A stretch of 63,699 nucleotides of DNA, filler included, from Nitrospirae bacterium CG2_30_53_67 (GTDB lineage Bacteria; CG2-30-53-67): the NCBI GenBank assembly GCA_001873285.1. It is 6 parts of 6 records of this genome, joined end to end, with 100 filler letters (N's around TTAATTAATTAA, not from the genome) between each part and the next. Parts side by side here need not be neighbours in the genome. Positions count along the whole stretch, not along the records: positions 1 to 8,757 come from MNYV01000159.1; 5 more parts are not named here. One strand, given 5' to 3'. Each line of letters begins with the position of its first letter. The stretch's first letter is position 1. Below, in pieces: positions 1 through 63,699 of the stretch. The notes below the pieces were generated by a model that saw nothing but the letters and a program-made list of their open reading frames with translations, did no database searches and was not told the origin of the DNA. Position numbers and translations under genes: made by a program.

Positions 1-1
1 C

Positions 2-79
2 ATGGATCAGATCTTCCAGCTCAAGGATGAGATCCGTAGGCTTAAACAAGTCCAGCAGGAGATCCGGGAGCAGAAATAA
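2..79 (+). CDS. 3' end of a gene cut by the window start
   Basis: Open frame MDQIFQLKDEIRRLKQVQQEIREQK ending in TAA at 77-79. Confidence 0.5.
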   Translation: MDQIFQLKDEIRRLKQVQQEIREQK

Positions 80-81
80 AT

Positions 82-330
82 ATCCTCCGGCAAAGCCGGA
101 GGTATTACGATTGCCGGCCCCTCAAAGGGGCCTGATCGCAATCGGTTAAAAAACACCCTCCCCTCAATCCCCTCCCATCAAGGGAGGGGAAGCCCGCCGG
201 CAGTTCCCTCGCCCCTTGTGGGAGAGGGCAAGGGTGAGGGGTAAAGCATTTCGATTAACTGCATACTCCCGGAATGGCCAAACTCTAAGAGTCCCCCGGC
301 AGAGCCGGGGGTTTACCTAAGTGCTAATTA
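82..330. mobile_element. Non-autonomous IS200/IS605-type derivative (two subterminal hairpins, no transposase) with an internal CCCCT/AGGGG palindromic repeat pair
   Basis: Hairpins CCTCCGGC-AAA-GCCGGAGG (84-102) and CCCCCGGC-AGA-GCCGGGGG (293-311) resemble IS200 tnpA ends; internal repeats at about 156-242. Confidence 0.5.
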
Positions 331-372
331 CCCCATTCCCGACGACAGAGTGAAGAGAAGTAAGCAGCGCAT

Positions 373-1311
373 TCACGAATCCGGGGGGTGACCGGATTCG
401 TCCTCCCACATGTCTTCAAGCTCCCACTTCATGACCGTTTGTCTGGCCTGGCGCCTCTTGCGCATATAGACAACAAGGAACGAAACTGAGACCAGGAACC
501 AGAGCGCAGCGGATGACGTGATGACCGGGATCCACGTATACCGAAGCCTGAGGTACCTGTGCCATCTCTGCTCCATCATGTAGAAACTGAGACCGAAGGC
601 ATCCTGCATGCACTGACTCAAGGTCTCCCCCTTTTTCAGGTTCAGGATCAATTGATGAAAGGCCTCCCGGCCTCGGCTGGACAGAAGATAGGAAACCATG
701 GAAAAACTTTCGGCGTAGGCGGCCTCGGCCTCGTTGAATGCGATGGGGAATTCCTGGTTCAGAGAGGCGAGAGGGATGAAATTTTTTTTCAGTGTCACGG
801 CTGTGATCACGGCCGTGGTCCTGAGCGTCCACTCCCTGGCCTCATACATGGCAAAACCCTCGTCCAGCCACCTCGGGATGCGGGCGCCGGCCAGGGCCTG
901 ATGCAGGACCAGGTGCGAGAGTTCATGACGGAGGGTCTTGACCGGGTCGATGGTCCCGTACAGGGCCGCATGGGGCGCCTTGAGAATCATGAGGTTCAAC
1001 TCCGGGTAGGCCAGGCCCGCGGCCCATTCCGGGGCCTTGACCGGATGAGGCTGCCGGCTGAGGAAGGCCTCATGCGTATGTTCTATATAGATCTCTACTC
1101 CGGGACGGGGTTCAACACCGGCATCAGATACGATGTCGGCATAGATCTTTTCTGAAAGGCCTGCAAGATACCCGGCCAGTTTTTGATCCGGTGGAGAAAA
1201 ATAAAAAACAAAGTGTTCCGTGGAGAGGGATTGAGATTCCTCAGCATGGACCGGAGCAAAGAACGCGAAGACAAAGAACCAGGCAAGGAGGAGGACGACG
1301 CGATTGATCAC
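373..1311 (-). CDS. Peptidase MA-like zinc metallohydrolase with signal peptide and C-terminal TM helix
   Basis: HELSH (HExxH) followed by PRWLDEGFA. Confidence 0.8.
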   Translation of the reverse strand: MINRVVLLLAWFFVFAFFAPVHAEESQSLSTEHFVFYFSPPDQKLAGYLAGLSEKIYADIVSDAGVEPRPGVEIYIEHTHEAFLSRQPHPVKAPEWAAGLAYPELNLMILKAPHAALYGTIDPVKTLRHELSHLVLHQALAGARIPRWLDEGFAMYEAREWTLRTTAVITAVTLKKNFIPLASLNQEFPIAFNEAEAAYAESFSMVSYLLSSRGREAFHQLILNLKKGETLSQCMQDAFGLSFYMMEQRWHRYLRLRYTWIPVITSSAALWFLVSVSFLVVYMRKRRQARQTVMKWELEDMWEDESGHPPDS

Positions 1312-1391
1312 GAGAGCTCTTTTCTTTACCCGCCACTTTTTACAAAGGGGGGCGAGGGGGAATTGCTGTTCTGCCGGACAATATCCATGAC

Positions 1392-2819
1392 CTACAGCCT
1401 TTCTTTGAGGAGCTGGTTCACCAGGGCGGGACTGGCCTTTCCCCTGGAAGCCTTCATGACCTGTCCCACCAGGAATCCGAAGACCTTCTCCTGGCCGCTT
1501 CGATACGATTCGACCTGAGGGGCGTAATCCGTGAGGACCTGGTCGATGATTCTGATGATCTCTGTCTCGTCGGTGACCTGGATCAGGTTCTTCTTTTTGA
1601 CAATCTGTTCAGGTCTCTTTCCGGTCCGGTACATCTCCTCGAAGACCGTTTTTGCGATCTTGCCGCTGATGGTCTTTTGTTCGATCATCCGGATCATCCC
1701 CGCCAGCATCTCGGGTGTCACCGGGCATGCCCTGATTCCTCGCTCATCCCCCTTCATTTCACGGAGGAGCTCTCCCATGATCCAGTTTGAAACCGTCTTC
1801 GGGGATTGTGCCAATTGGTTGCAGGCTTCGAAATAGTCTGCAAGTTCCCTGGATCCGGTCAGGATCTCCGCATCGTACACGGGGAGGTCATATTCCTTGA
1901 TAAAGCGGTTCATCTTTGCATCCGGAAGTTCCGGAAGGGCGCATCGTATCTCCTCGATCCAGGCCTTATCCACATGCAGAGGGACCAGGTCAGGTTCGGG
2001 GAAATAGCGGTAGTCGTGGGCCTCTTCCTTGCCCCGCATGGAAATGGAGATGCCTCGGTCCGCATCCCAGAGGCGGGTCTCCTGCACAATGGCGCCCCCC
2101 TGGTCCAGGATCCGGGCCTGCCTCTTGATCTCGTATTCGAGGGCCTTCTGCACATGCTTGAAGGAGTTCATGTTTTTGGTCTCGGTCCGGATGCCGTATG
2201 CCTTTTGACCCGCAGGTCGGAGCGAGATGTTGGCGTCGCACCGGAGAGAGCCCTCCTCCATGTTCCCGTCGCAGACATCAATATAGCGGAGGATGCTTCG
2301 GAGCTTCCGCATGTAGGCCGCCGCTTCCTCGGGGCTTCGGATATCAGGCTCGCTCACGATCTCCATGAGCGGCACACCGGTCCGGTTCAGGTCCACGTAA
2401 CTGCATGGGTTGCCGTGCTCGCCATGGATATTTTTTCCGGCGTCCTCTTCCATGTGGATCCTCGTAATCCCGATCCGTCTTTCTGTCCCGTGGAGATCGA
2501 TGGTGAGAAAGCCGTGCTCGCAGAGCGGAAGTTCGTATTGTGAGATCTGGTATCCCTTGGGGAGGTCCGGATAGAAATAATTTTTTCTCGCAAAACGGGA
2601 GATCGGGTTGATCTTGCAGTTCAACGCCAGGCCGGTCCGCAGGGCGAAGTTCACGACCTCCCGGTTCAGGACCGGAAGCACACCGGGCATGCCGAGGCAG
2701 ACCGGGCAGGTATGGTGGTTCGGAGGCCCTCCGAATTCCGTGCTGCAATGGCAGAAGATCTTGGTCCGGGTCTTGAGCTGTGCGTGAACCTCCAGGCCGA
2801 TGACGGTTTCAAATTCCAT
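1392..2819 (-). CDS. gatB: Asp/Glu-tRNA amidotransferase subunit B
   Basis: [36 protein letters not shown]. Confidence 0.98.
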
Positions 2820-2878
2820 GCTTTCTTCTCTTATAACACTTGTGTTGAGGTGTTGAAATTCTAAATCCTACCGATGTA

Positions 2879-3877
2879 TTAATAGTCATTCATTGCATTC
2901 CAGTATTTTTCAATTTGCCAGAAACCTGCTTCGTCGTCAAGGATACTTCGCAACTTGTTCACCACATCGAAATACTCCTCCTCCGTGAGGTTCGTCCACT
3001 TCACTTGGGCGAGGTTTCCTAGTATTGGGTTTTCCTTAGCGATTTCTTGCAATAGAATGTGATCAATAGGCGGATGGGCTACTCGCGCCAGAGGAGAAGT
3101 TGGATCTTCACCAATTATCACCGTCACCTTCAAGTAGATAGCCACCAATTTCGCTGCGCGGCCATAAGTAATATCTGAAACGCCCGCATCCAAAAGATTT
3201 TTGATTATCTTGCGGCACAAACTTTTGTGCCAAACATCAAATTCCTCGGGCACTACATTTGCACTCATCAAGCTATAGATTGCGTCTCTGATATTGCTAT
3301 CTTCCAAAGCTATTCCTAATATACTGTTCTTTGCGCCACGAAAGCCTCTTTGGATAGCACGAGCAGCTGCCCAAATCGCAAAGTTATGTTTGTGAGTCTC
3401 TAGTGTGTATGGTATTTGATCTGCCCCACCCACTGAATCAAGTAATTCTTGAAATGGCATGTCACCGCTTGCTCGTCCATGTTCGAGGGCATCTCGCACC
3501 GTTTCCACATCTGTAGCATTAACAATGATGCGCCATTTAATTCCCCTTTTTTCCCTATTCCATTCCAAAAGATTAATCTCCTCAAGTACAACGCCCAAGT
3601 AACTCGATCCCTGAGCGTGAGTGCTATCACCTGGTTTAAGATCATAAATTGCAGTTCCAAATCCGCGGATTTCTATGCCTTTGTACATTTTCTCAACATT
3701 GTTAGCAAGCGGAATCCAGCCTTTTCCAAATTCCTTGAATAGATTAGTCAACACTGTCGCGATTTCTTCAGAGGAATACTCGTGCTCAATTCCGTCTTCG
3801 TTTGCAATACGCAGTAGTCCGCGTTGGTAAGACCATTCAAAACTCTTGGCTTTTCCACCATGCGTTCGAGATGTCAT
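2879..3877 (-). CDS. Hypothetical protein, AT-rich, probably horizontally acquired
   Basis: 332-aa ORF, visibly more AT-rich than the flanking gat genes; no family recognised. Confidence 0.75.
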   Translation of the reverse strand: MTSRTHGGKAKSFEWSYQRGLLRIANEDGIEHEYSSEEIATVLTNLFKEFGKGWIPLANNVEKMYKGIEIRGFGTAIYDLKPGDSTHAQGSSYLGVVLEEINLLEWNREKRGIKWRIIVNATDVETVRDALEHGRASGDMPFQELLDSVGGADQIPYTLETHKHNFAIWAAARAIQRGFRGAKNSILGIALEDSNIRDAIYSLMSANVVPEEFDVWHKSLCRKIIKNLLDAGVSDITYGRAAKLVAIYLKVTVIIGEDPTSPLARVAHPPIDHILLQEIAKENPILGNLAQVKWTNLTEEEYFDVVNKLRSILDDEAGFWQIEKYWNAMNDY

Positions 3878-4030
3878 TGTCGGCCCTTTTTTTAGATAAG
3901 ATATCTACACAGTGATACTGCACACTGGTTGTAGCATCATGATTTTCGACAGTCAAATCATATAAATCGGCTTTCTGCGACTTACATGGAACCTGTAAAA
4001 CAAAACCGCCCGCGCGATCGACAATCACAC

Positions 4031-4161
4031 GATATCTAAATCCTAAACAAGTTCAAAATTCTAAATTCCAATGACCCAAACGTTCGGTCATGTTCTGTCT
4101 TGAGTTTTAGATTTCGGTCCTTTGATATTGTTTAGTATTTCGAATTTCGGATTTAGAATTT
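4031..4161. repeat. Inverted heptamer-repeat element (AAATTCT/AAATCCT ... GGATTTAGAATTT)
   Basis: Heptamer arrays on both arms; 13-bp perfect inverted repeat with 2856-2868; a similar arm at about 30295-30335. Confidence 0.6.
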
Positions 4162-4219
4162 GTGAATCCTTTCTCTTATCATTTATCATTGTCTTCTCAC
4201 ATCCAATCGTACCAGACGA

Positions 4220-5668
4220 TTATAATTCGGGTTGCCTCTTGTGCCAGTCGGTCTGCTGCTCGTAGGCGTAGGCGGTCCTGAGAACCGCTTCCTCATCAAA
4301 GTGACGCCCCAGGACCTGAAGCCCGATGGGAAGTCCCGAGGAATCCAATCCGCAGGGGATGGAGATCCCCGGAATGCCGGCCAGGTTCACAGAGATGGTA
4401 AAGATGTCCGAGAGGTACATCTGGAGCGGGTCGTTGATCTTCTCTCCGATCCTGAAGGCCGTGGTCGGGGAGGTCGGTGTGATCAGGACGTCGCAGGTTT
4501 GAAACGCCTGATCGAAATCATTCTTGATCAGGGTCCTCACCTGCTGGGCCTTGCGGTAATAGGCGTCGTAGTACCCCGAGGAGAGGACGTAGGTCCCGAG
4601 CATGATCCGTCTCTTGACCTCCGGGCCGAAACCCTGGGCCCGTGTCTTCATGTACATCTCCATGAGATCCGCTGAATCGTCGGTCCGGTAGCCGTACTTG
4701 ACCCCGTCGTAGCGCGCCAGGTTTGAAGAGGCCTCGGCCGTGGCCAGGATATAATAGGTCGCAATGGCATAGCCGGCATGGGGGAGCGAGACCTCCTTGA
4801 TGACCGCCCCCCTCCCTTCAAGCAGCGCAAGGGCGGCTCGGACGGCATCCTCCACCTCCGGCTGAATGCCCTCTACAAAATACTCTGCGGGCACGCCGAT
4901 GGTCAGGCCTCGAATCTCCCCGGTGAGGGCTGATGTGAAGTCGGGCGCCGGGACCTTGACCGATGTGGAATCCCGGGGGTCATGCCCTGAGATCGCGTTC
5001 AGGAGCAGGGCGCAGTCCGTCACGTCCTTGGTGATGGGGCCGATCTGGTCCAGGGAGGAGGCAAAGGCCACCAGGCCGTACCGGGAGACGCGGCCGTAGG
5101 TAGGTTTCATCCCCACCACGCCGCAGTGGGCCGCGGGCTGTCGGATGGATCCCCCCGTATCGGAGCCCAGGGCTGCGATGCACTCGTCTGCGGCCACGGC
5201 CGCGGCCGAGCCCCCGCTTGAACCTCCGGGGATCCGCTTTAGGTCCCATGGATTTCTCGTCACGCCCATGTACGATGTCTCCGTGGAGGAACCCATGGCG
5301 AACTCGTCCATGTTGGTCTTTCCGATCAGGACTGCTCCTGCCCGATACAGCCGTTCCACCACCGTGGCATCGTAGGGAGGGATGAAATTCAAAAGTATCC
5401 TCGATGAGCAGGCGGACCTGATCCCCCGTGTGGTCATGTTGTCCTTGACTGCAACGGGGATGCCGGAAAGGGGACCCGCCTCTTGCCGGCGATCCGAAGA
5501 AGGACTTTTGGTTTCGGGAGGTCTCTCCGGTATCGTCACATAGGCATGGACCCGCTCCTCGACTTCACGGATCCTCTGTTTTAAGGAGTCCATGAGATCA
5601 CCGGAGGTGATTCGGCCTCTTCTCATTTCATCGGAGGCTTCATGAATGGTCAGTTCATAGAGGTTCAT
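4220..5668 (-). CDS. gatA: Asp/Glu-tRNA amidotransferase subunit A
   Basis: Amidase signature [26 protein letters not shown]. Confidence 0.98.
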
Positions 5669-5677
5669 GGCATGGCA

Positions 5678-6031
5678 TCACTTACGGATGATCCGGTTTT
5701 TCCGGTCCACGTAGACGATCCTGGGTGAATGGGCTGAAATTTCTTCCGGCGCCAGATAGACATACTGGAAGATGATGATGAGATCTCCCTTGGCCGCCTT
5801 GTGCGCCGCGGCCCCGTTGATGCAGATGGCGCCGCTGTCCACGGGCCCGGGGATCACATAGGTCTCAAACCGCTCCCCGTTCCTGAGATTCGCGATTTTC
5901 AACTGCTCAAAGGGGAGAATCCCGGCCTCCTGCATCAGGGCCTCATCAATGGTGATGCTCCCCTCATAGTCCATGTTGGTCGCAGTCACCGTTGCACGAT
6001 GGATCTTGGACTTGAGGATCTTACGCAGCAT
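5678..6031 (-). CDS. panD: Aspartate 1-decarboxylase
   Basis: KSKIHRATVT, YEG|SITID self-cleavage site, NGAAAH. Confidence 0.95.
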   Translation of the reverse strand: MLRKILKSKIHRATVTATNMDYEGSITIDEALMQEAGILPFEQLKIANLRNGERFETYVIPGPVDSGAICINGAAAHKAAKGDLIIIFQYVYLAPEEISAHSPRIVYVDRKNRIIRK

Positions 6032-6051
6032 GGTACGGACTCACTCCTTGT

Positions 6052-6336
6052 TCAGATAATCCGGGGGACCTTGAAGAAATCATCCTCTTTGTCCGGGGCA
6101 TTGGCCAGGGCATCCTCCACAGGGATCGAATCCCCGACCTGATCCTCCCGAACCACGTTCCCCGTCTCAATCACATGAGACGTCGGCTCCACGTCTTTCG
6201 TATCCAGTTCATTGAGCTTGTCCATATACATCAGGATCGCATCAAGCTGGCCGGTGAACTGCTCGATCTCTGTTTCGGAAAGATTCAGCCGGGCCAGCAG
6301 GGCCACATGCTCGACTTCTTGTCTTGTAATCTTCAT
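6052..6336 (-). CDS. gatC: Asp/Glu-tRNA amidotransferase subunit C
   Basis: EVEHVALLARL ... FFKVPRII; ATG at 6336. Confidence 0.95.
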   Translation of the reverse strand: MKITRQEVEHVALLARLNLSETEIEQFTGQLDAILMYMDKLNELDTKDVEPTSHVIETGNVVREDQVGDSIPVEDALANAPDKEDDFFKVPRII

Positions 6337-6454
6337 AAAAGCACCCAATTTTAAAAAAATAATATAGCATAATGCCTATAGCAGGAACAACAGCAAAATG
6401 AAGCCCCATCCCATTGCGTTCGCATTTCTCCTTTTCCCTCTGAATTTTGCCTTC

Positions 6455-6487
6455 TGTCCCAAACTTCCCCATGTCCCAAACTTCCCC
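6455..6487. repeat. Tandem duplication TGTCCCAAACTTCCCC x2, possibly a remnant RAYT-element end
   Basis: Exact 16-bp units at 6455-6470 and 6472-6487. Confidence 0.45.
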
Positions 6488-6847
6488 TTGCATCTCCCCT
6501 GAATTTATAATATCTTTCCACTTGTAAAGCCTCTCTGGTAGAAGCTTAAACGTATCGTATCGCAGCCGCCATGAACGGGAGACCAGCCCATGCCTTTTGA
6601 TTCTTGCAAGGAAAATATCCGGTGAAACAGGTCATTATCAAAAACCCTGTCATCTGGTGAATTAGGTAACAACGTAACGAGGACTTACTTGCCTTCATTG
6701 TGATAATCAAAGTATGAAAGGAAGTCAAAGGCCTATTAAGGTTCTCATAATTATGAAAACATCAAATAAGAATTTCGCCTGCCCCCTTTTTTCAAGCGGG
6801 GAAACGCAAGGTAGACAATCTTTTTGATCTTTCTCCTAACCATTCTC

Positions 6848-6945
6848 CTCCCCTTTGTAAGGGGAGGTCAGGTGGGGTAGGAAAAATGCAGATCTACCTC
6901 TTCTTCCCCCTCCTTACAAAGGAGGGGAACCGAGGGGGGGATTTT
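6848..6945. repeat. CCCC(T)TT...AAGGGG palindromic REP-like repeat pair
   Basis: Same motif class seen at 1328-1362, 7199-7245, 7613-7657 and 49544-49633. Confidence 0.6.
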
Positions 6946-6958
6946 GTATAAGACATAA

Positions 6959-8590
6959 GGGGACATCAAGAAGGGCTTCGTGTACAAGCGCGTGCCGCAC
7001 GTAACGCTCAAGTCCATTGCGAACAACCCGGACATCAAAGAGGGGATGAGCCGCGAGGAAATCGACGCTGCTATTGCTCGGCATGCGGATACTGAGACGC
7101 TTTATGATCAACCGTACGAAGACAACAAGCGCATCCGCGTGACAGGGCCTTTCACTGTTGTGAGTCTTTCGCCTCACAGAACGCTGGCGCCGGAAGGCAA
7201 ATCCCCCCAACCCCTCTTTGGCAAAGGGGGGCAGAGGAGGGATTCGAGCATAGGTGTACATGGAGATTTTATTCACATGATCCTCGACAATCTTAAAAAA
7301 GCGGGCGTTCAGAACACGGTCAAGAATGAGCGATTGAATTTCGACAGGCTGGAACCCTATGCGGGTGAGTGGCTGCACTTTGCCGGGGAATATACGGAGT
7401 ATCCCCCTCACCCCGGCCCTCTCCCACGGAGGGGAGAGGGAATTACGAAGCGGGTTGCGGTCTGCCTGGGGCCGGAGCACGGGACTGTCGGGCCGGAGCT
7501 GATCAAGGAAGCGGCCAAGGAGGCGCTTCGGGGCGTAGGGTTCGATCTTCTCGTTGTCTGCGGCTTTGCCTTTGATGCTCATGCCGGAGAGACAGCCAGG
7601 CAGTTTACACCGACCCCCCTCAATCCCCCCTTACGAAGGGGGGAAGATAAGGGGGGTGGACAGATCATAGCCGAAGAAGAGAAGCACTATGGGAAATTGC
7701 CGATCCTGCTTGCGCGCATGAATCCTGACCTGACCATGGGAGAGGATCTTCTGAAGAAGACCGGCGCAGGAAACCTCTTCATGGTCTTCGGCGAACCGGA
7801 TATTGCAGTGAGCAGTGGGCTGTGGTTAGTGAGCAGCAATGGAAGAAAGGTGGTGCAGCTTGACTTCGCTCAAGAATTATCGGGACTTGCAGGTTTGGCA
7901 GAAATCAATCGAATGGGTGGAAGCGATTTACAACGCTTCAAAGAACTTTCCGCAGGACGAGCGGTTCGGTCTGACCAGTCAAGTCAGGCGAGCGGCAGTA
8001 TCGGTCGCAGCGAACATAGCCGAGGGCGCGGAAAGGACATCAACAGGGGAATTCCTTCAGTTTCTGGGGATAGCGAGGGGATCTCCGGCGGAAGTGGAAA
8101 CGCTGCTGATTTTGGCGGAGCGTCTCGGGCTTCTGCGGACGGAACAACGGGACACTCTGCTCGCACAGGCGTCGGAGATCGGGAAAATGCTCGTAGGGTT
8201 GCAGCGCTCACTGCGATCCAAGCACTGACGCCATCTGATTTTCCGCTGCACACTGCCCACTGCGCACAGGCCACTATCTTCGGCGTTGACGTGTACGACC
8301 CGACCACGGGCCAGATACGGAGTTCTTCAACGGATGACATCGCCTGCTGGTTCATAGACACGGACTACAACGGCGAGAGCTTCTTTGTCCGTCATGCCTA
8401 CTTCACCGGCGCTGATGAGCCCTACGAGAAGCTTAAACGGGCGCTTCGCTCCGAAGTGGACGAGGCCGCCTGGTCCATGCTTTACTCCACCATGAGTCAG
8501 CCCTTCGACCCACCCGCGACCGGCAAGATCGCCGTGAAGGTCATTAATCACTATGGGGATGAAGTGCTGAAGGTCTATGAGGTGAAGTGA
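6959..8590 (+). pseudogene. C-terminal part of a type III Mod-like site-specific DNA methyltransferase; 5'-truncated, with multiple in-frame insertions
   Basis: GDIKKGFVYKRVPHVTLKSIANN, RVTGPFTV.SLSPHR, GNLFMVFGEPDI, GVDVYDPTTG..DIACWFIDTDY, IAVKVINHYGDEVLKV; TAA at 6956-6958 and no DPPY or FxGxG motif. Confidence 0.7.
7839..8228 (+). CDS. Four-helix-bundle protein (23S rRNA-IVS / bAvd-like), nested in the +1 frame of the methyltransferase ORF
   Basis: YRDLQVWQKS, FPQDERFGLTSQVRRAAVSVAANIAEG, FLGIARGS.AEVET; possible TTG start at 7860 behind AAAGGTGG. Confidence 0.9.
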   Translation: MEERWCSLTSLKNYRDLQVWQKSIEWVEAIYNASKNFPQDERFGLTSQVRRAAVSVAANIAEGAERTSTGEFLQFLGIARGSPAEVETLLILAERLGLLRTEQRDTLLAQASEIGKMLVGLQRSLRSKH

Positions 8591-8757
8591 TGTCGGCAAA
8601 ACGCACTATAAACGATACTGAAGAGCTGGCTGCCCGTATTTTGGACTTTTTTGAAAAGAAGAATATTGACGTGGCCGTTCGGCGTGACCGTTATGGCGTA
8701 TCGATCATTGAGCGAACGGGTGGACACCCTGTCGCAAGATTCAAGATATGCGGAAAG
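8587..8757 (+). CDS. Hypothetical protein, truncated by assembly gap
   Basis: ORF overlapping the methylase stop and running into Ns. Confidence 0.5.
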
Positions 8758-8857
8758 NNNNNNNNNNNNNNNNNNNNNNNNNNNNNNNNNNNNNNNNNNN
8801 NTTAATTAATTAANNNNNNNNNNNNNNNNNNNNNNNNNNNNNNNNNNNNNNNNNNNN
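8758..8857. other. Assembly gap with artificial six-frame-stop linker
   Basis: N-run-TTAATTAATTAA-N-run; identical linkers at 31703-31802, 35946-36045, 55447-55546 and 59647-59746. Confidence 0.97.
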
Positions 8858-9001
8858 CAGCGCCATGACGATCAAAAGGATGTCGGGCGGGATGGGAAAG
8901 AACGAGGACTCCGCGAAGGCGAGTGCAAAGAGAGCGACCACGGCATTGTCGGTCTGGGCCCAGGAAACGGTCCAGTCTTTGAGTTCATGAATCCAGTTCA
9001 T
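8858..9001 (-). CDS. YqaA/DedA (VTT) family membrane protein, 3'-truncated by gap
   Basis: [17 protein letters not shown]; typical position after pcm. Confidence 0.85.
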
Positions 9002-9680
9002 GCGCCTCCTTCTTCACATTGGCCTGCTCCTTTTTCCATCCGAATCTGCCGATGAGTTTGACAAACTGACAGAGATCCAGCTCAGACCGCTCTATCCCTG
9101 ACGCCCTCTTCACCACCTTGACCAGCCGCTGGGTGCGCATGTCTCCTACGGGAATGACCATTCTGCCGCCGATACGGAGCTGCTTGACCAGATGCTCCGG
9201 TATGCCGGGAGCCCCTGCAGAGACCAGAATGGCATCAAAAGGCGACTGGTCCGGCCAGCCGTAGGTGCCGTCACCGATCCGGACGGCCACATTGGAAATC
9301 CCGAGGCTGTCGAGCCGGTTCCATGCCAGTTTGGCCAGGGCCGGGATCCGTTCCATGGTAAATACATTTTCAGCAAGACAGGAAAGCAAGGCGCTCTGAT
9401 ACCCTGAACCGCTTCCGATCTCAAGAACCCTTTCCTTCCCGGTCAAATGGAATGACTGGAGGATCAGACCGATGGTGGACGGCTGTGAAATGGTCTGTCC
9501 ATGTCCGATGGGAAGGGCCTTGTCTTCGTAGGCCCTAAGCTGAAGGGCCTCTTCCACAAACAGATGCCGGGGAATCTTTCGAAAGGCGCCCAGCACCTTA
9601 AGGTCGCTGATCCCCGACTCGGGGAGGATCACATCCGCAAGCCTCTTCCGGGCAATCTCAGGATGGGTATACTGAACCAT
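8985..9680 (-). CDS. pcm: Protein-L-isoaspartate O-methyltransferase
   Basis: [30 protein letters not shown]. Confidence 0.95.
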
Positions 9681-10419
9681 TCTGGAAGATCCTTTTCATC
9701 TTGGCGAGGACCGCATGGTGGGTCAGGTCCAGGTGCAAGGGGGTGACTGAAACGTAGCGCTGCTCAATCGCTTCATAATCCGAGTTCTCTCCACGCTTCC
9801 AGACCACTTCTTCGCCGCCGATCCAGTAATAAGGCCTTCCCCTCGGGTCCTTTTTTTCCGTCACCGGGTCCTTGAAGACCCTCTTCCCCAGCGTGGTGAC
9901 ACGGACCCCCTGAATCTGGTCCGGCGGGATGTTGGGCACATTCACATTCAGAAAGGTACCCGGCGGAAGACCGTTCCGAAGCACCTTCTCGGCCAGCCGG
10001 AGGGTGACCACGGCGGCGGCCTTGAACCGAAGCCGGCCGCTGTTGGTCAGGGATACGGCCATGGATGGGATGCCGAGCAAGGACCCTTCCATGGCCGCTG
10101 AAACGGTCCCGGAATAGGTGATGTTATCTCCCAGATTGCTTCCGCAATTGATGCCTGAGACCAGAAGCGACGGGGTCTCCTTGAGGATGGTATGGATACC
10201 CAGAGTAATGCAATCCGTGGGGGTCCCATTGACGCTGTAGACATCCTTGCGCAGCGCATGAACCCTCAAGGGCTTGTGAAGGGTCAGAGAATGGCCTGCG
10301 GCGCTCCGCTCCCTGTCCGGCGCCACCACCACCGTACGGCCGATCGTACGCAGGACCTGTACAAGCGTCCGGAGACCCTTTGAATCAACTCCGTCATCGT
10401 TGGAAACCAGGATCAGCAA
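9658..10419 (-). CDS. surE: 5'/3'-nucleotidase SurE
   Basis: ILVSNDDG, GTPTDC, SGIN.G.N, YSGTV; likely TTG start at 10419. Confidence 0.95.
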   Translation of the reverse strand: MLILVSNDDGVDSKGLRTLVQVLRTIGRTVVVAPDRERSAAGHSLTLHKPLRVHALRKDVYSVNGTPTDCITLGIHTILKETPSLLVSGINCGSNLGDNITYSGTVSAAMEGSLLGIPSMAVSLTNSGRLRFKAAAVVTLRLAEKVLRNGLPPGTFLNVNVPNIPPDQIQGVRVTTLGKRVFKDPVTEKKDPRGRPYYWIGGEEVVWKRGENSDYEAIEQRYVSVTPLHLDLTHHAVLAKMKRIFQNGSVYPS

Positions 10420-10428
10420 AAAAACCTC

Positions 10429-10566
<138 letters not shown>

Positions 10567-10750
10567 GAAAACCCAACCTTTAGAAAAATCAGCGCTCACC
10601 GTCTTTTGATGAATGATCTTACTGAGTCCGCCATTTTATGTCAAGGCTTTTCTCCGGATTGGGTTTTTCCTGCTTGATTCCATGGACTTTTTTTGTTAGG
10701 GTAGGCAGGCTATGATGACGTTCGGGGCTTCCGTCCATTCGTCTGACTAA

Positions 10751-10912
10751 GTGGCCCTATTCGTAAATACGGCGGTATTCGAGTGCCGTAGGGCGGGCTC
10801 ATCGGCGTTCCGCTCCTTGCGGTGTACCAGAGGGGTACGCCTCAGTCGCGCGCCTTGATGCGCCCGCCCTACGACCCTCTCGGTACGTTACCATATTTAC
10901 GAACAGGACCAC
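10751..10912 (+). mobile_element. MITE family B, copy 1 (about 163 bp)
   Basis: TIRs GTGGCCCTATTCGTAAATA ... TATTTACGAACAGGACCAC, with TAA on both sides. Confidence 0.85.
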
Positions 10913-10933
10913 TAAGAAAAGAGAGATAAATCT

Positions 10934-11662
10934 ATGATCCATCTCATGATTTCCACAGGTATCGGGCTCGTTGTTTTTTTTGCGTTATTCTTTTTTAAGA
11001 TCCACTGGGGGCTTGCACTAGCCGCCTCCACGGCGGCTATGATGGGGACCAACTATCTGCTCGGCCGGCGCATCAACAAGGCCATCACGCAGCTCATGGA
11101 CCAAGTCAGCCAGGACCTGAAGGGCGGAAGAATGGACCGGGCTGTTCGGACCCTCGAAGGCGGGTTGAAATACGGCCGTTACCAGTTCTTTGTGACCTCC
11201 CAGATCCGGTCCCAGATCGGGGTGATCCATTACATCAAGAAGGATTTCAACGCCGCATTCCCCTACCTGAAGCAGTCCTTCATCCGAAACTGGGTGGCCC
11301 AGGGGATGCTCGCCGTCCATTACATGCGGAAGAAGGACAAGGAACAGATGGTCAAAACCTTCAACCGGGCATTACGGTACAATCCCAAAGAAAGTCTTCT
11401 CTGGAATCTCTATGCGTACTGCCTGCTCCGCATGGGAGACCGGGATGAGGCCATCGAAGCCCTGGTCAAGGCCTCAAAAAAACTTCCAGGCGATGAGAGG
11501 ATCCAGAGCAACCTCATCAATCTGCAGAACAATAAGAAAATGAAAATGAAGAATTACGGAGAACTCTGGCTTCAGTTCCACCTTGAAAAACTCCCGGGGG
11601 CCATCGGCCAGAAACCTCCTCCCTACCCCATCCAGCGCGGAAAACGGGTGATCCGGCGTTAG
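10934..11662 (+). CDS. Membrane-anchored TPR protein
   Basis: Two N-terminal hydrophobic helices and TPR-like repeats (ALRYNPKESLLWNLYAYCL). Confidence 0.75.
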   Translation: MIHLMISTGIGLVVFFALFFFKIHWGLALAASTAAMMGTNYLLGRRINKAITQLMDQVSQDLKGGRMDRAVRTLEGGLKYGRYQFFVTSQIRSQIGVIHYIKKDFNAAFPYLKQSFIRNWVAQGMLAVHYMRKKDKEQMVKTFNRALRYNPKESLLWNLYAYCLLRMGDRDEAIEALVKASKKLPGDERIQSNLINLQNNKKMKMKNYGELWLQFHLEKLPGAIGQKPPPYPIQRGKRVIRR

Positions 11663-11668
11663 GGGAAG

Positions 11669-11880
11669 AAGGGTTCGAGGGTTGAAAAGCCATAGGGTTC
11701 TAGGAATCAAGGGGTCAAGGGTTCAAGTGAAATGAAACCAAGCAGAATCTCCAGAGAAGAACACTGGAACCCTTTAACCCTAGGACCCTCGGCCCCTTAT
11801 GTTTTTAGCACTTCGCTTGACCCCTTGAATCCTTGACCCCTTGACCCCTGATTTTTTCCTCCGCTCTTTTGGAGATGATC
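11669..11880. mobile_element. MITE family A, partial copy (left TIR missing)
   Basis: GGGTCAA/GACCCCTT octamer arms, shared core, right end CTCTTTTGGAGATGATC. Confidence 0.8.
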
Positions 11881-11889
11881 TTTATTTTC

Positions 11890-13650
11890 TTAAGTCTCTG
11901 AATTGGCATCCCACTCAAACTCCTCTGGGAAGCGGGAACGCATGTGCGCCTTGGTATATTCCTCGATCTCTCTGGCCGTGGAAAACTTGAGAATTTCATT
12001 TGCAAGACGTTTGGATTCCTCCAGGGATACCGATAGAATGATCCTCTTGACCCTGGGGACCGAGACGGGATTCATGCTGAACTCCCGGAGCCCCAGCCCC
12101 AGAAGCGCAGGGGCGTAAGTCGGGTCCCCGGCCACTTCACCGCACATGGCCACCGGAATCTTGGCGTCCATGGCCACGGAGATCACATATTTGATCATGC
12201 GCATCACGGCCGGGTGGAGCGGCTCGTATAGATAGGCGACATGTTCATTCACCCGGTCGATCGCCAGGGTGTACTGGATCAGATCGTTGGTGCCGATACT
12301 CAGAAAATCCACTTCCCTGGCGATCATGTCGGCCACAATGGCGGCGGAAGGGACCTCGATCATCGCCCCCAGCGGGATATTCTCCTTGAACTCCACCCCT
12401 TCCCTGCGAAGATCTTCCAGAACCTCGTGAAAGATATTTTTAGCCGTCCGCAATTCCATCACGCCGGAAATGAGCGGGAGCAGGATCCTGAGATTCCCGT
12501 AAACGCCGGCCCGGGCAAGCGCCCTGAGCTGGGTCTTGAAGATGTCCTGATGCGCCAGACAGAACCGGATGGCCCGAAGACCCATGGAGGGGTTGGACTC
12601 CCTTGAATAGGGGATCTGCATGGAGAGTTTGTCCCCCCCGAGATCAAGCGTCCGTATGGTCATGGCTTCGGGATAGATCATCTCCAGGGTGCTCTTGTAG
12701 GCCTGGAATTGTTCCTCCTCGCCGGGAAGATCGGGTCGGTTCAGGAAAAGAAATTCGGTCCTGTACAGTCCGACTCCGTCCGCCCCATGCTCCAGGACAC
12801 TGCAGACGTCATCAGGGGTCTCAATATTTGCAGAGAGACGGACCCGGCATCCGTCGCTGGTTTCCGCAGGAAGGTGCGTCAGCTTCTGCAGCTCTTTCTC
12901 AAAATAGATATAGCGCCTCTGCTTTTCGAGGTACCGGTTGAATGTTTCATTGTCCGGATGGATGACCACGGCGCCGCTGCCGCCGTCAAGAATTATAGGA
13001 TCGCCGGACTTAACACAAGCCGTGATGTTCCCAATCCCGACGACGGCTGGGATATCCAAAGACCTCGCCATGATTCCCGTGTGGCTTGTCTTCCCTCCCA
13101 GATCGGTTGCAAATCCTTTGACGTGCTCCCGGCCCATCTGCATGGTGTCGGCCGGAGTCAGATCGTGAGCGATGACGATGACGTCCTCTTTCAATGAGGA
13201 GAGGCTCATGGGAGCATGGCCGGAGAGATTATGCAGTATCCTCTCTCCGACATGAACCACGTCGGAACTCCTCTCTTTGAGATAGTTGTCTTCAATGGAT
13301 TCGAAAGCGGAAAAAAATTCATCCAGAACTTTCTTCAAGGCGCCTTCAGCGGCGATGAGATCCTTGCGGATAATCTCATGGGTCCCTTCGGTCAGCATTT
13401 TGTCCTTCAACATCATGATGTGGCTGTCGAGGATAGAGGCGTGAGACGCCCCGATCCGGCTGCTGAATTGCGTTTTTACGGCTTCAAGCTGTGAGATGGA
13501 CTTGGAGAGGGCCTGCTCAAAACGCAGGATCTCGGCTTCAACCTGGTCCTGGGGAATCTTGATGATCTCGATCCTGACCTTCTCCCTGCTGAACACAAAG
13601 GCCTTCCCGATCGCAACACCCGGGGAAACGCCTATGCCGTGAACCTTCAT
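11890..13650 (-). CDS. ptsI: PEP-protein phosphotransferase, enzyme I
   Basis: GGKTSHTGIMARS, GLYRTEF, SIGTNDLIQY, MCGE. Confidence 0.95.
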   Translation of the reverse strand: MKVHGIGVSPGVAIGKAFVFSREKVRIEIIKIPQDQVEAEILRFEQALSKSISQLEAVKTQFSSRIGASHASILDSHIMMLKDKMLTEGTHEIIRKDLIAAEGALKKVLDEFFSAFESIEDNYLKERSSDVVHVGERILHNLSGHAPMSLSSLKEDVIVIAHDLTPADTMQMGREHVKGFATDLGGKTSHTGIMARSLDIPAVVGIGNITACVKSGDPIILDGGSGAVVIHPDNETFNRYLEKQRRYIYFEKELQKLTHLPAETSDGCRVRLSANIETPDDVCSVLEHGADGVGLYRTEFLFLNRPDLPGEEEQFQAYKSTLEMIYPEAMTIRTLDLGGDKLSMQIPYSRESNPSMGLRAIRFCLAHQDIFKTQLRALARAGVYGNLRILLPLISGVMELRTAKNIFHEVLEDLRREGVEFKENIPLGAMIEVPSAAIVADMIAREVDFLSIGTNDLIQYTLAIDRVNEHVAYLYEPLHPAVMRMIKYVISVAMDAKIPVAMCGEVAGDPTYAPALLGLGLREFSMNPVSVPRVKRIILSVSLEESKRLANEILKFSTAREIEEYTKAHMRSRFPEEFEWDANSET

Positions 13651-13917
13651 CTACTCCTCCCCGAATTTGTTGTTCACCAGCATGGCCAGGCTTTCTATGG
13701 CCTCATGCTCGTCCGGTCCATGGGCCTCCAGAATCAGTTCCGTGCCTTTGGCTGCGGCAAGCATCATGATCCCCATAATGCTCTTCCCGTTGACCTCGGC
13801 ATCATCCTTCTTGACCAGGATACGGGAGGCAAAACGACCGGCCATCTCAACGAACATGGCCGCGGACCTCGCATGCATACCTAACTTATTCTGAATCAGG
13901 ACTTTTGCAGCCTTCAA
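13651..13917 (-). CDS. ptsH: Phosphocarrier HPr
   Basis: GMHARSAA, NGKSIMGIM. Confidence 0.93.
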   Translation of the reverse strand: MKAAKVLIQNKLGMHARSAAMFVEMAGRFASRILVKKDDAEVNGKSIMGIMMLAAAKGTELILEAHGPDEHEAIESLAMLVNNKFGEE

Positions 13918-13933
13918 ATCTTTTTTCTCCTCT

Positions 13934-14701
13934 TCATATCCACCATCCCATGTGAGACAAGCCTTGAGAAAGGATGAGCAGCGCCGCCGCCTGGATCAGG
14001 AGGGGCACACCCTTGCGTTCGGCTTTCACGCCGGCCCAGACCAGCAGAGCCATGAAAACGAACAGACCAAAATAGGTGAAATTGACCGCAGGGACGGCCT
14101 GCAGGATCCACAAGGGAAGGAATAACCCAACAGCGAAAAGGATCATGCCGTTCATCCAGTAAATCTTTTTCTGAAATTTTACGTTATTCAGGTAGGTCAA
14201 CAGACCCGACCCGTAGGCGTATCCGTTCCACAGACCCGCTCCTCTGATCCAGAGGGTGACCAGGTTGTACAGGACAAGAAACAGGAGCGGGGCGGCTGTC
14301 TCGTCAATGACGGCGGCCAGCGCCGCCGCCAGGCCTGCCAAGGGCCGGAGCGCCCCCCACGTGAGCGAATCCCCCAACGCCCCCAACGCGCCTGTCAGAT
14401 CATTCTTGAATGTATCGATCTCTCCCGCAGTGACCCGGCCCTGTGCCCGTTCCTCCTCCAGACGCAGGGTCCCGCCCAGAATCATCCCGGCGAAATAGGG
14501 ATTGGTGTTGAAGCAGGTCAGGTGCCGCTTGATCAGATCTCTGACTTCCTCCTCGGTAAATCGGGCGTGACGAAGAAGCGGGACCAGGGCATAGGCAAAA
14601 CCGATCCCCTGAAAGTTCTCGAAGTTCCATGCAGCCTGTATGAAAAGCCCCCTGAACAGAGCCTTGGAAAAGACCGGTATGCAAAGATGTTTCTTATTCA
14701 T
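13934..14701 (-). CDS. PTS mannose/fructose/sorbose family IID
   Basis: IQAAWNFENFQGIGF, FNTNPY, GDSLTWG. Confidence 0.88.
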   Translation of the reverse strand: MNKKHLCIPVFSKALFRGLFIQAAWNFENFQGIGFAYALVPLLRHARFTEEEVRDLIKRHLTCFNTNPYFAGMILGGTLRLEEERAQGRVTAGEIDTFKNDLTGALGALGDSLTWGALRPLAGLAAALAAVIDETAAPLLFLVLYNLVTLWIRGAGLWNGYAYGSGLLTYLNNVKFQKKIYWMNGMILFAVGLFLPLWILQAVPAVNFTYFGLFVFMALLVWAGVKAERKGVPLLIQAAALLILSQGLSHMGWWI

Positions 14702-14777
14702 ATCACCTTTCAGCTTATCCCTTCCATGAATATTTTAACCTCCCTGCAGTTTGATGCGCTTTGTTCTTTCAGCCGTG

Positions 14778-15551
14778 TCATAAAACGCTGATCCGGCGCT
14801 CTTGAACGTAGACCATGGCGAACGACAGAAGAAAGAAAGACACAAGGACCGGCATGCTCTGCTGCCGCAGCCCGATAAATATCAAGAAGGATGCCATGGC
14901 TCCGGCTGCAAGGTGAATGCGGCCCTGCATGATATTCTTCCTGGCCAGCAGAGAGGCGACCCCAACGGCTGGAAGGAAGAAAAAGAACAGGCGCAGCCCC
15001 TGCAGGACCTCATCGGAAAGAAGCGCATATCCGCTGCTCAGCAATCCGCCGGAGAATCCGACGACCAGGAACGTCACTCCAAAATAATAGAGGAAAAATA
15101 TCAGGATCCCCATCCGGACTGCACGGGCGGCGCCCTTCTCCGGTGATTCCGATAAAACCGCCATTCGGATCAGCCCTGCATTTTTCCTGCGTATCCACTG
15201 ATCGAGGAAACCGGCCGGGACCAGCAGGAGGCCCACCCATAGAAAGACCCAGGCCAGCCAAGCCGTATCTATCCATTGAACGGTCTCTGAATGAAAGAAA
15301 GAGAGCCCTGAAGTCAAGAGGGCTGCCAGAGTGGCATCTTTCGGGATATGGCCTCCAATCGGTAATCCTCGGAGCCAGAAAAGCTCAAGCACGACCCCGA
15401 TCAGCAAGCCTGTGTGAAAATCCCCCATCAGCCATCCGACCAGAGGCGCTGCCACAATCGGCTGAGAGATCATGAACTGGCCGAACGCCAAGCGATCCAG
15501 ACCTGCGAATCCCGCAATCAGGGCTATTTCAAAGGTTCCCCAAAACGACAT
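14778..15551 (-). CDS. PTS mannose family IIC
   Basis: QFMISQPIV...LELFWL..LPIGGHIP. Confidence 0.85.
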   Translation of the reverse strand: MSFWGTFEIALIAGFAGLDRLAFGQFMISQPIVAAPLVGWLMGDFHTGLLIGVVLELFWLRGLPIGGHIPKDATLAALLTSGLSFFHSETVQWIDTAWLAWVFLWVGLLLVPAGFLDQWIRRKNAGLIRMAVLSESPEKGAARAVRMGILIFFLYYFGVTFLVVGFSGGLLSSGYALLSDEVLQGLRLFFFFLPAVGVASLLARKNIMQGRIHLAAGAMASFLIFIGLRQQSMPVLVSFFLLSFAMVYVQERRISVL

Positions 15552-15598
15552 GGTCTTCCCAAGGATAGAGTACGGCCGGAAGGTTTCTCTTTGCTCAT

Positions 15599-16090
15599 TC
15601 AGAAGAGATGACTCTCTTCAATCAGGCTTTTGAGGTCCAGGGCCGGCTCCGACGGCACGGAGCGGATCTCCACCTGGATGCCGAGTTTGAGAATCGCCTG
15701 AAGATCCCGGATGTCCTCTTCCGTGGCCATGATTCCTTTGTACAGGACTCTGGTTCTTCCGACCCCATGAAGTCCTCCAAGATTCAGACGATCGATGCAA
15801 AGCCCGCAGCCGATGGCCGACAATGCATCCTTGGGCAGCCGGAAAAGAATCATCGCCCTGCATGCCGAATAGGCCCCTTCCAGACAACCGGCGGCAGTCT
15901 CCTTGATCGTCAGGATTTCAGTCCGGACCCCGTAGGGGACCACCAGGGTCATGAGGTCCCGCTGGAATGAACTTGCCGCAGCCGCGTCGTCCGCCACCAC
16001 GATCCGGTCGGGATGGAGATAATGAAACCATCCTTCCACAACCTGGCCGTGGATCAAACGGTCGTCAATCCGGAACAGAACAATGCCCAT
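15599..16090 (-). CDS. PTS mannose family IIB
   Basis: RIDDRLIHGQV, LNLGG. Confidence 0.9.
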   Translation of the reverse strand: MGIVLFRIDDRLIHGQVVEGWFHYLHPDRIVVADDAAAASSFQRDLMTLVVPYGVRTEILTIKETAAGCLEGAYSACRAMILFRLPKDALSAIGCGLCIDRLNLGGLHGVGRTRVLYKGIMATEEDIRDLQAILKLGIQVEIRSVPSEPALDLKSLIEESHLF

Positions 16091-16112
16091 AAATTTTCTC
16101 TTCACTTATTCC

Positions 16113-16375
16113 AAAGGGTTCGAGGATTCCAGGGTTCAAGGGGTCAAGTGAAATACTTAAACGCAAGCAAACTCTACAGAGAAAAACACTGGATCCCAAG
16201 ATGCCTTAGTGTAGTAGCCGTCGCAGACGGCAAGGATAGAGAAAAGCGGGACACGCGAAGCGTAACCCTTGACCCCTGGGACCCTCGGCCCCTTATTTTT
16301 TAGCACTTCACTTGACCCCTGGAATCCTTGACCCCTTGACCCCTGATGTTTTCACCCACTCTTTTGGAAATGATC
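16113..16375. mobile_element. MITE family A, partial copy carrying a 66-bp internal module
   Basis: Same arms and core as the other copies; module at about 16198-16264. Confidence 0.8.
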
Positions 16376-16790
16376 AGACCGCGCGCCCCTGCTGTTCCTT
16401 GAGCAGCGTGCTGGCCACAATGATGCCCCGCTTGCCGTATTCTTCAAGATGCCCGCAGAGTTCGGCCATCTGATGATCTTTACGCAAGGTGATCCCCTTG
16501 ATCAGCATCGGGAGATTCACGCCTGTGATCACTTCAACCTTGGGGTTTTCAAGAAAGGCGAGGCTGATGTTTGAAGGAGTCCCGCCCAGCATGTCCGTCA
16601 TGATGATCACCCCGTCCCCCTGATCCACAGCCTTGACCGCCTCTGCAATTTCCGCTCTGGCCGCGTCCACGGCCTTGGTGAAGTCCACGGAGACGGCGAG
16701 CACCCCCTCCTGCTTCCCCAAAATCCCTTCCACGCAAAGATTCAATTCGTCCCCGATATGAGCATGAGTGACCATCACGAAACCGACCAT
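16374..16790 (-). CDS. PTS mannose family IIA
   Basis: VMVTH, TDMLGGTPSN, TGVNLPML. Confidence 0.9.
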   Translation of the reverse strand: MVGFVMVTHAHIGDELNLCVEGILGKQEGVLAVSVDFTKAVDAARAEIAEAVKAVDQGDGVIIMTDMLGGTPSNISLAFLENPKVEVITGVNLPMLIKGITLRKDHQMAELCGHLEEYGKRGIIVASTLLKEQQGRAV

Positions 16791-16831
16791 CCCGTTTTTT
16801 CTCCTCTGTTAAACCGCCGGATTAAACAGCC

Positions 16832-17704
16832 TCATCTCCGCTCGATATCCCGGTATCGAACGGATGTTTTGTACCCCTTCTCTTCCAGATGCTTCTTCAC
16901 GTTGTCTACCACGACCACGGAGCGGTGGCGGCCGCCGGTGCATCCGAACCCCAGGGTCAGGTAAGACTTCCCTTCCTGAACAAAGAGAGGGAGCAGATAA
17001 TCCAAAAATTCATAGAACCGGGTTAAATATTCCTGCGTCTCTTTCCGATCGAAGACGTACCGGACCACCTCAGGATCCTTGCCGGTGCGATCCCTCAACG
17101 TATCCACAAAAAACGGGTTGGGAAGGAACCGGAGATCAAATATCATATCCGCATCATATACTATCCCATATTTAAACCCGAATGCAACCAGGGAAATGGA
17201 TATCCGCCTGCTTCGAATCGTGGATTCAAACTGTTTTCTGAGAACGTCCCTCAGGCCGTGGATGGAATAATCCGAGGTGTCGATCACGAGATCGGAACTC
17301 GCCTTGACATCGGCCAGCATCTCCCGTTCAAGGGCCAGGCCTTCAAGAACCGAGGTTTCAGCGAGGGGGTGTCTCCGCCGTGTCTCCTTGAACCGCCGTA
17401 GCAGCACCTCGTCCGAGGCATCCAGGAAGAGCACCTGGTATTCAAATCCGTTTTTCCTGATATCGCTCAACACATCATTGTATCTTTTCAAAAACTTTTT
17501 CTCCCGGATATCCACCACCACGGCGACTTTTTCAATCTCACTCCCGCTTTTCACACAGAGTTCCAGAAACTTGGGGATCAGTTCCATGGGAATATTGTCC
17601 ACACAGAAGAAGCCCATGTCTTCAAACTGATGGATCGTGGTGCTCTTCCCCGACCCCGAAATACCGCTGATGATGGCAAGTTTAAGTGTCTGTTTCTTCA
17701 TCAT
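16832..17704 (-). CDS. rapZ: RNase adapter RapZ
   Basis: SGISGSGKST, RFLPNP, GCTGGRHRSV. Confidence 0.95.
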   Translation of the reverse strand: MMKKQTLKLAIISGISGSGKSTTIHQFEDMGFFCVDNIPMELIPKFLELCVKSGSEIEKVAVVVDIREKKFLKRYNDVLSDIRKNGFEYQVLFLDASDEVLLRRFKETRRRHPLAETSVLEGLALEREMLADVKASSDLVIDTSDYSIHGLRDVLRKQFESTIRSRRISISLVAFGFKYGIVYDADMIFDLRFLPNPFFVDTLRDRTGKDPEVVRYVFDRKETQEYLTRFYEFLDYLLPLFVQEGKSYLTLGFGCTGGRHRSVVVVDNVKKHLEEKGYKTSVRYRDIERR

Positions 17705-18632
17705 GACTCTGAATTTTCCGGCTCAGCTTCTTCTCAAAAGATCGCGCGGGGAAATGGCCGGAGGACTTCAACAGGTAGTTTCTTGCAGCCACTTCTATGA
17801 TCAAGGCCATATTCCTCCCGGGTGTCACGGGCATCCTTAAAAAAGGCTTCATGACGTCCATGATTTCAAAGGTGCGTTCCTCCAGACCCAGCCGGTCAAA
17901 ACTTTCCGATGCCTTCCACTCCACCAGTTCAACAAACAGGTCGATCTCTTTTCCCTGCTGGATCGAAGAAACCCCGTACAGATCCTTGATATTAATGATC
18001 CCCAGCCCGCGGATCTCCATATGATGGCTGGTCATGTCGGGGCAGCTCCCCACCAGCGTCTCCATATCCTTCTTCTTGATCATCACCGTGTCGTCCGCCA
18101 CCAGTCTGTGCCCTCGGTCTATGAGGTCCAGCGCGCATTCGCTCTTCCCGATCCCGCTTTTCCCGAGAATCAGGATCCCGACGCCATAGACGTCCACCAG
18201 CACACCTGAACGCGTGATACGGTGCGCCAGGGCCTCCTCCAGGTAGGAGGTAATGCGCTTGATGCAATGGGAGCTGTAAAGCGGCGAACGAAGGATCGGA
18301 ATCTTTTTGAGATTGCATATCCGGACCAGTTCCTCAGGCACGTCCAATCCCTTGGTCACAAAGAAACAGGGAAACATGCTTTCACTGAATTGATTCAGCC
18401 TGTTTTCCCTCTCTTCGGGAGACAAGGAGATCAAAAACGAGATTTCGGTCTCGCCGAGAAACTGGACCTTGGAGGAATCTATATGGGCGGTATACCCGGC
18501 CAGGGCCAGGCTCGACTTTTGTATTCGAGGCTTTCGAATGAGATGATTGAGACCCTCTTCCCCTGCGATCAACTCCAGCCGGAGCCTGGATTGATTCGCC
18601 TTGAACAGGTCGGAAACGGTGACCTGGGCCAT
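17682..18632 (-). CDS. hprK: HPr(Ser) kinase/phosphatase
   Basis: GKSGIGKSECAL, LVADD, MEIRGLGII. Confidence 0.95.
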   Translation of the reverse strand: MAQVTVSDLFKANQSRLRLELIAGEEGLNHLIRKPRIQKSSLALAGYTAHIDSSKVQFLGETEISFLISLSPEERENRLNQFSESMFPCFFVTKGLDVPEELVRICNLKKIPILRSPLYSSHCIKRITSYLEEALAHRITRSGVLVDVYGVGILILGKSGIGKSECALDLIDRGHRLVADDTVMIKKKDMETLVGSCPDMTSHHMEIRGLGIINIKDLYGVSSIQQGKEIDLFVELVEWKASESFDRLGLEERTFEIMDVMKPFLRMPVTPGRNMALIIEVAARNYLLKSSGHFPARSFEKKLSRKIQSHDEETDT

Positions 18633-18738
18633 AACCTCTCCTTATCGCGATGCCCGTATTGCCGTAACCTCACCACATAGAGAAAACAAAAACCTTTTTG
18701 CCGCGAATGAACACGAATCTACCGGGAAAAATCATGGG

Positions 18739-19206
18739 TCATGGCCCGTACTTCTCATCCTCTGCTCGGATCAGGTCATACAATTCTTCACGGGTTCTTG
18801 CCTTGAGGAGCCGTTTCCTGAAGCTCCTGTTCTTGAGAATCTTTGAGATCCTCGCCAGAGTCTTCAGGTGGTCCACCGGAGCGGCATCCGGAGCGGTCAG
18901 AACAAAAAACAGATGAACCGGCTTCCCGTCCATGGCATCGAAGTCGATCCCCTTCAAGGAGAGACCGAAGGCAAGAATCAGCCGGTCCAGATCCTTCAGC
19001 CTCCCGTGCGGGATGGCGATCCCTTCGCCGATGCCGGTGCTCGAAAGGGTCTCCCTCCCAAGAATCACTTCCAGAAATTCGTCCCGATCGCGGATCTTCT
19101 TCTGATCATACAGCAGGGACGCAAATTCCTTCAAGACATCCTTTTTATTTTGTCCTTTGAGGTCCGGAATCATCAGACTTTGTTCCAGCAGATCCGTCAA
19201 TTTCAT
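18739..19206 (-). CDS. ptsN: PTS IIA(Ntr)-like protein
   Basis: STGIGEGIAIPH; located downstream of rpoN-hpf. Confidence 0.9.
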   Translation of the reverse strand: MKLTDLLEQSLMIPDLKGQNKKDVLKEFASLLYDQKKIRDRDEFLEVILGRETLSSTGIGEGIAIPHGRLKDLDRLILAFGLSLKGIDFDAMDGKPVHLFFVLTAPDAAPVDHLKTLARISKILKNRSFRKRLLKARTREELYDLIRAEDEKYGP

Positions 19207-19214
19207 CCTTGATC

Positions 19215-19772
19215 CTACTCATAGACCGGTACGATCAGACCGAGATTCCCATCTTTCCTCCGGTAGAGAACATGGACCTGGTCGGTCTTTGAATCCGTAT
19301 AAACGATAAAGTCATTTTCCAAAAGATCCAACTGCATGGCGGCTTCATCGGTGGACATGGGTTTCGGGGCATATTTACGGGACCGGATGATCCTCGGTTT
19401 TGCTTTCGCCCTGCCGGTCTTTTTTTGTTCAGCGGGCTTCGGAGCAGCCGGTTTGGCCGCCTCTTCATTCAGCCGCGTCTTACCCTTCCCGCTCCAGTTT
19501 TTGGTTGTGAATTTTTTGTATCTCTGCCCGATACTTTCAATGGCACGGTCCACGGACTGGTACATATCTTTGGTCTCTTCGCTCGCCTGGAATACCGAAC
19601 CTCCGACATGGCATGTGACCTCCGCGAGATGCCGGTATTTTTCCACGTGCAGCCGCACCTCTATATCCGACTCTTTATGAAAGCGGCGCTGCAGTTTCTT
19701 CAACTCCTTTTCGATGTGGTCCCGCAAACCATCGGTCAAATTCATATGTCTGGCCGTGATGTTCAACTGCAT
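19215..19772 (-). CDS. hpf: Long-form ribosome hibernation factor
   Basis: NITARH, DMYQSVD, KPMSTDEAAMQ, YRRKDG. Confidence 0.92.
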   Translation of the reverse strand: MQLNITARHMNLTDGLRDHIEKELKKLQRRFHKESDIEVRLHVEKYRHLAEVTCHVGGSVFQASEETKDMYQSVDRAIESIGQRYKKFTTKNWSGKGKTRLNEEAAKPAAPKPAEQKKTGRAKAKPRIIRSRKYAPKPMSTDEAAMQLDLLENDFIVYTDSKTDQVHVLYRRKDGNLGLIVPVYE

Positions 19773-19999
19773 GGCATGTCCTCCCTCGTTCTATTTTAAA
19801 TTCGCTTCTATGATGCCCCGAGGGGACTCCTTCGAGACGAATGATGATCCGGCATGGAGATTCCGTCTCAAAACGCATTCTGAGATCCCCTGAACCGGTA
19901 AAAAAACTTTTTTGGGTATGGATGCGCGGCAAAAAAAGGCTCAATTGAAAAGCATCCCCCTTGCAGTCGTCACAGAAACATCACATCGTATAGGACGCA

Positions 20000-21424
20000 C
20001 TATCGGACAGAACGTTTTCTTTCGGTTGTGGAAAGAATCTTCTGTTCCATCCTGTATTTGGTGACCGTCCTTCTCGCAATACTGATCCCCTTCTTCTTCA
20101 GGATTTCTACGATCTTCTGGTCGCTCAACGGCCTCCCCTGGTCTTCTTTCTGGATGATATGGCGGATCTTTTCCTGGACGCTGATCGCTGAAACATCCCC
20201 TGTATGGGAGGGGACCCCGCTGCAGAAAAAGTATTTCAGTTCAAAAATCCCGTGGGGGGTATGCACGTATTTATTGGTGGTCACCCGGCTCACTGTGGAT
20301 TCATGCATCTCGATGTCTTCGGCAACGTCTCTCAATACCATGGGCTTCAAATAAGCCCGCCCCTTCTCGAAGAATTCCCTCTGATACTTGAGGATGCTCT
20401 CCATGGTCCGATAAATGGTCTTCTGGCGCTGTTCAATGCTCCTGATCAGCCAGAGGGCTGATTTGAATTTGTTCTCCACATATTCCGAGGTGGACGCATT
20501 CATATCCTTCTTGTTCTGAAGCATCTTCCTGTAAAAACTGGAGATCTTCAGCCGGGGCAGTCCGTCATCATTTAATAAAATGACAAAATGATCCCCGTCA
20601 GGGACTACGTAGATGTCCGGAACAATGTAGACCGGATCCTCCCCTCCGAATGACCGGCCGGGCTTGGGTTCGAAGTTTTCGATCACCTTGGCAGCCAACT
20701 CCACGTCCTGCAACGCGACGCCGAGCTTGCGCGAGATACCGGCAAGGTCCTTCTTCTGCAACAGGGAAAGATAGTCCTTGATCAGGGTCTCCACCAGACT
20801 GCTGTCGCTTGCCAATTGTCCAGCCTGAATCAACAGGCACTCCGTCAGATCCCTCGCCGCCACCCCTGCCGGGTCGAAACTCTGGACCAGGGTCAGCGCA
20901 CGCTGGACATCCTCTGCAGAAGCCCCGGTCATCTCGGCAATCTCTTCCTTGGATGAGCGCAGATACCCGTCCGCGTCAAGATTCCCGATGATGAACTCGC
21001 CGATTCGTCTCATGGCGCCGTCTTCGGTGGAGAGATTGAACTGCCATAGGAGATGCTCTCCAAGTGTGGTCTTTCTGGTGAGCGTGTTTTCGTAGGAAGG
21101 GGCTTCATCCTGATCAGAATAAGGCTCGTAGGCAGAATAGCCGGAATCCATGGAACCGCGAAGATAACTTTTCCAGTCAAAATCTTCTTCTTTTTTCTTA
21201 TGCCGCTCTCCGTCTACCCGGTCTTTATTGGATTCCTGAGTTTGTTCTTCGGAAGAAGGCTCCAGGAGTTCTTCTTCCAGAACAGGATTTTCTATCAATT
21301 CCTGATGGATGCTCTGGATCAGCTCGAGTTTGGAGAGCTGAAGAAGCTTGATAGCCTGCTGAAGCTGGGGGGTCATGACCAGCTTCTGGGTCAATTTCAG
21401 ACTGAGTCTCGTATCCAGCTGCAT
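20000..21424 (-). CDS. rpoN: RNA polymerase sigma-54
   Basis: PQLQQAIKLLQL, HESTVSRV, RpoN box ARRTVTKYR. Confidence 0.97.
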   Translation of the reverse strand: MQLDTRLSLKLTQKLVMTPQLQQAIKLLQLSKLELIQSIHQELIENPVLEEELLEPSSEEQTQESNKDRVDGERHKKKEEDFDWKSYLRGSMDSGYSAYEPYSDQDEAPSYENTLTRKTTLGEHLLWQFNLSTEDGAMRRIGEFIIGNLDADGYLRSSKEEIAEMTGASAEDVQRALTLVQSFDPAGVAARDLTECLLIQAGQLASDSSLVETLIKDYLSLLQKKDLAGISRKLGVALQDVELAAKVIENFEPKPGRSFGGEDPVYIVPDIYVVPDGDHFVILLNDDGLPRLKISSFYRKMLQNKKDMNASTSEYVENKFKSALWLIRSIEQRQKTIYRTMESILKYQREFFEKGRAYLKPMVLRDVAEDIEMHESTVSRVTTNKYVHTPHGIFELKYFFCSGVPSHTGDVSAISVQEKIRHIIQKEDQGRPLSDQKIVEILKKKGISIARRTVTKYRMEQKILSTTERKRSVR

Positions 21425-21474
21425 AATGTCTATCGCACCCCGTTAAGGTTGATATCGGCTCAAGAACCGAGGTT

Positions 21475-22242
21475 CTATAAAACTTCAAAATCATGACCGA
21501 GATATTGATTTCTTACCACCGGATCTCGGGTCACCGCCTCGGGCGGCCCGCTGATCTGTATTCCTCCTTTTATCATTATATACAACCTGTCGGCAATTTT
21601 CAACATCTCTCTCGCGTTATGATCCGTAATTAAAACCCCGATCCCTTTCTCCTTCAATTGGGCGATGATTCCCTGGATGTCGCCCACGGCGATCGGATCA
21701 ATCCCCGCAAAGGGCTCATCCAGCAGGATCAGCGCCGGAGAGACGACCAGGGCGCGGGCAATCTCCACCCTGCGTCTTTCGCCGCCGGACAGGGTATAGG
21801 CCTTTTGTCTGCGAAGATGGGTGATCCCGAAATCCCGGAGCAAGGTTTCAAGCCTTTGTTTCCGCTCCATGGCCGTCAGGCGGAGAGTCTCGAGAATCGC
21901 CGTCAAATTCTGCTCGACCGTCAGCTTCTGGAATACCGAAGCCTCCTGAGGAAGATAGCTGATCCCCTTTCTGGCTCGGATCACCATGGGGTCATGGGTC
22001 ATCTCCTGGTCACCGAGAAAGACCTGCCCTCGATCCGCCTGAATCAGTCCGACAATCATATAAAAAGTCGTGGTCTTTCCGGCGCCGTTGGGACCGAGCA
22101 ATCCCACGATCTCACCCGGTTCCACCACAAGGTCCACGCCTCGCACGGCGGGAGTCCCATTGTATCGTTTCACAAGGCCGACCGCCCGTAATCTCTTCGG
22201 GTTCTGAACCGCATGATCAGACGTCACCTTCCGCTCCTTCAC
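21475..22242 (-). CDS. lptB: LPS export ABC ATPase
   Basis: [34 protein letters not shown]. Confidence 0.95.
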
Positions 22243-22340
22243 ACACCGAATATCCGGCTTGCGCCTCCTGCATCATGCTGCAGGGATGACGGTATCAAGC
22301 CGGCGTCCCGCATCCTTTGAGAACCTTTTTTCAACGGAGC

Positions 22341-22865
22341 TCACGGTTTGGTTTTTCTCAAGGTGTCAGGATGGAACAGAAACTTGGGCCGCTCCGCCGT
22401 ACTCCCTTCCACCTCGGCCCGATCCTCCTTGAGATAAACCCGGATCAGCGGCCCGGAAAGGGTATTGTTCCCATCCGAAACCCTGGCATTTCCCGTCAGG
22501 ATCAGGAGATCCTGCGCCTCGATATATTCCGCCCGGTCCGACATCGAAGAGCGCGAACCGGATATCACACGCACATGACCTGCCGCCAAGACTCGTTCGA
22601 TATCCTGTCCGGAATTCGCGGTTTGAACATCGGCCTGATCGGCATGCATGACCATATCGCCCCGGATCACCTTGACCCCTCCCAGAAAAACAATAGCCCC
22701 CGACTTGAAATCTCCTTCCATCCTGTCCGAGGTGATGGTCATCGGAAGGCTTTTCCCCTCCGGACCGGACGCATCTTCCGCTCCCGCGTCCTGAATCAGG
22801 AGGGAACAGAGCATGAGGAGACCGGCAAGGCATCGCAGGCGGGATAGGCGTCTTTTTATATTCAA
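22341..22865 (-). CDS. lptA: LPS transport periplasmic protein (OstA/LptA)
   Basis: Signal peptide, beta-jellyroll pattern, synteny. Confidence 0.85.
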   Translation of the reverse strand: MNIKRRLSRLRCLAGLLMLCSLLIQDAGAEDASGPEGKSLPMTITSDRMEGDFKSGAIVFLGGVKVIRGDMVMHADQADVQTANSGQDIERVLAAGHVRVISGSRSSMSDRAEYIEAQDLLILTGNARVSDGNNTLSGPLIRVYLKEDRAEVEGSTAERPKFLFHPDTLRKTKP

Positions 22866-23467
22866 GGCTTTTTTCTTTCTTCCTGTGTGTCAGGCGTAAT
22901 CACGGTCTGAATTCCTCCGGTCAATTCCACTTTACGAAGATCCGTACGATAAGACATCCGGCCGCCGCTCACCCGGTATCCGGACGTAACCAGCTTCACC
23001 GGCTGCTCGGAAGAAATCAGGTTTTTCTCCTTTTCCCAGACGAGCCGGTCGGCATAGAGGGTATACCCTGAATCGGTCACGACCTGGACATCTCCGGAGA
23101 GTTCAATGCGTTTCTCCTTTTCGAAATAATCTCCGAGAAGGCTCGACAGATGGACCCACCCCCCTTGATTCAGCGGATACTCCACCCTGACCTGATCCAT
23201 GTGAACCTGCGACCGGTCCAGAAAACGCTCCGCACGCTCCGCCCAAATCTCCCATTTCTGTTCTCCGTTGCCCCGTTCCGTAAAATGAAATTTCCGGATG
23301 GAAAGATCGGCGCGGGTCTTTGGCGCCTGAACAATGTCCCCCCTTTGCCTGAATGCCCCCTCTCTTAACATCAAGAAAAAAATCGGGAGGGAAACCAGAA
23401 CCGCCAGAGCTGCGAAAAAGAGGCGGGAGTGATTCCCCCGGATAAAATCGCTCACAAAATACCTCAA
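22862..23467 (-). CDS. lptC: LPS export protein LptC
   Basis: N-terminal TM helix, beta-rich domain, synteny. Confidence 0.85.
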   Translation of the reverse strand: MRYFVSDFIRGNHSRLFFAALAVLVSLPIFFLMLREGAFRQRGDIVQAPKTRADLSIRKFHFTERGNGEQKWEIWAERAERFLDRSQVHMDQVRVEYPLNQGGWVHLSSLLGDYFEKEKRIELSGDVQVVTDSGYTLYADRLVWEKEKNLISSEQPVKLVTSGYRVSGGRMSYRTDLRKVELTGGIQTVITPDTQEERKKP

Positions 23468-24114
23468 CGTATTAAGAGTAACCTTTTGATTTTTTTGATA
23501 TATTCAGAAGCCTCCACCCCGCTGACCGGCTGGTCCACGGAAAACCTCCCGCCGGCGTCCAAGTCCATGACTCCGGCTTGTAACACCACCATGACCGATC
23601 CGTAAAAGAGATGATCATTAGGGAGATCGGACGGCTGATTCGGAGGGATCGGCCTTCGGACTCCTGAGATACCCCCTTTTTTGATCATCCCGGACAGAAC
23701 CTGCGCCATCTCTCCACGGCTGACCGGCTGGTCCGGCAAAAACCGGTGATTTTTAAAAACCGGCATCAGACCCAGTTGCACGGTCTTCAGAATCTCCTCC
23801 CTGGCCCAGTGGTCTCTGAGATCCACCATGATCGGGATCTCCGGGCGTGCGCGGAACGAATCCTTGGGAAGCTCGTACACCAGCAGAGCAGCCAACCCGC
23901 CGCGGGTGAGCACCTGCACCTTGGAGAGCGGAGTCATTTCTTCCGGCAATTTCTGCCGGGTTGGAATCTCCTGGACAGGGGCCTTGGCAGGGGCGGGCAC
24001 AGGAGCCGGAACCGCCGGGACTGAAACCGGACCATAAGGCACACAGCCGAAAAGGATCATCGCCATCCCCACTCCGGCCAGATAAAGCACGGGATAAAGC
24101 ACGGGGTCAGACAT
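23464..24114 (-). CDS. Putative lipoprotein with S-layer-homology domains
   Basis: LFGC lipobox; DLRDHWAREEI, FLPDQPVSRGEMA; ATG lies inside the transposon inverted repeat. Confidence 0.7.
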   Translation of the reverse strand: MSDPVLYPVLYLAGVGMAMILFGCVPYGPVSVPAVPAPVPAPAKAPVQEIPTRQKLPEEMTPLSKVQVLTRGGLAALLVYELPKDSFRARPEIPIMVDLRDHWAREEILKTVQLGLMPVFKNHRFLPDQPVSRGEMAQVLSGMIKKGGISGVRRPIPPNQPSDLPNDHLFYGSVMVVLQAGVMDLDAGGRFSVDQPVSGVEASEYIKKIKRLLLIR

Positions 24115-25147
24115 TGATAATTGGATATTTACCCCGCCCCTCTTTCCGAAGCGTCTTGACAATCCTCTGGATTTTCGCTGCAAGTTCACGATCATCGCAT
24201 AACCTCTCCGTAAGCTTCTTCACTCCTAAACTGATGGATGCAGGATCCCGGCCAAAACAGCCGGCTGATTTTATCAGGGGGATTCCTCCGATTTTCTTTG
24301 CAATATAGGATGTGACGGCCCTGCATAATGCAGCCTCTCTACTCCGGGAGCAATCCATGATTCTCCCAACAGGCAGATTGAAGGCCTTACTGACCTCGGC
24401 AACCAGGGCATCTATTTTAAGGTCTATGAAAGATTCCATCCTGTCTTCTCTATCGATCCGCTTCTCTATTCTCTCAACAAATAGGTCTTCTCCAAGATAA
24501 TGCTGTTCCTTCACCGCATAGAGGTCTTCTCTGTGACCCGTTCTCAACGCGGCATGGACAAAATCCTGATACGCGGAAAGCGCCGCCTTTCGGTTCTTCG
24601 ACAGGATGGCCAAGGGCATATCCGTCTCAAGCCAGGACAAAGACTTATTTGAAAGGTATGCCCGATGGCTGCTCCAGGTGTACTCGCCCGGAAGATTCAC
24701 CATGCCGGCTCTGACCGGATTCAGATGGATATACCGGATCAATTCCAAGAAATAGGAATCCTTGTCACAAATGATGGATTTGTATCTTCCCTGGAAGAGA
24801 TGACCTGTCGTGCTGTATTTTCTATTGAAGTACATGGTATAGCTTTGCTGAAGCCCCTGCATCATCTTGGAAAGAGACGTTTTACCTTGTTCAATCAGCA
24901 GATGAATATGGTTAGGCATCAAAACATAAGCGTAGAGCGAACAGAGGCAGCGCCTCTGATAGGAGATCAGGCGGTTCAAGTATTGTTGGTAGTCTTCCTC
25001 TCCGCGAAAAACCTGTTGGCGCTGGTTCCCCCTTGCAATGACATGATAAAAAGCTCCTTGATATTCTACACGAGGCTTCCTGGCCATGCCTCATCAATAA
25101 CAGAGTTGTGTAACGGTGTCAATATAAAAATATCAATGTCTGACCCC
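24103..25147 (-). mobile_element. RAYT-like Y1 transposase element with 17-bp perfect inverted repeats
   Basis: GGGGTCAGACATTGATA (24103-24119) and TATCAATGTCTGACCCC (25131-25147). Confidence 0.8.
24107..25087 (-). CDS. REP-associated Y1 (HUH) transposase with C-terminal DnaA-C-like HTH
   Basis: YHVIARGN, LMPNHIH, GHLFQGRY, YIHLNPVRAG, YTWSSH. Confidence 0.9.
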   Translation of the reverse strand: MARKPRVEYQGAFYHVIARGNQRQQVFRGEEDYQQYLNRLISYQRRCLCSLYAYVLMPNHIHLLIEQGKTSLSKMMQGLQQSYTMYFNRKYSTTGHLFQGRYKSIICDKDSYFLELIRYIHLNPVRAGMVNLPGEYTWSSHRAYLSNKSLSWLETDMPLAILSKNRKAALSAYQDFVHAALRTGHREDLYAVKEQHYLGEDLFVERIEKRIDREDRMESFIDLKIDALVAEVSKAFNLPVGRIMDCSRSREAALCRAVTSYIAKKIGGIPLIKSAGCFGRDPASISLGVKKLTERLCDDRELAAKIQRIVKTLRKEGRGKYPIINV

Positions 25148-25426
25148 AAGTGGGAGGAAGTTCGGGTTGAGTTCGTACGCCTTCCTGAAAGCCTCCCGCG
25201 CAGCGGGGTAGTCCCGCATCTCCTGGTAGGTATAGCCCAGATAATAGTAGGCGGCCGCGTGGTTCGGGTCTTGGGCAATGACCTCTTTGAAGGACTCCAC
25301 GGCAGCCGGATAGTCTTTGCTGAAATAGAGATGCAAGGCAAAGTTGAGGCCATCCTGCCCGGCCCGGATCGTCACTGCCGTCGAGAGGAGCGCGATGACA
25401 GACAGGGATAAAATGATCTTTTTCAT
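25133..25426 (-). CDS. Small secreted TPR protein
   Basis: Signal peptide, DPNHAAAYYYLG...AFRKAYELNP; stop codon lies inside the element's inverted repeat. Confidence 0.75.
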   Translation of the reverse strand: MKKIILSLSVIALLSTAVTIRAGQDGLNFALHLYFSKDYPAAVESFKEVIAQDPNHAAAYYYLGYTYQEMRDYPAAREAFRKAYELNPNFLPLGVRH

Positions 25427-26013
25427 TTTTTCTCCTTTTCCATGAGTTTGTCCATGACCACGTCCTTCTCTTTCCGGATCATGGAGGAAATTTTCCTCTC
25501 TTTCCAGATCTGATCGAGTTTCTCCCGGGTTGCTTCAAAACGCCTCTGAATCTCCTGGGGCGCAGCCTTGGCGATCAGCCCGACGGTGGAAATGATGTAC
25601 GGCGTCAGCTTGGATTCCTGGAGGACCCTGCTTCCCGGCATGAAGCTCGTCATGAGCATGATGATCACGGAAACGATCAGGCATCCCTTCAGGAAACCGA
25701 ACACGGCTCCGAGCAGGTGATCGGCCCATCCCAGCATGACTTGACGTGTCACACCCTCGAGCAAGACTCCGATGAGCCGTATGGCCAGGGTTGAACCCAC
25801 AAAAACCAAGGCGTATCCGAGAATTTTGGAGAGGGGTGGGTGATGGATGAAACGGAGCATAAACTCGCCCATATACTCAAAGGTATGGTTGGCGATCAGA
25901 AAGCCCAGGATCACCGATCCGAGCGAGAAGACCTCCCTGATCACACCCTTGAAGAGGCTCAGCACAAAGGCCGATCCGACAATCACGATAATCGTTATAT
26001 CAAGAAGGTTCAT
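25423..26013 (-). CDS. cvpA: CvpA family membrane protein
   Basis: MNLLDI...KGVIREVFSL, D.LLG.VFG..KG. Confidence 0.85.
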   Translation of the reverse strand: MNLLDITIIVIVGSAFVLSLFKGVIREVFSLGSVILGFLIANHTFEYMGEFMLRFIHHPPLSKILGYALVFVGSTLAIRLIGVLLEGVTRQVMLGWADHLLGAVFGFLKGCLIVSVIIMLMTSFMPGSRVLQESKLTPYIISTVGLIAKAAPQEIQRRFEATREKLDQIWKERKISSMIRKEKDVVMDKLMEKEKK

Positions 26014-26066
26014 TGTTTTGTTCTCAAACGGTTGTAAGATACCTATCGGTGCTTTATAACAATTAA

Positions 26067-26357
26067 AGTCCTTCTCCCATTTAGTGGGTAAAAAGGGGTC
26101 GAGGGTTCAAGGGGTCAAGGATTCAAGTGAAATGCTTAAACGCAAGCAAAATCTCCAGAGAAAAACACTGTAACCCTTGAACCCAAGATGCCTTAGTGTA
26201 GTAGCCGTCGCAGACGGCAAGGGTGGAGAAAAGCGGGACACGCGAAGCGTAACCCTGGGACCCTCGGCCCCTTATGTTTTTAGCACTTCACTTGACCCCT
26301 GGAATCCTTGACCCCTTGAACCCTTATGTTTTCACCCACTCTTTTTGGAGACGATCC
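26067..26357. mobile_element. MITE family A, full-length, carrying the 66-bp internal module
   Basis: Both TIRs present (slightly diverged); module at 26185-26250. Confidence 0.85.
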
Positions 26358-26362
26358 TATTT

Positions 26363-27535
26363 TTAGGGTTGATGTTTTTTGAACTCTTCATGCATCTTCT
26401 TCCGGACATCGGGATTCATCAGGACCTCCAGGCCGGTCAGCGCCAGGGCCTTGGCTGCGGTCCCCATAACCCGTTCTGCGTCCTCTGTACGCGCAGCCTC
26501 TGCAAACCTCGGCGTATGCGGCATGCGGTCCATGCCGCAGATGGAAAGCTCCGGGTGGATCGCCGGAAGGATCCGGCTGAGGTTGCCGATATCCGATGAG
26601 CCGATATATTTTGTCTCATCGGTATCGTCAATGACGATCCCGAGGGATTCCACGGCTTGCTGGAAGATCCCGGCCAGCGTATAGTTCGGCATCAATCCCT
26701 CATAGACCGGTCCGGCGGTCTCCACCGCGAAGGTGCATCCCGCGGCCCGGGAAGCCCCCTCCATGCAGCCCTTGACCCGTTCGATGATATGCTTCATGGT
26801 CCCTGTCTCAAGCGCCCGTACCGCGATCCTGGCCTCGGTCCTGGATGGAATGACGTTGACGGCATCCCCTCCGTGGGTGATGATTCCGTGGATCCGGACA
26901 TCCTCCGGAGTCTGCTGGCGCAGGGCATTGACTCCTGAAAACATGAGAATCATGGCATCGAGGGCGTTGATCCCCAGCTCAGGGGCGGCGGCGGCATGGG
27001 CGCTCTTCCCGTAAAATGTGATTTTGAGCTCGGTCATGGACAGGGTCCGTTTGACGACCGCATTTCGGACCGAAGGATGGAACATCATGGCGGCATCGAT
27101 CCCGTCAAAGACGCCGTGCTCGATCATCCTGATCTTGCCGCCGTACATCTCTTCAGCCGGCGTCCCTATCACCAAGATGCGCCCTTGGCCCCGGGGGAGG
27201 ACGGAAGCGAGAGCGGCCCCGGCTCCGGCCCCTGCGGCGGCGATCAGGTTGTGCCCGCAGGCATGGCCGATACCCGGAAGGGCGTCATATTCCGAAAGAA
27301 AGGCCACCGAAGGCGACGCCGGCGCCCCCCGATGGGCCTTGAACGCGGTCTTAAGAGAGGCCGGTTCCTCCTCTAAATGGAATCCCTGGGAATCGAGGAA
27401 CCGCGTCAGAAGCGAGTGCGACTCCTTCTCCTCAAAACCGAGTTCAGGATGGCCGTGGATGGCGCGGCTCAAGCCGACCAGTTCCGGAAAGAGCCGGTCC
27501 ACTTCAGCGATCACCTTCCTACGAAGATCCGTCAT
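26363..27535 (-). CDS. M20 family amidohydrolase/peptidase
   Basis: HPELGFEE, EYDALPGIGHACGHN, GTPAEE. Confidence 0.9.
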   Translation of the reverse strand: MTDLRRKVIAEVDRLFPELVGLSRAIHGHPELGFEEKESHSLLTRFLDSQGFHLEEEPASLKTAFKAHRGAPASPSVAFLSEYDALPGIGHACGHNLIAAAGAGAGAALASVLPRGQGRILVIGTPAEEMYGGKIRMIEHGVFDGIDAAMMFHPSVRNAVVKRTLSMTELKITFYGKSAHAAAAPELGINALDAMILMFSGVNALRQQTPEDVRIHGIITHGGDAVNVIPSRTEARIAVRALETGTMKHIIERVKGCMEGASRAAGCTFAVETAGPVYEGLMPNYTLAGIFQQAVESLGIVIDDTDETKYIGSSDIGNLSRILPAIHPELSICGMDRMPHTPRFAEAARTEDAERVMGTAAKALALTGLEVLMNPDVRKKMHEEFKKHQP

Positions 27536-27583
27536 GGTTTTTCACTCACTGGATAGGTTTATTCTTTGAAGGACCCTGCCTAA

Positions 27584-27746
27584 GTGGTCCTGTTCGTAAA
27601 TATGGTAACGTACCGAGAGGGTCGTAGGGCGGTCTCATCTCCGCGCGCGACTGAGGTGTACCCACTGTGGTACGCCGCAAGGAGCGGAACGCAGATGAGG
27701 CCGCCCTACGGCACTCGAATGCGACCGTATTTACGAATAGGGCCAC
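27584..27746 (-). mobile_element. MITE family B, copy 2
   Basis: Same TIRs, TAA on both sides. Confidence 0.85.
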
Positions 27747-28492
27747 TAAGTGGCCCTTTTCGTTCCCGCCCTTCCGGCCTCGGTCCTGTGCACTTTCTTG
27801 ATCTTTTCCAGGGCCTGCATGGCTGCCTGCTGCTGCGCCTCCTTCTTGTTCCGCCCGTTCCCGACGCCTAAGACCTCGCCGTTCACAGTGAGTTCCATGA
27901 CAAAAAGGCGGTTGTGATCGGGACCGCTTGTCCGCTTGAGGTGGTATTCCGGAAGGCGCCCGAACCTTTCCTGACAGATCTCCTGAAAGGTGGTCTTGAA
28001 ATCAAAAGGATGTTTTTGTTCCACGGCCTCCTCTATCATATCCTTGAAGTGCGCCAGAACCACCTGCGTGGCAGACCGCATCCCGCGGTCCAGGTAAATT
28101 CCGGCAATCACCGCTTCCAGGGCATCGGAGATGAGCGACACCTTCTCCCGTCCTCCGGTCCCCTCTTCCCCTTTGCCGAGGAAAAGATAGGTCCCAAGGC
28201 CGATTTTAGCGGCAATGGAGGCCAGGCCGTTTTCATTGACGAGGTTGGCCCGAATTTTCGAGAGCGCCCCCTCGTTCAGTTCCTGGTATTTCTTGTAAAG
28301 ATAGTGGCTGATGATCAGGCTTAATACGGCGTCCCCCACAAACTCCAATCGTTCGTTATCCTCCCGCCGCAGCCCGGGATTTTCATTGGCAAAAGACTTA
28401 TGGGTCAGGGCGTTGATGAGGAGGGTTTGATCTTGGAAGGTATATCCAAGTTTCTCCTCCAGCGGGGATAAACCATAAACTTCAGGATTCAT
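27746..28492 (-). CDS. rnc: Ribonuclease III
   Basis: NERLEFVGDAVL, SDALEAVI, dsRBD; ATG at 28492. Confidence 0.95.
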   Translation of the reverse strand: MNPEVYGLSPLEEKLGYTFQDQTLLINALTHKSFANENPGLRREDNERLEFVGDAVLSLIISHYLYKKYQELNEGALSKIRANLVNENGLASIAAKIGLGTYLFLGKGEEGTGGREKVSLISDALEAVIAGIYLDRGMRSATQVVLAHFKDMIEEAVEQKHPFDFKTTFQEICQERFGRLPEYHLKRTSGPDHNRLFVMELTVNGEVLGVGNGRNKKEAQQQAAMQALEKIKKVHRTEAGRAGTKRAT

Positions 28493-28614
28493 GCAATGCC
28501 TCAACACCGTTACACCCCGGCCTCTCGGCCCCGAGAAGCTGTGCGGGACCGGGTGTTTCCAATTCATCGGGATGAAACGTCACTGGATACGGCTCCTTGT
28601 CTGCGGACACTTCC

Positions 28615-29850
28615 TCATTCATACCTTCGGAGAACCAGTGTGGCATTGGTTCCTCCAAACCCCAATGAATTGCTGAGGGCCGCCCGGACCGGAACCCGGC
28701 GCGCCTGATTAGGGACATAATCGAGATCACAGGCCGGATCCGGCGCTTCATAGTTGATCGTGGGAGGAATGATCCCATGCAGAAGGGTCATGGCCATGAA
28801 AACGGTCTCGATCCCGCCCGCCGCTCCCAGAAGATGACCGGTCATGGACTTGGTGGAGCTGACGGCAAGATGCATCGAGCGGCCTCCAAAGACCTTCTTG
28901 ATGGCCAGGGTCTCGTTCTCGTCGTTAAATTTCGTAGAGGTCCCGTGCGCATTGATATAGTCTATCTCATCGGGATTCATCCCGGCGTCTTTCAGGGCCA
29001 TGGCCATACAGCGGGAGGCGCCCTCTCCTCCCGGCGCAGGAGATGTGATGTGATAGGCATCCGAGGTCAGTCCGTACCCGACGACCTCCGCATAAATTTT
29101 TGCGCCGCGCTTCCTGGCCAGTTCCAGTTCCTCCAATACCACCACGCCGGCCCCTTCTCCGATCACGAAACCGTCCCGCTCCGCATCGAAGGGGCGGCTG
29201 GCCTTTTCCGGCTCATGGTTCCGGGTGGAAAGCGCCCTCATGGCGGAGAATCCGGCAAGTGCCAGGGGACAGATGGTCGATTCGGTCCCGCCGGCGATCA
29301 TGGCATCGGCATCATTCCTCTGGATCAGCCGGAAGGCATCCCCGATGGAATGGGTTCCGGTGGCGCAGGCCGTGACGATGGACGTGTTGGGGCCTCTCAG
29401 TCCGTAACGGATGGCGATCTGACCTGAAGCCAGATTGATCAGAACCATGGGAACAAAAAAAGGCGAGACCTTCCTGGGGCCGCGTTCCAAGAGGGTCTTA
29501 TGGTATTTCTCAATGGCCTGAAGCCCTCCTATCCCCGCGCCGACAATCACCCCGACGCGTTCGGTATTGGAGGCGTCCACCACGAGGCCTGAGTCCTCCA
29601 TGGCCATCTGGCCGGCGGCCATGGCATACTGGATGAAGGAGTCCATTTTCTTCTGATCCTTCTTGTCTATATAGAGGTCCGGATCAAATCCCTTGACCTC
29701 CCCGGCGATTTGAGAAGGATACTCGGACGCATCAAACCGGGTGATACGGGTGATCCCGGATCGGCCGTTGATCAGCCCATCCCACGTGGTCTCGAGGTCA
29801 TTGCCTACCGGCGTGACCACGCCCATCCCTGTAATGACAACCCTTCTCAT
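28615..29850 (-). CDS. fabF: 3-oxoacyl-ACP synthase II
   Basis: [28 protein letters not shown]. Confidence 0.96.
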
Positions 29851-30052
29851 AACACTCCCCGAAGTATCATCCATTCAGATTCCCTGCCGCACGCTGCCGG
29901 GAATCTCCGGACGATAAGGATTTTTTCTGTAACCTTTCACGAACTCCTCATCGGCCCTGTTCATCCACAGGGTGAGACACCGGCCGGCGGTAAAAATCAA
30001 AGGAAGAATCTCCCATGCGTTCCCTACCGACATTCGGAATATCATCACCGGA

Positions 30053-30277
30053 TCAGGACCGGTCACGGATATAATCAATGGCATGCTGTACCGTGGTGAT
30101 TTTCTCCGCCTCTTCGTCAGGGATCTCAATCCCGAACTCTTCTTCCAGGGCCATGACCAGCTCCACGGTATCCAGGGAATCCGCTCCCAGATCATCCACA
30201 AAAGAGGCTTCCGGCTTGACTTGCGCGATATCCACATCCAACTGCTCTGCAATAATCTTCTTGACTTTCTCTTCCAT
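30053..30277 (-). CDS. acpP: Acyl carrier protein
   Basis: [14 protein letters not shown]. Confidence 0.96.
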
Positions 30278-30336
30278 TCTTTTTTTCCTCCTATTTAAAT
30301 TTGTTTAGGATTTCGATATTCGTATCTACTATTTGC

Positions 30337-30557
30337 GGTTCTTCTCCCATTTAGTGGGTAAAAAGGGTTCGAGGATTCCAGGGTTCAAGGGGTCAAGTGA
30401 AATACTTGAACGCAAGCAAAATCGCCAGAGAAAAACACTAGGGAACCCTTGAACCCTAGGACCCTCGGCCCCTTATGTTTTTAGCTCTTCACTTGACCCC
30501 TGGAATCCTTGACCCCTTGACCCCTGACGTTTTCACCCACTCTTTTGGAGATGATCC
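30337..30557. mobile_element. MITE family A, full-length
   Basis: TIRs GGTTCTTCTCCCATTTAGTGGGTAAAAA and TTTTCACCCACTCTTTTGGAGATGATCC; flanks CTATTTGC and GTATTTGC. Confidence 0.9.
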
Positions 30558-30566
30558 GTATTTGCC

Positions 30567-31310
30567 TTACATGTACATCCCTCCGTTCACATGAATAACC
30601 TGCCCGGTGATATACGCCGCTTCCTCCGAAGACAGGAACCTGACCGCATGGGCCACATCCTCGACCGAGCCGAGCCTCCCCATGGGGATCTGCGATAAAA
30701 GGTTCTTCTTCACATCCACAGCGAGGACCTGCGTCATGGCCGTGTCTATAAATCCAGGGGCAACGGCATTGCAGGTGATCCCCCTCCCGGCCAGTTCCCT
30801 GGCCACGGTTTTGGTCAGACCGATCAGACCTGCCTTGGAGGCTGCATAATTGGACTGTCCGGCGTTCCCCATGACCCCGACGATCGATGCAATGTTTACG
30901 ATCCGGCCGCTCCGCTGTTTCATCATGGGCCTGGACACCGCACGGATGCAGAGAAAGGCCCCCTTCAGATTGACCTTGAGCACCTGGTCCCAGTCTTCAT
31001 CCTTCATGCGCATGATGAGCCCGTCCCTTGTGATGCCGGCGTTGTTCACCAGGATATCAATCCTTTTGAATTCATCCATCCCCTTTTGAACCATCGCGGC
31101 CGCGTCTTTTGCATCGGACACATCGGCCTTGACGGCAACGGATTTCCGGCCGATGGCCCGAATCTCTCCTGCCGTCTTTTCAGCCGCATCCAGGTTGATA
31201 TCCGAAATCAGACAGTCCGCACCATGCCTGGCCAGCATGAAGGCGATGGTCTTGCCGATGCCTTGGGCGGAACCCGTAATCAGGGCCGCCCTGCCTTGAA
31301 GAGTCATCAT
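30567..31310 (-). CDS. fabG: 3-oxoacyl-ACP reductase
   Basis: TGSAQGIG, NNAGITRD, YAASK. Confidence 0.96.
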   Translation of the reverse strand: MMTLQGRAALITGSAQGIGKTIAFMLARHGADCLISDINLDAAEKTAGEIRAIGRKSVAVKADVSDAKDAAAMVQKGMDEFKRIDILVNNAGITRDGLIMRMKDEDWDQVLKVNLKGAFLCIRAVSRPMMKQRSGRIVNIASIVGVMGNAGQSNYAASKAGLIGLTKTVARELAGRGITCNAVAPGFIDTAMTQVLAVDVKKNLLSQIPMGRLGSVEDVAHAVRFLSSEEAAYITGQVIHVNGGMYM

Positions 31311-31702
31311 CCCTCCCCCTCCTTTGCAGCCTGCTGAATCGCTTTGAGACCTTCCGAATCTTCAAGGTTGATGATCCGGGCGCCGGGCTGGATCCTGCTG
31401 ATCAAGTTGCCGAGCACTTTACCGGGTCCAAGTTCAATGAAGGTCTTCACCCCGAGGGACGCCATCTCCCGGATACTCTGTTCCCACCGCAAGAGAGATA
31501 CAAGCTGCTTGATCAATTCCTCCCTGATCTCCTCCGCCGTGCGGATCGTCTTGCCCTCCACGTTGTTCACGAGCGGAACCGAGAGATCCCTGATGGGGAT
31601 TCCTTCCATGGCCTCTTTCAAACGCGGGCAGACCGGTTCCATGAGAGGGGAATGGGATGGGACGCTCACGGGAAGGAGCATTACCCTTTTTGCGCCTCGC
31701 TC
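31307..31702 (-). CDS. fabD: Malonyl-CoA:ACP transacylase, C-terminal part (cut by gap)
   Basis: LPVSVPSHSPLM, ELGPGKVL; upstream of fabG. Confidence 0.9.
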   Translation of the reverse strand, partial: ERGAKRVMLLPVSVPSHSPLMEPVCPRLKEAMEGIPIRDLSVPLVNNVEGKTIRTAEEIREELIKQLVSLLRWEQSIREMASLGVKTFIELGPGKVLGNLISRIQPGARIINLEDSEGLKAIQQAAKEGEG

Positions 31703-31802
31703 NNNNNNNNNNNNNNNNNNNNNNNNNNNNNNNNNNNNNNNNNNNNTTAATTAATTAANNNNNNNNNNNNNNNNNNNNNNNNNNNNNNNNNNNNNNNNNN
31801 NN

Positions 31803-32475
31803 GCCGGCCGAAAGGAGAGACTGTGTAAAGCAGAGCGAACTGTACGCCCGAAGGATCTTCTAATGCTTGGTGCAGGACCTTCACGACCACCGGCACTTCC
31901 GATGGGGATTGGTTTCGCTGTGTCACTGTGAGAGTGCCCTGATACTTACCTGGCAAGGCGGCATCGGGAACGTGAAGGGTCACCCAAATACGTACGGATT
32001 GTCCCTTGAGGATTTGCAGGCCGCTCTCCCCTATGGGTTCGAGGATCCAGTCTTCCACGGAGAGAGGGGTCGTCCCCCGGGAAAGACGGGCCATCTCTAT
32101 ATGATTCTGATCGATCTCGCCCGGTCCTCCGTCGGTTCTTTTCAGATTTGACAGCGACACCTGCAGGGATGGACAACCGTCCCGGCAGTAAACCGCAAAC
32201 GTAAAGGGCTCGTATTCCCCCCGCAAAGCTGAAAGATCCACCTCTCGGAGCAGACGCCATGGCGCAGGCCTTTCGGTTTCCTTGACTTGCTGCATGACAT
32301 CCTTTCGGATGAGCTGGGCCATGGGCGGATCTTCTCCGGTCCCGCCGAATCCTGAGAGGAAGAGGATGAGACAAACGCGGAGTGCCTGGCCCCCCAGCAT
32401 CTTCATGCCGTAAACCATGGAAAGCCTCCGAGTCTGGTGCGTCGAGTTGTTTCTTTGAAAGCGACACTTTGTCAT
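31803..32475 (-). CDS. Hypothetical secreted protein, possibly carbohydrate-active; 3'-truncated by gap
   Basis: LRGEYEPFTF, IWVTLHVPDAALPGKYQGTLTV Ig-like pattern; start uncertain. Confidence 0.55.
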
Positions 32476-33638
32476 TGCTTCAGTATAATTTTAACAATCC
32501 GTTCAGCGGCCCGGCCATCCCAGAGTTCGGGTATCCGTCCCAATTTCAAGTTTCCCCTGAGAATCGCAAGCCCCTGTGCGATGATGTTTTCACGATTGAT
32601 CCCGACCACGCTGTTGGTTCCTTCCGATACGGTCACCGGCCTTTCCGTATTTTCTCTCAAGGTTAAACAGGGGATCTGCAGGACCGTGGTTTCTTCCTGC
32701 ATCCCCCCGGAATCGGTCAGCACCACCTTTGACTCCGCCATAAGATGAAGAAAATCCAAATAGCCCAAGGGTTCGATCATCCTGATCCCCTTTGAATTCC
32801 GCTTTTGGGTTGTTGTGCCCGCCTCCACATTTTCGAAAAAATGACTGAACCCGAATCGTCCTATATTGTTTCTTGTTCTCGGATGAGCCGGAAAGATAAT
32901 CGGCACTTCTTTAGAAAGAGTATTCACTGCCTGTAGGATGCTCTCCAGATTCCGAGAGTCATCCACATTGCTGGGACGATGAAGTGTCAATACGCCATAG
33001 GGAAGAATCTGATTGCCCGGGTTCAAGCCCAGGCGCCTGTGTATATCTGTTTGTCTTGCTTTGTCGGTATTCCTGATCAGCGTATCAATCATGACATTGC
33101 CGACAAAGTGTATCTTGTCCTTTGAGATTCCTTCCTTTAGAAGGTTCTCTTGTGCATTTCTTTCTGTGATGAACAGGAAATCTGAAATCGCATCCGTGAG
33201 GACCCGGTTGATCTCTTCGGGCATGGTTCGGTCGAAACTTCTAAGGCCTGCCTCCACGTGGATGATCTTGATCCCGAGCTTGACGGCCGTGAGGGCACAT
33301 GCAATCGTGGAATTGACGTCGCCCACAACCAGGATATAATCCGGCCTTTCCTTAACAAGGATCGGTTCAAAACGTTTCATGATTTCGGCCGTTTGTTCGG
33401 CCTGGCTCCCGGAGCCCACCTCCAGATTGATGTCCGGTTCAGGGATTTCCAAATCGTCGAAGAAGAGTTTGGACATCTGCTCATCATAATGCTGTCCTGT
33501 ATGAACCAGGAGAGGAATGATTTTTTCGTTCTTACGCATTTCGCACATGATGGGAGCGATCTTCATAAAATTAGGACGCGCACCCACGACGTTTATGATT
33601 TTGATTGCTCTTTTCATCATGACATCAGCCCATTCCAT
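32472..33638 (-). CDS. wecB: UDP-GlcNAc 2-epimerase (non-hydrolysing)
   Basis: GARPNFMK, HTGQHYD, HVEAGLRS, TDSGG.QEE, TERP. Confidence 0.93.
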   Translation of the reverse strand: MEWADVMMKRAIKIINVVGARPNFMKIAPIMCEMRKNEKIIPLLVHTGQHYDEQMSKLFFDDLEIPEPDINLEVGSGSQAEQTAEIMKRFEPILVKERPDYILVVGDVNSTIACALTAVKLGIKIIHVEAGLRSFDRTMPEEINRVLTDAISDFLFITERNAQENLLKEGISKDKIHFVGNVMIDTLIRNTDKARQTDIHRRLGLNPGNQILPYGVLTLHRPSNVDDSRNLESILQAVNTLSKEVPIIFPAHPRTRNNIGRFGFSHFFENVEAGTTTQKRNSKGIRMIEPLGYLDFLHLMAESKVVLTDSGGMQEETTVLQIPCLTLRENTERPVTVSEGTNSVVGINRENIIAQGLAILRGNLKLGRIPELWDGRAAERIVKIILKQ

Positions 33639-33651
33639 TAAAATCGTCCTT

Positions 33652-34797
33652 TCATGAACCCCGTTCTGTGGGCCAGATGGTTATGGTCTTACCCTTCAAG
33701 ACATTTAACCAGGCCAAAACCAGAGCAAAGTTGACTGTTAAGGAATAATAGATGACATTAAAAAACCAGTTTCTTTTATCACTGTATTCTGTAAATTTTG
33801 CGATCATTGCAAATATCAGGGTTGTGATCATAAGACAATAAAGAATATAGTAGAAGAATCTGTCCGTGAGGAAGATCAGGGATAACGCGGCCGATAGGAG
33901 CGCGAACGGCATAAGATACCTGAATATCTTGTGAATCCATAACTGGATGGAGAAGATCCCATATTGAAACGGATTTAAAAGGGCTTTCATACGGAACAGG
34001 CCATGAATGGTTCGGGTAAAAATTCTTATCTTTCTCTCGAATTCCTCCCGATATGTGGCCGAGGACTCCTCCTCTGAGATCGCCTCAGGTTCATAGACGA
34101 CCTTCTTGCCGTGCCTGACGATCTCAAGGGGTTCCACAAGGTCGCTGATCAGGTCATTCCCAATTTCAACGTAGTCACTCTTTCGGATCGCGTAAATGGA
34201 CCCGTTCACTCCGATCAGCGAAGATATCCTGCTTTCTCTGTATTTGATGAACTTTTCATAATTCCAATAGGCACTTTCACACAAGCCGGTCAGGTTCTCC
34301 GCGCTTTTCTTATAAACCAGTTGCCCGGAAACACAGCCGACCCGTTCATCGCCGAAATTTGCTACCAGTTTCCTGACGGCATCCTTCCTGTACATGGCAT
34401 TGGCATCGGAAAATACAATGATTTCACCCGACGATTTCTTTACGCTCTCATTCTGGATTGCTGTCTTTCCGAGTCTGTCATAGGCATAAAGTTTCACCCC
34501 CTCATTCCGAAAAGCATTTACCATGTCGTGGGTGCGGTCCGTGGATCCGTCCGAAGCTACAATAATTTCAAGTTTTTCCTTTGGATAATTAAGCCCCAGC
34601 GAATTTTCCAGTTTTTCTTTGATATGCTTTTCTTCATTGTATGCGGTGATGATCAGGCTGACACCGGGTTCGCCGCTCCAAGCAGGCCCTTGGTGTCTTC
34701 TGAACAGGCCGAGCATCGCGGCCAGAAGGGGATAACAAACCGTTACAAACAGAAGAAAAGCGACCGAACTCCAAAATATCCATTCATTGAGCGGCAT
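33652..34797 (-). CDS. Glycosyltransferase family 2 (membrane)
   Basis: AYNEE, SDGSTD, FSDAN, GVNGSIYAIR. Confidence 0.9.
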   Translation of the reverse strand: MPLNEWIFWSSVAFLLFVTVCYPLLAAMLGLFRRHQGPAWSGEPGVSLIITAYNEEKHIKEKLENSLGLNYPKEKLEIIVASDGSTDRTHDMVNAFRNEGVKLYAYDRLGKTAIQNESVKKSSGEIIVFSDANAMYRKDAVRKLVANFGDERVGCVSGQLVYKKSAENLTGLCESAYWNYEKFIKYRESRISSLIGVNGSIYAIRKSDYVEIGNDLISDLVEPLEIVRHGKKVVYEPEAISEEESSATYREEFERKIRIFTRTIHGLFRMKALLNPFQYGIFSIQLWIHKIFRYLMPFALLSAALSLIFLTDRFFYYILYCLMITTLIFAMIAKFTEYSDKRNWFFNVIYYSLTVNFALVLAWLNVLKGKTITIWPTERGS

Positions 34798-34853
34798 GAT
34801 CCATTACTCCGCAGGGGACGAGTGTTTCTTTGAAAGTCCCGTCTCAGGTTTGT

Positions 34854-35945
34854 TCATCTCGCTGCCTTTTTCCAGATGACACTTTGTTTCCCCATGATGA
34901 AACGAATGTATCCCCACAATAGCGCGAAATTGAAAAGAGAAAAGTAACCGATAAGATTCATGGATCTATTTTTGATATTGAGTATCACGGCCAGTGAAGA
35001 GACAAATATCAAGAGATTTGAAAGGTAAAACATGTTCACAAATATCGGCTCCGAAGATAACGCAAGAATGGAAATGTATAGGATGATCAACAACAGCGGC
35101 GTCATCCATCGTATGACTTTGTGTGAGTAATAGGCAAAATGTATGAAGGCTCGATTTGGACAATCGATAACAGGCACCAGGAGCAGTGTTTGCAAGTTAC
35201 CTGAGCCGATCCTTACTTTGCGCCAGAATTCATCGATGATAGTTTCCGAGATCGTCTCCTTTGCTATGGCCTCCTTCTCAAAATAGATCTTCTTCCCCTG
35301 CTTCAGAATGCCAAGCGATATCCAGAAATCGTCTATAATGGTATCCTTGGGAATGGTTCGAAATAGTTCTTTCCTTATGGCGTAAATGCCTCCATTCGCC
35401 CCCACCGTAGAATAGAGTCTGCTTTCAAGGTTCTTAATATCCGACTCGTACTTCCAATAGGCTTTCTCATAAGCTTCAACACCCTGCGTTCTGCTTTCCA
35501 GGATGAGTCGTCCGCAGACACCTCCAATGGAACGATCGGCGAAATGAACAGTGAGTTTTTTTAACGATTCCTCCTGAAGGACCGTGTTCGCATCAGTAAA
35601 CAACAATATTTCATTTTTTGCAAGAGGGACGAGGGTATTTAATACATTGGACTTCCCCTGGCGAGACTCTATCCTGTGAAACCTGATCTGGTCCTCATAC
35701 TGCATGCAGATCTCATCCGTTTTGTCAGTGGATCCGTCGGAGCCGATCAATATTTCTATCTTATCCTTCGGGTAATCCAGTTCCAGCGCATTCCTGATCT
35801 TTTTCTCAATCACCGCCTCTTCGTTATAGGCCGCAATGATGACCGACACGGATGGCAAGTCTTCCGGGCCGATGGGGACTGCGGGTTTTTCTTTTTTGAA
35901 CCGCGTCAATAAAAAAAGAAGGATCGGATAGAGAAGATAGGTGTA
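34854..35945 (-). CDS. Glycosyltransferase family 2, 5'-truncated by gap
   Basis: AAYNEE, SDGSTD, FTDAN, GANGGIYAIR. Confidence 0.9.
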   Translation of the reverse strand, partial: YTYLLYPILLFLLTRFKKEKPAVPIGPEDLPSVSVIIAAYNEEAVIEKKIRNALELDYPKDKIEILIGSDGSTDKTDEICMQYEDQIRFHRIESRQGKSNVLNTLVPLAKNEILLFTDANTVLQEESLKKLTVHFADRSIGGVCGRLILESRTQGVEAYEKAYWKYESDIKNLESRLYSTVGANGGIYAIRKELFRTIPKDTIIDDFWISLGILKQGKKIYFEKEAIAKETISETIIDEFWRKVRIGSGNLQTLLLVPVIDCPNRAFIHFAYYSHKVIRWMTPLLLIILYISILALSSEPIFVNMFYLSNLLIFVSSLAVILNIKNRSMNLIGYFSLFNFALLWGYIRFIMGKQSVIWKKAAR

Positions 35946-36113
35946 NNNNNNNNNNNNNNNNNNNNNNNNNNNNNNNNNNNNNNNNNNNNTTAATTAATTA
36001 ANNNNNNNNNNNNNNNNNNNNNNNNNNNNNNNNNNNNNNNNNNNNTTTTACGGTCTTCCTTCCAACCGGCGCTCAAGCAGCAGGCGGGCATTAAGCGGTG
36101 TCTTATGATTTCA

Positions 36114-36406
36114 AGATCATCTCCAAAAGAGTGGGTGAAAAAATCAGGGGTCAAGGGGTCAAGGATTCCAGGGGTCAAGTGAAGTGCTGAAACATTACAA
36201 GGAGCTAAAGGTTTGGCAGAAGTCTTATCAATTATGCTTGGAGATTTATAAAATAACAAAAAGATTTCCTGGAGAAGAAAGATAGTGATATCAAGGAGGT
36301 TGAGCGGATGCTCAAGGCACTGATAAAGTCACTGGGAAACAAGCACTTGACCCCTTGAACCCTGGAATCCTCGAACCCTTTTTACCCACTAAATGGGAGA
36401 AGAACC
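36114..36406 (+). mobile_element. MITE family A carrying an internally deleted four-helix-bundle gene (36184-36358)
   Basis: Both TIRs; flanks TGATTTCA and TGATTTTA; MLKHYKELKVWQKSYQLCLEIYKITKRFPGEER* then DIKEVERMLKALIKSL. Confidence 0.88.
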
Positions 36407-36439
36407 TGATTTTATAAAGCATGTGCCTGGAGGCGGTTC

Positions 36440-37843
36440 ATGAACAGGAACAGGATTCTGCTGGTAGACGATGAACCAGGCGCCTTGGAGATCCTGGCGG
36501 GTATACTCGGGCAGGAGAACTATGAGGTGGTTACCGCACAGGACGGAGAGGAGGCCCTTTCCATTTTGAAGGAATCATCGTTTGACCTGGTTCTCACGGA
36601 TTTGAATATGCCGAAGATCAATGGACTGGAACTGATCAGGAGAATCCAGCAGGTCGATCCGGTTTTGATGACGATTGTCCTGACCGGCTGCGGCACGATC
36701 GATAATGCCGTGGCGGCCATGAAGGCCGGGGCATACGACTACACCACGAAACCATTCAAAATCGACGAACTCATATTGACGGTGAAGCGCGCCCTGGAAT
36801 ACCGGACGCTGAAGACCCAGAATAAGAATCTGAAACGTCTGGTCGGCGAGGCGTCCAGTTTCAGGAACATCATCGGTGACAGCGAGGGGATGCAGCGGGT
36901 GGAAAGCCTGATACACAAGGTCTCGGATGCGGATACCACGGTTCTGATCCAGGGGGAGAGCGGGACCGGCAAGGAACTGGTGGCCCGGGCCATCCATTTC
37001 AACAGCCCAAGGGCTGACGCCCCTCTGATTCCCATCAACTGCGCGGCGATCCCGAGAGACCTCCTGGAAAGCGAGCTTTTCGGCCATGTCAAGGGGGCGT
37101 TCACCGGGGCGGCCCTCTCACGGATCGGACGCTTCGAACTTGCGGATAAAGGGACGCTCTTTTTGGATGAGATCGGTGAGATGCCTCCGGAGCTTCAGGT
37201 TAAAATCCTGCGCGTGCTTCAGGAGCAGCAGTTTGAACGGGTTGGAGGGACCAAGACCATACAGATCAACGTCCGGATCATTGCGGCCACGAATAAAGAC
37301 CTGGAAAAGGAAATCAAAAGGGGGATGTTCCGGGAGGATTTATACTACCGATTAAATGTCATTCCCATTCATATTCCCCCCTTGAGGGATCGGATATCCG
37401 ACATCCCTCTCCTCATCCGGCATTTCTTGAACCGGTTCAACCATGAGAGGAACCGGAATCTCAAAGGTTTTACCAAGGAAGCCCTGCAATGTCTGGAATC
37501 CTATGCTTGGCCCGGCAATGTCAGAGAGCTCGAGAACCTGGTCGAACGGATGATTATTCTTTGTGAAGGGGAATGGGTCTGTATAGAGGATATCCCGGAG
37601 AAGTTTCATGCCCCCATGAAACTTCAATCCATCCGGTCCGTTGATTTCCCGGAGCAGGGGATCGCCCTGAATGAAGCCGTCGAATCTTTTGAAAACGAAC
37701 TGATCATCAAGGCGTTAAAGCAGGCCGGCGGAGTGAAAAGCAAGGCGGCAAAACTCCTCAATCTGAACCGAACCACCCTCCTGGAAAAGATCAAAAAGAA
37801 GAAACTGAACGGCTGGGCCGAAGATGCCGCCGGCACGCATTGA
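36440..37843 (+). CDS. Sigma54-dependent response regulator (REC-AAA-HTH)
   Basis: Receiver domain, GESGTGKE, GAFTGA, WPGNVRELEN, Fis-type HTH. Confidence 0.95.
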   Translation: MNRNRILLVDDEPGALEILAGILGQENYEVVTAQDGEEALSILKESSFDLVLTDLNMPKINGLELIRRIQQVDPVLMTIVLTGCGTIDNAVAAMKAGAYDYTTKPFKIDELILTVKRALEYRTLKTQNKNLKRLVGEASSFRNIIGDSEGMQRVESLIHKVSDADTTVLIQGESGTGKELVARAIHFNSPRADAPLIPINCAAIPRDLLESELFGHVKGAFTGAALSRIGRFELADKGTLFLDEIGEMPPELQVKILRVLQEQQFERVGGTKTIQINVRIIAATNKDLEKEIKRGMFREDLYYRLNVIPIHIPPLRDRISDIPLLIRHFLNRFNHERNRNLKGFTKEALQCLESYAWPGNVRELENLVERMIILCEGEWVCIEDIPEKFHAPMKLQSIRSVDFPEQGIALNEAVESFENELIIKALKQAGGVKSKAAKLLNLNRTTLLEKIKKKKLNGWAEDAAGTH

Positions 37844-38040
37844 TAATATGAGCCTGAGGCGGCGGATGTCAAAGGATTGCCGGCAGACATAACTTTGACA
37901 GGCCCATCGTCCAATCTGCACGCCGTACCCTATTCCCATACCCTTTTTTGCCTCAAGTCGTTTCTCACCTTATAGCAGCAACACCCTGTAAACAAAAAAT
38001 AAAAAATTATTATGTTCAAACAATGCCGTGTATTCAGCTT

Positions 38041-38057
38041 TTGGCATATAACTTGCT
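38041..38057 (+). promoter_or_regulatory. Sigma54 (-24/-12) promoter for the flhG-fliA-che operon
   Basis: TTGGCATATAACTTGCT, i.e. GG-N10-GC. Confidence 0.75.
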
Positions 38058-38112
38058 TTTAAAACCGCGTAGTGAAATTTAACGGCGCAGGAGATGAAAA
38101 AGGACATCCTGT

Positions 38113-39021
38113 ATGCAGACTCGGCCCCATCAACGTCGTGAGATATCAGAAACCATGGGAAGAAATCCGGACCAAGCTGAGACGCTGCTGCATACCGTGA
38201 ACCCGGAGCATGGAAGGCATGTCAAGGTGATTTCCATCACGAGCGGCAAGGGGGGCGTCGGCAAGACGAATGCGGCAGCCAACCTGGGTGTCGCTCTTGC
38301 CGGTCTCGGGAAAAAAGTGATGATACTGGACGCCAATCTGGGCCTTGGGAATCTGGATGTCCTTCTGGGGGTCAGCCCCAGGTACAATATAAACGATGTG
38401 ATCGCCGGACGGAAGAGAATCCGTGATATCGTCATCCAGGGACCCGGGGGAATCCGAATCCTTGCATCGGGTTCGGGGCTTTATGATGTCACGGAACTTT
38501 CCAACGGTCAGAAGACCGATCTGATCACCCAGATGGACGAACTGGATGACGACATAGATTTTCTTCTGATCGACGCCGGATCGGGAATCTCGGAAAATGT
38601 CATGTTCTTCAATACGGCGGCGCATGAGATCATCGTGGTGGCATCTCCTGAACCGACGACCATCACCGATACCTATGCCCAGATGGCCGTTATGTCGCAA
38701 AACCATGCTCAAAACCGGTTCCAATTACTGATCAATTCCGTGACGTCCGAAGAAGAAGCCAAGGGCGTTTATAAAAAACTCTGCAACATCACGGACCGTT
38801 TTCTCAATATTTCATTAGACTACCTCGGATATATTCTTTTTGATCCGGATATGACTCAAGCGGTACGGAGACAGAAGGCCATTGTCGAGATCCTTCCGGA
38901 GTCTCCGGCCAGTCAATGTTTCCGAAGAATCGCACGGGGCATGGCGGCGGCGCCATCCGACATGGTCTCTCCCAAAGGCAGCATCCAGTTTTTTTGGAAG
39001 AGACTTTTTCAGGTTGCCTGA
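38113..39021 (+). CDS. flhG: MinD-like flagellar number regulator
   Basis: DQA motif, SGKGGVGKTN, PEPT; precedes fliA. Confidence 0.88.
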   Translation: MQTRPHQRREISETMGRNPDQAETLLHTVNPEHGRHVKVISITSGKGGVGKTNAAANLGVALAGLGKKVMILDANLGLGNLDVLLGVSPRYNINDVIAGRKRIRDIVIQGPGGIRILASGSGLYDVTELSNGQKTDLITQMDELDDDIDFLLIDAGSGISENVMFFNTAAHEIIVVASPEPTTITDTYAQMAVMSQNHAQNRFQLLINSVTSEEEAKGVYKKLCNITDRFLNISLDYLGYILFDPDMTQAVRRQKAIVEILPESPASQCFRRIARGMAAAPSDMVSPKGSIQFFWKRLFQVA

Positions 39022-39078
39022 CTCAGTGCTCAGCGGCCATGATCAGAGATGCCGTAAGTCCTATGCAGGAGGGATGAA

Positions 39079-39834
39079 ATGAACAAGGCTCAGGGAAGAT
39101 ACAAAAAAAATTCGGCGGAGCTGGATGCCTTGAGGAGAAATGAGATCATTCTGGAGTATGCGCCGCAGATCAAGTTCATCGCTCACCGGCTCGCCATGCG
39201 TCTTCCTTCCCATGTGGATCTGGAGGATCTGATCAATTCAGGAGTCATCGGACTGATGGACGCCGTCGAGAAGTTTGATCCTTCCAGAAACATCCAGTTT
39301 AAGACTTACGCGGAGTTCAGGGTCAGAGGCGCGATGCTGGATGATTTGCGCTCACGGGACTGGATCCCGCGCTCGGTCCGTCAGAAATCCGCTGTGCTGG
39401 AGAAGACCTATGCGGAAATCGAACAGCGGGTCGGAAGGCCGGCTTCCGACGAAGAGGTTGCCGGGGCATTGAACATCACCATGGATGATTTTTATGACCT
39501 CTTGAATCGTACAAGAGGGCTGTCTTTGGTCAGTATAGAACCCGAAGATGAGGATTCAGGAATTTCCAGAAAGATCCGGGAATCCCTGGTTGCAGACGCT
39601 GAGGAAAATCCCTTCAACGTCCTGAAAAAGAAGGAATTGCAGATGCTGATGGCCAAGGCCATAGGTGAGCTCCCGGATCACGAAAAAAAAGTGGTCTCTC
39701 TCTATTATTATGATGAGCTGACCATGAAGGAGATCGGTAAGGTTCTAAATATTACGGAGTCGAGGGTCTCCCAGATTCACACGAAGGCCATGCTCCGTAT
39801 GAGGGGTAAATTGAGGAGGTATCTTGAAGGGTAA
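39079..39834 (+). CDS. fliA: Sigma-28 factor
   Basis: FKTYAEFRVRGAMLDDLRSRDWIPRSVR, ITESRVSQIH. Confidence 0.95.
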   Translation: MNKAQGRYKKNSAELDALRRNEIILEYAPQIKFIAHRLAMRLPSHVDLEDLINSGVIGLMDAVEKFDPSRNIQFKTYAEFRVRGAMLDDLRSRDWIPRSVRQKSAVLEKTYAEIEQRVGRPASDEEVAGALNITMDDFYDLLNRTRGLSLVSIEPEDEDSGISRKIRESLVADAEENPFNVLKKKELQMLMAKAIGELPDHEKKVVSLYYYDELTMKEIGKVLNITESRVSQIHTKAMLRMRGKLRRYLEG

Positions 39835-39954
39835 CTGCCGGGCGCAGTCTCTGACGCCTTGACGATCTGATACGACTGGCCTTCAGCCCAGGTCCTTCCA
39901 TAGACGGCGTTTCATACCCCGAGTGATCGGCATCTCCTCTCCTGGAAAGGTAAG

Positions 39955-40341
39955 ATGACGGGAAAACGGATCTTAATCGTGGATGACGACAGTATCATCA
40001 GGAAGTTTATCTCCTTTGCCCTGAGAACCCAGGGATTGGAGGTCATCACCGCACAGGACGGCATAGAGGCGCTGGAAATATTAGCCGTCCGGAACGTCTG
40101 CCTCGTCATCACCGATCTGAACATGCCGAGGATGGACGGCTTTAAATTGATCCGTCAAATACGGAATCTTGCTGAAACCTCCAATCTGCCGGTGATGATG
40201 CTGACCACGGAGGCGGATGAAGAAAGCCGGACTTTAGGATTCCAGGCCGGGGCTACTGAGTATATGATCAAGCCCATATCCAGAGAGAACCTTTTGGCGA
40301 AAGTCCTGCCGTTGATCGGGATGAGCGGGGTCCCGGCTTGA
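39955..40341 (+). CDS. cheY: CheY-like response regulator
   Basis: Single receiver domain, TDLNMPRMDG, MLTTE. Confidence 0.8.
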   Translation: MTGKRILIVDDDSIIRKFISFALRTQGLEVITAQDGIEALEILAVRNVCLVITDLNMPRMDGFKLIRQIRNLAETSNLPVMMLTTEADEESRTLGFQAGATEYMIKPISRENLLAKVLPLIGMSGVPA

Positions 40342-40441
40342 AAATCAAATGGATCAAGCTGAACAGGCTTCTTCGGTACAAGGTCTGCATGGAGAAAATC
40401 ATGAACCACGGATGAGAAAGGTCCATCAATAGGTCAGGCCT

Positions 40442-42076
40442 ATGTTTGATGAGAAGTTCCGGGATGAGATGCAGGAGATGATCGATGATTTCATCAAGGA
40501 GACCAGGGAGAACCTCTCCAAGCTGGAATCCGATCTTATCGACCTGGAGAAAGATCCGGAAAACCAGGAATTGTTGAACGGCGTTTTCCGTATCATGCAT
40601 TCTCTTAAAGGATCTTCCGGGTTTCTCGGATTGTCCGGGATCGCCGAAGCGGCCCACCGGTCGGAGAGCCTCCTCAATCAGTTGAGACGAGGGGCCGTGA
40701 TGTTGACTCCGGAAGTCATGGATGTGATTTTACAGGCGGTGGATCGCATCAAGGCGGGGCTTCTCGAAATCAAAACAGGGAAGGAGGCCGTTGGACCCGG
40801 CGGCAGGCTTCCCGATCAAAAAAAGCGGGAAGAACCGGATCTTCTGAAAACCGGTCTTCAGGGAAAAACGCGCCTTGATTCCGGCCAAGATCAGACCGTA
40901 CGCGTCGACGTGGAACGGCTCGACACCCTGATGAATTTGGTTGGGGAAATGATTCTTGCACGGAACCGGCTGTTCAAGATCAACCGGGAACTGGAGGCAG
41001 CCTATGGCGATGATGAGAAGATCCAGTCTCTAATGGATGCCGTCCTTCATTTTGGATCCCTGACCGAGGATCTGCAGACGGCCGTGCTCAAGACCCGCAT
41101 GCAGCCGATGCAAAAGGTTTTCAGTAAAATACCAAGAATAGTGCGAGATCTTTCAAAAGGGAACATGAAATGGATAGATGTCCTGGTCTCCGGAGGGGAT
41201 ACGGAGGTGGACAAATCCATCATTGAAGAGATCACGGATCCCCTGATGCATCTGATCCGAAATGCCGTGGATCATGGCATTGAGGCCCCGGACATTCGGA
41301 GGCTTCATGGAAAACCTGAGACAGGGAAAATAGGTGTTGCAGCGGTTTATGCGGGTGATCAGATTGTGATTGAAGTCGAAGATGACGGGATGGGAATGGA
41401 TCCGGAAAAACTGCGCCTAAAAGCGGTGGAGAAAAAATGGCTGGATCCGGCCTCGGCGGAAAGACTCCAGGAAAAGGAATGCCTGAACTTGATTTTCATG
41501 CCGGGATTCAGCACGGCGGAAGAGGTTACGGAAACCTCCGGCCGCGGGGTCGGCATGGATGTGGTCAAAACAAACATCGGGAGGCTCAACGGCTCCATCA
41601 CCCTGGAGAGCCATGCCGGAAAAGGGACCCGATTCCTGATCCGTGTTCCGGTTTCCGTGGCCATCATCAGGGCCTTGATGATCGGTGTGGGAAAGGAGAC
41701 ATTTGCAGTTCCCCTGAGTTCCGTGATCAGGACCCTGTGTCTTTCCGCCCAAGAAATGAATACCATCCGGGAGACGGAAGCCGTCAGGATCGGCGGTGAG
41801 CTCGTTCCTCTGATTCAACTTTCCCAAGAGTTTGATATTCCACTTTCCGGAATGGAAGTCGGCGCCAGGATGTATATCGTCCTGATCAAAGCGGCGGAGA
41901 AGAAGGCCGCGCTGATGGTATCGGAGATCCAAGGGCAGGAGGAGATCGTGATTAAACCCCTTTGCCATGACCTTGGAACGAACCGTGTATTTTCAGGCGC
42001 AACGGTCAACGGCGGAGGGAAGGTGGTCATGATTCTCGATGCCGGCGGGCTGATCGGTCAACATGTCATGGTATGA
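40442..42076 (+). CDS. cheA: Chemotaxis histidine kinase (no P2 domain)
   Basis: FRIMHSLKG, HLIRNAVDHGIE, SGRGVGMDVV, CheW domain. Confidence 0.95.
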   Translation: MFDEKFRDEMQEMIDDFIKETRENLSKLESDLIDLEKDPENQELLNGVFRIMHSLKGSSGFLGLSGIAEAAHRSESLLNQLRRGAVMLTPEVMDVILQAVDRIKAGLLEIKTGKEAVGPGGRLPDQKKREEPDLLKTGLQGKTRLDSGQDQTVRVDVERLDTLMNLVGEMILARNRLFKINRELEAAYGDDEKIQSLMDAVLHFGSLTEDLQTAVLKTRMQPMQKVFSKIPRIVRDLSKGNMKWIDVLVSGGDTEVDKSIIEEITDPLMHLIRNAVDHGIEAPDIRRLHGKPETGKIGVAAVYAGDQIVIEVEDDGMGMDPEKLRLKAVEKKWLDPASAERLQEKECLNLIFMPGFSTAEEVTETSGRGVGMDVVKTNIGRLNGSITLESHAGKGTRFLIRVPVSVAIIRALMIGVGKETFAVPLSSVIRTLCLSAQEMNTIRETEAVRIGGELVPLIQLSQEFDIPLSGMEVGARMYIVLIKAAEKKAALMVSEIQGQEEIVIKPLCHDLGTNRVFSGATVNGGGKVVMILDAGGLIGQHVMV

Positions 42077-42110
42077 CCTGTTCTTGCTTTTCGTATGGCG
42101 CGATTAAAAT

Positions 42111-43223
42111 ATGAGTATGACGGATCTGAAAAAGTTTATACGTGTATTGGTTGTTGATGACTCATTTTTTATGAGGGTGACCGTCAAAAGACTGCTCGAG
42201 ACCGATCCGGAGATTCAAGTCGTCGGTCTGGCAAGGGACGGGATGGAAGCGCTTGAGAAGGTCCATGCGCTGAATCCGGATGTGGTGACCCTGGATATCG
42301 AGATGCCGGTCATGGACGGTCTTGAGGCGCTCAGGATTATTATGGAAGAAAGGCCTCTTCCCGTGCTGATGCTGAGTTCAGTGACTCAGGAAGGGGCCGT
42401 ACAAACCCTTCAGGCATTGGACATGGGGGCTGTGGATTTCATTCCGAAGCGTGTCCAGTATATGAATACAGGGATCATCGGGATGAGGGATACCCTGATT
42501 CAGAAGGTCAGGGCCTGCGCCGTATCCCATCCGGCTCGTAAGAGCAAAAAGCGGATCTTTGAGCCGGACGTCAAAAAGAAATGGGTGGATGCCGGCTTTG
42601 AGAAGGCCTTCCAGGTTGTGGCCATCGGGGCCTCCACAGGGGGGCCTTGCGCCCTCAATGATGTGATTCCTTATCTTCCTGAAGATCTGCCTGCCGCCGT
42701 GCTGATCGTACAGCATATGCCCAAAGGATATACAAAGGCCCTTGCCGACCGGCTGAGCCGAATAAGCAAAATCACCGTGAAGGAAGCCGAAGACGGAGAG
42801 GAAATCGTTCCCGGCCGCGTCCTGATCGCCCCTGCAGGAGAGAATCTTTCGGTCATCCGAAACAAGCAGGGAAGGGGGGTGATCAGGCTCTTCATGGGAC
42901 TCGATCAATCCGGATTTTGTCCGTCCGTTGATGTCATGATGCGTTCCGTGGCCGAGGTCTACAAAGATCGGGCGGTGGGAATCCTGATGACCGGCATGGG
43001 GCATGACGGCATGGAAGGAATGAAAGCCATCAAAGAGAACCTCGGGAAGACCATGGCCCAGGACCAGGAGAGCTGTGTGGTTTACGGCATGCCCAGATCC
43101 GTAGTGGAGATAGGCATTGTGGATCATATCGTGCCGTTGAGCCGTCTTTCCGAAAGGATTGTCGGCTGCATTGAGACGGAATGGGAAAGGGATATACAAA
43201 AGAGGAGAGCGGCGGCATCATGA
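42111..43223 (+). CDS. cheB: Chemotaxis methylesterase
   Basis: REC domain plus [19 protein letters not shown]. Confidence 0.95.
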
Positions 43224-44503
43224 AGATCAAACATCAAATGACCATTTTTGCAATTCTTGTTTCGCTGGGTCTTCTTTTCCTGAGCGGGCTCACCTACCGG
43301 CTCCTGGAGGAACTGAAGTCCGCCCATATCCAAACGATCCCATACGGCGTGGAGGCGCCTGAATCCGGGCCGGACCGGAAAGGAGAAGCGATACCGGATA
43401 TGGAAGAGATGAAGGCAAGGATCAGCGGAGTTGAAGAGACCCTCTTTCCCGTGATCTTCGGGATCTTATGTCTTAATGGGTGTCTGATGTTTGTTTTATC
43501 AAGGAAGGTTTCGGATTCGCTCGGCAGGCTCTCCGACCTGACAGGATACATCGCATCCGGTGACTTTGTCTCTCAAGCGGATCCTGTGGAGACCCGCGAC
43601 GAATTCGGCGGTCTTTATGAAAACCTCCTTCGGATCAAGACGGGTCTGGGCCGTATCCTCCAGGATGTCGCCGCCCTTGGAACGCAGGTGGCCGGTTCTG
43701 CTGAGGAACTGCACGTCACCTCCGAGCAGATTGCGGCCGGCATGAAGGATCAGAACCGGAAGGAGGACTTTATTGCAACGGCCATTGAAGAGATGAACAA
43801 GACCATACAAAACGTGGCGCATAATGCCTCGGAATCCTTTCATGCAGCGGAAAAAATGGTTGAGATGGCGGAGCAGGGAAACCGAAAGACCGGTGAAACC
43901 ATCCAATCCATGGACCAGGTTTCCAAGATCCTGCATGAGGTCGGCGATATGGGAGGGTCCCTTTCCAGGAGGACGCAGGAGATCGGCAAGATTACCAAGG
44001 TGATTCATGACATCGTTGCAGAGACCCGTATTCTGGCCTTCAACGCGGCGATTGAGGCGGCCCATGCCGGGGAGCAGGGTAGAGGATTCGCCGTTGTGGC
44101 CGATGAAGTGCGGAAACTTTCAGAGAGAACCTCCAAGGCCACCCAGGAGATCGACAGGATGATCCAGGAGATCCAGGACGAAACCGGAGATACGGTTGCC
44201 GCCATGTGTGAGGGGATTGAAGACGTGGAGCAAGGGACCCTGAAGGCCCGGGAGTCTGGCGATGCCCTGCAGAAGATTGTCGAGAGCGTGACACAGGTGA
44301 AGGACATGATCATGCAGATCGCCAGATCCACCGAGGAGGAGAGCCAAACCTCGGACGAGATTGCCAGGAACGCCCAAGACATATCACAGGTCAGCAGGGA
44401 GACCATGAAAGGAAGCGAGACGTCTTTGAATGCCTGCGGGGAATTGAGCGCGCTTGCATCGGAACTTCTTCATAGGTTGTCGGTCTTTCAGGTTAAGAAA
44501 TGA
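43220..44503 (+). CDS. Methyl-accepting chemotaxis protein
   Basis: Two TM helices, [30 protein letters not shown]. Confidence 0.93.
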
Positions 44504-44513
44504 GTGAAGGCGG

Positions 44514-45023
44514 TTGAAGGCCGCTGATTCCCGGACCGTGTTGGAAGGCATCATGACCGGTGATCTTTTAAAAGAAAAGGCGGAAGAGGTCTCATGGATC
44601 CAGCTCGTTACTTTTTTTGTGCACAGGGAAGAGTACGCATTGGATATCCGGTCTGCCCAGGAGATACTCCGTATTCCCGAAGTTACCCGCGTCCCCAAGA
44701 CGCCGTTTTTTCTTATGGGAGTGATGAACCTCCGTGGAAAAATCATCCCGATTGTGGATTTAAGGAAAAGACTCGGAATCTCTTCTTCCGCTCCCTCACC
44801 GGAAGATTCACGGGTTATCGTCGTGAACGATGACGGCAAGGTATCGGGGCTGGCCGTGGATTCCATGTCTCAGGTCTTGAGAATTGAGGCATCATCTATT
44901 GATCCCGTTCCATCGTTTTTTGAATCCCAATCTCCTGCGGAATTCATCCATGGGGTGATCCGATTGAACGGCCGGCTGTTGATTGTTCTGGACCTGAAAA
45001 TTCTGCTGTCCGATCCAATCTGA
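44514..45023 (+). CDS. cheW: Chemotaxis adaptor CheW (alternative ATG at 44553)
   Basis: GVMNLRGKIIPIVDLR. Confidence 0.93.
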   Translation: MKAADSRTVLEGIMTGDLLKEKAEEVSWIQLVTFFVHREEYALDIRSAQEILRIPEVTRVPKTPFFLMGVMNLRGKIIPIVDLRKRLGISSSAPSPEDSRVIVVNDDGKVSGLAVDSMSQVLRIEASSIDPVPSFFESQSPAEFIHGVIRLNGRLLIVLDLKILLSDPI

Positions 45024-45168
45024 AGATACTCTTGCAGACCCTTCCAGATTCTTTTTTGTCATATTTTTGGTGAATAAAATATTGTCTAAATGGGCTAAGT
45101 GTATTAAAATAAAATAAAAACGCTTTTAGTTCATTCAACTTCCATCATTTCACTCTTTTGGAGACCTT

Positions 45169-47127
45169 GTGTGCGGAATTGCAGGGATTGCGGGGAAAAG
45201 TGACCCGGCGTGCGTGGAGAGGATGTGTGATGCCCTTTTTCACCGAGGCCCGGATGATCAGGGGATCTTTTCAGAAAAGGAGGTCACCCTCGGCATGAGG
45301 CGTCTTGCCGTCATTGATTGTCAGGGGGGCCGTCAGCCGATCTCTAACGAGGATGCATCCGTCTGGATCGTATTCAATGGAGAAATCTATAATTTTCATG
45401 AAATACGCTCCGGGCTGGCGCGGCGCGGCCACAAGTTTACGACCTCATCGGATACCGAGGTCATCGTCCATCTCTATGAAGAATACGGCGAGGAATGTCT
45501 CAACCATCTTCGGGGGATGTTTGCCTTTGCCGTCTGGGACAGAGAAAAAGAGACCCTCTTTCTTGCCAGGGACCGGCTGGGGATCAAGCCTCTATTTTAT
45601 ACCTTTGACGGGAAATGCCTTGTTTTCGCCTCTGAAGTCAGGGCCCTTCTAAGCGCCGGGATATCCACGGACGGGTTGGATCCTGGGGCTTTGAATGATT
45701 TTCTGACCTACCTCTATGTGCCTGCGCCCAAGTCCATGTTCCGTTCCATCCGAAAGCTTCCTCCGGGCCATACCCTGACGTATTGCAGGGGGAAGATCAG
45801 GATCAGGCGGTATTGGAATCTTCATCTGCAGGAGGGTCATTCCCGTTTAACAGGCCGCCGCGAGGCTGAATACAGGGAAGAGGCGGAATCCCTGCTTCGT
45901 GAATCCGTCCGGATGCACCTGGTGAGCGATGTCCCGCTGGGGGCATTCCTGAGCGGAGGGATGGACTCCGGAAGCCTTGTGGCCCTGATGTCCGAATATT
46001 CCGGCGGGCCGGTCAAGACCTTCTCCATCGGTTACGGCGAGGAGGATGCCTCCTATAACGAACTCGATTCAGCGCGCATGACGGCCGATTTCTTCGGCGC
46101 CGATCATCACGAATTCATCCTCCAGCCGGACGTGGTGTCTCTGATCCCTGAAATCATCCGCGCGATGGGCGAGCCTTTCGCGGACTCATCCGCCATCCCG
46201 ACCTATCTGATCTCACGGGAGACGAAAAGATACGTGACCGTTGCCTTGAGCGGGATCGGAGGGGACGAGGTCTTCACCGGGTATCCGAGATACCTGGGCG
46301 TCCGGCTCTCAAGGATCTACGATTCGGTTCCCTATTCCGTCAGAAGGTATCTCTTCTCTCCCCTGGCCGGACGGCTCCCCGAGAGTACACGGAGCAGGAA
46401 TGTCGCCGGATGGATCAAACGGTTTGTCAGAGGAGGGCTCATGGATCCGGTGTCACGGTATCTAAGCTGGATCTCCTTTTTCAGCCCGGAGATGAAAGGG
46501 GCCCTGTATTCGGATGACTTCAAGGATCTGCTCGTGAGCTGTGATGAGACCGATATCCACAGGACGTTCATGGGTCAGGAGACAAAACTCGATGAGGTGC
46601 AGAGGGTATCCTATCTTGATCTGAACACCTACCTTCCTGATGACCTCCTGTTCATGGGCGACGCCATGAGTATGGCCCATTCCCTGGAACTTCGGGTTCC
46701 TTTCTGCGACCATCATCTGATCGAATTCATGATCAATGTCCCGGCAAAGATCAAGATGAACGGGTGGCATTTAAAGGGAATGCTCAAGTCCATGATGAAA
46801 GATGTGCTTCCTCGAGAGATTCTGATGAAGAAGAAACAGGGCTTCATGGTGCCGATCGGCGCGTGGTTCAAACGGGACCTGCAGGGGTTCGTACGCGAGA
46901 CCCTTTTGTCGCAGCAAGCCATGGGAAGAGGGGTCTTTAACGCCGGTTTTGTTGAACGGATGATCGAAGACCATTTCCAGGGGAGGCAGGTCCTCACCCA
47001 CCAGATCTGGGCGCTGCTGACTTTTGAGATATGGTGCAGGCTCTTTATGGACCGGGAGGCATGTCCGGAAAAGGAGTCTGTTATGTGTGGCCCTATTCGT
47101 AAATACGATGGCATTCGAGTACCGTAG
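45169..47127 (+). CDS. asnB: Asparagine synthase (glutamine-hydrolysing)-type amidotransferase
   Basis: MCGIAG, HRGPD, FNGEIYN, LSGGMDS; last 13 aa derive from MITE B. Confidence 0.92.
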   Translation: MCGIAGIAGKSDPACVERMCDALFHRGPDDQGIFSEKEVTLGMRRLAVIDCQGGRQPISNEDASVWIVFNGEIYNFHEIRSGLARRGHKFTTSSDTEVIVHLYEEYGEECLNHLRGMFAFAVWDREKETLFLARDRLGIKPLFYTFDGKCLVFASEVRALLSAGISTDGLDPGALNDFLTYLYVPAPKSMFRSIRKLPPGHTLTYCRGKIRIRRYWNLHLQEGHSRLTGRREAEYREEAESLLRESVRMHLVSDVPLGAFLSGGMDSGSLVALMSEYSGGPVKTFSIGYGEEDASYNELDSARMTADFFGADHHEFILQPDVVSLIPEIIRAMGEPFADSSAIPTYLISRETKRYVTVALSGIGGDEVFTGYPRYLGVRLSRIYDSVPYSVRRYLFSPLAGRLPESTRSRNVAGWIKRFVRGGLMDPVSRYLSWISFFSPEMKGALYSDDFKDLLVSCDETDIHRTFMGQETKLDEVQRVSYLDLNTYLPDDLLFMGDAMSMAHSLELRVPFCDHHLIEFMINVPAKIKMNGWHLKGMLKSMMKDVLPREILMKKKQGFMVPIGAWFKRDLQGFVRETLLSQQAMGRGVFNAGFVERMIEDHFQGRQVLTHQIWALLTFEIWCRLFMDREACPEKESVMCGPIRKYDGIRVP

Positions 47128-47249
47128 GGCGTTCGGATCAAAGTTGCGCTCCCTGCGACGTACCACAGAGGTTACGCCTCAGTCGCGCGCCTTGATGAGA
47201 CCACCCTACGATCCTCTCGATGCTTCATCCTATTTACGAACAGGGCCAC
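47087..47249 (+). mobile_element. MITE family B, copy 3
   Basis: Same TIRs; overlaps the asnB 3' end. Confidence 0.85.
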
Positions 47250-47270
47250 CAAGTCAGACAAGGTAAGGTG

Positions 47271-48377
47271 ATGATGAGAGGCGGCGGATTTCTTCCCAAG
47301 AGGATCCTGGTGGTCAAGGCGGCGGGGATCGGTGATCTGATTCTTGCCGTTCCGGCGCTCAGGGCGCTCCGCGCAAGGTTCCCTGATGCGGCCATTGATC
47401 TTCTGGCGACCCCGAAGTGCAAGGATCTCTTAAAGCATTGCCCTTATCTGGACGATATCTATGTGATCCGAACCCAGGGCATGGCCAACCGGATCAAGGT
47501 CAAGGATCTTTGGGATATTCTCAGCCTGCTCTACCGGTTGAGGAAAAAACGGTATGACCTGCTGATCAACCTTTATCACCTCTTCTCGGACAGAGGGGCC
47601 TTCAGGATGAAGATCCTTTGCAAGGCCATCAAGGCAGGATTGACGGCCGGAAGAAACACGGACGGCAGGGGAGGATTCTACGATCTTTCGATCTTCGATT
47701 CGTGGGATGATCCGTCTTATGAACAAAGGCACGAGGTGGAACTGAACCTGGATGTGGTCAACCTGCTGGGAGCTTTTGATCCGGGCGATGGTCCCGAGTT
47801 TTTTGTGGATGATCGGGATCGTGCATCTCTGCAAAAGGTTCTGGACCGGCAAGGGATTTCATCAGGGGAAGGCCCCTGCATCATCCTGAATATAGGGGGG
47901 GATGCCGTGTACAAGCGTTGGCCTGAGGAGGATTTTGCCGTGCTCGGTGATCTGCTTTCCGAAAGGATTTCCGCAAGGCTCATCCTTGTCGGGGGGGAGG
48001 AGGACCGTTTTGTGGCTGATGGCGTCATCACGAAGATGAAAGCAAGGGCGGCGGATTTGGTGGGGAGACTCCGCATTCCGGAACTTGCGGCATTGATCGA
48101 GACCTCTGATCTCATGGTGACCAATGACACGGGCCCCATGCATCTTGCCGCGGCCCTAAGAATACCCGTGATCGCTCTCTTCGGGCCTGGGAAACCCGGC
48201 CGGTATGGACCGTATGGGCCTGAAGGGTTCCATGTGGTCATTCATCACCCTGTGTCATGCAGCCCGTGCACGGATTTTACATGCACAGAGCGGGAATGCA
48301 TGAGAAAGATCCGGCCTGAAGAGGTCTTTCAAAAAATCGTTGAGCGTCTCGCCTTGAGACAGGAGACATGCCTGTGA
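47271..48377 (+). CDS. Glycosyltransferase family 9 (heptosyltransferase-like)
   Basis: GIGDLIL, KRWP, TNDTGPMHLAAA, LFGP. Confidence 0.9.
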   Translation: MMRGGGFLPKRILVVKAAGIGDLILAVPALRALRARFPDAAIDLLATPKCKDLLKHCPYLDDIYVIRTQGMANRIKVKDLWDILSLLYRLRKKRYDLLINLYHLFSDRGAFRMKILCKAIKAGLTAGRNTDGRGGFYDLSIFDSWDDPSYEQRHEVELNLDVVNLLGAFDPGDGPEFFVDDRDRASLQKVLDRQGISSGEGPCIILNIGGDAVYKRWPEEDFAVLGDLLSERISARLILVGGEEDRFVADGVITKMKARAADLVGRLRIPELAALIETSDLMVTNDTGPMHLAAALRIPVIALFGPGKPGRYGPYGPEGFHVVIHHPVSCSPCTDFTCTERECMRKIRPEEVFQKIVERLALRQETCL

Positions 48378-49525
48378 AGAGAATCAGGGTCCTTCATGTC
48401 CATACCCTCCCCGTGGTGAGCGGCTCCGGGATCAATACCTACCTGACCATGAAGGGGATTCCCGTTGATCGTTTTGAATCGGCCCTGGCTTGCGCCCCAG
48501 GAGGAAAGTTGAACGAGATCGTGCGGGAGGCCGGGATGAAGGTCCATGAAGTACGAAACCTGGTCCAGCCGATTCACCCGCTGAAGGACGTCCTTGCGCT
48601 CTTTGAGATCATCAGGATCCTCAGACGGGAGAAGATCGACATCGTCCATACCCACAACTCCAAGGCAGGCTTCCTCGGAAGATTGGCGGGAAGGCTCGCA
48701 GGGACGCCGGTTATCATCCACACGGTGCATGGGTTTGCCTTTCACCAGTCAGAGTTCTTTCTGCGCCGCACGATCTTCAGGCTTCTGGAGAGACTGGCTG
48801 CTCCCTGGGCGGATCATACGATCTTTATTTCCCAGCCCATGATTGACTGGGCCGGGAAGGAAGGGATCCTGAGAGGGGCATCGTATTCGAAAATCTACAG
48901 CGGGATTGACCTGAATGCGTTTCATGGATACGGGAAAAAGGAACAAGGGAGTCTCAGGGAGGAACTCGGACTTGACAAAAAGAGCCGCGTCATCGGGTTT
49001 GTCTCGAAACTCTGGGAAGGGAAGGGGCATGACGTCGCGCTTTCCGCCATGGCCCATGTGGTGAAAGAGATACCGGATGCCAAGCTTCTTCTGGTAGGAG
49101 AAGGCCCCCTCAGGCCGAAACTTGAGGAACTGAGCAGGAATCTAAGGATTGAGAGTTCTGTGGTCTTCGCGGGATTCCGGACGAAGATTGCAGAGATCAC
49201 CTCTTTATGCGAACTTTGTATCCTCCCCTCGTTTTTTGAAGGGATGGGCCGCGTCCTCCTCGAGGCCGGCGCCTGCGGCAAGCCGGTTGTCGCGTCCAAT
49301 GTGGGAGGGATTCCCGATGTGGTTGTGGAGGGCGTCACCGGATTGCTTGTTCCGCCGGGAGATCCGGCCGCCCTGTCCGATGCCGTGCTCAGGTTGATGC
49401 GGGAGCCGAAATTAATCATAAAGATGGGCGAGGCCGCGAGGAAAAGAATCAACGAGAAATACGACGCCGGGACCATGGTCAGAGAAATCACGGCGTTGTA
49501 TGATGTCTATCTTAAAATTTGTTAG
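48368..49525 (+). CDS. Glycosyltransferase family 4
   Basis: HTHNSKAG, EGMGRVLLEA, VGGIPDVV. Confidence 0.92.
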   Translation: MPVKRIRVLHVHTLPVVSGSGINTYLTMKGIPVDRFESALACAPGGKLNEIVREAGMKVHEVRNLVQPIHPLKDVLALFEIIRILRREKIDIVHTHNSKAGFLGRLAGRLAGTPVIIHTVHGFAFHQSEFFLRRTIFRLLERLAAPWADHTIFISQPMIDWAGKEGILRGASYSKIYSGIDLNAFHGYGKKEQGSLREELGLDKKSRVIGFVSKLWEGKGHDVALSAMAHVVKEIPDAKLLLVGEGPLRPKLEELSRNLRIESSVVFAGFRTKIAEITSLCELCILPSFFEGMGRVLLEAGACGKPVVASNVGGIPDVVVEGVTGLLVPPGDPAALSDAVLRLMREPKLIIKMGEAARKRINEKYDAGTMVREITALYDVYLKIC

Positions 49526-49543
49526 TTTAGACCTCTGGATGTT

Positions 49544-49633
49544 TTCCCCCCTTTGGAAAAAGGGGGTTAGGGGGGATTTTTTCACATGCACGACCAGAAA
49601 TCCCCCTCCATTCCCCTTTTGCAAAGGGGGACT
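49544..49633. repeat. Inverted pair of CCCCCTTT..AAAGGGGG palindromic repeats
   Basis: Seen directly in the sequence. Confidence 0.7.
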
Positions 49634-49662
49634 TAAAAGCAAAGGGAAGGTCGGGTGACATC

Positions 49663-51198
49663 ATGGATTCACCGGCATTTTATTCGGTCCTCTTTATTTC
49701 CTCCCTCCTGCTCTGCTGGATTCTGACACCCCTTGCAGGACGCCTGGCCCTCAGGCTGGGATGTGTGGACCGGCCCGGCGGGAGGAAGATCCACTCCAGA
49801 AATATTCCTTACTTCGGGGGGATCGCCGTCTTCGTTTCTTTTCTGACGGTCTTCATGGCGGTCTATTATTATTACATTCCCAGTATCTCCATTGAGGGGC
49901 GCAGGGTCATGTTCGGTTTTGTTTTCGGCGGAGGCCTGATCCTGATCACCGGCCTGATCGACGATATCCGTTCAGTCCGTCCCAGCGTGAAACTCATGGG
50001 GCAGGCCGCTGCAGGGGTCATCCTTGCCGTCCTGGGCTTCCGGATCGAGGTCTTGACCAATCCATTCGGCGGAGAGATCCATTTTGGCGCAATCATGGGC
50101 GGGATTCTCACGGTGATCTGGGTCGTGAGCATGGTCAATGCCATGAATCTCATTGATGGTCTGGACGGCCTGGCCTCAGGCATTGCCTTCATTGTCTCCG
50201 TGACGCTTTTTGCCGTGGCCATCAATCGGAACGATCCCATGGACATGGTCATCACGGCCATCCTGGCCGGGAGTTGTCTGGGGTTTCTTCACCACAATTT
50301 TTTCCCTGCCCGGATTTTTCTCGGCGACGCGGGGAGCATGTTCCTCGGCTTTGTTCTGTCGGTCATCGGTATCCACGGCATACAAAAGAGCGCGACGGTC
50401 ATGGCGCTCCTGATTCCCCTTTCCGCACTGGCGGTGCCGGTGCTCGACACCCTGATGGCCTTGATCCGGCGGAGCAGGGTCAGGCGGGATCTCTTCTCGG
50501 CCGATCACGAACATCTGCACCACCGGCTGGTCAGGCTCGGCATCAGTGAGAAGAACGTGGTGCTCCTGATCTATTTTTTCTGCATCCATCTCGGGATTAC
50601 GGCGTTTGTCCTGACCCTGATCCCTGTGGATTACACGCTGATCATCCTTCTCCTGATCGCCATGGGGATCATGCTCGGGATCAAGACCCTCGCATTTATT
50701 GAAGAGAAGATGGCCATCCGCCTGCGTGAATCGGAAAAAGAATCCATGCTTGACGAAGAGACCGGCCTCAGCAGCTACCGGTATTTTACCCGCAGGGTCA
50801 TCGAGGAGATCAACAGCTGTGATCGTTATGACAAGCGGAAGTTCTCGCTCCTGATCTTTGAGATCAAAGGGCTCATTTCTTTCTTGGATCCATTCAAGAA
50901 GATCGAGGAAAGGCGTAAACGCTTCCGGTCTGTGGGGCGGTTCTTTCAGGAGAATATCCGGTCCAGCGATCTGGTTTCCTTTCTTGGAAACGAATCCTTC
51001 GTGATCCTGACCCCGGAGCAAGGAGAGGGCAAGGATTACCTGGTCGAACGGTTGAAGACGATCTTTGAAAACATGAGGGCCGATCTCTTCGGCCCCCTGT
51101 CGGAGCAAAAGGTCGAGCTGAAGATCCGTGCAGTTGATTATCCGGGGAACCAGGGGCTTGTTCAGGATCTCCTACGCGATGCCATGGAGGTCTCATGA
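49663..51198 (+). CDS. WecA/TagO-type undecaprenyl-P GlcNAc-1-P transferase fused to a degenerate GGDEF domain
   Basis: DRPGGRKIH, NAMNLIDGLDGL, FLGDAGS, HLHHRL; C-terminal DEETGL ... RSSDLVSFLGNESF. Confidence 0.85.
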   Translation: MDSPAFYSVLFISSLLLCWILTPLAGRLALRLGCVDRPGGRKIHSRNIPYFGGIAVFVSFLTVFMAVYYYYIPSISIEGRRVMFGFVFGGGLILITGLIDDIRSVRPSVKLMGQAAAGVILAVLGFRIEVLTNPFGGEIHFGAIMGGILTVIWVVSMVNAMNLIDGLDGLASGIAFIVSVTLFAVAINRNDPMDMVITAILAGSCLGFLHHNFFPARIFLGDAGSMFLGFVLSVIGIHGIQKSATVMALLIPLSALAVPVLDTLMALIRRSRVRRDLFSADHEHLHHRLVRLGISEKNVVLLIYFFCIHLGITAFVLTLIPVDYTLIILLLIAMGIMLGIKTLAFIEEKMAIRLRESEKESMLDEETGLSSYRYFTRRVIEEINSCDRYDKRKFSLLIFEIKGLISFLDPFKKIEERRKRFRSVGRFFQENIRSSDLVSFLGNESFVILTPEQGEGKDYLVERLKTIFENMRADLFGPLSEQKVELKIRAVDYPGNQGLVQDLLRDAMEVS

Positions 51199-52688
51199 AG
51201 GGATGCATGATCCGGGTTATTTTCCTTTTGTGCGCGGCGCTTTGGATCATGACTCCATGCCGATCAGCCCATGCCGAGGGCTTTCTACCCCTGACCGGCG
51301 CCGTGCATGTCCATTCCTCGGATTTCAGCAGCGGGGACCATACCCTTTCCGATCTGGTCGACATGGCCAGGAAACGCGGGCTGGACGTGATCGTTCTGAC
51401 CGACCATGATCGCATCGCCTTGTCCTATGGGATCCCCCCCTTCCGTCATCTGCTATCCTTGGGCTTTTCACGGAACTCTGTCCTGAAGCGGGGGGCGCGT
51501 CAATATCTTGATGCGGTCAACAAGCTCAATGCCGAGAACCCGGACATGATTTTAATACCGGGGATCGAATCCGCCCCGTTTTATTACTGGACCGGATCCA
51601 TCTTCAAGGGGAACCTGACGGTCCACGGGTTGAGAAAACATATCCATGTGATCGGGCTGACCAACCCTGATGACATTGAACATCTCCCCATTCTCGAAAG
51701 CGGGTTCTCGACCCGGTATGTCATGAAACTCCTTCCCCGGTTCCTTCTATTCTTCGGGATCATTCTCTTGAGCCTGGTCCTGATCACCTGGAAGGGAATC
51801 TACAAAACTGCCGGGCGGATTTTACTCCTTCTCGGCGTCCTGGGAGCGTTGAATGCCCACCCGTTCAAGAGTTCACTCTTCGATCCTTACCATGGGAATC
51901 AGGGGGCAGCCCCATTCCAGGAGGTCATTGATTATGCGGATGCGCACGGCGGCATGACCTTCTGGGCCCATCCGGAAGCGAACTACGGGGTCACCGAAAC
52001 CGGGCCCGACAAAAAAATCCTAAGATTCAAAATCCCCAGAGTTTTTATGCAAACAGAAAAGTATGCGTCGGATCTCATCACAACCCATGGTTATACCGGA
52101 TTCGAATCCCTCTACGGGGATACGATCCATGCAACGGAGCCGGGCAAGGAATGGGACCAGGCGTTGATCCGATACTGTGATGGGGGAAGAAAAAAACCGG
52201 TCTGGGGGCTCTGCGGCCTGGACTTCCACAAGCAGGGGCAGAACTCGTGGTCCTATCTGGACAGGGGAGAGACCGTGTTCTGGGTTCAGGAAAAGACCTG
52301 TGAACAAGTCCTGAACGCCATGCGCAATGGAAGGATGTATGCCGTGTATCAGGGGGGGGATTCCAAAATCCGCCTGAATTCATTTTCACTGGCCTCTCAA
52401 GACGGGGAAAGCGAGATTTCCGGAGGGACCGTGGAAACCCGCGGAGAATCACTGAATCTTCATCTTAGCGTAAACTTCAGTGATGCGGCTCAGGTCCCCG
52501 TCCGGATCGAGATCATCGATTCCGGAAAGACCCTCTACACCCTCGAAGGGAAGACCCCTCTCAATGTGATACAGGATATTACACCGAGCAGGGCCAAAGG
52601 ATATGTCCGTGCCGTAGTCCGGGCGGACAAGTACCGGATCGTCGCCAATCCGATCTTCTACAAGGATCCCACAAAGTTGACCCCTTGA
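51195..52688 (+). CDS. PHP-domain metallo-phosphoesterase with an internal TM hairpin
   Basis: HVHS, TDHD, GIE, AHP, DFH; two hydrophobic helices at about aa 180-220. Confidence 0.75.
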   Translation: MKGCMIRVIFLLCAALWIMTPCRSAHAEGFLPLTGAVHVHSSDFSSGDHTLSDLVDMARKRGLDVIVLTDHDRIALSYGIPPFRHLLSLGFSRNSVLKRGARQYLDAVNKLNAENPDMILIPGIESAPFYYWTGSIFKGNLTVHGLRKHIHVIGLTNPDDIEHLPILESGFSTRYVMKLLPRFLLFFGIILLSLVLITWKGIYKTAGRILLLLGVLGALNAHPFKSSLFDPYHGNQGAAPFQEVIDYADAHGGMTFWAHPEANYGVTETGPDKKILRFKIPRVFMQTEKYASDLITTHGYTGFESLYGDTIHATEPGKEWDQALIRYCDGGRKKPVWGLCGLDFHKQGQNSWSYLDRGETVFWVQEKTCEQVLNAMRNGRMYAVYQGGDSKIRLNSFSLASQDGESEISGGTVETRGESLNLHLSVNFSDAAQVPVRIEIIDSGKTLYTLEGKTPLNVIQDITPSRAKGYVRAVVRADKYRIVANPIFYKDPTKLTP

Positions 52689-52716
52689 CCCCTTGACCCC
52701 TTGGCCCCTTGAACCC
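52677..52716. repeat. Solo GACCCCTT octamer array (MITE A arm)
   Basis: TTGACCCC x3 then TTGGCCCC and TTGAACCC, between convergent genes. Confidence 0.7.
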
Positions 52717-53975
52717 TATATTCCCCTACTGATCAGTATCCTCCCTCCCACCATCACCATGCGGATATGACGGTTATCCGTTCTGCTGATCAGATCCGAG
52801 GCCGGATCATTTACGCTTGACCGCTTCCATTCCACCGCGATCAGATCGGCCTCCTTTCCTGTTTTGATGGATCCGATCTCCGATGCAAGTCCCAGCCCCT
52901 CGGCCCCGCCCAGCGTGGCCATCCTCAGGAGAGAATCCGCTGTCATGGATGATGAGTCCTTGAATGATGAGTAAACATGCCGCATCTCATCCCAGAGAGA
53001 AAGCGTGGTGTTGCTGGCCAGGCTGTCCGTACCGAGCCCTACAGGGATCTTTTTTTGAATCAGGGCCGGAACCGGAGGCCGGCCCACACCGAGCATCTGG
53101 TTGCTCCGGGCGCAGACCACCACCTTGGCCCCTGCCTTCCGGATCCGGTCCATGTCTCCGGGGGAAAGGTGCACGCCGTGCGCGATCAGGAGCCGGTCCG
53201 TGACCAGCCCGAGCCTGTCCAGGTACAGTAGCGGAGAGACGACCTCCTTGGGATCGGGCTGATCCTGCCATTCCACGGCAGGGAACAGGCGGGACTTGAT
53301 CCCCCCGCTATGTTCAAGGAAGTATTCCTGCTCTTCACGGGACTCGGCCACATGCATGGTATACGGCAAAGATTCTTTTTTCAAAAGCCCGGACAGTACG
53401 TACAGCCGCTCCTCGGAGAGGGTATAAGGTGTGTGCGGGGAGAGGCCCATGGTGATGAGTCCGCCTTGACTCTCATGGAGGCTCCGGATCTTCCCGGTCA
53501 GTTCATTTTTCCAATGTTCAGGATCTTTTTCGTCCCTGCCGAGGACTTCAAAGAAGACCACGCCTCGGAGACCTTTCTCTCTCAGGATCTCAGGGCTGAT
53601 GGGTGTATTGGTGATCTCGCCGAAACAGGTCGTCCCGGATGACAGGCCTTGCTCCGCTCCGGCCCGTATGGATTCCTCAATTTCATCCGGGGTCATCTTT
53701 CTTTTTTCTCGGATCAGATCAAGAATCCAGGAGATAAAGTCCCCCTGATGGGAGAGGCGGTTCCGGAGCAGGGTCAGCTCCAGGTGCGTATGGGCATTGA
53801 CCAGTCCCGGCATCAGCACACACCCCTTGAAGTCCCGCCTCGGAAGATCCGGATACCTGCGGCAGATGGATGGTTCGTCACCCACAGTCAGGATCTTCGA
53901 ACCCTGAATGGCCACTGCGCCATGGTACAGGGGATGGGAGGAGACAGGAAGGATGCAGTCTGCGGTGAGGATCAT
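52716..53975 (-). CDS. Metal-dependent amidohydrolase (MtaD / aminodeoxyfutalosine deaminase-like)
   Basis: NAHTHLE, SPHTPY, HVAES, HGVH, GTDSLASN. Confidence 0.85.
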   Translation of the reverse strand: MILTADCILPVSSHPLYHGAVAIQGSKILTVGDEPSICRRYPDLPRRDFKGCVLMPGLVNAHTHLELTLLRNRLSHQGDFISWILDLIREKRKMTPDEIEESIRAGAEQGLSSGTTCFGEITNTPISPEILREKGLRGVVFFEVLGRDEKDPEHWKNELTGKIRSLHESQGGLITMGLSPHTPYTLSEERLYVLSGLLKKESLPYTMHVAESREEQEYFLEHSGGIKSRLFPAVEWQDQPDPKEVVSPLLYLDRLGLVTDRLLIAHGVHLSPGDMDRIRKAGAKVVVCARSNQMLGVGRPPVPALIQKKIPVGLGTDSLASNTTLSLWDEMRHVYSSFKDSSSMTADSLLRMATLGGAEGLGLASEIGSIKTGKEADLIAVEWKRSSVNDPASDLISRTDNRHIRMVMVGGRILISRGI

Positions 53976-54248
53976 GGGTACTCCTAAAATCTCAGCCTTA
54001 AAATGGTGATCCGAAAAGAGACCGGTTCAGAATAAGATGTCAGTGAATCGCTGTCAAGGGATTGTTGATTCAGGTAATGTATCATTCTTTGTGTCAGGGA
54101 AAGGAATGGGGTACATTAACGAGGTTGGAAAGGTTTTTCATTTATCAACCTAACTCGATAGGAGGTACCCCATGTCCGGTGTTGCGATTGTAAGTGTAAA
54201 GCAAGCGTTTAGAGAGATCAAGAGCTATGATTTGGATGGTTGGGAAAA

Positions 54249-54331
54249 TATATATAGGGTATATATAGGGGGGGTATATATAGGGGGTCAAATCTTTATA
54301 CTTGACAAACGGATCTTATTTGCATTATAAG
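54249..54331 (+). promoter_or_regulatory. RAYT-type element end with TATATATAGGG x3 repeats and a sigma70-like promoter
   Basis: GGGGTCAAATC end motif; TTGACA (54302)-N18-TATAAG. Confidence 0.5.
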
Positions 54332-54341
54332 ATTCATCACG

Positions 54342-55446
54342 ATGACCCGACCATTAAGAATACAGTATCCCGGAGCGGTCTATCATGTGACCTGCAGAGG
54401 GAATGAGAGGCGAAAGATATACCATGATGATACGGACAGAATAAAGTTTCTTGAAATCCTTGCGCAGACAAAAGGGATCTATACCGTCAAGATTCACGGT
54501 TACGTCCTCATGAGCAACCATTTCTGCCCCTCCTGTCACGCAAAAAAGGTGATTGAGTTCGGGGGCCGTCTTGGCCAGTCCATTCTTTATCCGGTGCCTC
54601 ACCGCCAATATGTCTTCACCGTTCCGATACTGCTCCGTGTCTACTTCAAGTATGATCGGCGACTTCTCAGCAAACTCTGCCGATCCGCCTACGAGAGCCT
54701 GCTCATTTTTCTACGCACCACTCTCAAGCTTCCCCATGGCATCCCTGGGTGCATCATGACCATCCAAACCTTTGGAGAATATCCGGACCGCTTCCATCCC
54801 CACCTTCATGCATTGGTCTCGGACGAGCTTTTTAAGCGGGCCGGCACTTTTTATGTGATGCCCAAAGTTGATCTCAAATTTCTGGAGGAGATTTTCCGTG
54901 CTAAGGTCTTGGGCATGCTGAAGGCAGAGGGAAAGATCGGAGATGAGACGATCCGCAAGCTCTTGATCTGGCGTCATTTAGGTTTCAATGTTCACAATGG
55001 CGTGCGGATCAGAAGGTAGGATGCGGAGGGACGGGAGCGGCTCTCCCGGTATATTCTTCGAAACACCTTTTCGGTAGAGAAGATGAGCTATGCGGAAGAG
55101 ACAGGTCATGTCATCTACCAGTCCAAAATGACGCATGGAAAGAACAAAAAGAACTTCGAGGTCTATGAGGCCACGGCGTTTATTGCCGCCATTACGCAAC
55201 ACATTCCGCAGAAATCATTCCAGATGGTCCGGTATTACGGATGGTATTCCAACCGATCCAGAGGTATGCGATTGAAACAGGGTATTCAGAGACCGGGGGA
55301 TGAGACTCCAGAATCCGACCAGGCCTTCGAGATCATTGATGTAACGGAGCATGAGGTAAGGAAGATCCCCTCAAAGACATGGCGGGACTGTATCAAAAAG
55401 ATCTACGAGGTGGATCCGCTATCTTGCCCGAACTGCGGCGGAGAGA
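54342..55446 (+). pseudogene. Chimeric transposase: RAYT Y1 N-terminus fused to an IS91-family Y2 transposase; internal TAG; cut by gap
   Basis: YHVTCRGN..LMSNH, then FCPSC, HRQYVFTVP, QTFG..FHPHLH, RYYGWYSNR, DPLSCPNCGG; TAG at 55017-55019 with the frame continuing. Confidence 0.8.
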
Positions 55447-55608
55447 NNNNNNNNNNNNNNNNNNNNNNNNNNNNNNNNNNNNNNNNNNNNTTAATTAATT
55501 AANNNNNNNNNNNNNNNNNNNNNNNNNNNNNNNNNNNNNNNNNNNNTTTTTTCCTGCATCCATCCTGCACACATCTCATGGGAAGGTCTTTTGCCCCGGC
55601 GGGGTTAA

Positions 55609-55771
55609 GTGGTCCTGTTCGTAAATACGGTAACGTACCGAGAGTGCCGTAGGGCGGCCTCATCCCCGCGCGCGACTGAGGCGTACCCCCTGCGGTACGT
55701 CGCAAGGAGCGGAACGCCGAGGAGGCCGCCCTACGGCACTCGAATGCGACCGTATTTACGAATAGGACCAC
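55609..55771 (-). mobile_element. MITE family B, copy 4
   Basis: Same TIRs, TAA flanks; overlaps the addA 3' end. Confidence 0.85.
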
Positions 55772-58700
55772 TAAGGCCCTGATCGTGGGAAAGCATGAAA
55801 GGGGCGGGGAGGGCCTGAATCTTCCGTATCAAGGAGAGAATCTCTTCTTCGGCTGCATCCGGATCGAAATGAATCGGATGGATGACATTAGGCTGCAGAA
55901 AAACGAGCGCGGCCTCGACGTCTTCATTGAAAAGACGGTGTACGGCCAGGGCATATATCTCGATCTGGAAGCGGTATTCCTCGGCTTTTAGTGTGGCTTC
56001 GGACTCCGTCATCCGGTCGGTCTTGTAGTCAATGAGGGTGAGCCGTCCATGTGAATTCCGGTAGAGCTTGTCGATGACTCCCTGGACTTGGCAGGAGGAG
56101 CCGAGCTTGAGCACAAAGGGGATCTCGGTTGAGACCTCGGAGGCCTTTCGGATCTCCTCTGCGGTCTTTGTGGCGGAGAATCGTCTCAGGAGTTCAAGGG
56201 ACTGCGCCCTTAATTCTTCCGTTTCCCCAGGCGCAAGCCGGATTCGGTTAAGCTCCAGATCCACAAGCGCCGTGAGTGAAGACTCTTTCAGGTCCCAGCG
56301 CTGAAGCATCCGGTGGACAAGGCTCCCAAGGTTTTTCCCTCCGGCAGTATGGAGGTCGAGTTCCGGAAGGGAGGGTTCCTTGATCCCGCAGGGTTGTGTG
56401 AGATCATATCCCTCTGTGCCTTTCCGGCCTGCACTCGGTTTGCCGGTGAAGGCCGAGAGTTGTGTGGCTGTGAATCGGACGGGCCGTGAGGGGGCCGGGG
56501 CCAGGGCCGACCGTTCGAGCAGGGCCCGTGCGGCGTCATGATCCGGGACCGGGACCGGTTCTCCCTGCAGGATCCCCGGGTAGGTTTCCATCCAGGTAGG
56601 CTCGTGAGGGATGCGCCGGCTTGGAGTGACGGCTTGGGTGAAGACGCGAACCTTCCGGTCTCCATACGGGATGTCTTCGTGATAGTTTTCCTCGGAGATG
56701 CCGAAGGCCTGCTTGATCCAGTCCATGGGCGCGGCCGAGCCGGGTTTGGGCTTCTTGGGGAAGCTCGGCTGACCGGAGAGGACCAGGAAATCTTTGGCCC
56801 GTGTGGCCGCAACATAGAAGAGCCGCTTCTCTTCATCGGCCTCATTGAACTTGGATGACTCCATGATCCGCTTCCGGATGTAGGAATCCCTGAAACTTCC
56901 CCTGTCGTCCGGTGTCTGTATCCCGATGCCGATGTCCCGGTGGACCTGGAGCGGTCCGGACCTTCCCCCGTCCCTGGCCGCAAGATCCGGCAGAAAGACC
57001 ACGGGGAACTCCATCCCCTTGGCCTTGTGCACGGTGAGGATGCGGACCGTGTCCTTTGTCTCCTCGTCCATCGGGGATTCGGCCTCACGCGTATGCCTCT
57101 CCATGAGTTCCTCGATATGATCAACGAAGTCCGAGAGGTCGAAGAAGGGCTTTAATGAGAACTCCCGTGCAAAATCCATGAGTTTTTTGAGATTGGCATA
57201 GCGCTGTTTCCCGTGCACCGGATCGGTCAGGAGCATGGCCGGGTATCCGGACATGTCGAGAAAACGTCCGATGAGCTCAGGGATGCGGATCCTGTCCCGC
57301 ACGGATCGGAGCTTCTCGATCATCTCCCGCGCCCGTATCAGGATCTTCTTTTCAGACTCACTGATCTCCCGGATGGATTCGGTCTCGCTCAATCCTTGGG
57401 ACAGGGACCGCCCGCGGGTCATGAAGAAGAGGGTCTCATCCCTGAGTCCCACGCAGGGGCTGCGAAGGAGACCGGCCAGGGCCGCCTGGTCTTCGGGGTA
57501 GAGGAGGACCCTGAGGACATTTTCGACATCGATCACCTCCTGCTTCTCGAAGAATCCGGCCCCGCCTATGACCGTGAAGGGGATGCCGAGCCGCCTGAGA
57601 GCGTTCTCATAGATCTTGAGCCCGGTCATGGCCCTGAAGAGGATCGCGATATCTCCGAACTGCACGGCCCGTTTTTCACCCGGAGAGACATAGATCCTCT
57701 CTTCTTTGTTTTCGACCATGTCCCGGATACGGGCGGCGATCCATGCGGCTTCCTGCCGGCGTGTCTCCTCCATCAAGATCCTTTCCCCTGAGCTGGAAAC
57801 AGAGAAGAAGCATTCCACGAAGTGGCCGCCGTCGACGCTCCCCATGTGGGGTTCGAGCGCCTCAAAGCCGATCGCATTCCCTGTCTGCGTGCGATCACGC
57901 ACAGGCAGGCCGGATCCGGCGCCGGTGAGAAAGATTCCGGAGAAGAGGTGATTGATAAAATCGAGAATCTCTTTCTGGCTCCGGAAATTCCTGTTCAGGG
58001 GGATGACCCCTTGTGGATCATGCGCCTGGATCTCCTGCCGGAAGGCCTGGAACACGGAGACGTCCGCGCCGCGGAAGCTGTAGATCGACTGCTTTGCGTC
58101 CCCTACGGCGAAGATGCGCCCCGGCTCGTCCCCTATGATGCGCCGGACGATCTCCATCTGCACGCGGTCCGTATCCTGGAGCTCGTCCATGAGCAGGGTC
58201 GAGATCTCCCGCTGACAGCGGTTTCTTACTTCCGCGTTCTCCCGGAGAAGGCCGAGCGTGAGGATCAGGAGGTCGTCGAAGTCCACGGCCCCGCGCGCGT
58301 ATTTTTCCGTACGGTACCGTTCGTTTATAAGATCGAATTCAAAGATGAGGGTGCGGAGAAGGGCCAGGTCCTGCTCCGCCTTTTCCTCATCATAGAGCAG
58401 GAGAAGGCCTGCCGACAGGGTCTTGAGTTCCATGAGAATGGCCTTCACGTTTTTTAATGCCTCTTCTCCCCATTTCTTTTTACTTCCGCCTTTCAGATGG
58501 ATGGAGGAGAGCGCGGCCAGGATGTCTGCTGAAAGATCTTTTGATGAAACGAGGGTGAGGGCCTCCTGCCGGGTCTTCTCAATCAGGTCTTCCGGATCCG
58601 GGCAGGTCAGGAGTTCAAGGCGCCTGGCCAGGGACTGCGCCTCGGTCCGGGCCTGCTCACGCAGGGGCGCCATGATCTCCCGGTCCGAGAGGCCGCGATA

Positions 58701-59288
58701 CCTTTCCGACCAGGCGGAAATGATTTCACGCTGTTCCAGCATCCGGGCCAGCAACTCCTGTGTGCGGCGGAGCCCGTATGCGGTGAGAAGCCGGATCATG
58801 GTCTCGGCCTCCTGGTTCAGGCGCTCGTTGATGAAGTCCTTGACGGTCCTATGGAGCAGGATGATGGTCTCGGTTTCGTTCAGGGTCATGAAGCGGGGGT
58901 CGATACCGGCCTCGATCGCGTTCTCTTTGAGAATGCGGGCGCAGAATCCGTGAATGGTCTGGATCCAGGCCGAACCCATCTCCAGGAATCTCCGGGACCA
59001 GATCTCCTTTTCCTCAGGATTCGCAGCAAGGGCGATCCTTGCCTGGATCTTGCTGCGGATCTTTTCCTTCATCTGATTGGCGGCCTTCTCCGTGAAGGTG
59101 ATGGCGGCGATCCCTTGGACCTCCATGCCGCCGTGTTCGAGCAGGTAGAGGTACCGGTCCACCAGGACCGTGGTCTTTCCGGAACCGGCCCCGGCCGAGA
59201 CACAGAGGTTGCGGCCCAGGGTGGTGACGGCCCGCATCTGGTTATGGGTCAGCCGGATCTCTTGATGATGGGCTGGTGTCGGGTTCAT
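55731..59288 (-). CDS. addA: AddA/RecB-like UvrD helicase with C-terminal PD-(D/E)XK nuclease
   Basis: AGAGSGKT, DELQDT, GDAKQSIYSFRGAD, TVHKAKGMEF, GVIDKL..IDYKT..QIEIY. Confidence 0.88.
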   Translation of the reverse strand: MNPTPAHHQEIRLTHNQMRAVTTLGRNLCVSAGAGSGKTTVLVDRYLYLLEHGGMEVQGIAAITFTEKAANQMKEKIRSKIQARIALAANPEEKEIWSRRFLEMGSAWIQTIHGFCARILKENAIEAGIDPRFMTLNETETIILLHRTVKDFINERLNQEAETMIRLLTAYGLRRTQELLARMLEQREIISAWSERYRGLSDREIMAPLREQARTEAQSLARRLELLTCPDPEDLIEKTRQEALTLVSSKDLSADILAALSSIHLKGGSKKKWGEEALKNVKAILMELKTLSAGLLLLYDEEKAEQDLALLRTLIFEFDLINERYRTEKYARGAVDFDDLLILTLGLLRENAEVRNRCQREISTLLMDELQDTDRVQMEIVRRIIGDEPGRIFAVGDAKQSIYSFRGADVSVFQAFRQEIQAHDPQGVIPLNRNFRSQKEILDFINHLFSGIFLTGAGSGLPVRDRTQTGNAIGFEALEPHMGSVDGGHFVECFFSVSSSGERILMEETRRQEAAWIAARIRDMVENKEERIYVSPGEKRAVQFGDIAILFRAMTGLKIYENALRRLGIPFTVIGGAGFFEKQEVIDVENVLRVLLYPEDQAALAGLLRSPCVGLRDETLFFMTRGRSLSQGLSETESIREISESEKKILIRAREMIEKLRSVRDRIRIPELIGRFLDMSGYPAMLLTDPVHGKQRYANLKKLMDFAREFSLKPFFDLSDFVDHIEELMERHTREAESPMDEETKDTVRILTVHKAKGMEFPVVFLPDLAARDGGRSGPLQVHRDIGIGIQTPDDRGSFRDSYIRKRIMESSKFNEADEEKRLFYVAATRAKDFLVLSGQPSFPKKPKPGSAAPMDWIKQAFGISEENYHEDIPYGDRKVRVFTQAVTPSRRIPHEPTWMETYPGILQGEPVPVPDHDAARALLERSALAPAPSRPVRFTATQLSAFTGKPSAGRKGTEGYDLTQPCGIKEPSLPELDLHTAGGKNLGSLVHRMLQRWDLKESSLTALVDLELNRIRLAPGETEELRAQSLELLRRFSATKTAEEIRKASEVSTEIPFVLKLGSSCQVQGVIDKLYRNSHGRLTLIDYKTDRMTESEATLKAEEYRFQIEIYALAVHRLFNEDVEAALVFLQPNVIHPIHFDPDAAEEEILSLIRKIQALPAPFMLSHDQGLSGPIRKYGRIRVP

Positions 59289-59325
59289 GGGTGTTTATAT
59301 TTCTCTTTCCGTGGTTATTATTTCA

Positions 59326-59568
59326 GGTTCTTCTCCCATTTAATAGGTAAAAAGGGTTCGAGGGTTGAAGGTCCATAGTGTTCCAGGGGTCGAGGGGTCA
59401 AGGGTTCAAGTGAGATACTGAAACGCAAGCAAAATCTTCAGAGAAAAACACTGGAACCCTTGGACCCTATAATCCTCGGCCCCTTATGATTTTAGCACTT
59501 CACTTGACCCCTGGAATCCTTGACCCCTTGACCCCTGATGTTTTCACCCGCTCTTTTGGAGATGATCC
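59326..59568. mobile_element. MITE family A, full-length
   Basis: Both TIRs; flanks TTATTTCA and TTATGTCA. Confidence 0.9.
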
Positions 59569-59746
59569 TTATGTCATATCCCCTTTGGGGAGAAGATTCA
59601 CACGTTAGAAGTCTTAATAAACTTCAAACTTGCATAACTCCTAACGNNNNNNNNNNNNNNNNNNNNNNNNNNNNNNNNNNNNNNNNNNNNTTAATTAATT
59701 AANNNNNNNNNNNNNNNNNNNNNNNNNNNNNNNNNNNNNNNNNNNN

Positions 59747-59979
59747 AACCTCCTCGATATCCCTCTTGAGTCTCATTAACTTCTCATCCCTGATATAACC
59801 AAGATCTCCAGCGAGTAATACTTGTGTCTCCAATTCGCAATTTGTAAATCTCCAAGCATAATTGATAAGACTGGGGCCCTTCCTTTAACTCCTTGTAGTG
59901 TTTGAGCACTTCACTTGACCCCTGGAATCCTTGACCCCTTGCCCCCTGATGTTTTCACCCACTCTTTTGGAGATGATCC
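59747..59979 (-). mobile_element. MITE family A with a differently deleted four-helix-bundle gene (cut by gap)
   Basis: MLKHYKELK..SYQLCLEIYK joined out of frame to CELETQVLLAGDLGYI..DIEEV; TIR ends at 59979. Confidence 0.85.
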
Positions 59980-60163
59980 GTTAATTAAAGTGCCCCCGGA
60001 ATTTATCAATGGTTCAAGTGTGATCGGAATGAAGTATGGTGGGTCCCTCCGGAATTCCAGACAAGAAAACCCTTGAAATGCGTCTGATAATGGATATAAT
60101 AAAAAAGTCGGGGACGCATTCAATACGATCGTGCACCGAGTCCTGCGGAATAGGGGGAGGAGT

Positions 60164-60352
60164 ATGATGAAAGTCATTGTTGAGATAAAAGACAAAGAGG
60201 AAATGAAGAAAATCATGAAGATGTTCGGCAAGGAGCACGTTGCAGTCGTCAAGCCTCATAAGGAACGAATCCTCGATACGATCTTTAACAAATTCAAAGT
60301 AAAACTCCCTGCACGATACAAATTCGACAGGGAGGAAATCCATGCCCGATAA
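60164..60352 (+). CDS. Small putative antitoxin of a PIN-type TA pair
   Basis: Strong SD GGGGGAGG; C-terminal YKFDREEIHAR; own TTGAAA/TATAAT promoter at about 60073-60100. Confidence 0.6.
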   Translation: MMKVIVEIKDKEEMKKIMKMFGKEHVAVVKPHKERILDTIFNKFKVKLPARYKFDREEIHAR

Positions 60353-60371
60353 GGCATTCATTAATAATTGA
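60342..60371 (+). pseudogene. Remnant start of a PIN-domain toxin
   Basis: MPDKAFINN* overlapping the antitoxin end; resembles the M.DK.F.DTN start of PIN toxins. Confidence 0.4.
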
Positions 60372-60620
60372 AGAACCATCAGCACTAACATATCCGGTAC
60401 TGTAATCACCCAGTTTGAGTTTACCGTTCGAATCCACAGAATATGTCCCGCTGATTAATGGATTAGTAACCTCTCAGACCCAAAAGTCGCGAAAAAAGCG
60501 GAGAAATCATTAAGAATATCTTAGAGAATGTTTTTTGTAGCTGGAGGGGCCGGACCTCGGCAGCTATGAAATGTCCAGAAGAAGGTTCATTCAAGATCCG
60601 TGAGTGGCAGAAAAAACAAC

Positions 60621-60649
60621 TTGACACAAATAGAACGGTGTTATATATT
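60621..60649 (+). promoter_or_regulatory. Sigma70 promoter for the IclR operon, with an overlapping palindrome
   Basis: TTGACA-N17-TATATT; ATAGAAC-GGT-GTTATAT. Confidence 0.6.
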
Positions 60650-60703
60650 TTTGGCATCATAATATTATAATCTCCGGATGTATTTCACGAGATGTAAAGC
60701 CAA

Positions 60704-60865
60704 GTGGTCCTGTTCGTAAATATGGTGAAGTACCGAGAGGGTCGTAGGGTGGTCTCATCAAGGCGCGCGACTGAGGCGTACCCCTCTGGTACACCGCAAG
60801 GAGCGGAACTTTGATCCGACCGCCCTACGGCACTCGAATGCCACCGTATTTACGAATAGGGCCAC
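60704..60865 (-). mobile_element. MITE family B, copy 5
   Basis: Same TIRs; CAA and TAA flanks. Confidence 0.85.
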
Positions 60866-60913
60866 TAAACTTCCTTCACTATTCAAACCCTGTAAAAAAA
60901 GTGAAAACACCCT

Positions 60914-61696
60914 ATGCAGAAAGAAAAACAAGACTACATGATCCGATGCGTTTCCAATGCCCTGAATATTCTCGAGTCCTTTACGGAAGATGACGCGGAA
61001 CTCGGTGTGACCGAACTGGGAAAGAGGCTGAACCTCCACAAGAACAACGTGTTCCGGCTTCTGGCAACGCTGGAGATGCACGGTTATATTGAACAGAACA
61101 AGATCTCGGGGAATTACCGTTTGGGCATCAAGCCCCTGAAGCTCGGGAAGGCGTTTCAGCGGCACTGCGGTCTGACCAGTCAATCCAAGGAAATTCTTAG
61201 GGACCTGGTTGCATCCTGCAATGAGACCGTATCCATAGGCGTCTTCAAGGGGGGCAAGGTCATTTATATTGATGTGGAAGAGACCACCAAGTCGGTGCGG
61301 GTCGTCTCCAGGCTGGGTGCAGTCCTGCCGGCCTATTGCACTTCCATTGGAAAGGTCCTGCTTGCCTACAAGTCCGAAAAGGAGATCTCATCGTTTTTCC
61401 AGGAGATCCATTTTAAACCCTACACAACCAAGACGGTCACGGATCAAGAGGCGCTGCTCCGCCAGTTCGATGAGATCCGGCGCCGGGGCTATGCCATCGA
61501 CAATGAGGAATTTGAAGAATCGGTCAAGTGCATTGCCGCACCGGTCCGGGACTATACCCGGAATGTGGTGGCCGGGCTTTCGATCTCAGGGCCTGCGCAT
61601 CGTCTTCCAGAAACCAGAATCCAAAACGAGCTGGTTTCGTTGGTCCTAAACGCAGGCATGGAATTATCCAAAAAGCTGGGGTACGATATTTTATGA
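60914..61696 (+). CDS. IclR family transcriptional regulator
   Basis: N-terminal HTH, PAYCTSIGKVLLA, GYAIDNEE, CIAAPV. Confidence 0.93.
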   Translation: MQKEKQDYMIRCVSNALNILESFTEDDAELGVTELGKRLNLHKNNVFRLLATLEMHGYIEQNKISGNYRLGIKPLKLGKAFQRHCGLTSQSKEILRDLVASCNETVSIGVFKGGKVIYIDVEETTKSVRVVSRLGAVLPAYCTSIGKVLLAYKSEKEISSFFQEIHFKPYTTKTVTDQEALLRQFDEIRRRGYAIDNEEFEESVKCIAAPVRDYTRNVVAGLSISGPAHRLPETRIQNELVSLVLNAGMELSKKLGYDIL

Positions 61697-62475
61697 AAAT
61701 CGCAATCTCCGGAAAAGGCGGCGTAGGCAAGACGACCCTTGCCGGCACTCTGGCTCGGCTCCTCTCGAACCAGGGATTCTCAGTCATTGCCGTGGACGCG
61801 GACCCGGACGCCAATCTGGGCTCGGCCATTGGTTTTACACAGGAAGAGATCAGGCACGTCCAGCCGATTGCCGAGATGTCCCATCTGATCGAGGAACGCA
61901 CAGGCGCGAAGCCGGGCGCCTTGGGCGGGATCTTCAAACTCAATCCCGTGGTCAGCGACATTCCTGAAACCTATTCACTCAAGAAGGATCATATCCGTCT
62001 CCTCACCCTCGGGCGGGCCAAGAAGGGAGGGGCCGGCTGTTACTGCCCCGAAGGGGTCTTCCTTAAGCGGCTTCTTTCCCACCTGATCCTACAAAGTCAT
62101 GAGGTGGTCATCCTCGATATGGAGGCAGGGATCGAACATTTAAGCCGCGGCACCACCGGCGGCGTGGATGCCTTCATCGTCGTGGTCGAACCGGGCAAGA
62201 GAAGCCTGCAGACCGCCTCCGATGTCCGGCGCATGGCGCATGATTTGGGGATAAAATCCATCTTCGTCGTGGGGAACAAGGTCTCAAACCCGGAAGAACT
62301 TGCCTTTCTCAAGAAAGAGTTTTCAGACGATGAATTCCTGGGCGCCCTCTCTTTTGACCGGACGGTGATCGATGCCGACCTCAAGGGGATCTCACCCTAT
62401 GATGCCGGGTCCGGCGTGGTCGCCGAGACGGCAGGAATCCTCGACCGGCTCTTTGTAAAGATAAAGAAGAAATGA
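61693..62475 (+). CDS. cooC: CO dehydrogenase/ACS nickel-insertion ATPase (CooC/AcsF family)
   Basis: MKIAISGKGGVGKTT, DADPDANL, GCYCPE, DMEAGIEHLSRGT. Confidence 0.88.
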   Translation: MKIAISGKGGVGKTTLAGTLARLLSNQGFSVIAVDADPDANLGSAIGFTQEEIRHVQPIAEMSHLIEERTGAKPGALGGIFKLNPVVSDIPETYSLKKDHIRLLTLGRAKKGGAGCYCPEGVFLKRLLSHLILQSHEVVILDMEAGIEHLSRGTTGGVDAFIVVVEPGKRSLQTASDVRRMAHDLGIKSIFVVGNKVSNPEELAFLKKEFSDDEFLGALSFDRTVIDADLKGISPYDAGSGVVAETAGILDRLFVKIKKK

Positions 62476-63077
62476 TCATGGATAAGGCGGCGCTCAGAAA
62501 AGAAATCCTAAAAAAAAGGGACTCCCTCACACGGCAGGAGCGGAGGGACAAGAGCGCAAGGATCATGGAAAGGGTCCTTTCCCTGCCGGAATACGATGCC
62601 GCCCGTTCGGTATTTATCTATGCGGATTTCCGAAGCGAGGTGATGACCCGTGACCTGATGGCCCATGCCCTGAAGCATGGCAAACGCGTGCTTGCATCCA
62701 AGACACTCATTCCGGAGAAACGTCTTGCGCTGACCGACATCCTCGACCCGGAGCGCGATCTGGTCCCCGGCTACATGGGAATCCCGGAACCCAGGGATGG
62801 GATCTTCAGGGACATCCCCTGTACGGAGGTGGATCTGGTCCTGACGCCCTGCGTGGGTTACGATGATCAAGGGAACCGGCTTGGCTACGGGGCCGGATAT
62901 TATGACCGGCTTTTTGAATCCGTGCGGGAGGATGCCGTCCGGATCGGCCTGGCCTTTGAGGTGCAGATTGCGCCTGAGATCCCTTCAGAAAACCATGACG
63001 TGACGATCCCCATTATTGTCACCGAGGACCGCGTGATCCGTGTGGCGCCTCTCTCTTCAGAAACAAATTGCGTTTAA
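62472..63077 (+). CDS. 5-formyltetrahydrofolate cyclo-ligase
   Basis: KAALRK, GIPEP, RLGYGAGYYDR, HDV. Confidence 0.92.
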   Translation: MIMDKAALRKEILKKRDSLTRQERRDKSARIMERVLSLPEYDAARSVFIYADFRSEVMTRDLMAHALKHGKRVLASKTLIPEKRLALTDILDPERDLVPGYMGIPEPRDGIFRDIPCTEVDLVLTPCVGYDDQGNRLGYGAGYYDRLFESVREDAVRIGLAFEVQIAPEIPSENHDVTIPIIVTEDRVIRVAPLSSETNCV

Positions 63078-63699
63078 AGCTGATCAATCCGATCAATCCG
63101 CTTCCAAAGAGGAAGATGGTGGAAGGCTCCGGCACAACAGGCGTTCCGATAAAAGCGTGCATCCCGCTGCCGTCATAGTATGTTCCGACAATCTGATCGG
63201 CATCATTGATCTTAATCACCCGGGTTTCCGTGGCGCCGGGGACTGCTATCATGGAATAGGTCCCATTATATATAAAACTATGATAGATCCCATTGTCCAT
63301 ATACCTTCCCACGATCTTGTCCGCGTTATTGATATCCGTAAACCTCGTCTCACTGCTGCCCAGGATGTCAAACGTGGAATAGGATCCGCCATTATACAAG
63401 AAACCGTGGGTTCCATTTGCGTCGCCGTAGGTTCCCGCAATCTTTCCGGCGTCGTTGATACCTTCGGCCAAGGTATTACCGGAACCGGGGGCATGCAGGA
63501 TGTTAAAAACACCTCCAGTACGAACATAACCGTAGAAGAATCCATCCGTGTCCCAGTACCTCCCCACCATCACATCGAAATTATTGATATCTTCCGCCAG
63601 GGAATCAACCACATTACTACCCGGAGGATCAATGGGATAGGACCAGTTCCCATCATATAGGAAACTATGGTGGGCGCCATCGATGCTCTTGTCGTAGGA
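63019..63699 (-). CDS. PEP-CTERM surface protein with short beta repeats; 5' end lies outside the window
   Basis: Repeated IN..G.IVG.Y...HGF units; VPEPSTIFLFGSGLIGL followed by a basic tail. Confidence 0.85.
   Translation of the reverse strand, partial: SYDKSIDGAHHSFLYDGNWSYPIDPPGSNVVDSLAEDINNFDVMVGRYWDTDGFFYGYVRTGGVFNILHAPGSGNTLAEGINDAGKIAGTYGDANGTHGFLYNGGSYSTFDILGSSETRFTDINNADKIVGRYMDNGIYHSFIYNGTYSMIAVPGATETRVIKINDADQIVGTYYDGSGMHAFIGTPVVPEPSTIFLFGSGLIGLISFKRNLFLKREAPHGSRGPR

Follow-up and report, generated by a model that had tools for sequence, protein, structure and literature searches.

A probable mobile cassette of the 23S rRNA intervening-sequence type, carrying a four-helix-bundle gene in the +1 frame of a Type III-like DNA methyltransferase gene

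In this study, we analysed a 63,699-nucleotide stretch of DNA from Nitrospirae bacterium CG2_30_53_67 (the window, filler between its joined parts included), in which the C-terminal part of a Type III-like mod DNA methyltransferase gene contains an insert that carries a second gene in another reading frame. In the reading that we consider probably correct, the insert is a mobile cassette of the kind known as intervening sequences (IVSs) of 23S rRNA, which sits in the tip of a C-terminal beta-hairpin of Mod and is tolerated there through ribosome read-through. Ribosomes on mod would translate straight across the insert, adding ~146 residues; the arms would lengthen the hairpin, some order is possible over ~45 residues close to either end, and a disordered Gly/Ser/Arg-rich loop of the host protein would fill the middle. 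The nested gene would be translated in the +1 frame of the same mRNA from its own Shine–Dalgarno (SD) sequence and start codon. Translation of both frames is suggested by the selection that acts on them. Only the +1 relative frame would be workable, since host stops are then limited to junctions of T with a following AA, AG or GA, and synonymous changes can remove these. The cassette would be mainly a selfish passenger, able to persist because it leaves the host gene unbroken. An earlier note on this DNA had interpreted the segment as an IVS-like element that has entered a protein-coding gene, an interpretation that the PF05635 gene, the enclosing arms and the comparative data set out below support.

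Table 1. Coordinates of the insert, its parts and its surroundings, counted along the window
Feature	Position	Strand	Basis
Whole insert, ~152 host codons in place of ~6-8 beta-hairpin-turn codons	7811..8266	+	comparison of near-identical flanks
Nested four-helix-bundle gene (23S rRNA IVS protein family), +1 frame	7860..8228	+	PF05635, TIGR02436
SD-like AAAGGTGG upstream of the nested start	7846..7853	+	read from sequence
Double-constraint zone, first 20 nested codons	7860..7919	+	nested position-3 entropy
5' arm, four imperfect heptamers GTGAGCA GTGGGCT GTGGTTA GTGAGCA	7808..7837	+	inverted repeat I7, fold
3' arm, complementary heptamers	8245..8267	+	fold, inverted repeat, covariation
Host-frame C-terminal fragment, Type III-like Mod DNA methyltransferase	6947..8590	+	tblastn, PADLOC
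Cluster of short hairpin repeats, C-rich/G-rich, at the methylase fragment's 5' break	6844..6945		inverted repeats I2 and I4, hairpins
Three short palindromic inserts, in frame in the host ORF	~7199-7252, 7400-7447, 7598-7675	+	hairpins; boundaries drawn by eye

The insert, the nested gene and the host gene

The insert boundaries were taken from near-identical flanks with and without the insert, for example those of P0002 and P0017 and those of the window and P0004. Between the conserved blocks FGEPD and GVDV, uninterrupted relatives have a hairpin of 15-16 residues, and the insert (7808-8267) takes the place of its tip. These blocks lie 160 residues apart in the window and only 15-39 residues apart, mostly 16, in 94 of the 104 top representatives covering the site, where an equal segment length would have spoken against an insert; the spacing of about a dozen residues that the earlier note expected in homologues without an insert is confirmed by the 15-16 found by alignment. 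Misassembly of the insert is excluded, because contigs from all four independent DNA runs span at least 7357-8418 without a joint. A tblastn search of a plasmid collection with the host-frame insert gave zero matches, and an Rfam search of 6700-8750 at E values up to 1 returned no rRNA family and only sub-threshold miRNA and snoRNA look-alikes on small hairpins.

The nested gene has 122 codons from TTG 7860, which corresponds in the alignment to an ATG conserved in 60-odd relatives, or 129 codons from an alternative ATG at 7839. Its ORF (7839-8228) matches PF05635 (E 4.2e-39; 133.5 bits, with a cut-off of 33.8, over positions 1-105 of the 106 in the profile) and TIGR02436 (E 1.8e-37; 127.9 bits against a cut-off of 24), which places it in the family, and family membership in turn suggests a four-helix-bundle fold. 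With the SD-like site before TTG 7860, at the place where the relatives' consensus has GGGAGG, the matches bear out the description of an intact +1-frame gene with its own SD-like sequence. Homology to the accessory protein Avd of diversity-generating retroelements (DGRs) is distant, with E values of 8e-7 for PF22296 (bAvd) and 1.5e-7 for the DGR Avd equivalog NF033474, and the scores of 29.9 and 31.6 fall short of the curated cut-offs of 40 and 80, respectively. It was also considered that the segment might be a true methylase domain with a spurious +1 ORF; this is ruled out by the PF05635 match, by the codon-position pattern described below and by the relatives, whose nested proteins match PF05635 in 71 of 71 cases.

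The host frame is free of stops from 6959 to 8590, and thus across the insert, as had been noted. The description of the host as a DNA methyltransferase gene holds for its C-terminal part, but the copy in the window is a 5'-truncated remnant. Methylase homology begins at 6947, and the frame is interrupted by stops at 6956 (TAA, in the position of a Glu in a homologue) and 6878 (TAG). A tblastn search of the whole window with P0003 (573-929) and P0004 (530-935), to which the host is 72-75% identical, recovered this fragment only, which corresponds to the C-terminal 40% of the methylase; the N-terminal catalytic domain is missing. The match to the PADLOC profile PDLC03632 MTase_III (E 1.8e-86) covers only C-terminal positions (up to 982). 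The fragment thus has the C-terminal homology of Type III Mod proteins but lacks the catalytic N6_N4_Mtase domain (PF01555), and a Pfam search of the host ORF found 0 families, including no Hint/intein domain. Inserted relatives of full length have ORFs of 954-1073 aa with PF01555. Since the host gene in the window is truncated, the two-frame arrangement seen there would be what remains of a once intact dual-coding mod gene; the nested gene itself is still intact. No sigma-70-like promoter was predicted on the + strand, and a terminator scan found none. At the hairpin repeats that mark the 5' break, independent assemblies branch: contigs of all four runs end or start at 6843-6873, and an alternative upstream contig was seen. 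Across 6947-7819 the window is ~45 codons longer than P0003, and the segments of the three short palindromic inserts are disordered in the structural model (residues 51-93 and 210-232).

Distribution and movement of the cassette

Species-representative genomes were scanned with the host-frame insert segment, and the best 80 of 139 relatives were analysed. The query, a host-frame peptide, favours open frames, which should be kept in mind for the 68 of these 80 loci, from more than 12 phyla, in which both frames are intact (the exceptions were inspected). FGEPD and GVDV share one frame in 73 of the best 80 loci; 71 of these 73 have no host stop and 66 measure exactly 516 nt. In 2 of the 80, exactly 7 nt are absent from the 5' arm. 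The sample that is unbiased by the host frame, obtained through the nested frame or Pfam, is small and comprises 6 nested cases. Five came from a search with the nested frame only and have an open host frame throughout; two lie in paralogous mod genes, two in pglX genes of BREX systems and one in a DrmMI/PglX-like methylase gene. The sixth is in a genome that also carries the main one (L087). Other cases of a PF05635 gene nested in a different frame of another gene, for which the earlier note suggested a search, thus exist. In addition, the PADLOC PglX profile PDLC02522 matches the host-frame insert, and therefore the insert must be common in that PglX subfamily. All recurrent nested cases are in DNA methyltransferases, which may mean a functional link and not mere tolerance.

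Monophyly of the insert-bearing hosts is rejected (AU p 2.6e-10), and the members of host clade Y, monophyletic on the host tree, do not group together on the tree of the inserts (AU p 2.8e-5). This conflict between the two trees indicates that the cassette has moved between mod alleles, and relatives entered other defence methyltransferases independently. On the tree of the four-helix-bundle proteins, at least 3-4 changes separate nested and free states. We found 67 free-standing relatives in metagenomes. As such relatives exist, the nested gene arrived by insertion of a pre-existing gene and did not arise de novo, so that true overprinting, the term used in the earlier note, does not suit its origin.

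A broader version of this scheme, which we hold only tentatively and would not back over the simpler one, treats the heptamer-armed four-helix-bundle cassettes as a distinct mobile class with two-frame coding, repeated invasion of defence methyltransferases, homing-like spread between alleles and perhaps an action or switch at the arms. Its targets would be Type III Mod, BREX PglX and DrmMI-like enzymes; spread would take place between alleles at one site, the four-helix-bundle protein would possibly act on the arm hairpins, and gain or loss of one 7-nt arm unit may shift the host frame and so turn the methylase off, with the 2 of 80 loci that lack exactly 7 nt of the 5' arm as examples of such a loss.

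It could also be argued that the nested protein is not a selfish passenger at all but a domesticated partner or regulator of defence methyltransferases that is co-expressed with them. Purifying selection on the nested gene in more than 12 phyla, the finding of 6 of 6 further nested cases in defence-system DNA methyltransferases and the PDLC02522 match would fit this idea. The insert is, however, absent from most Mod family members (the 94 of 104 representatives covering the site), and its tree conflicts with that of the host. Moreover, free-standing relatives with the same arms occupy housekeeping operons, where defence-like or mobile ORFs make up at most ~5 of the 118 in the flanks. In genomes with a nested copy the family has no more than 1-3 members, and their contexts vary. 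We therefore regard domestication as improbable, though it is the likeliest of the alternatives considered.

Selection on both frames and pairing of the arms

If the host frame is read, T in the third position of nested codons should be avoided wherever it would complete a host stop. The earlier claim that no T-ending codon creates one holds in the window, where 0 of 31 stop-capable codon junctions have a T in third position as compared with 16 of 98 others (Fisher p 0.009). Among the nested genes T occurs at 2 of 2067 stop-prone and 936 of 6465 other junctions, whereas in free-standing relatives the numbers are 274 of 1933 and 1493 of 6434; since the sequences are related, there were fewer independent events than these counts suggest. 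Of 70 nested genes, 68 have the host-like frame open, against a permutation expectation of 0.115, but only 6 of 67 free-standing genes do, which answers the objection that genes of this family might commonly have it open. The other alternative frame is open in 0 of the 72 relatives analysed. In columns 0-90 and 450-516 of the alignment, host position 3 varies most among the codon positions; in columns 120-440 it is nested position 3 that does so. The open host frames, the purge of T and this switch in the substitution pattern strongly support the proposal that both frames are kept by selection: they show that the nested protein is under purifying selection and that the host frame is held stop-free and in register.

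Within nested copies, position-3 entropy is 0.62-0.67 in the first 20 nested codons and 1.1-1.5 downstream, while in free-standing relatives it is flat at 1.5-1.9. An AF2 model places host-frame helices over this zone with pLDDT >90. A fold search of the model against the PDB gave no match at E <=0.001 (best 7f6l_B, E 6.5e-3, TM 0.10), and prediction of a complex between the C-terminal part of the host and the nested protein gave no support.

The arms read VSSGLWLVSS (5') and PLHTAHCAQ (3') in the host frame, and the insert has the terminal inverted repeats, enclosing the ORF in a long stem, that characterize ORF-bearing 23S rRNA IVSs. The long stem that had been predicted from the complementary heptamers was confirmed by computation: 7808-7824 and 8251-8267 are 88% complementary over 17 nt, and in the minimum-free-energy fold of 7795-8280 the arms form the closing stem (z -3.4; 0 of 100 shuffles equally stable). 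Between alignment columns 20-39 and 463-482, 81.3% of cells are paired, as compared with 23-50% in slid registers. Compensatory changes are found in 9 of 20 arm pairs, with a covariation score reached by 0 of 500 shuffles, indicating that the arms keep their pairing through such changes. Cognate arms form a duplex of -48.8 kcal/mol and non-cognate arms one of -45.4 kcal/mol, a modest difference because arms are similar across the family; arm pairing is better supported by the pair counts and by the fact that other host families have different heptamers. Under pure read-through, the conserved and covarying stem has no role.

Such a stem could mean that the insert is removed after cleavage of the stem by RNase III, or that ribosomes hop it, in either case giving a Mod protein without the insert loop. 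Its compensatory changes are in keeping with this, as are frequent G-U pairs and a slightly better fold of the + strand (-48.75 against -47.38 kcal/mol, p 0.02). The architecture likewise resembles that of the Coxiella IVS, which is cut by RNase III (PMC4990558). Removal or skipping, however, predicts no selection on host stops or length, and what is seen is the 71 open frames among 73, the 66 loci of exactly 516 nt and the purge of T at stop-prone junctions. The ribosome bypass gap of T4 gene 60 is 50 nt, and a bypass of 456 nt would be about nine times as long. RNase III cleavage without re-ligation would furthermore destroy the mod mRNA. Skipping at the level of the RNA or the ribosome, the second possibility in the earlier note, is consequently disfavoured and in our view very unlikely.

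That the open host frame is a mere by-product of a G+C-rich composition with few T-ending codons has next to no chance of being right: it draws on the 57% G+C of the window region, where several other frames are open, and on the 3 of 15 free-standing relatives with G+C >=0.56 that are open in the host-like frame, but in the window only 1.0% of 20,000 synonymous permutations leave the host frame open and the same relative frame is open in only 5 of 177 130-codon segments of the other long ORFs, and the family-wide open-frame and third-position T counts refute it.

Relation to known systems and significance

Of the systems compared, the 23S rRNA IVS is the nearest to the read-through cassette that we propose. 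In Coxiella burnetii it measures 428 nt and has a 28-bp stem with the S23p ORF in the loop, and the patchy distribution of ORF-bearing IVSs suggests horizontal spread (PMC4990558). The IVSs of C. burnetii (S23p), Leptospira and others share with the cassette a PF05635 protein, a length of ~430-460 nt, an ORF in the loop of a terminal-repeat stem and insertion at the tip of a host hairpin. The cassette differs in that its host is a protein-coding gene and not a 23S rRNA helix, and in that it is not simply excisable, with a host frame that is open and in register and arms that are also coding.

The cassette also has features of in-gene parasites of proteins. Rickettsia palindromic elements and other small palindromic repeats that sit in frame in protein-coding genes are selfish palindromes, translated along with the host as an additional loop on the protein surface. 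The tolerance of palindromic DNA within a gene is common to both, and the host ORF in the window carries three short palindromes besides; such elements are gene-less, though, whereas the insert encodes a conserved protein, giving two proteins from 366 nt. With inteins that carry homing endonuclease genes it has in common a gene-bearing parasite at one conserved site, patchy alleles and a conflicting phylogeny. Unlike in inteins, the nested gene is out of frame, Pfam finds no Hint or splicing domain in the host ORF, and protein splicing is neither needed nor indicated; we know of no endonuclease for the cassette. Viral and bacterial overprinted genes likewise combine two frames that both bear marks of selection with a double-constraint zone, but here a pre-existing gene was inserted, the nested frame has homologues outside the host gene, and over most of the overlap the host frame need only stay open.

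In the full-text literature (subscription journals lie outside its coverage) we found neither a PF05635 gene nested in a methylase gene nor a description of the heptamer arms. Gene callers and profile libraries treat the insert as part of the methylase, as in the PADLOC PglX profile, and may miss the nested gene. The cassette connects defence methyltransferases with bacterial heptamer repeats and with PF05635, an unexplained family, and it is a clear natural example of two-frame coding maintained over the long term in bacteria, with signatures that can be measured. Two ways are known in which a gene-bearing selfish element can inhabit an essential or addictive gene without breaking it, namely excision at the RNA level (rRNA IVSs, introns) and protein splicing (inteins). 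Read-through by the host would be a third, in which the codon choice of the passenger is policed against host stops.

The interrupted methylase gene of the window

In the window, the Type III-like Mod methyltransferase frame (host frame) is open for 536 codons counted from its GTG. Neither Pfam nor NCBIfam gave any match for this ORF; it matches the C-terminal part of the PADLOC Type III methyltransferase profile PDLC03632 (E 1.8e-86), and a search of 1.84 billion representatives returned 4248 relatives. When the best full-length relatives, P0003 and P0004 (72-75% identity), were used as tblastn queries against the whole 63.7-kb window, only their residues 573-929 and 530-935, respectively, were matched, and therefore the catalytic PF01555 domain is absent. 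Host homology starts immediately 3' of a small C/G-rich hairpin repeat block, a TAA occupies the position of a Glu in P0003, and a TAG lies in the same frame. The window gene is a 5'-truncated remnant. Contigs of four out of four independent groundwater/aquifer DNA runs end or start at a 30-nt repeat, where an alternative upstream contig exists, so the true upstream sequence may be a different one.

Members of a family of short polypyrimidine/polypurine hairpins recur in the window, one block lying at the 5' break of the fragment. Three copies are translated in frame within it (PLFGKGG, PLPRRGEG and PLRRGEDKGG), and homologues from other phyla (P0010, L087, L093) carry similar PLP.GEG-type peptides in frame.

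Features of the interrupted methylase gene and of related loci
Feature	Position	Remark
30-nt repeat	6843-6873	contig ends
TAG	6878	host frame
Start of host homology	6947	
TAA	6956	Glu in P0003
Host frame	6959-8590	+ strand; GTG at 6980
Hairpin family CCCCTYY..loop..RRAGGGG	169-189, 6844-6945, 7199-7252, 7400-7447, 7598-7675, 49547-49629	6844-6945 at 5' break
FGEPD	7787	
5' arm	7808-7837	
Nested ORF	7860-8228 or 7839-8228	122 or 129 codons
3' arm	8245-8267	
GVDV	8282	
Short ORF	8587-8757	overlaps methylase stop (ATGA); no Pfam match; reaches masked stretch (N from 8758)
Short-arm mod genes	L068:4001-4495, L078:3009-3503	
Mod with endonuclease domain	L087:3-2186, L093:3-2234	host frame

The earlier note had expected FGEPD and GVDV to be about a dozen residues apart in uninterrupted homologues, and this proved correct: among the 150 best representatives the spacing is 15-39 residues in 94, mostly 16, vs 160 in the window; it is 153-162 in nine and 86 in one, and the site is uncovered in 46. 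With boundaries taken from pairs with near-identical flanks (P0002 vs P0017; window vs P0004), about 152 codons stand in for a 6-8-residue beta-hairpin turn, both strands of which are retained. The intact four-helix-bundle (4HB) gene that had been read in the +1 frame matches PF05635 (E 4e-39) and TIGR02436; its Avd-model matches fall under those models' cut-offs. The arms said to bracket the insert pair over 17 nt (88%) and form the outermost stem of the minimum-free-energy fold (z -3.4). Misassembly, which had been named as a refutation, is rejected, since contigs of all four runs span 7357-8418 or more without a joint; the insert is thus real DNA. Further along, contigs of independent runs are interrupted at 8434-8463 and 8549-8578, and their third-position differences are clustered (8410-8548). 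This pattern points to strain variants living side by side, or to these communities having a second copy of the conserved methylase C-terminus.

Spread and movement between mod lineages

Nine representatives match the window continuously across the insert, and their host-frame segments align nearly without gaps (alignment A1). A scan with A1, one genome per species, gave 139 relatives, of which the best 80 were examined; these belong to Gamma- and Alphaproteobacteria, Desulfobacterota, Planctomycetota, Chloroflexota, Verrucomicrobiota, Nitrospirota, Poribacteria, Latescibacterota, Acidobacteriota, Gemmatimonadota, Calditrichota, Bacillota and others. Both motifs share one frame in 73 of the 80; 71 of these 73 loci are free of host stops, 66 are exactly 516 nt long, and in all 73 the +1 frame is open for 93-155 codons and the third frame has 2-14 stops. 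A conserved ATG starts the nested ORF, and 71 of 71 nested proteins matched PF05635. Both frames are intact in 68 of the best 80, and the exceptions were inspected: a host nonsense codon (L007, L019), an open host with the nested gene broken by stops (L006, L036) or by a 99-nt deletion (L072), a frameshift with a nested stop (L066), a deletion (L071), truncation at the arm (L077, L080), a contig end (L052) and a shifted host frame (L068, L078). The last two are inserted mod genes whose 5' arm lacks exactly one heptamer; the loss of these 7 nt puts upstream mod in the nested frame, terminated by two stops. Either decay or a switch working by slippage could explain it. Full-length inserted host ORFs (954-1073 aa) carry PF01555 and have UvrD-like helicase, NYN, Schlafen/AlbA_2 and AAA_15/21 genes as neighbours.

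Trees built from the host flanks without the insert require 18 changes of insert state (128 rows, FastTree) or 12 (52 rows), at least 3-5 of them forced by starred branches, and the AU test rejects placing all inserted hosts in one clade (lnL difference 377, p 2.6e-10). The closest match to the window flanks is P0004 (81%), a protein without the insert. The Tyr in GVDVY served to define host clade Y (window, L003, L004, L012, L055, L056) before the insert tree had been examined. This clade is monophyletic on the host tree (support 100), but its members are dispersed over the insert tree (6 changes), where forcing them together costs 144 lnL (AU p 2.8e-5). Losses alone do not account for this pattern. 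Mod lineages have exchanged the cassette at one and the same site, perhaps together with short flanks, by homing or ordinary recombination.

Selection on both frames and on the arms

As had been claimed, no T-ending codon of the window nested gene creates a host stop: T at the third codon position (T3) occurs at 0 of 31 stop-prone junctions vs 16 of 98 elsewhere (p 0.009). When its codons were permuted synonymously, the host frame stayed open in 1.0% of trials; the same relative frame is open in 5 of 177 control segments from the window. The proposed comparison with PF05635 genes outside a host gene gave T3 at 2/2067 stop-prone junctions in nested genes (n=70) vs 274/1933 in free-standing ones (n=67), with 936/6465 and 1493/6434 at other junctions. 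Free-standing genes are not commonly open in the host-like frame (6/67 vs 68/70 nested; permutation expectation 0.016 and 0.115). The other alternative frame is open in 0/72 relatives analysed (minimum 2 stops); its stops presumably come from xTA/xTG codons, which are not synonymously removable in a Leu-rich protein.

Column entropy is highest at host position 3 in columns 0-90 and 450-516 (flanks, arms, lead) and at nested position 3 in columns 120-440, and all three positions are almost fixed in columns 90-120. Synonymous-site variability in nested codons 1-20 is about half that of the rest (0.62-0.67 vs 1.1-1.5 bits), a dip that free-standing relatives lack. An AF2 model of the window ORF, built with a 66-row alignment, has the arms as long paired strands (residues 269-284 and 424-440, pLDDT above 90), host-frame helices at 294-326 and 398-414 (pLDDT 76-97) and disorder at 329-395; conservation imposed from the nested frame may have inflated the confidence of the model. 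Because of these features, the ends of the host-frame insert may be real selected structure, and the middle may need only to stay open.

In a 70-row DNA alignment, helix columns 20-39 with 463-482 are paired in 81.3% of cells vs 23-50% when slid; both sides have changed in 9 of 20 stem pairs (one being CG 19, UA 16, UG 14), and the covariation score was reached in 0 of 500 shuffles. Other host families have quite different yet complementary heptamers (GTTTTGA with TCAAAAC in L087 and L093; GCAGTAT with its complement in L095 and L117). Among 68 metagenomic relatives having both flanks, 33 form a flank-to-flank duplex with z -3 or lower, and flank identity at lag 7 is 0.40 and 0.38 vs 0.26 at other lags; these relatives therefore have heptamer arms in general. 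The stem in mRNA could be an RNase III site or a regulator of nested translation, or it could act as a DNA-level hairpin for movement.

Other hosts and the nature of the cassette

The search for other nested cases succeeded. A metagenome scan with nested proteins, blind to the host frame, gave 80 loci with 72 analysable ORFs. Five of these are nested in long ORFs whose host frame is open: two (L092, L093) occupy the homologous hairpin of a paralogous Mod, two (L095, L117) separate motif I from the HGIDID block in BREX PglX (PDLC02527), and one (L128) falls between the YYTP block and motif I of a DrmMI/PglX-like methylase. L087 is a further nested case, a second PF05635 copy in a genome also bearing the main one. 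In L087 and L093 the paralogous Mod also has a complete DUF559/Vsr-like endonuclease domain (PF04480, E 1e-37 to 1e-39), inserted in frame at another variable loop with PLP.GEG-type repeat peptides on either side.

Host-frame translations of nested cassettes match positions ~265-440 of a published defence-protein profile, PDLC02522 (PglX) of PADLOC, which hits the inserts of the window (E 2e-9), L095, L117 and L128. Its 'PglX' match on the window Mod fragment is spurious.

On the 4HB tree, Mod-nested proteins form one clade (support 85), and the other nested proteins fall into three more groups interspersed with free-standing genes (4 changes, of which at least 3 are forced). Free-standing cassettes sit amid housekeeping genes (nuoC/nuoD, MacB/FtsX permeases, sigma-54 two-component pairs, TCA enzymes); of the 118 ORFs on their flanks, at most ~5 resemble defence or mobile genes. 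In three metagenome loci (L106, L113, L144) the cassette lies between nuoC (Complex1_30kDa) and nuoD (Complex1_49kDa), and the host-like frame is open across the element only, for ~150-160 codons.

A full-text literature search found no description of the nested arrangement. The closest known system is the ORF-bearing 23S rRNA intervening sequence (IVS; PMC4990558), and PMC10053308 gives PF05635 as homologous to Avd. A functional tie to methyltransferases is possible, and is not required by the reading that follows. The data, which are sequence comparisons, fit a mobile IVS-type cassette that survives inside genes under two conditions, namely that it lands in a tolerant surface hairpin and that its sequence lets the host frame run through; after insertion, selection maintains both frames.
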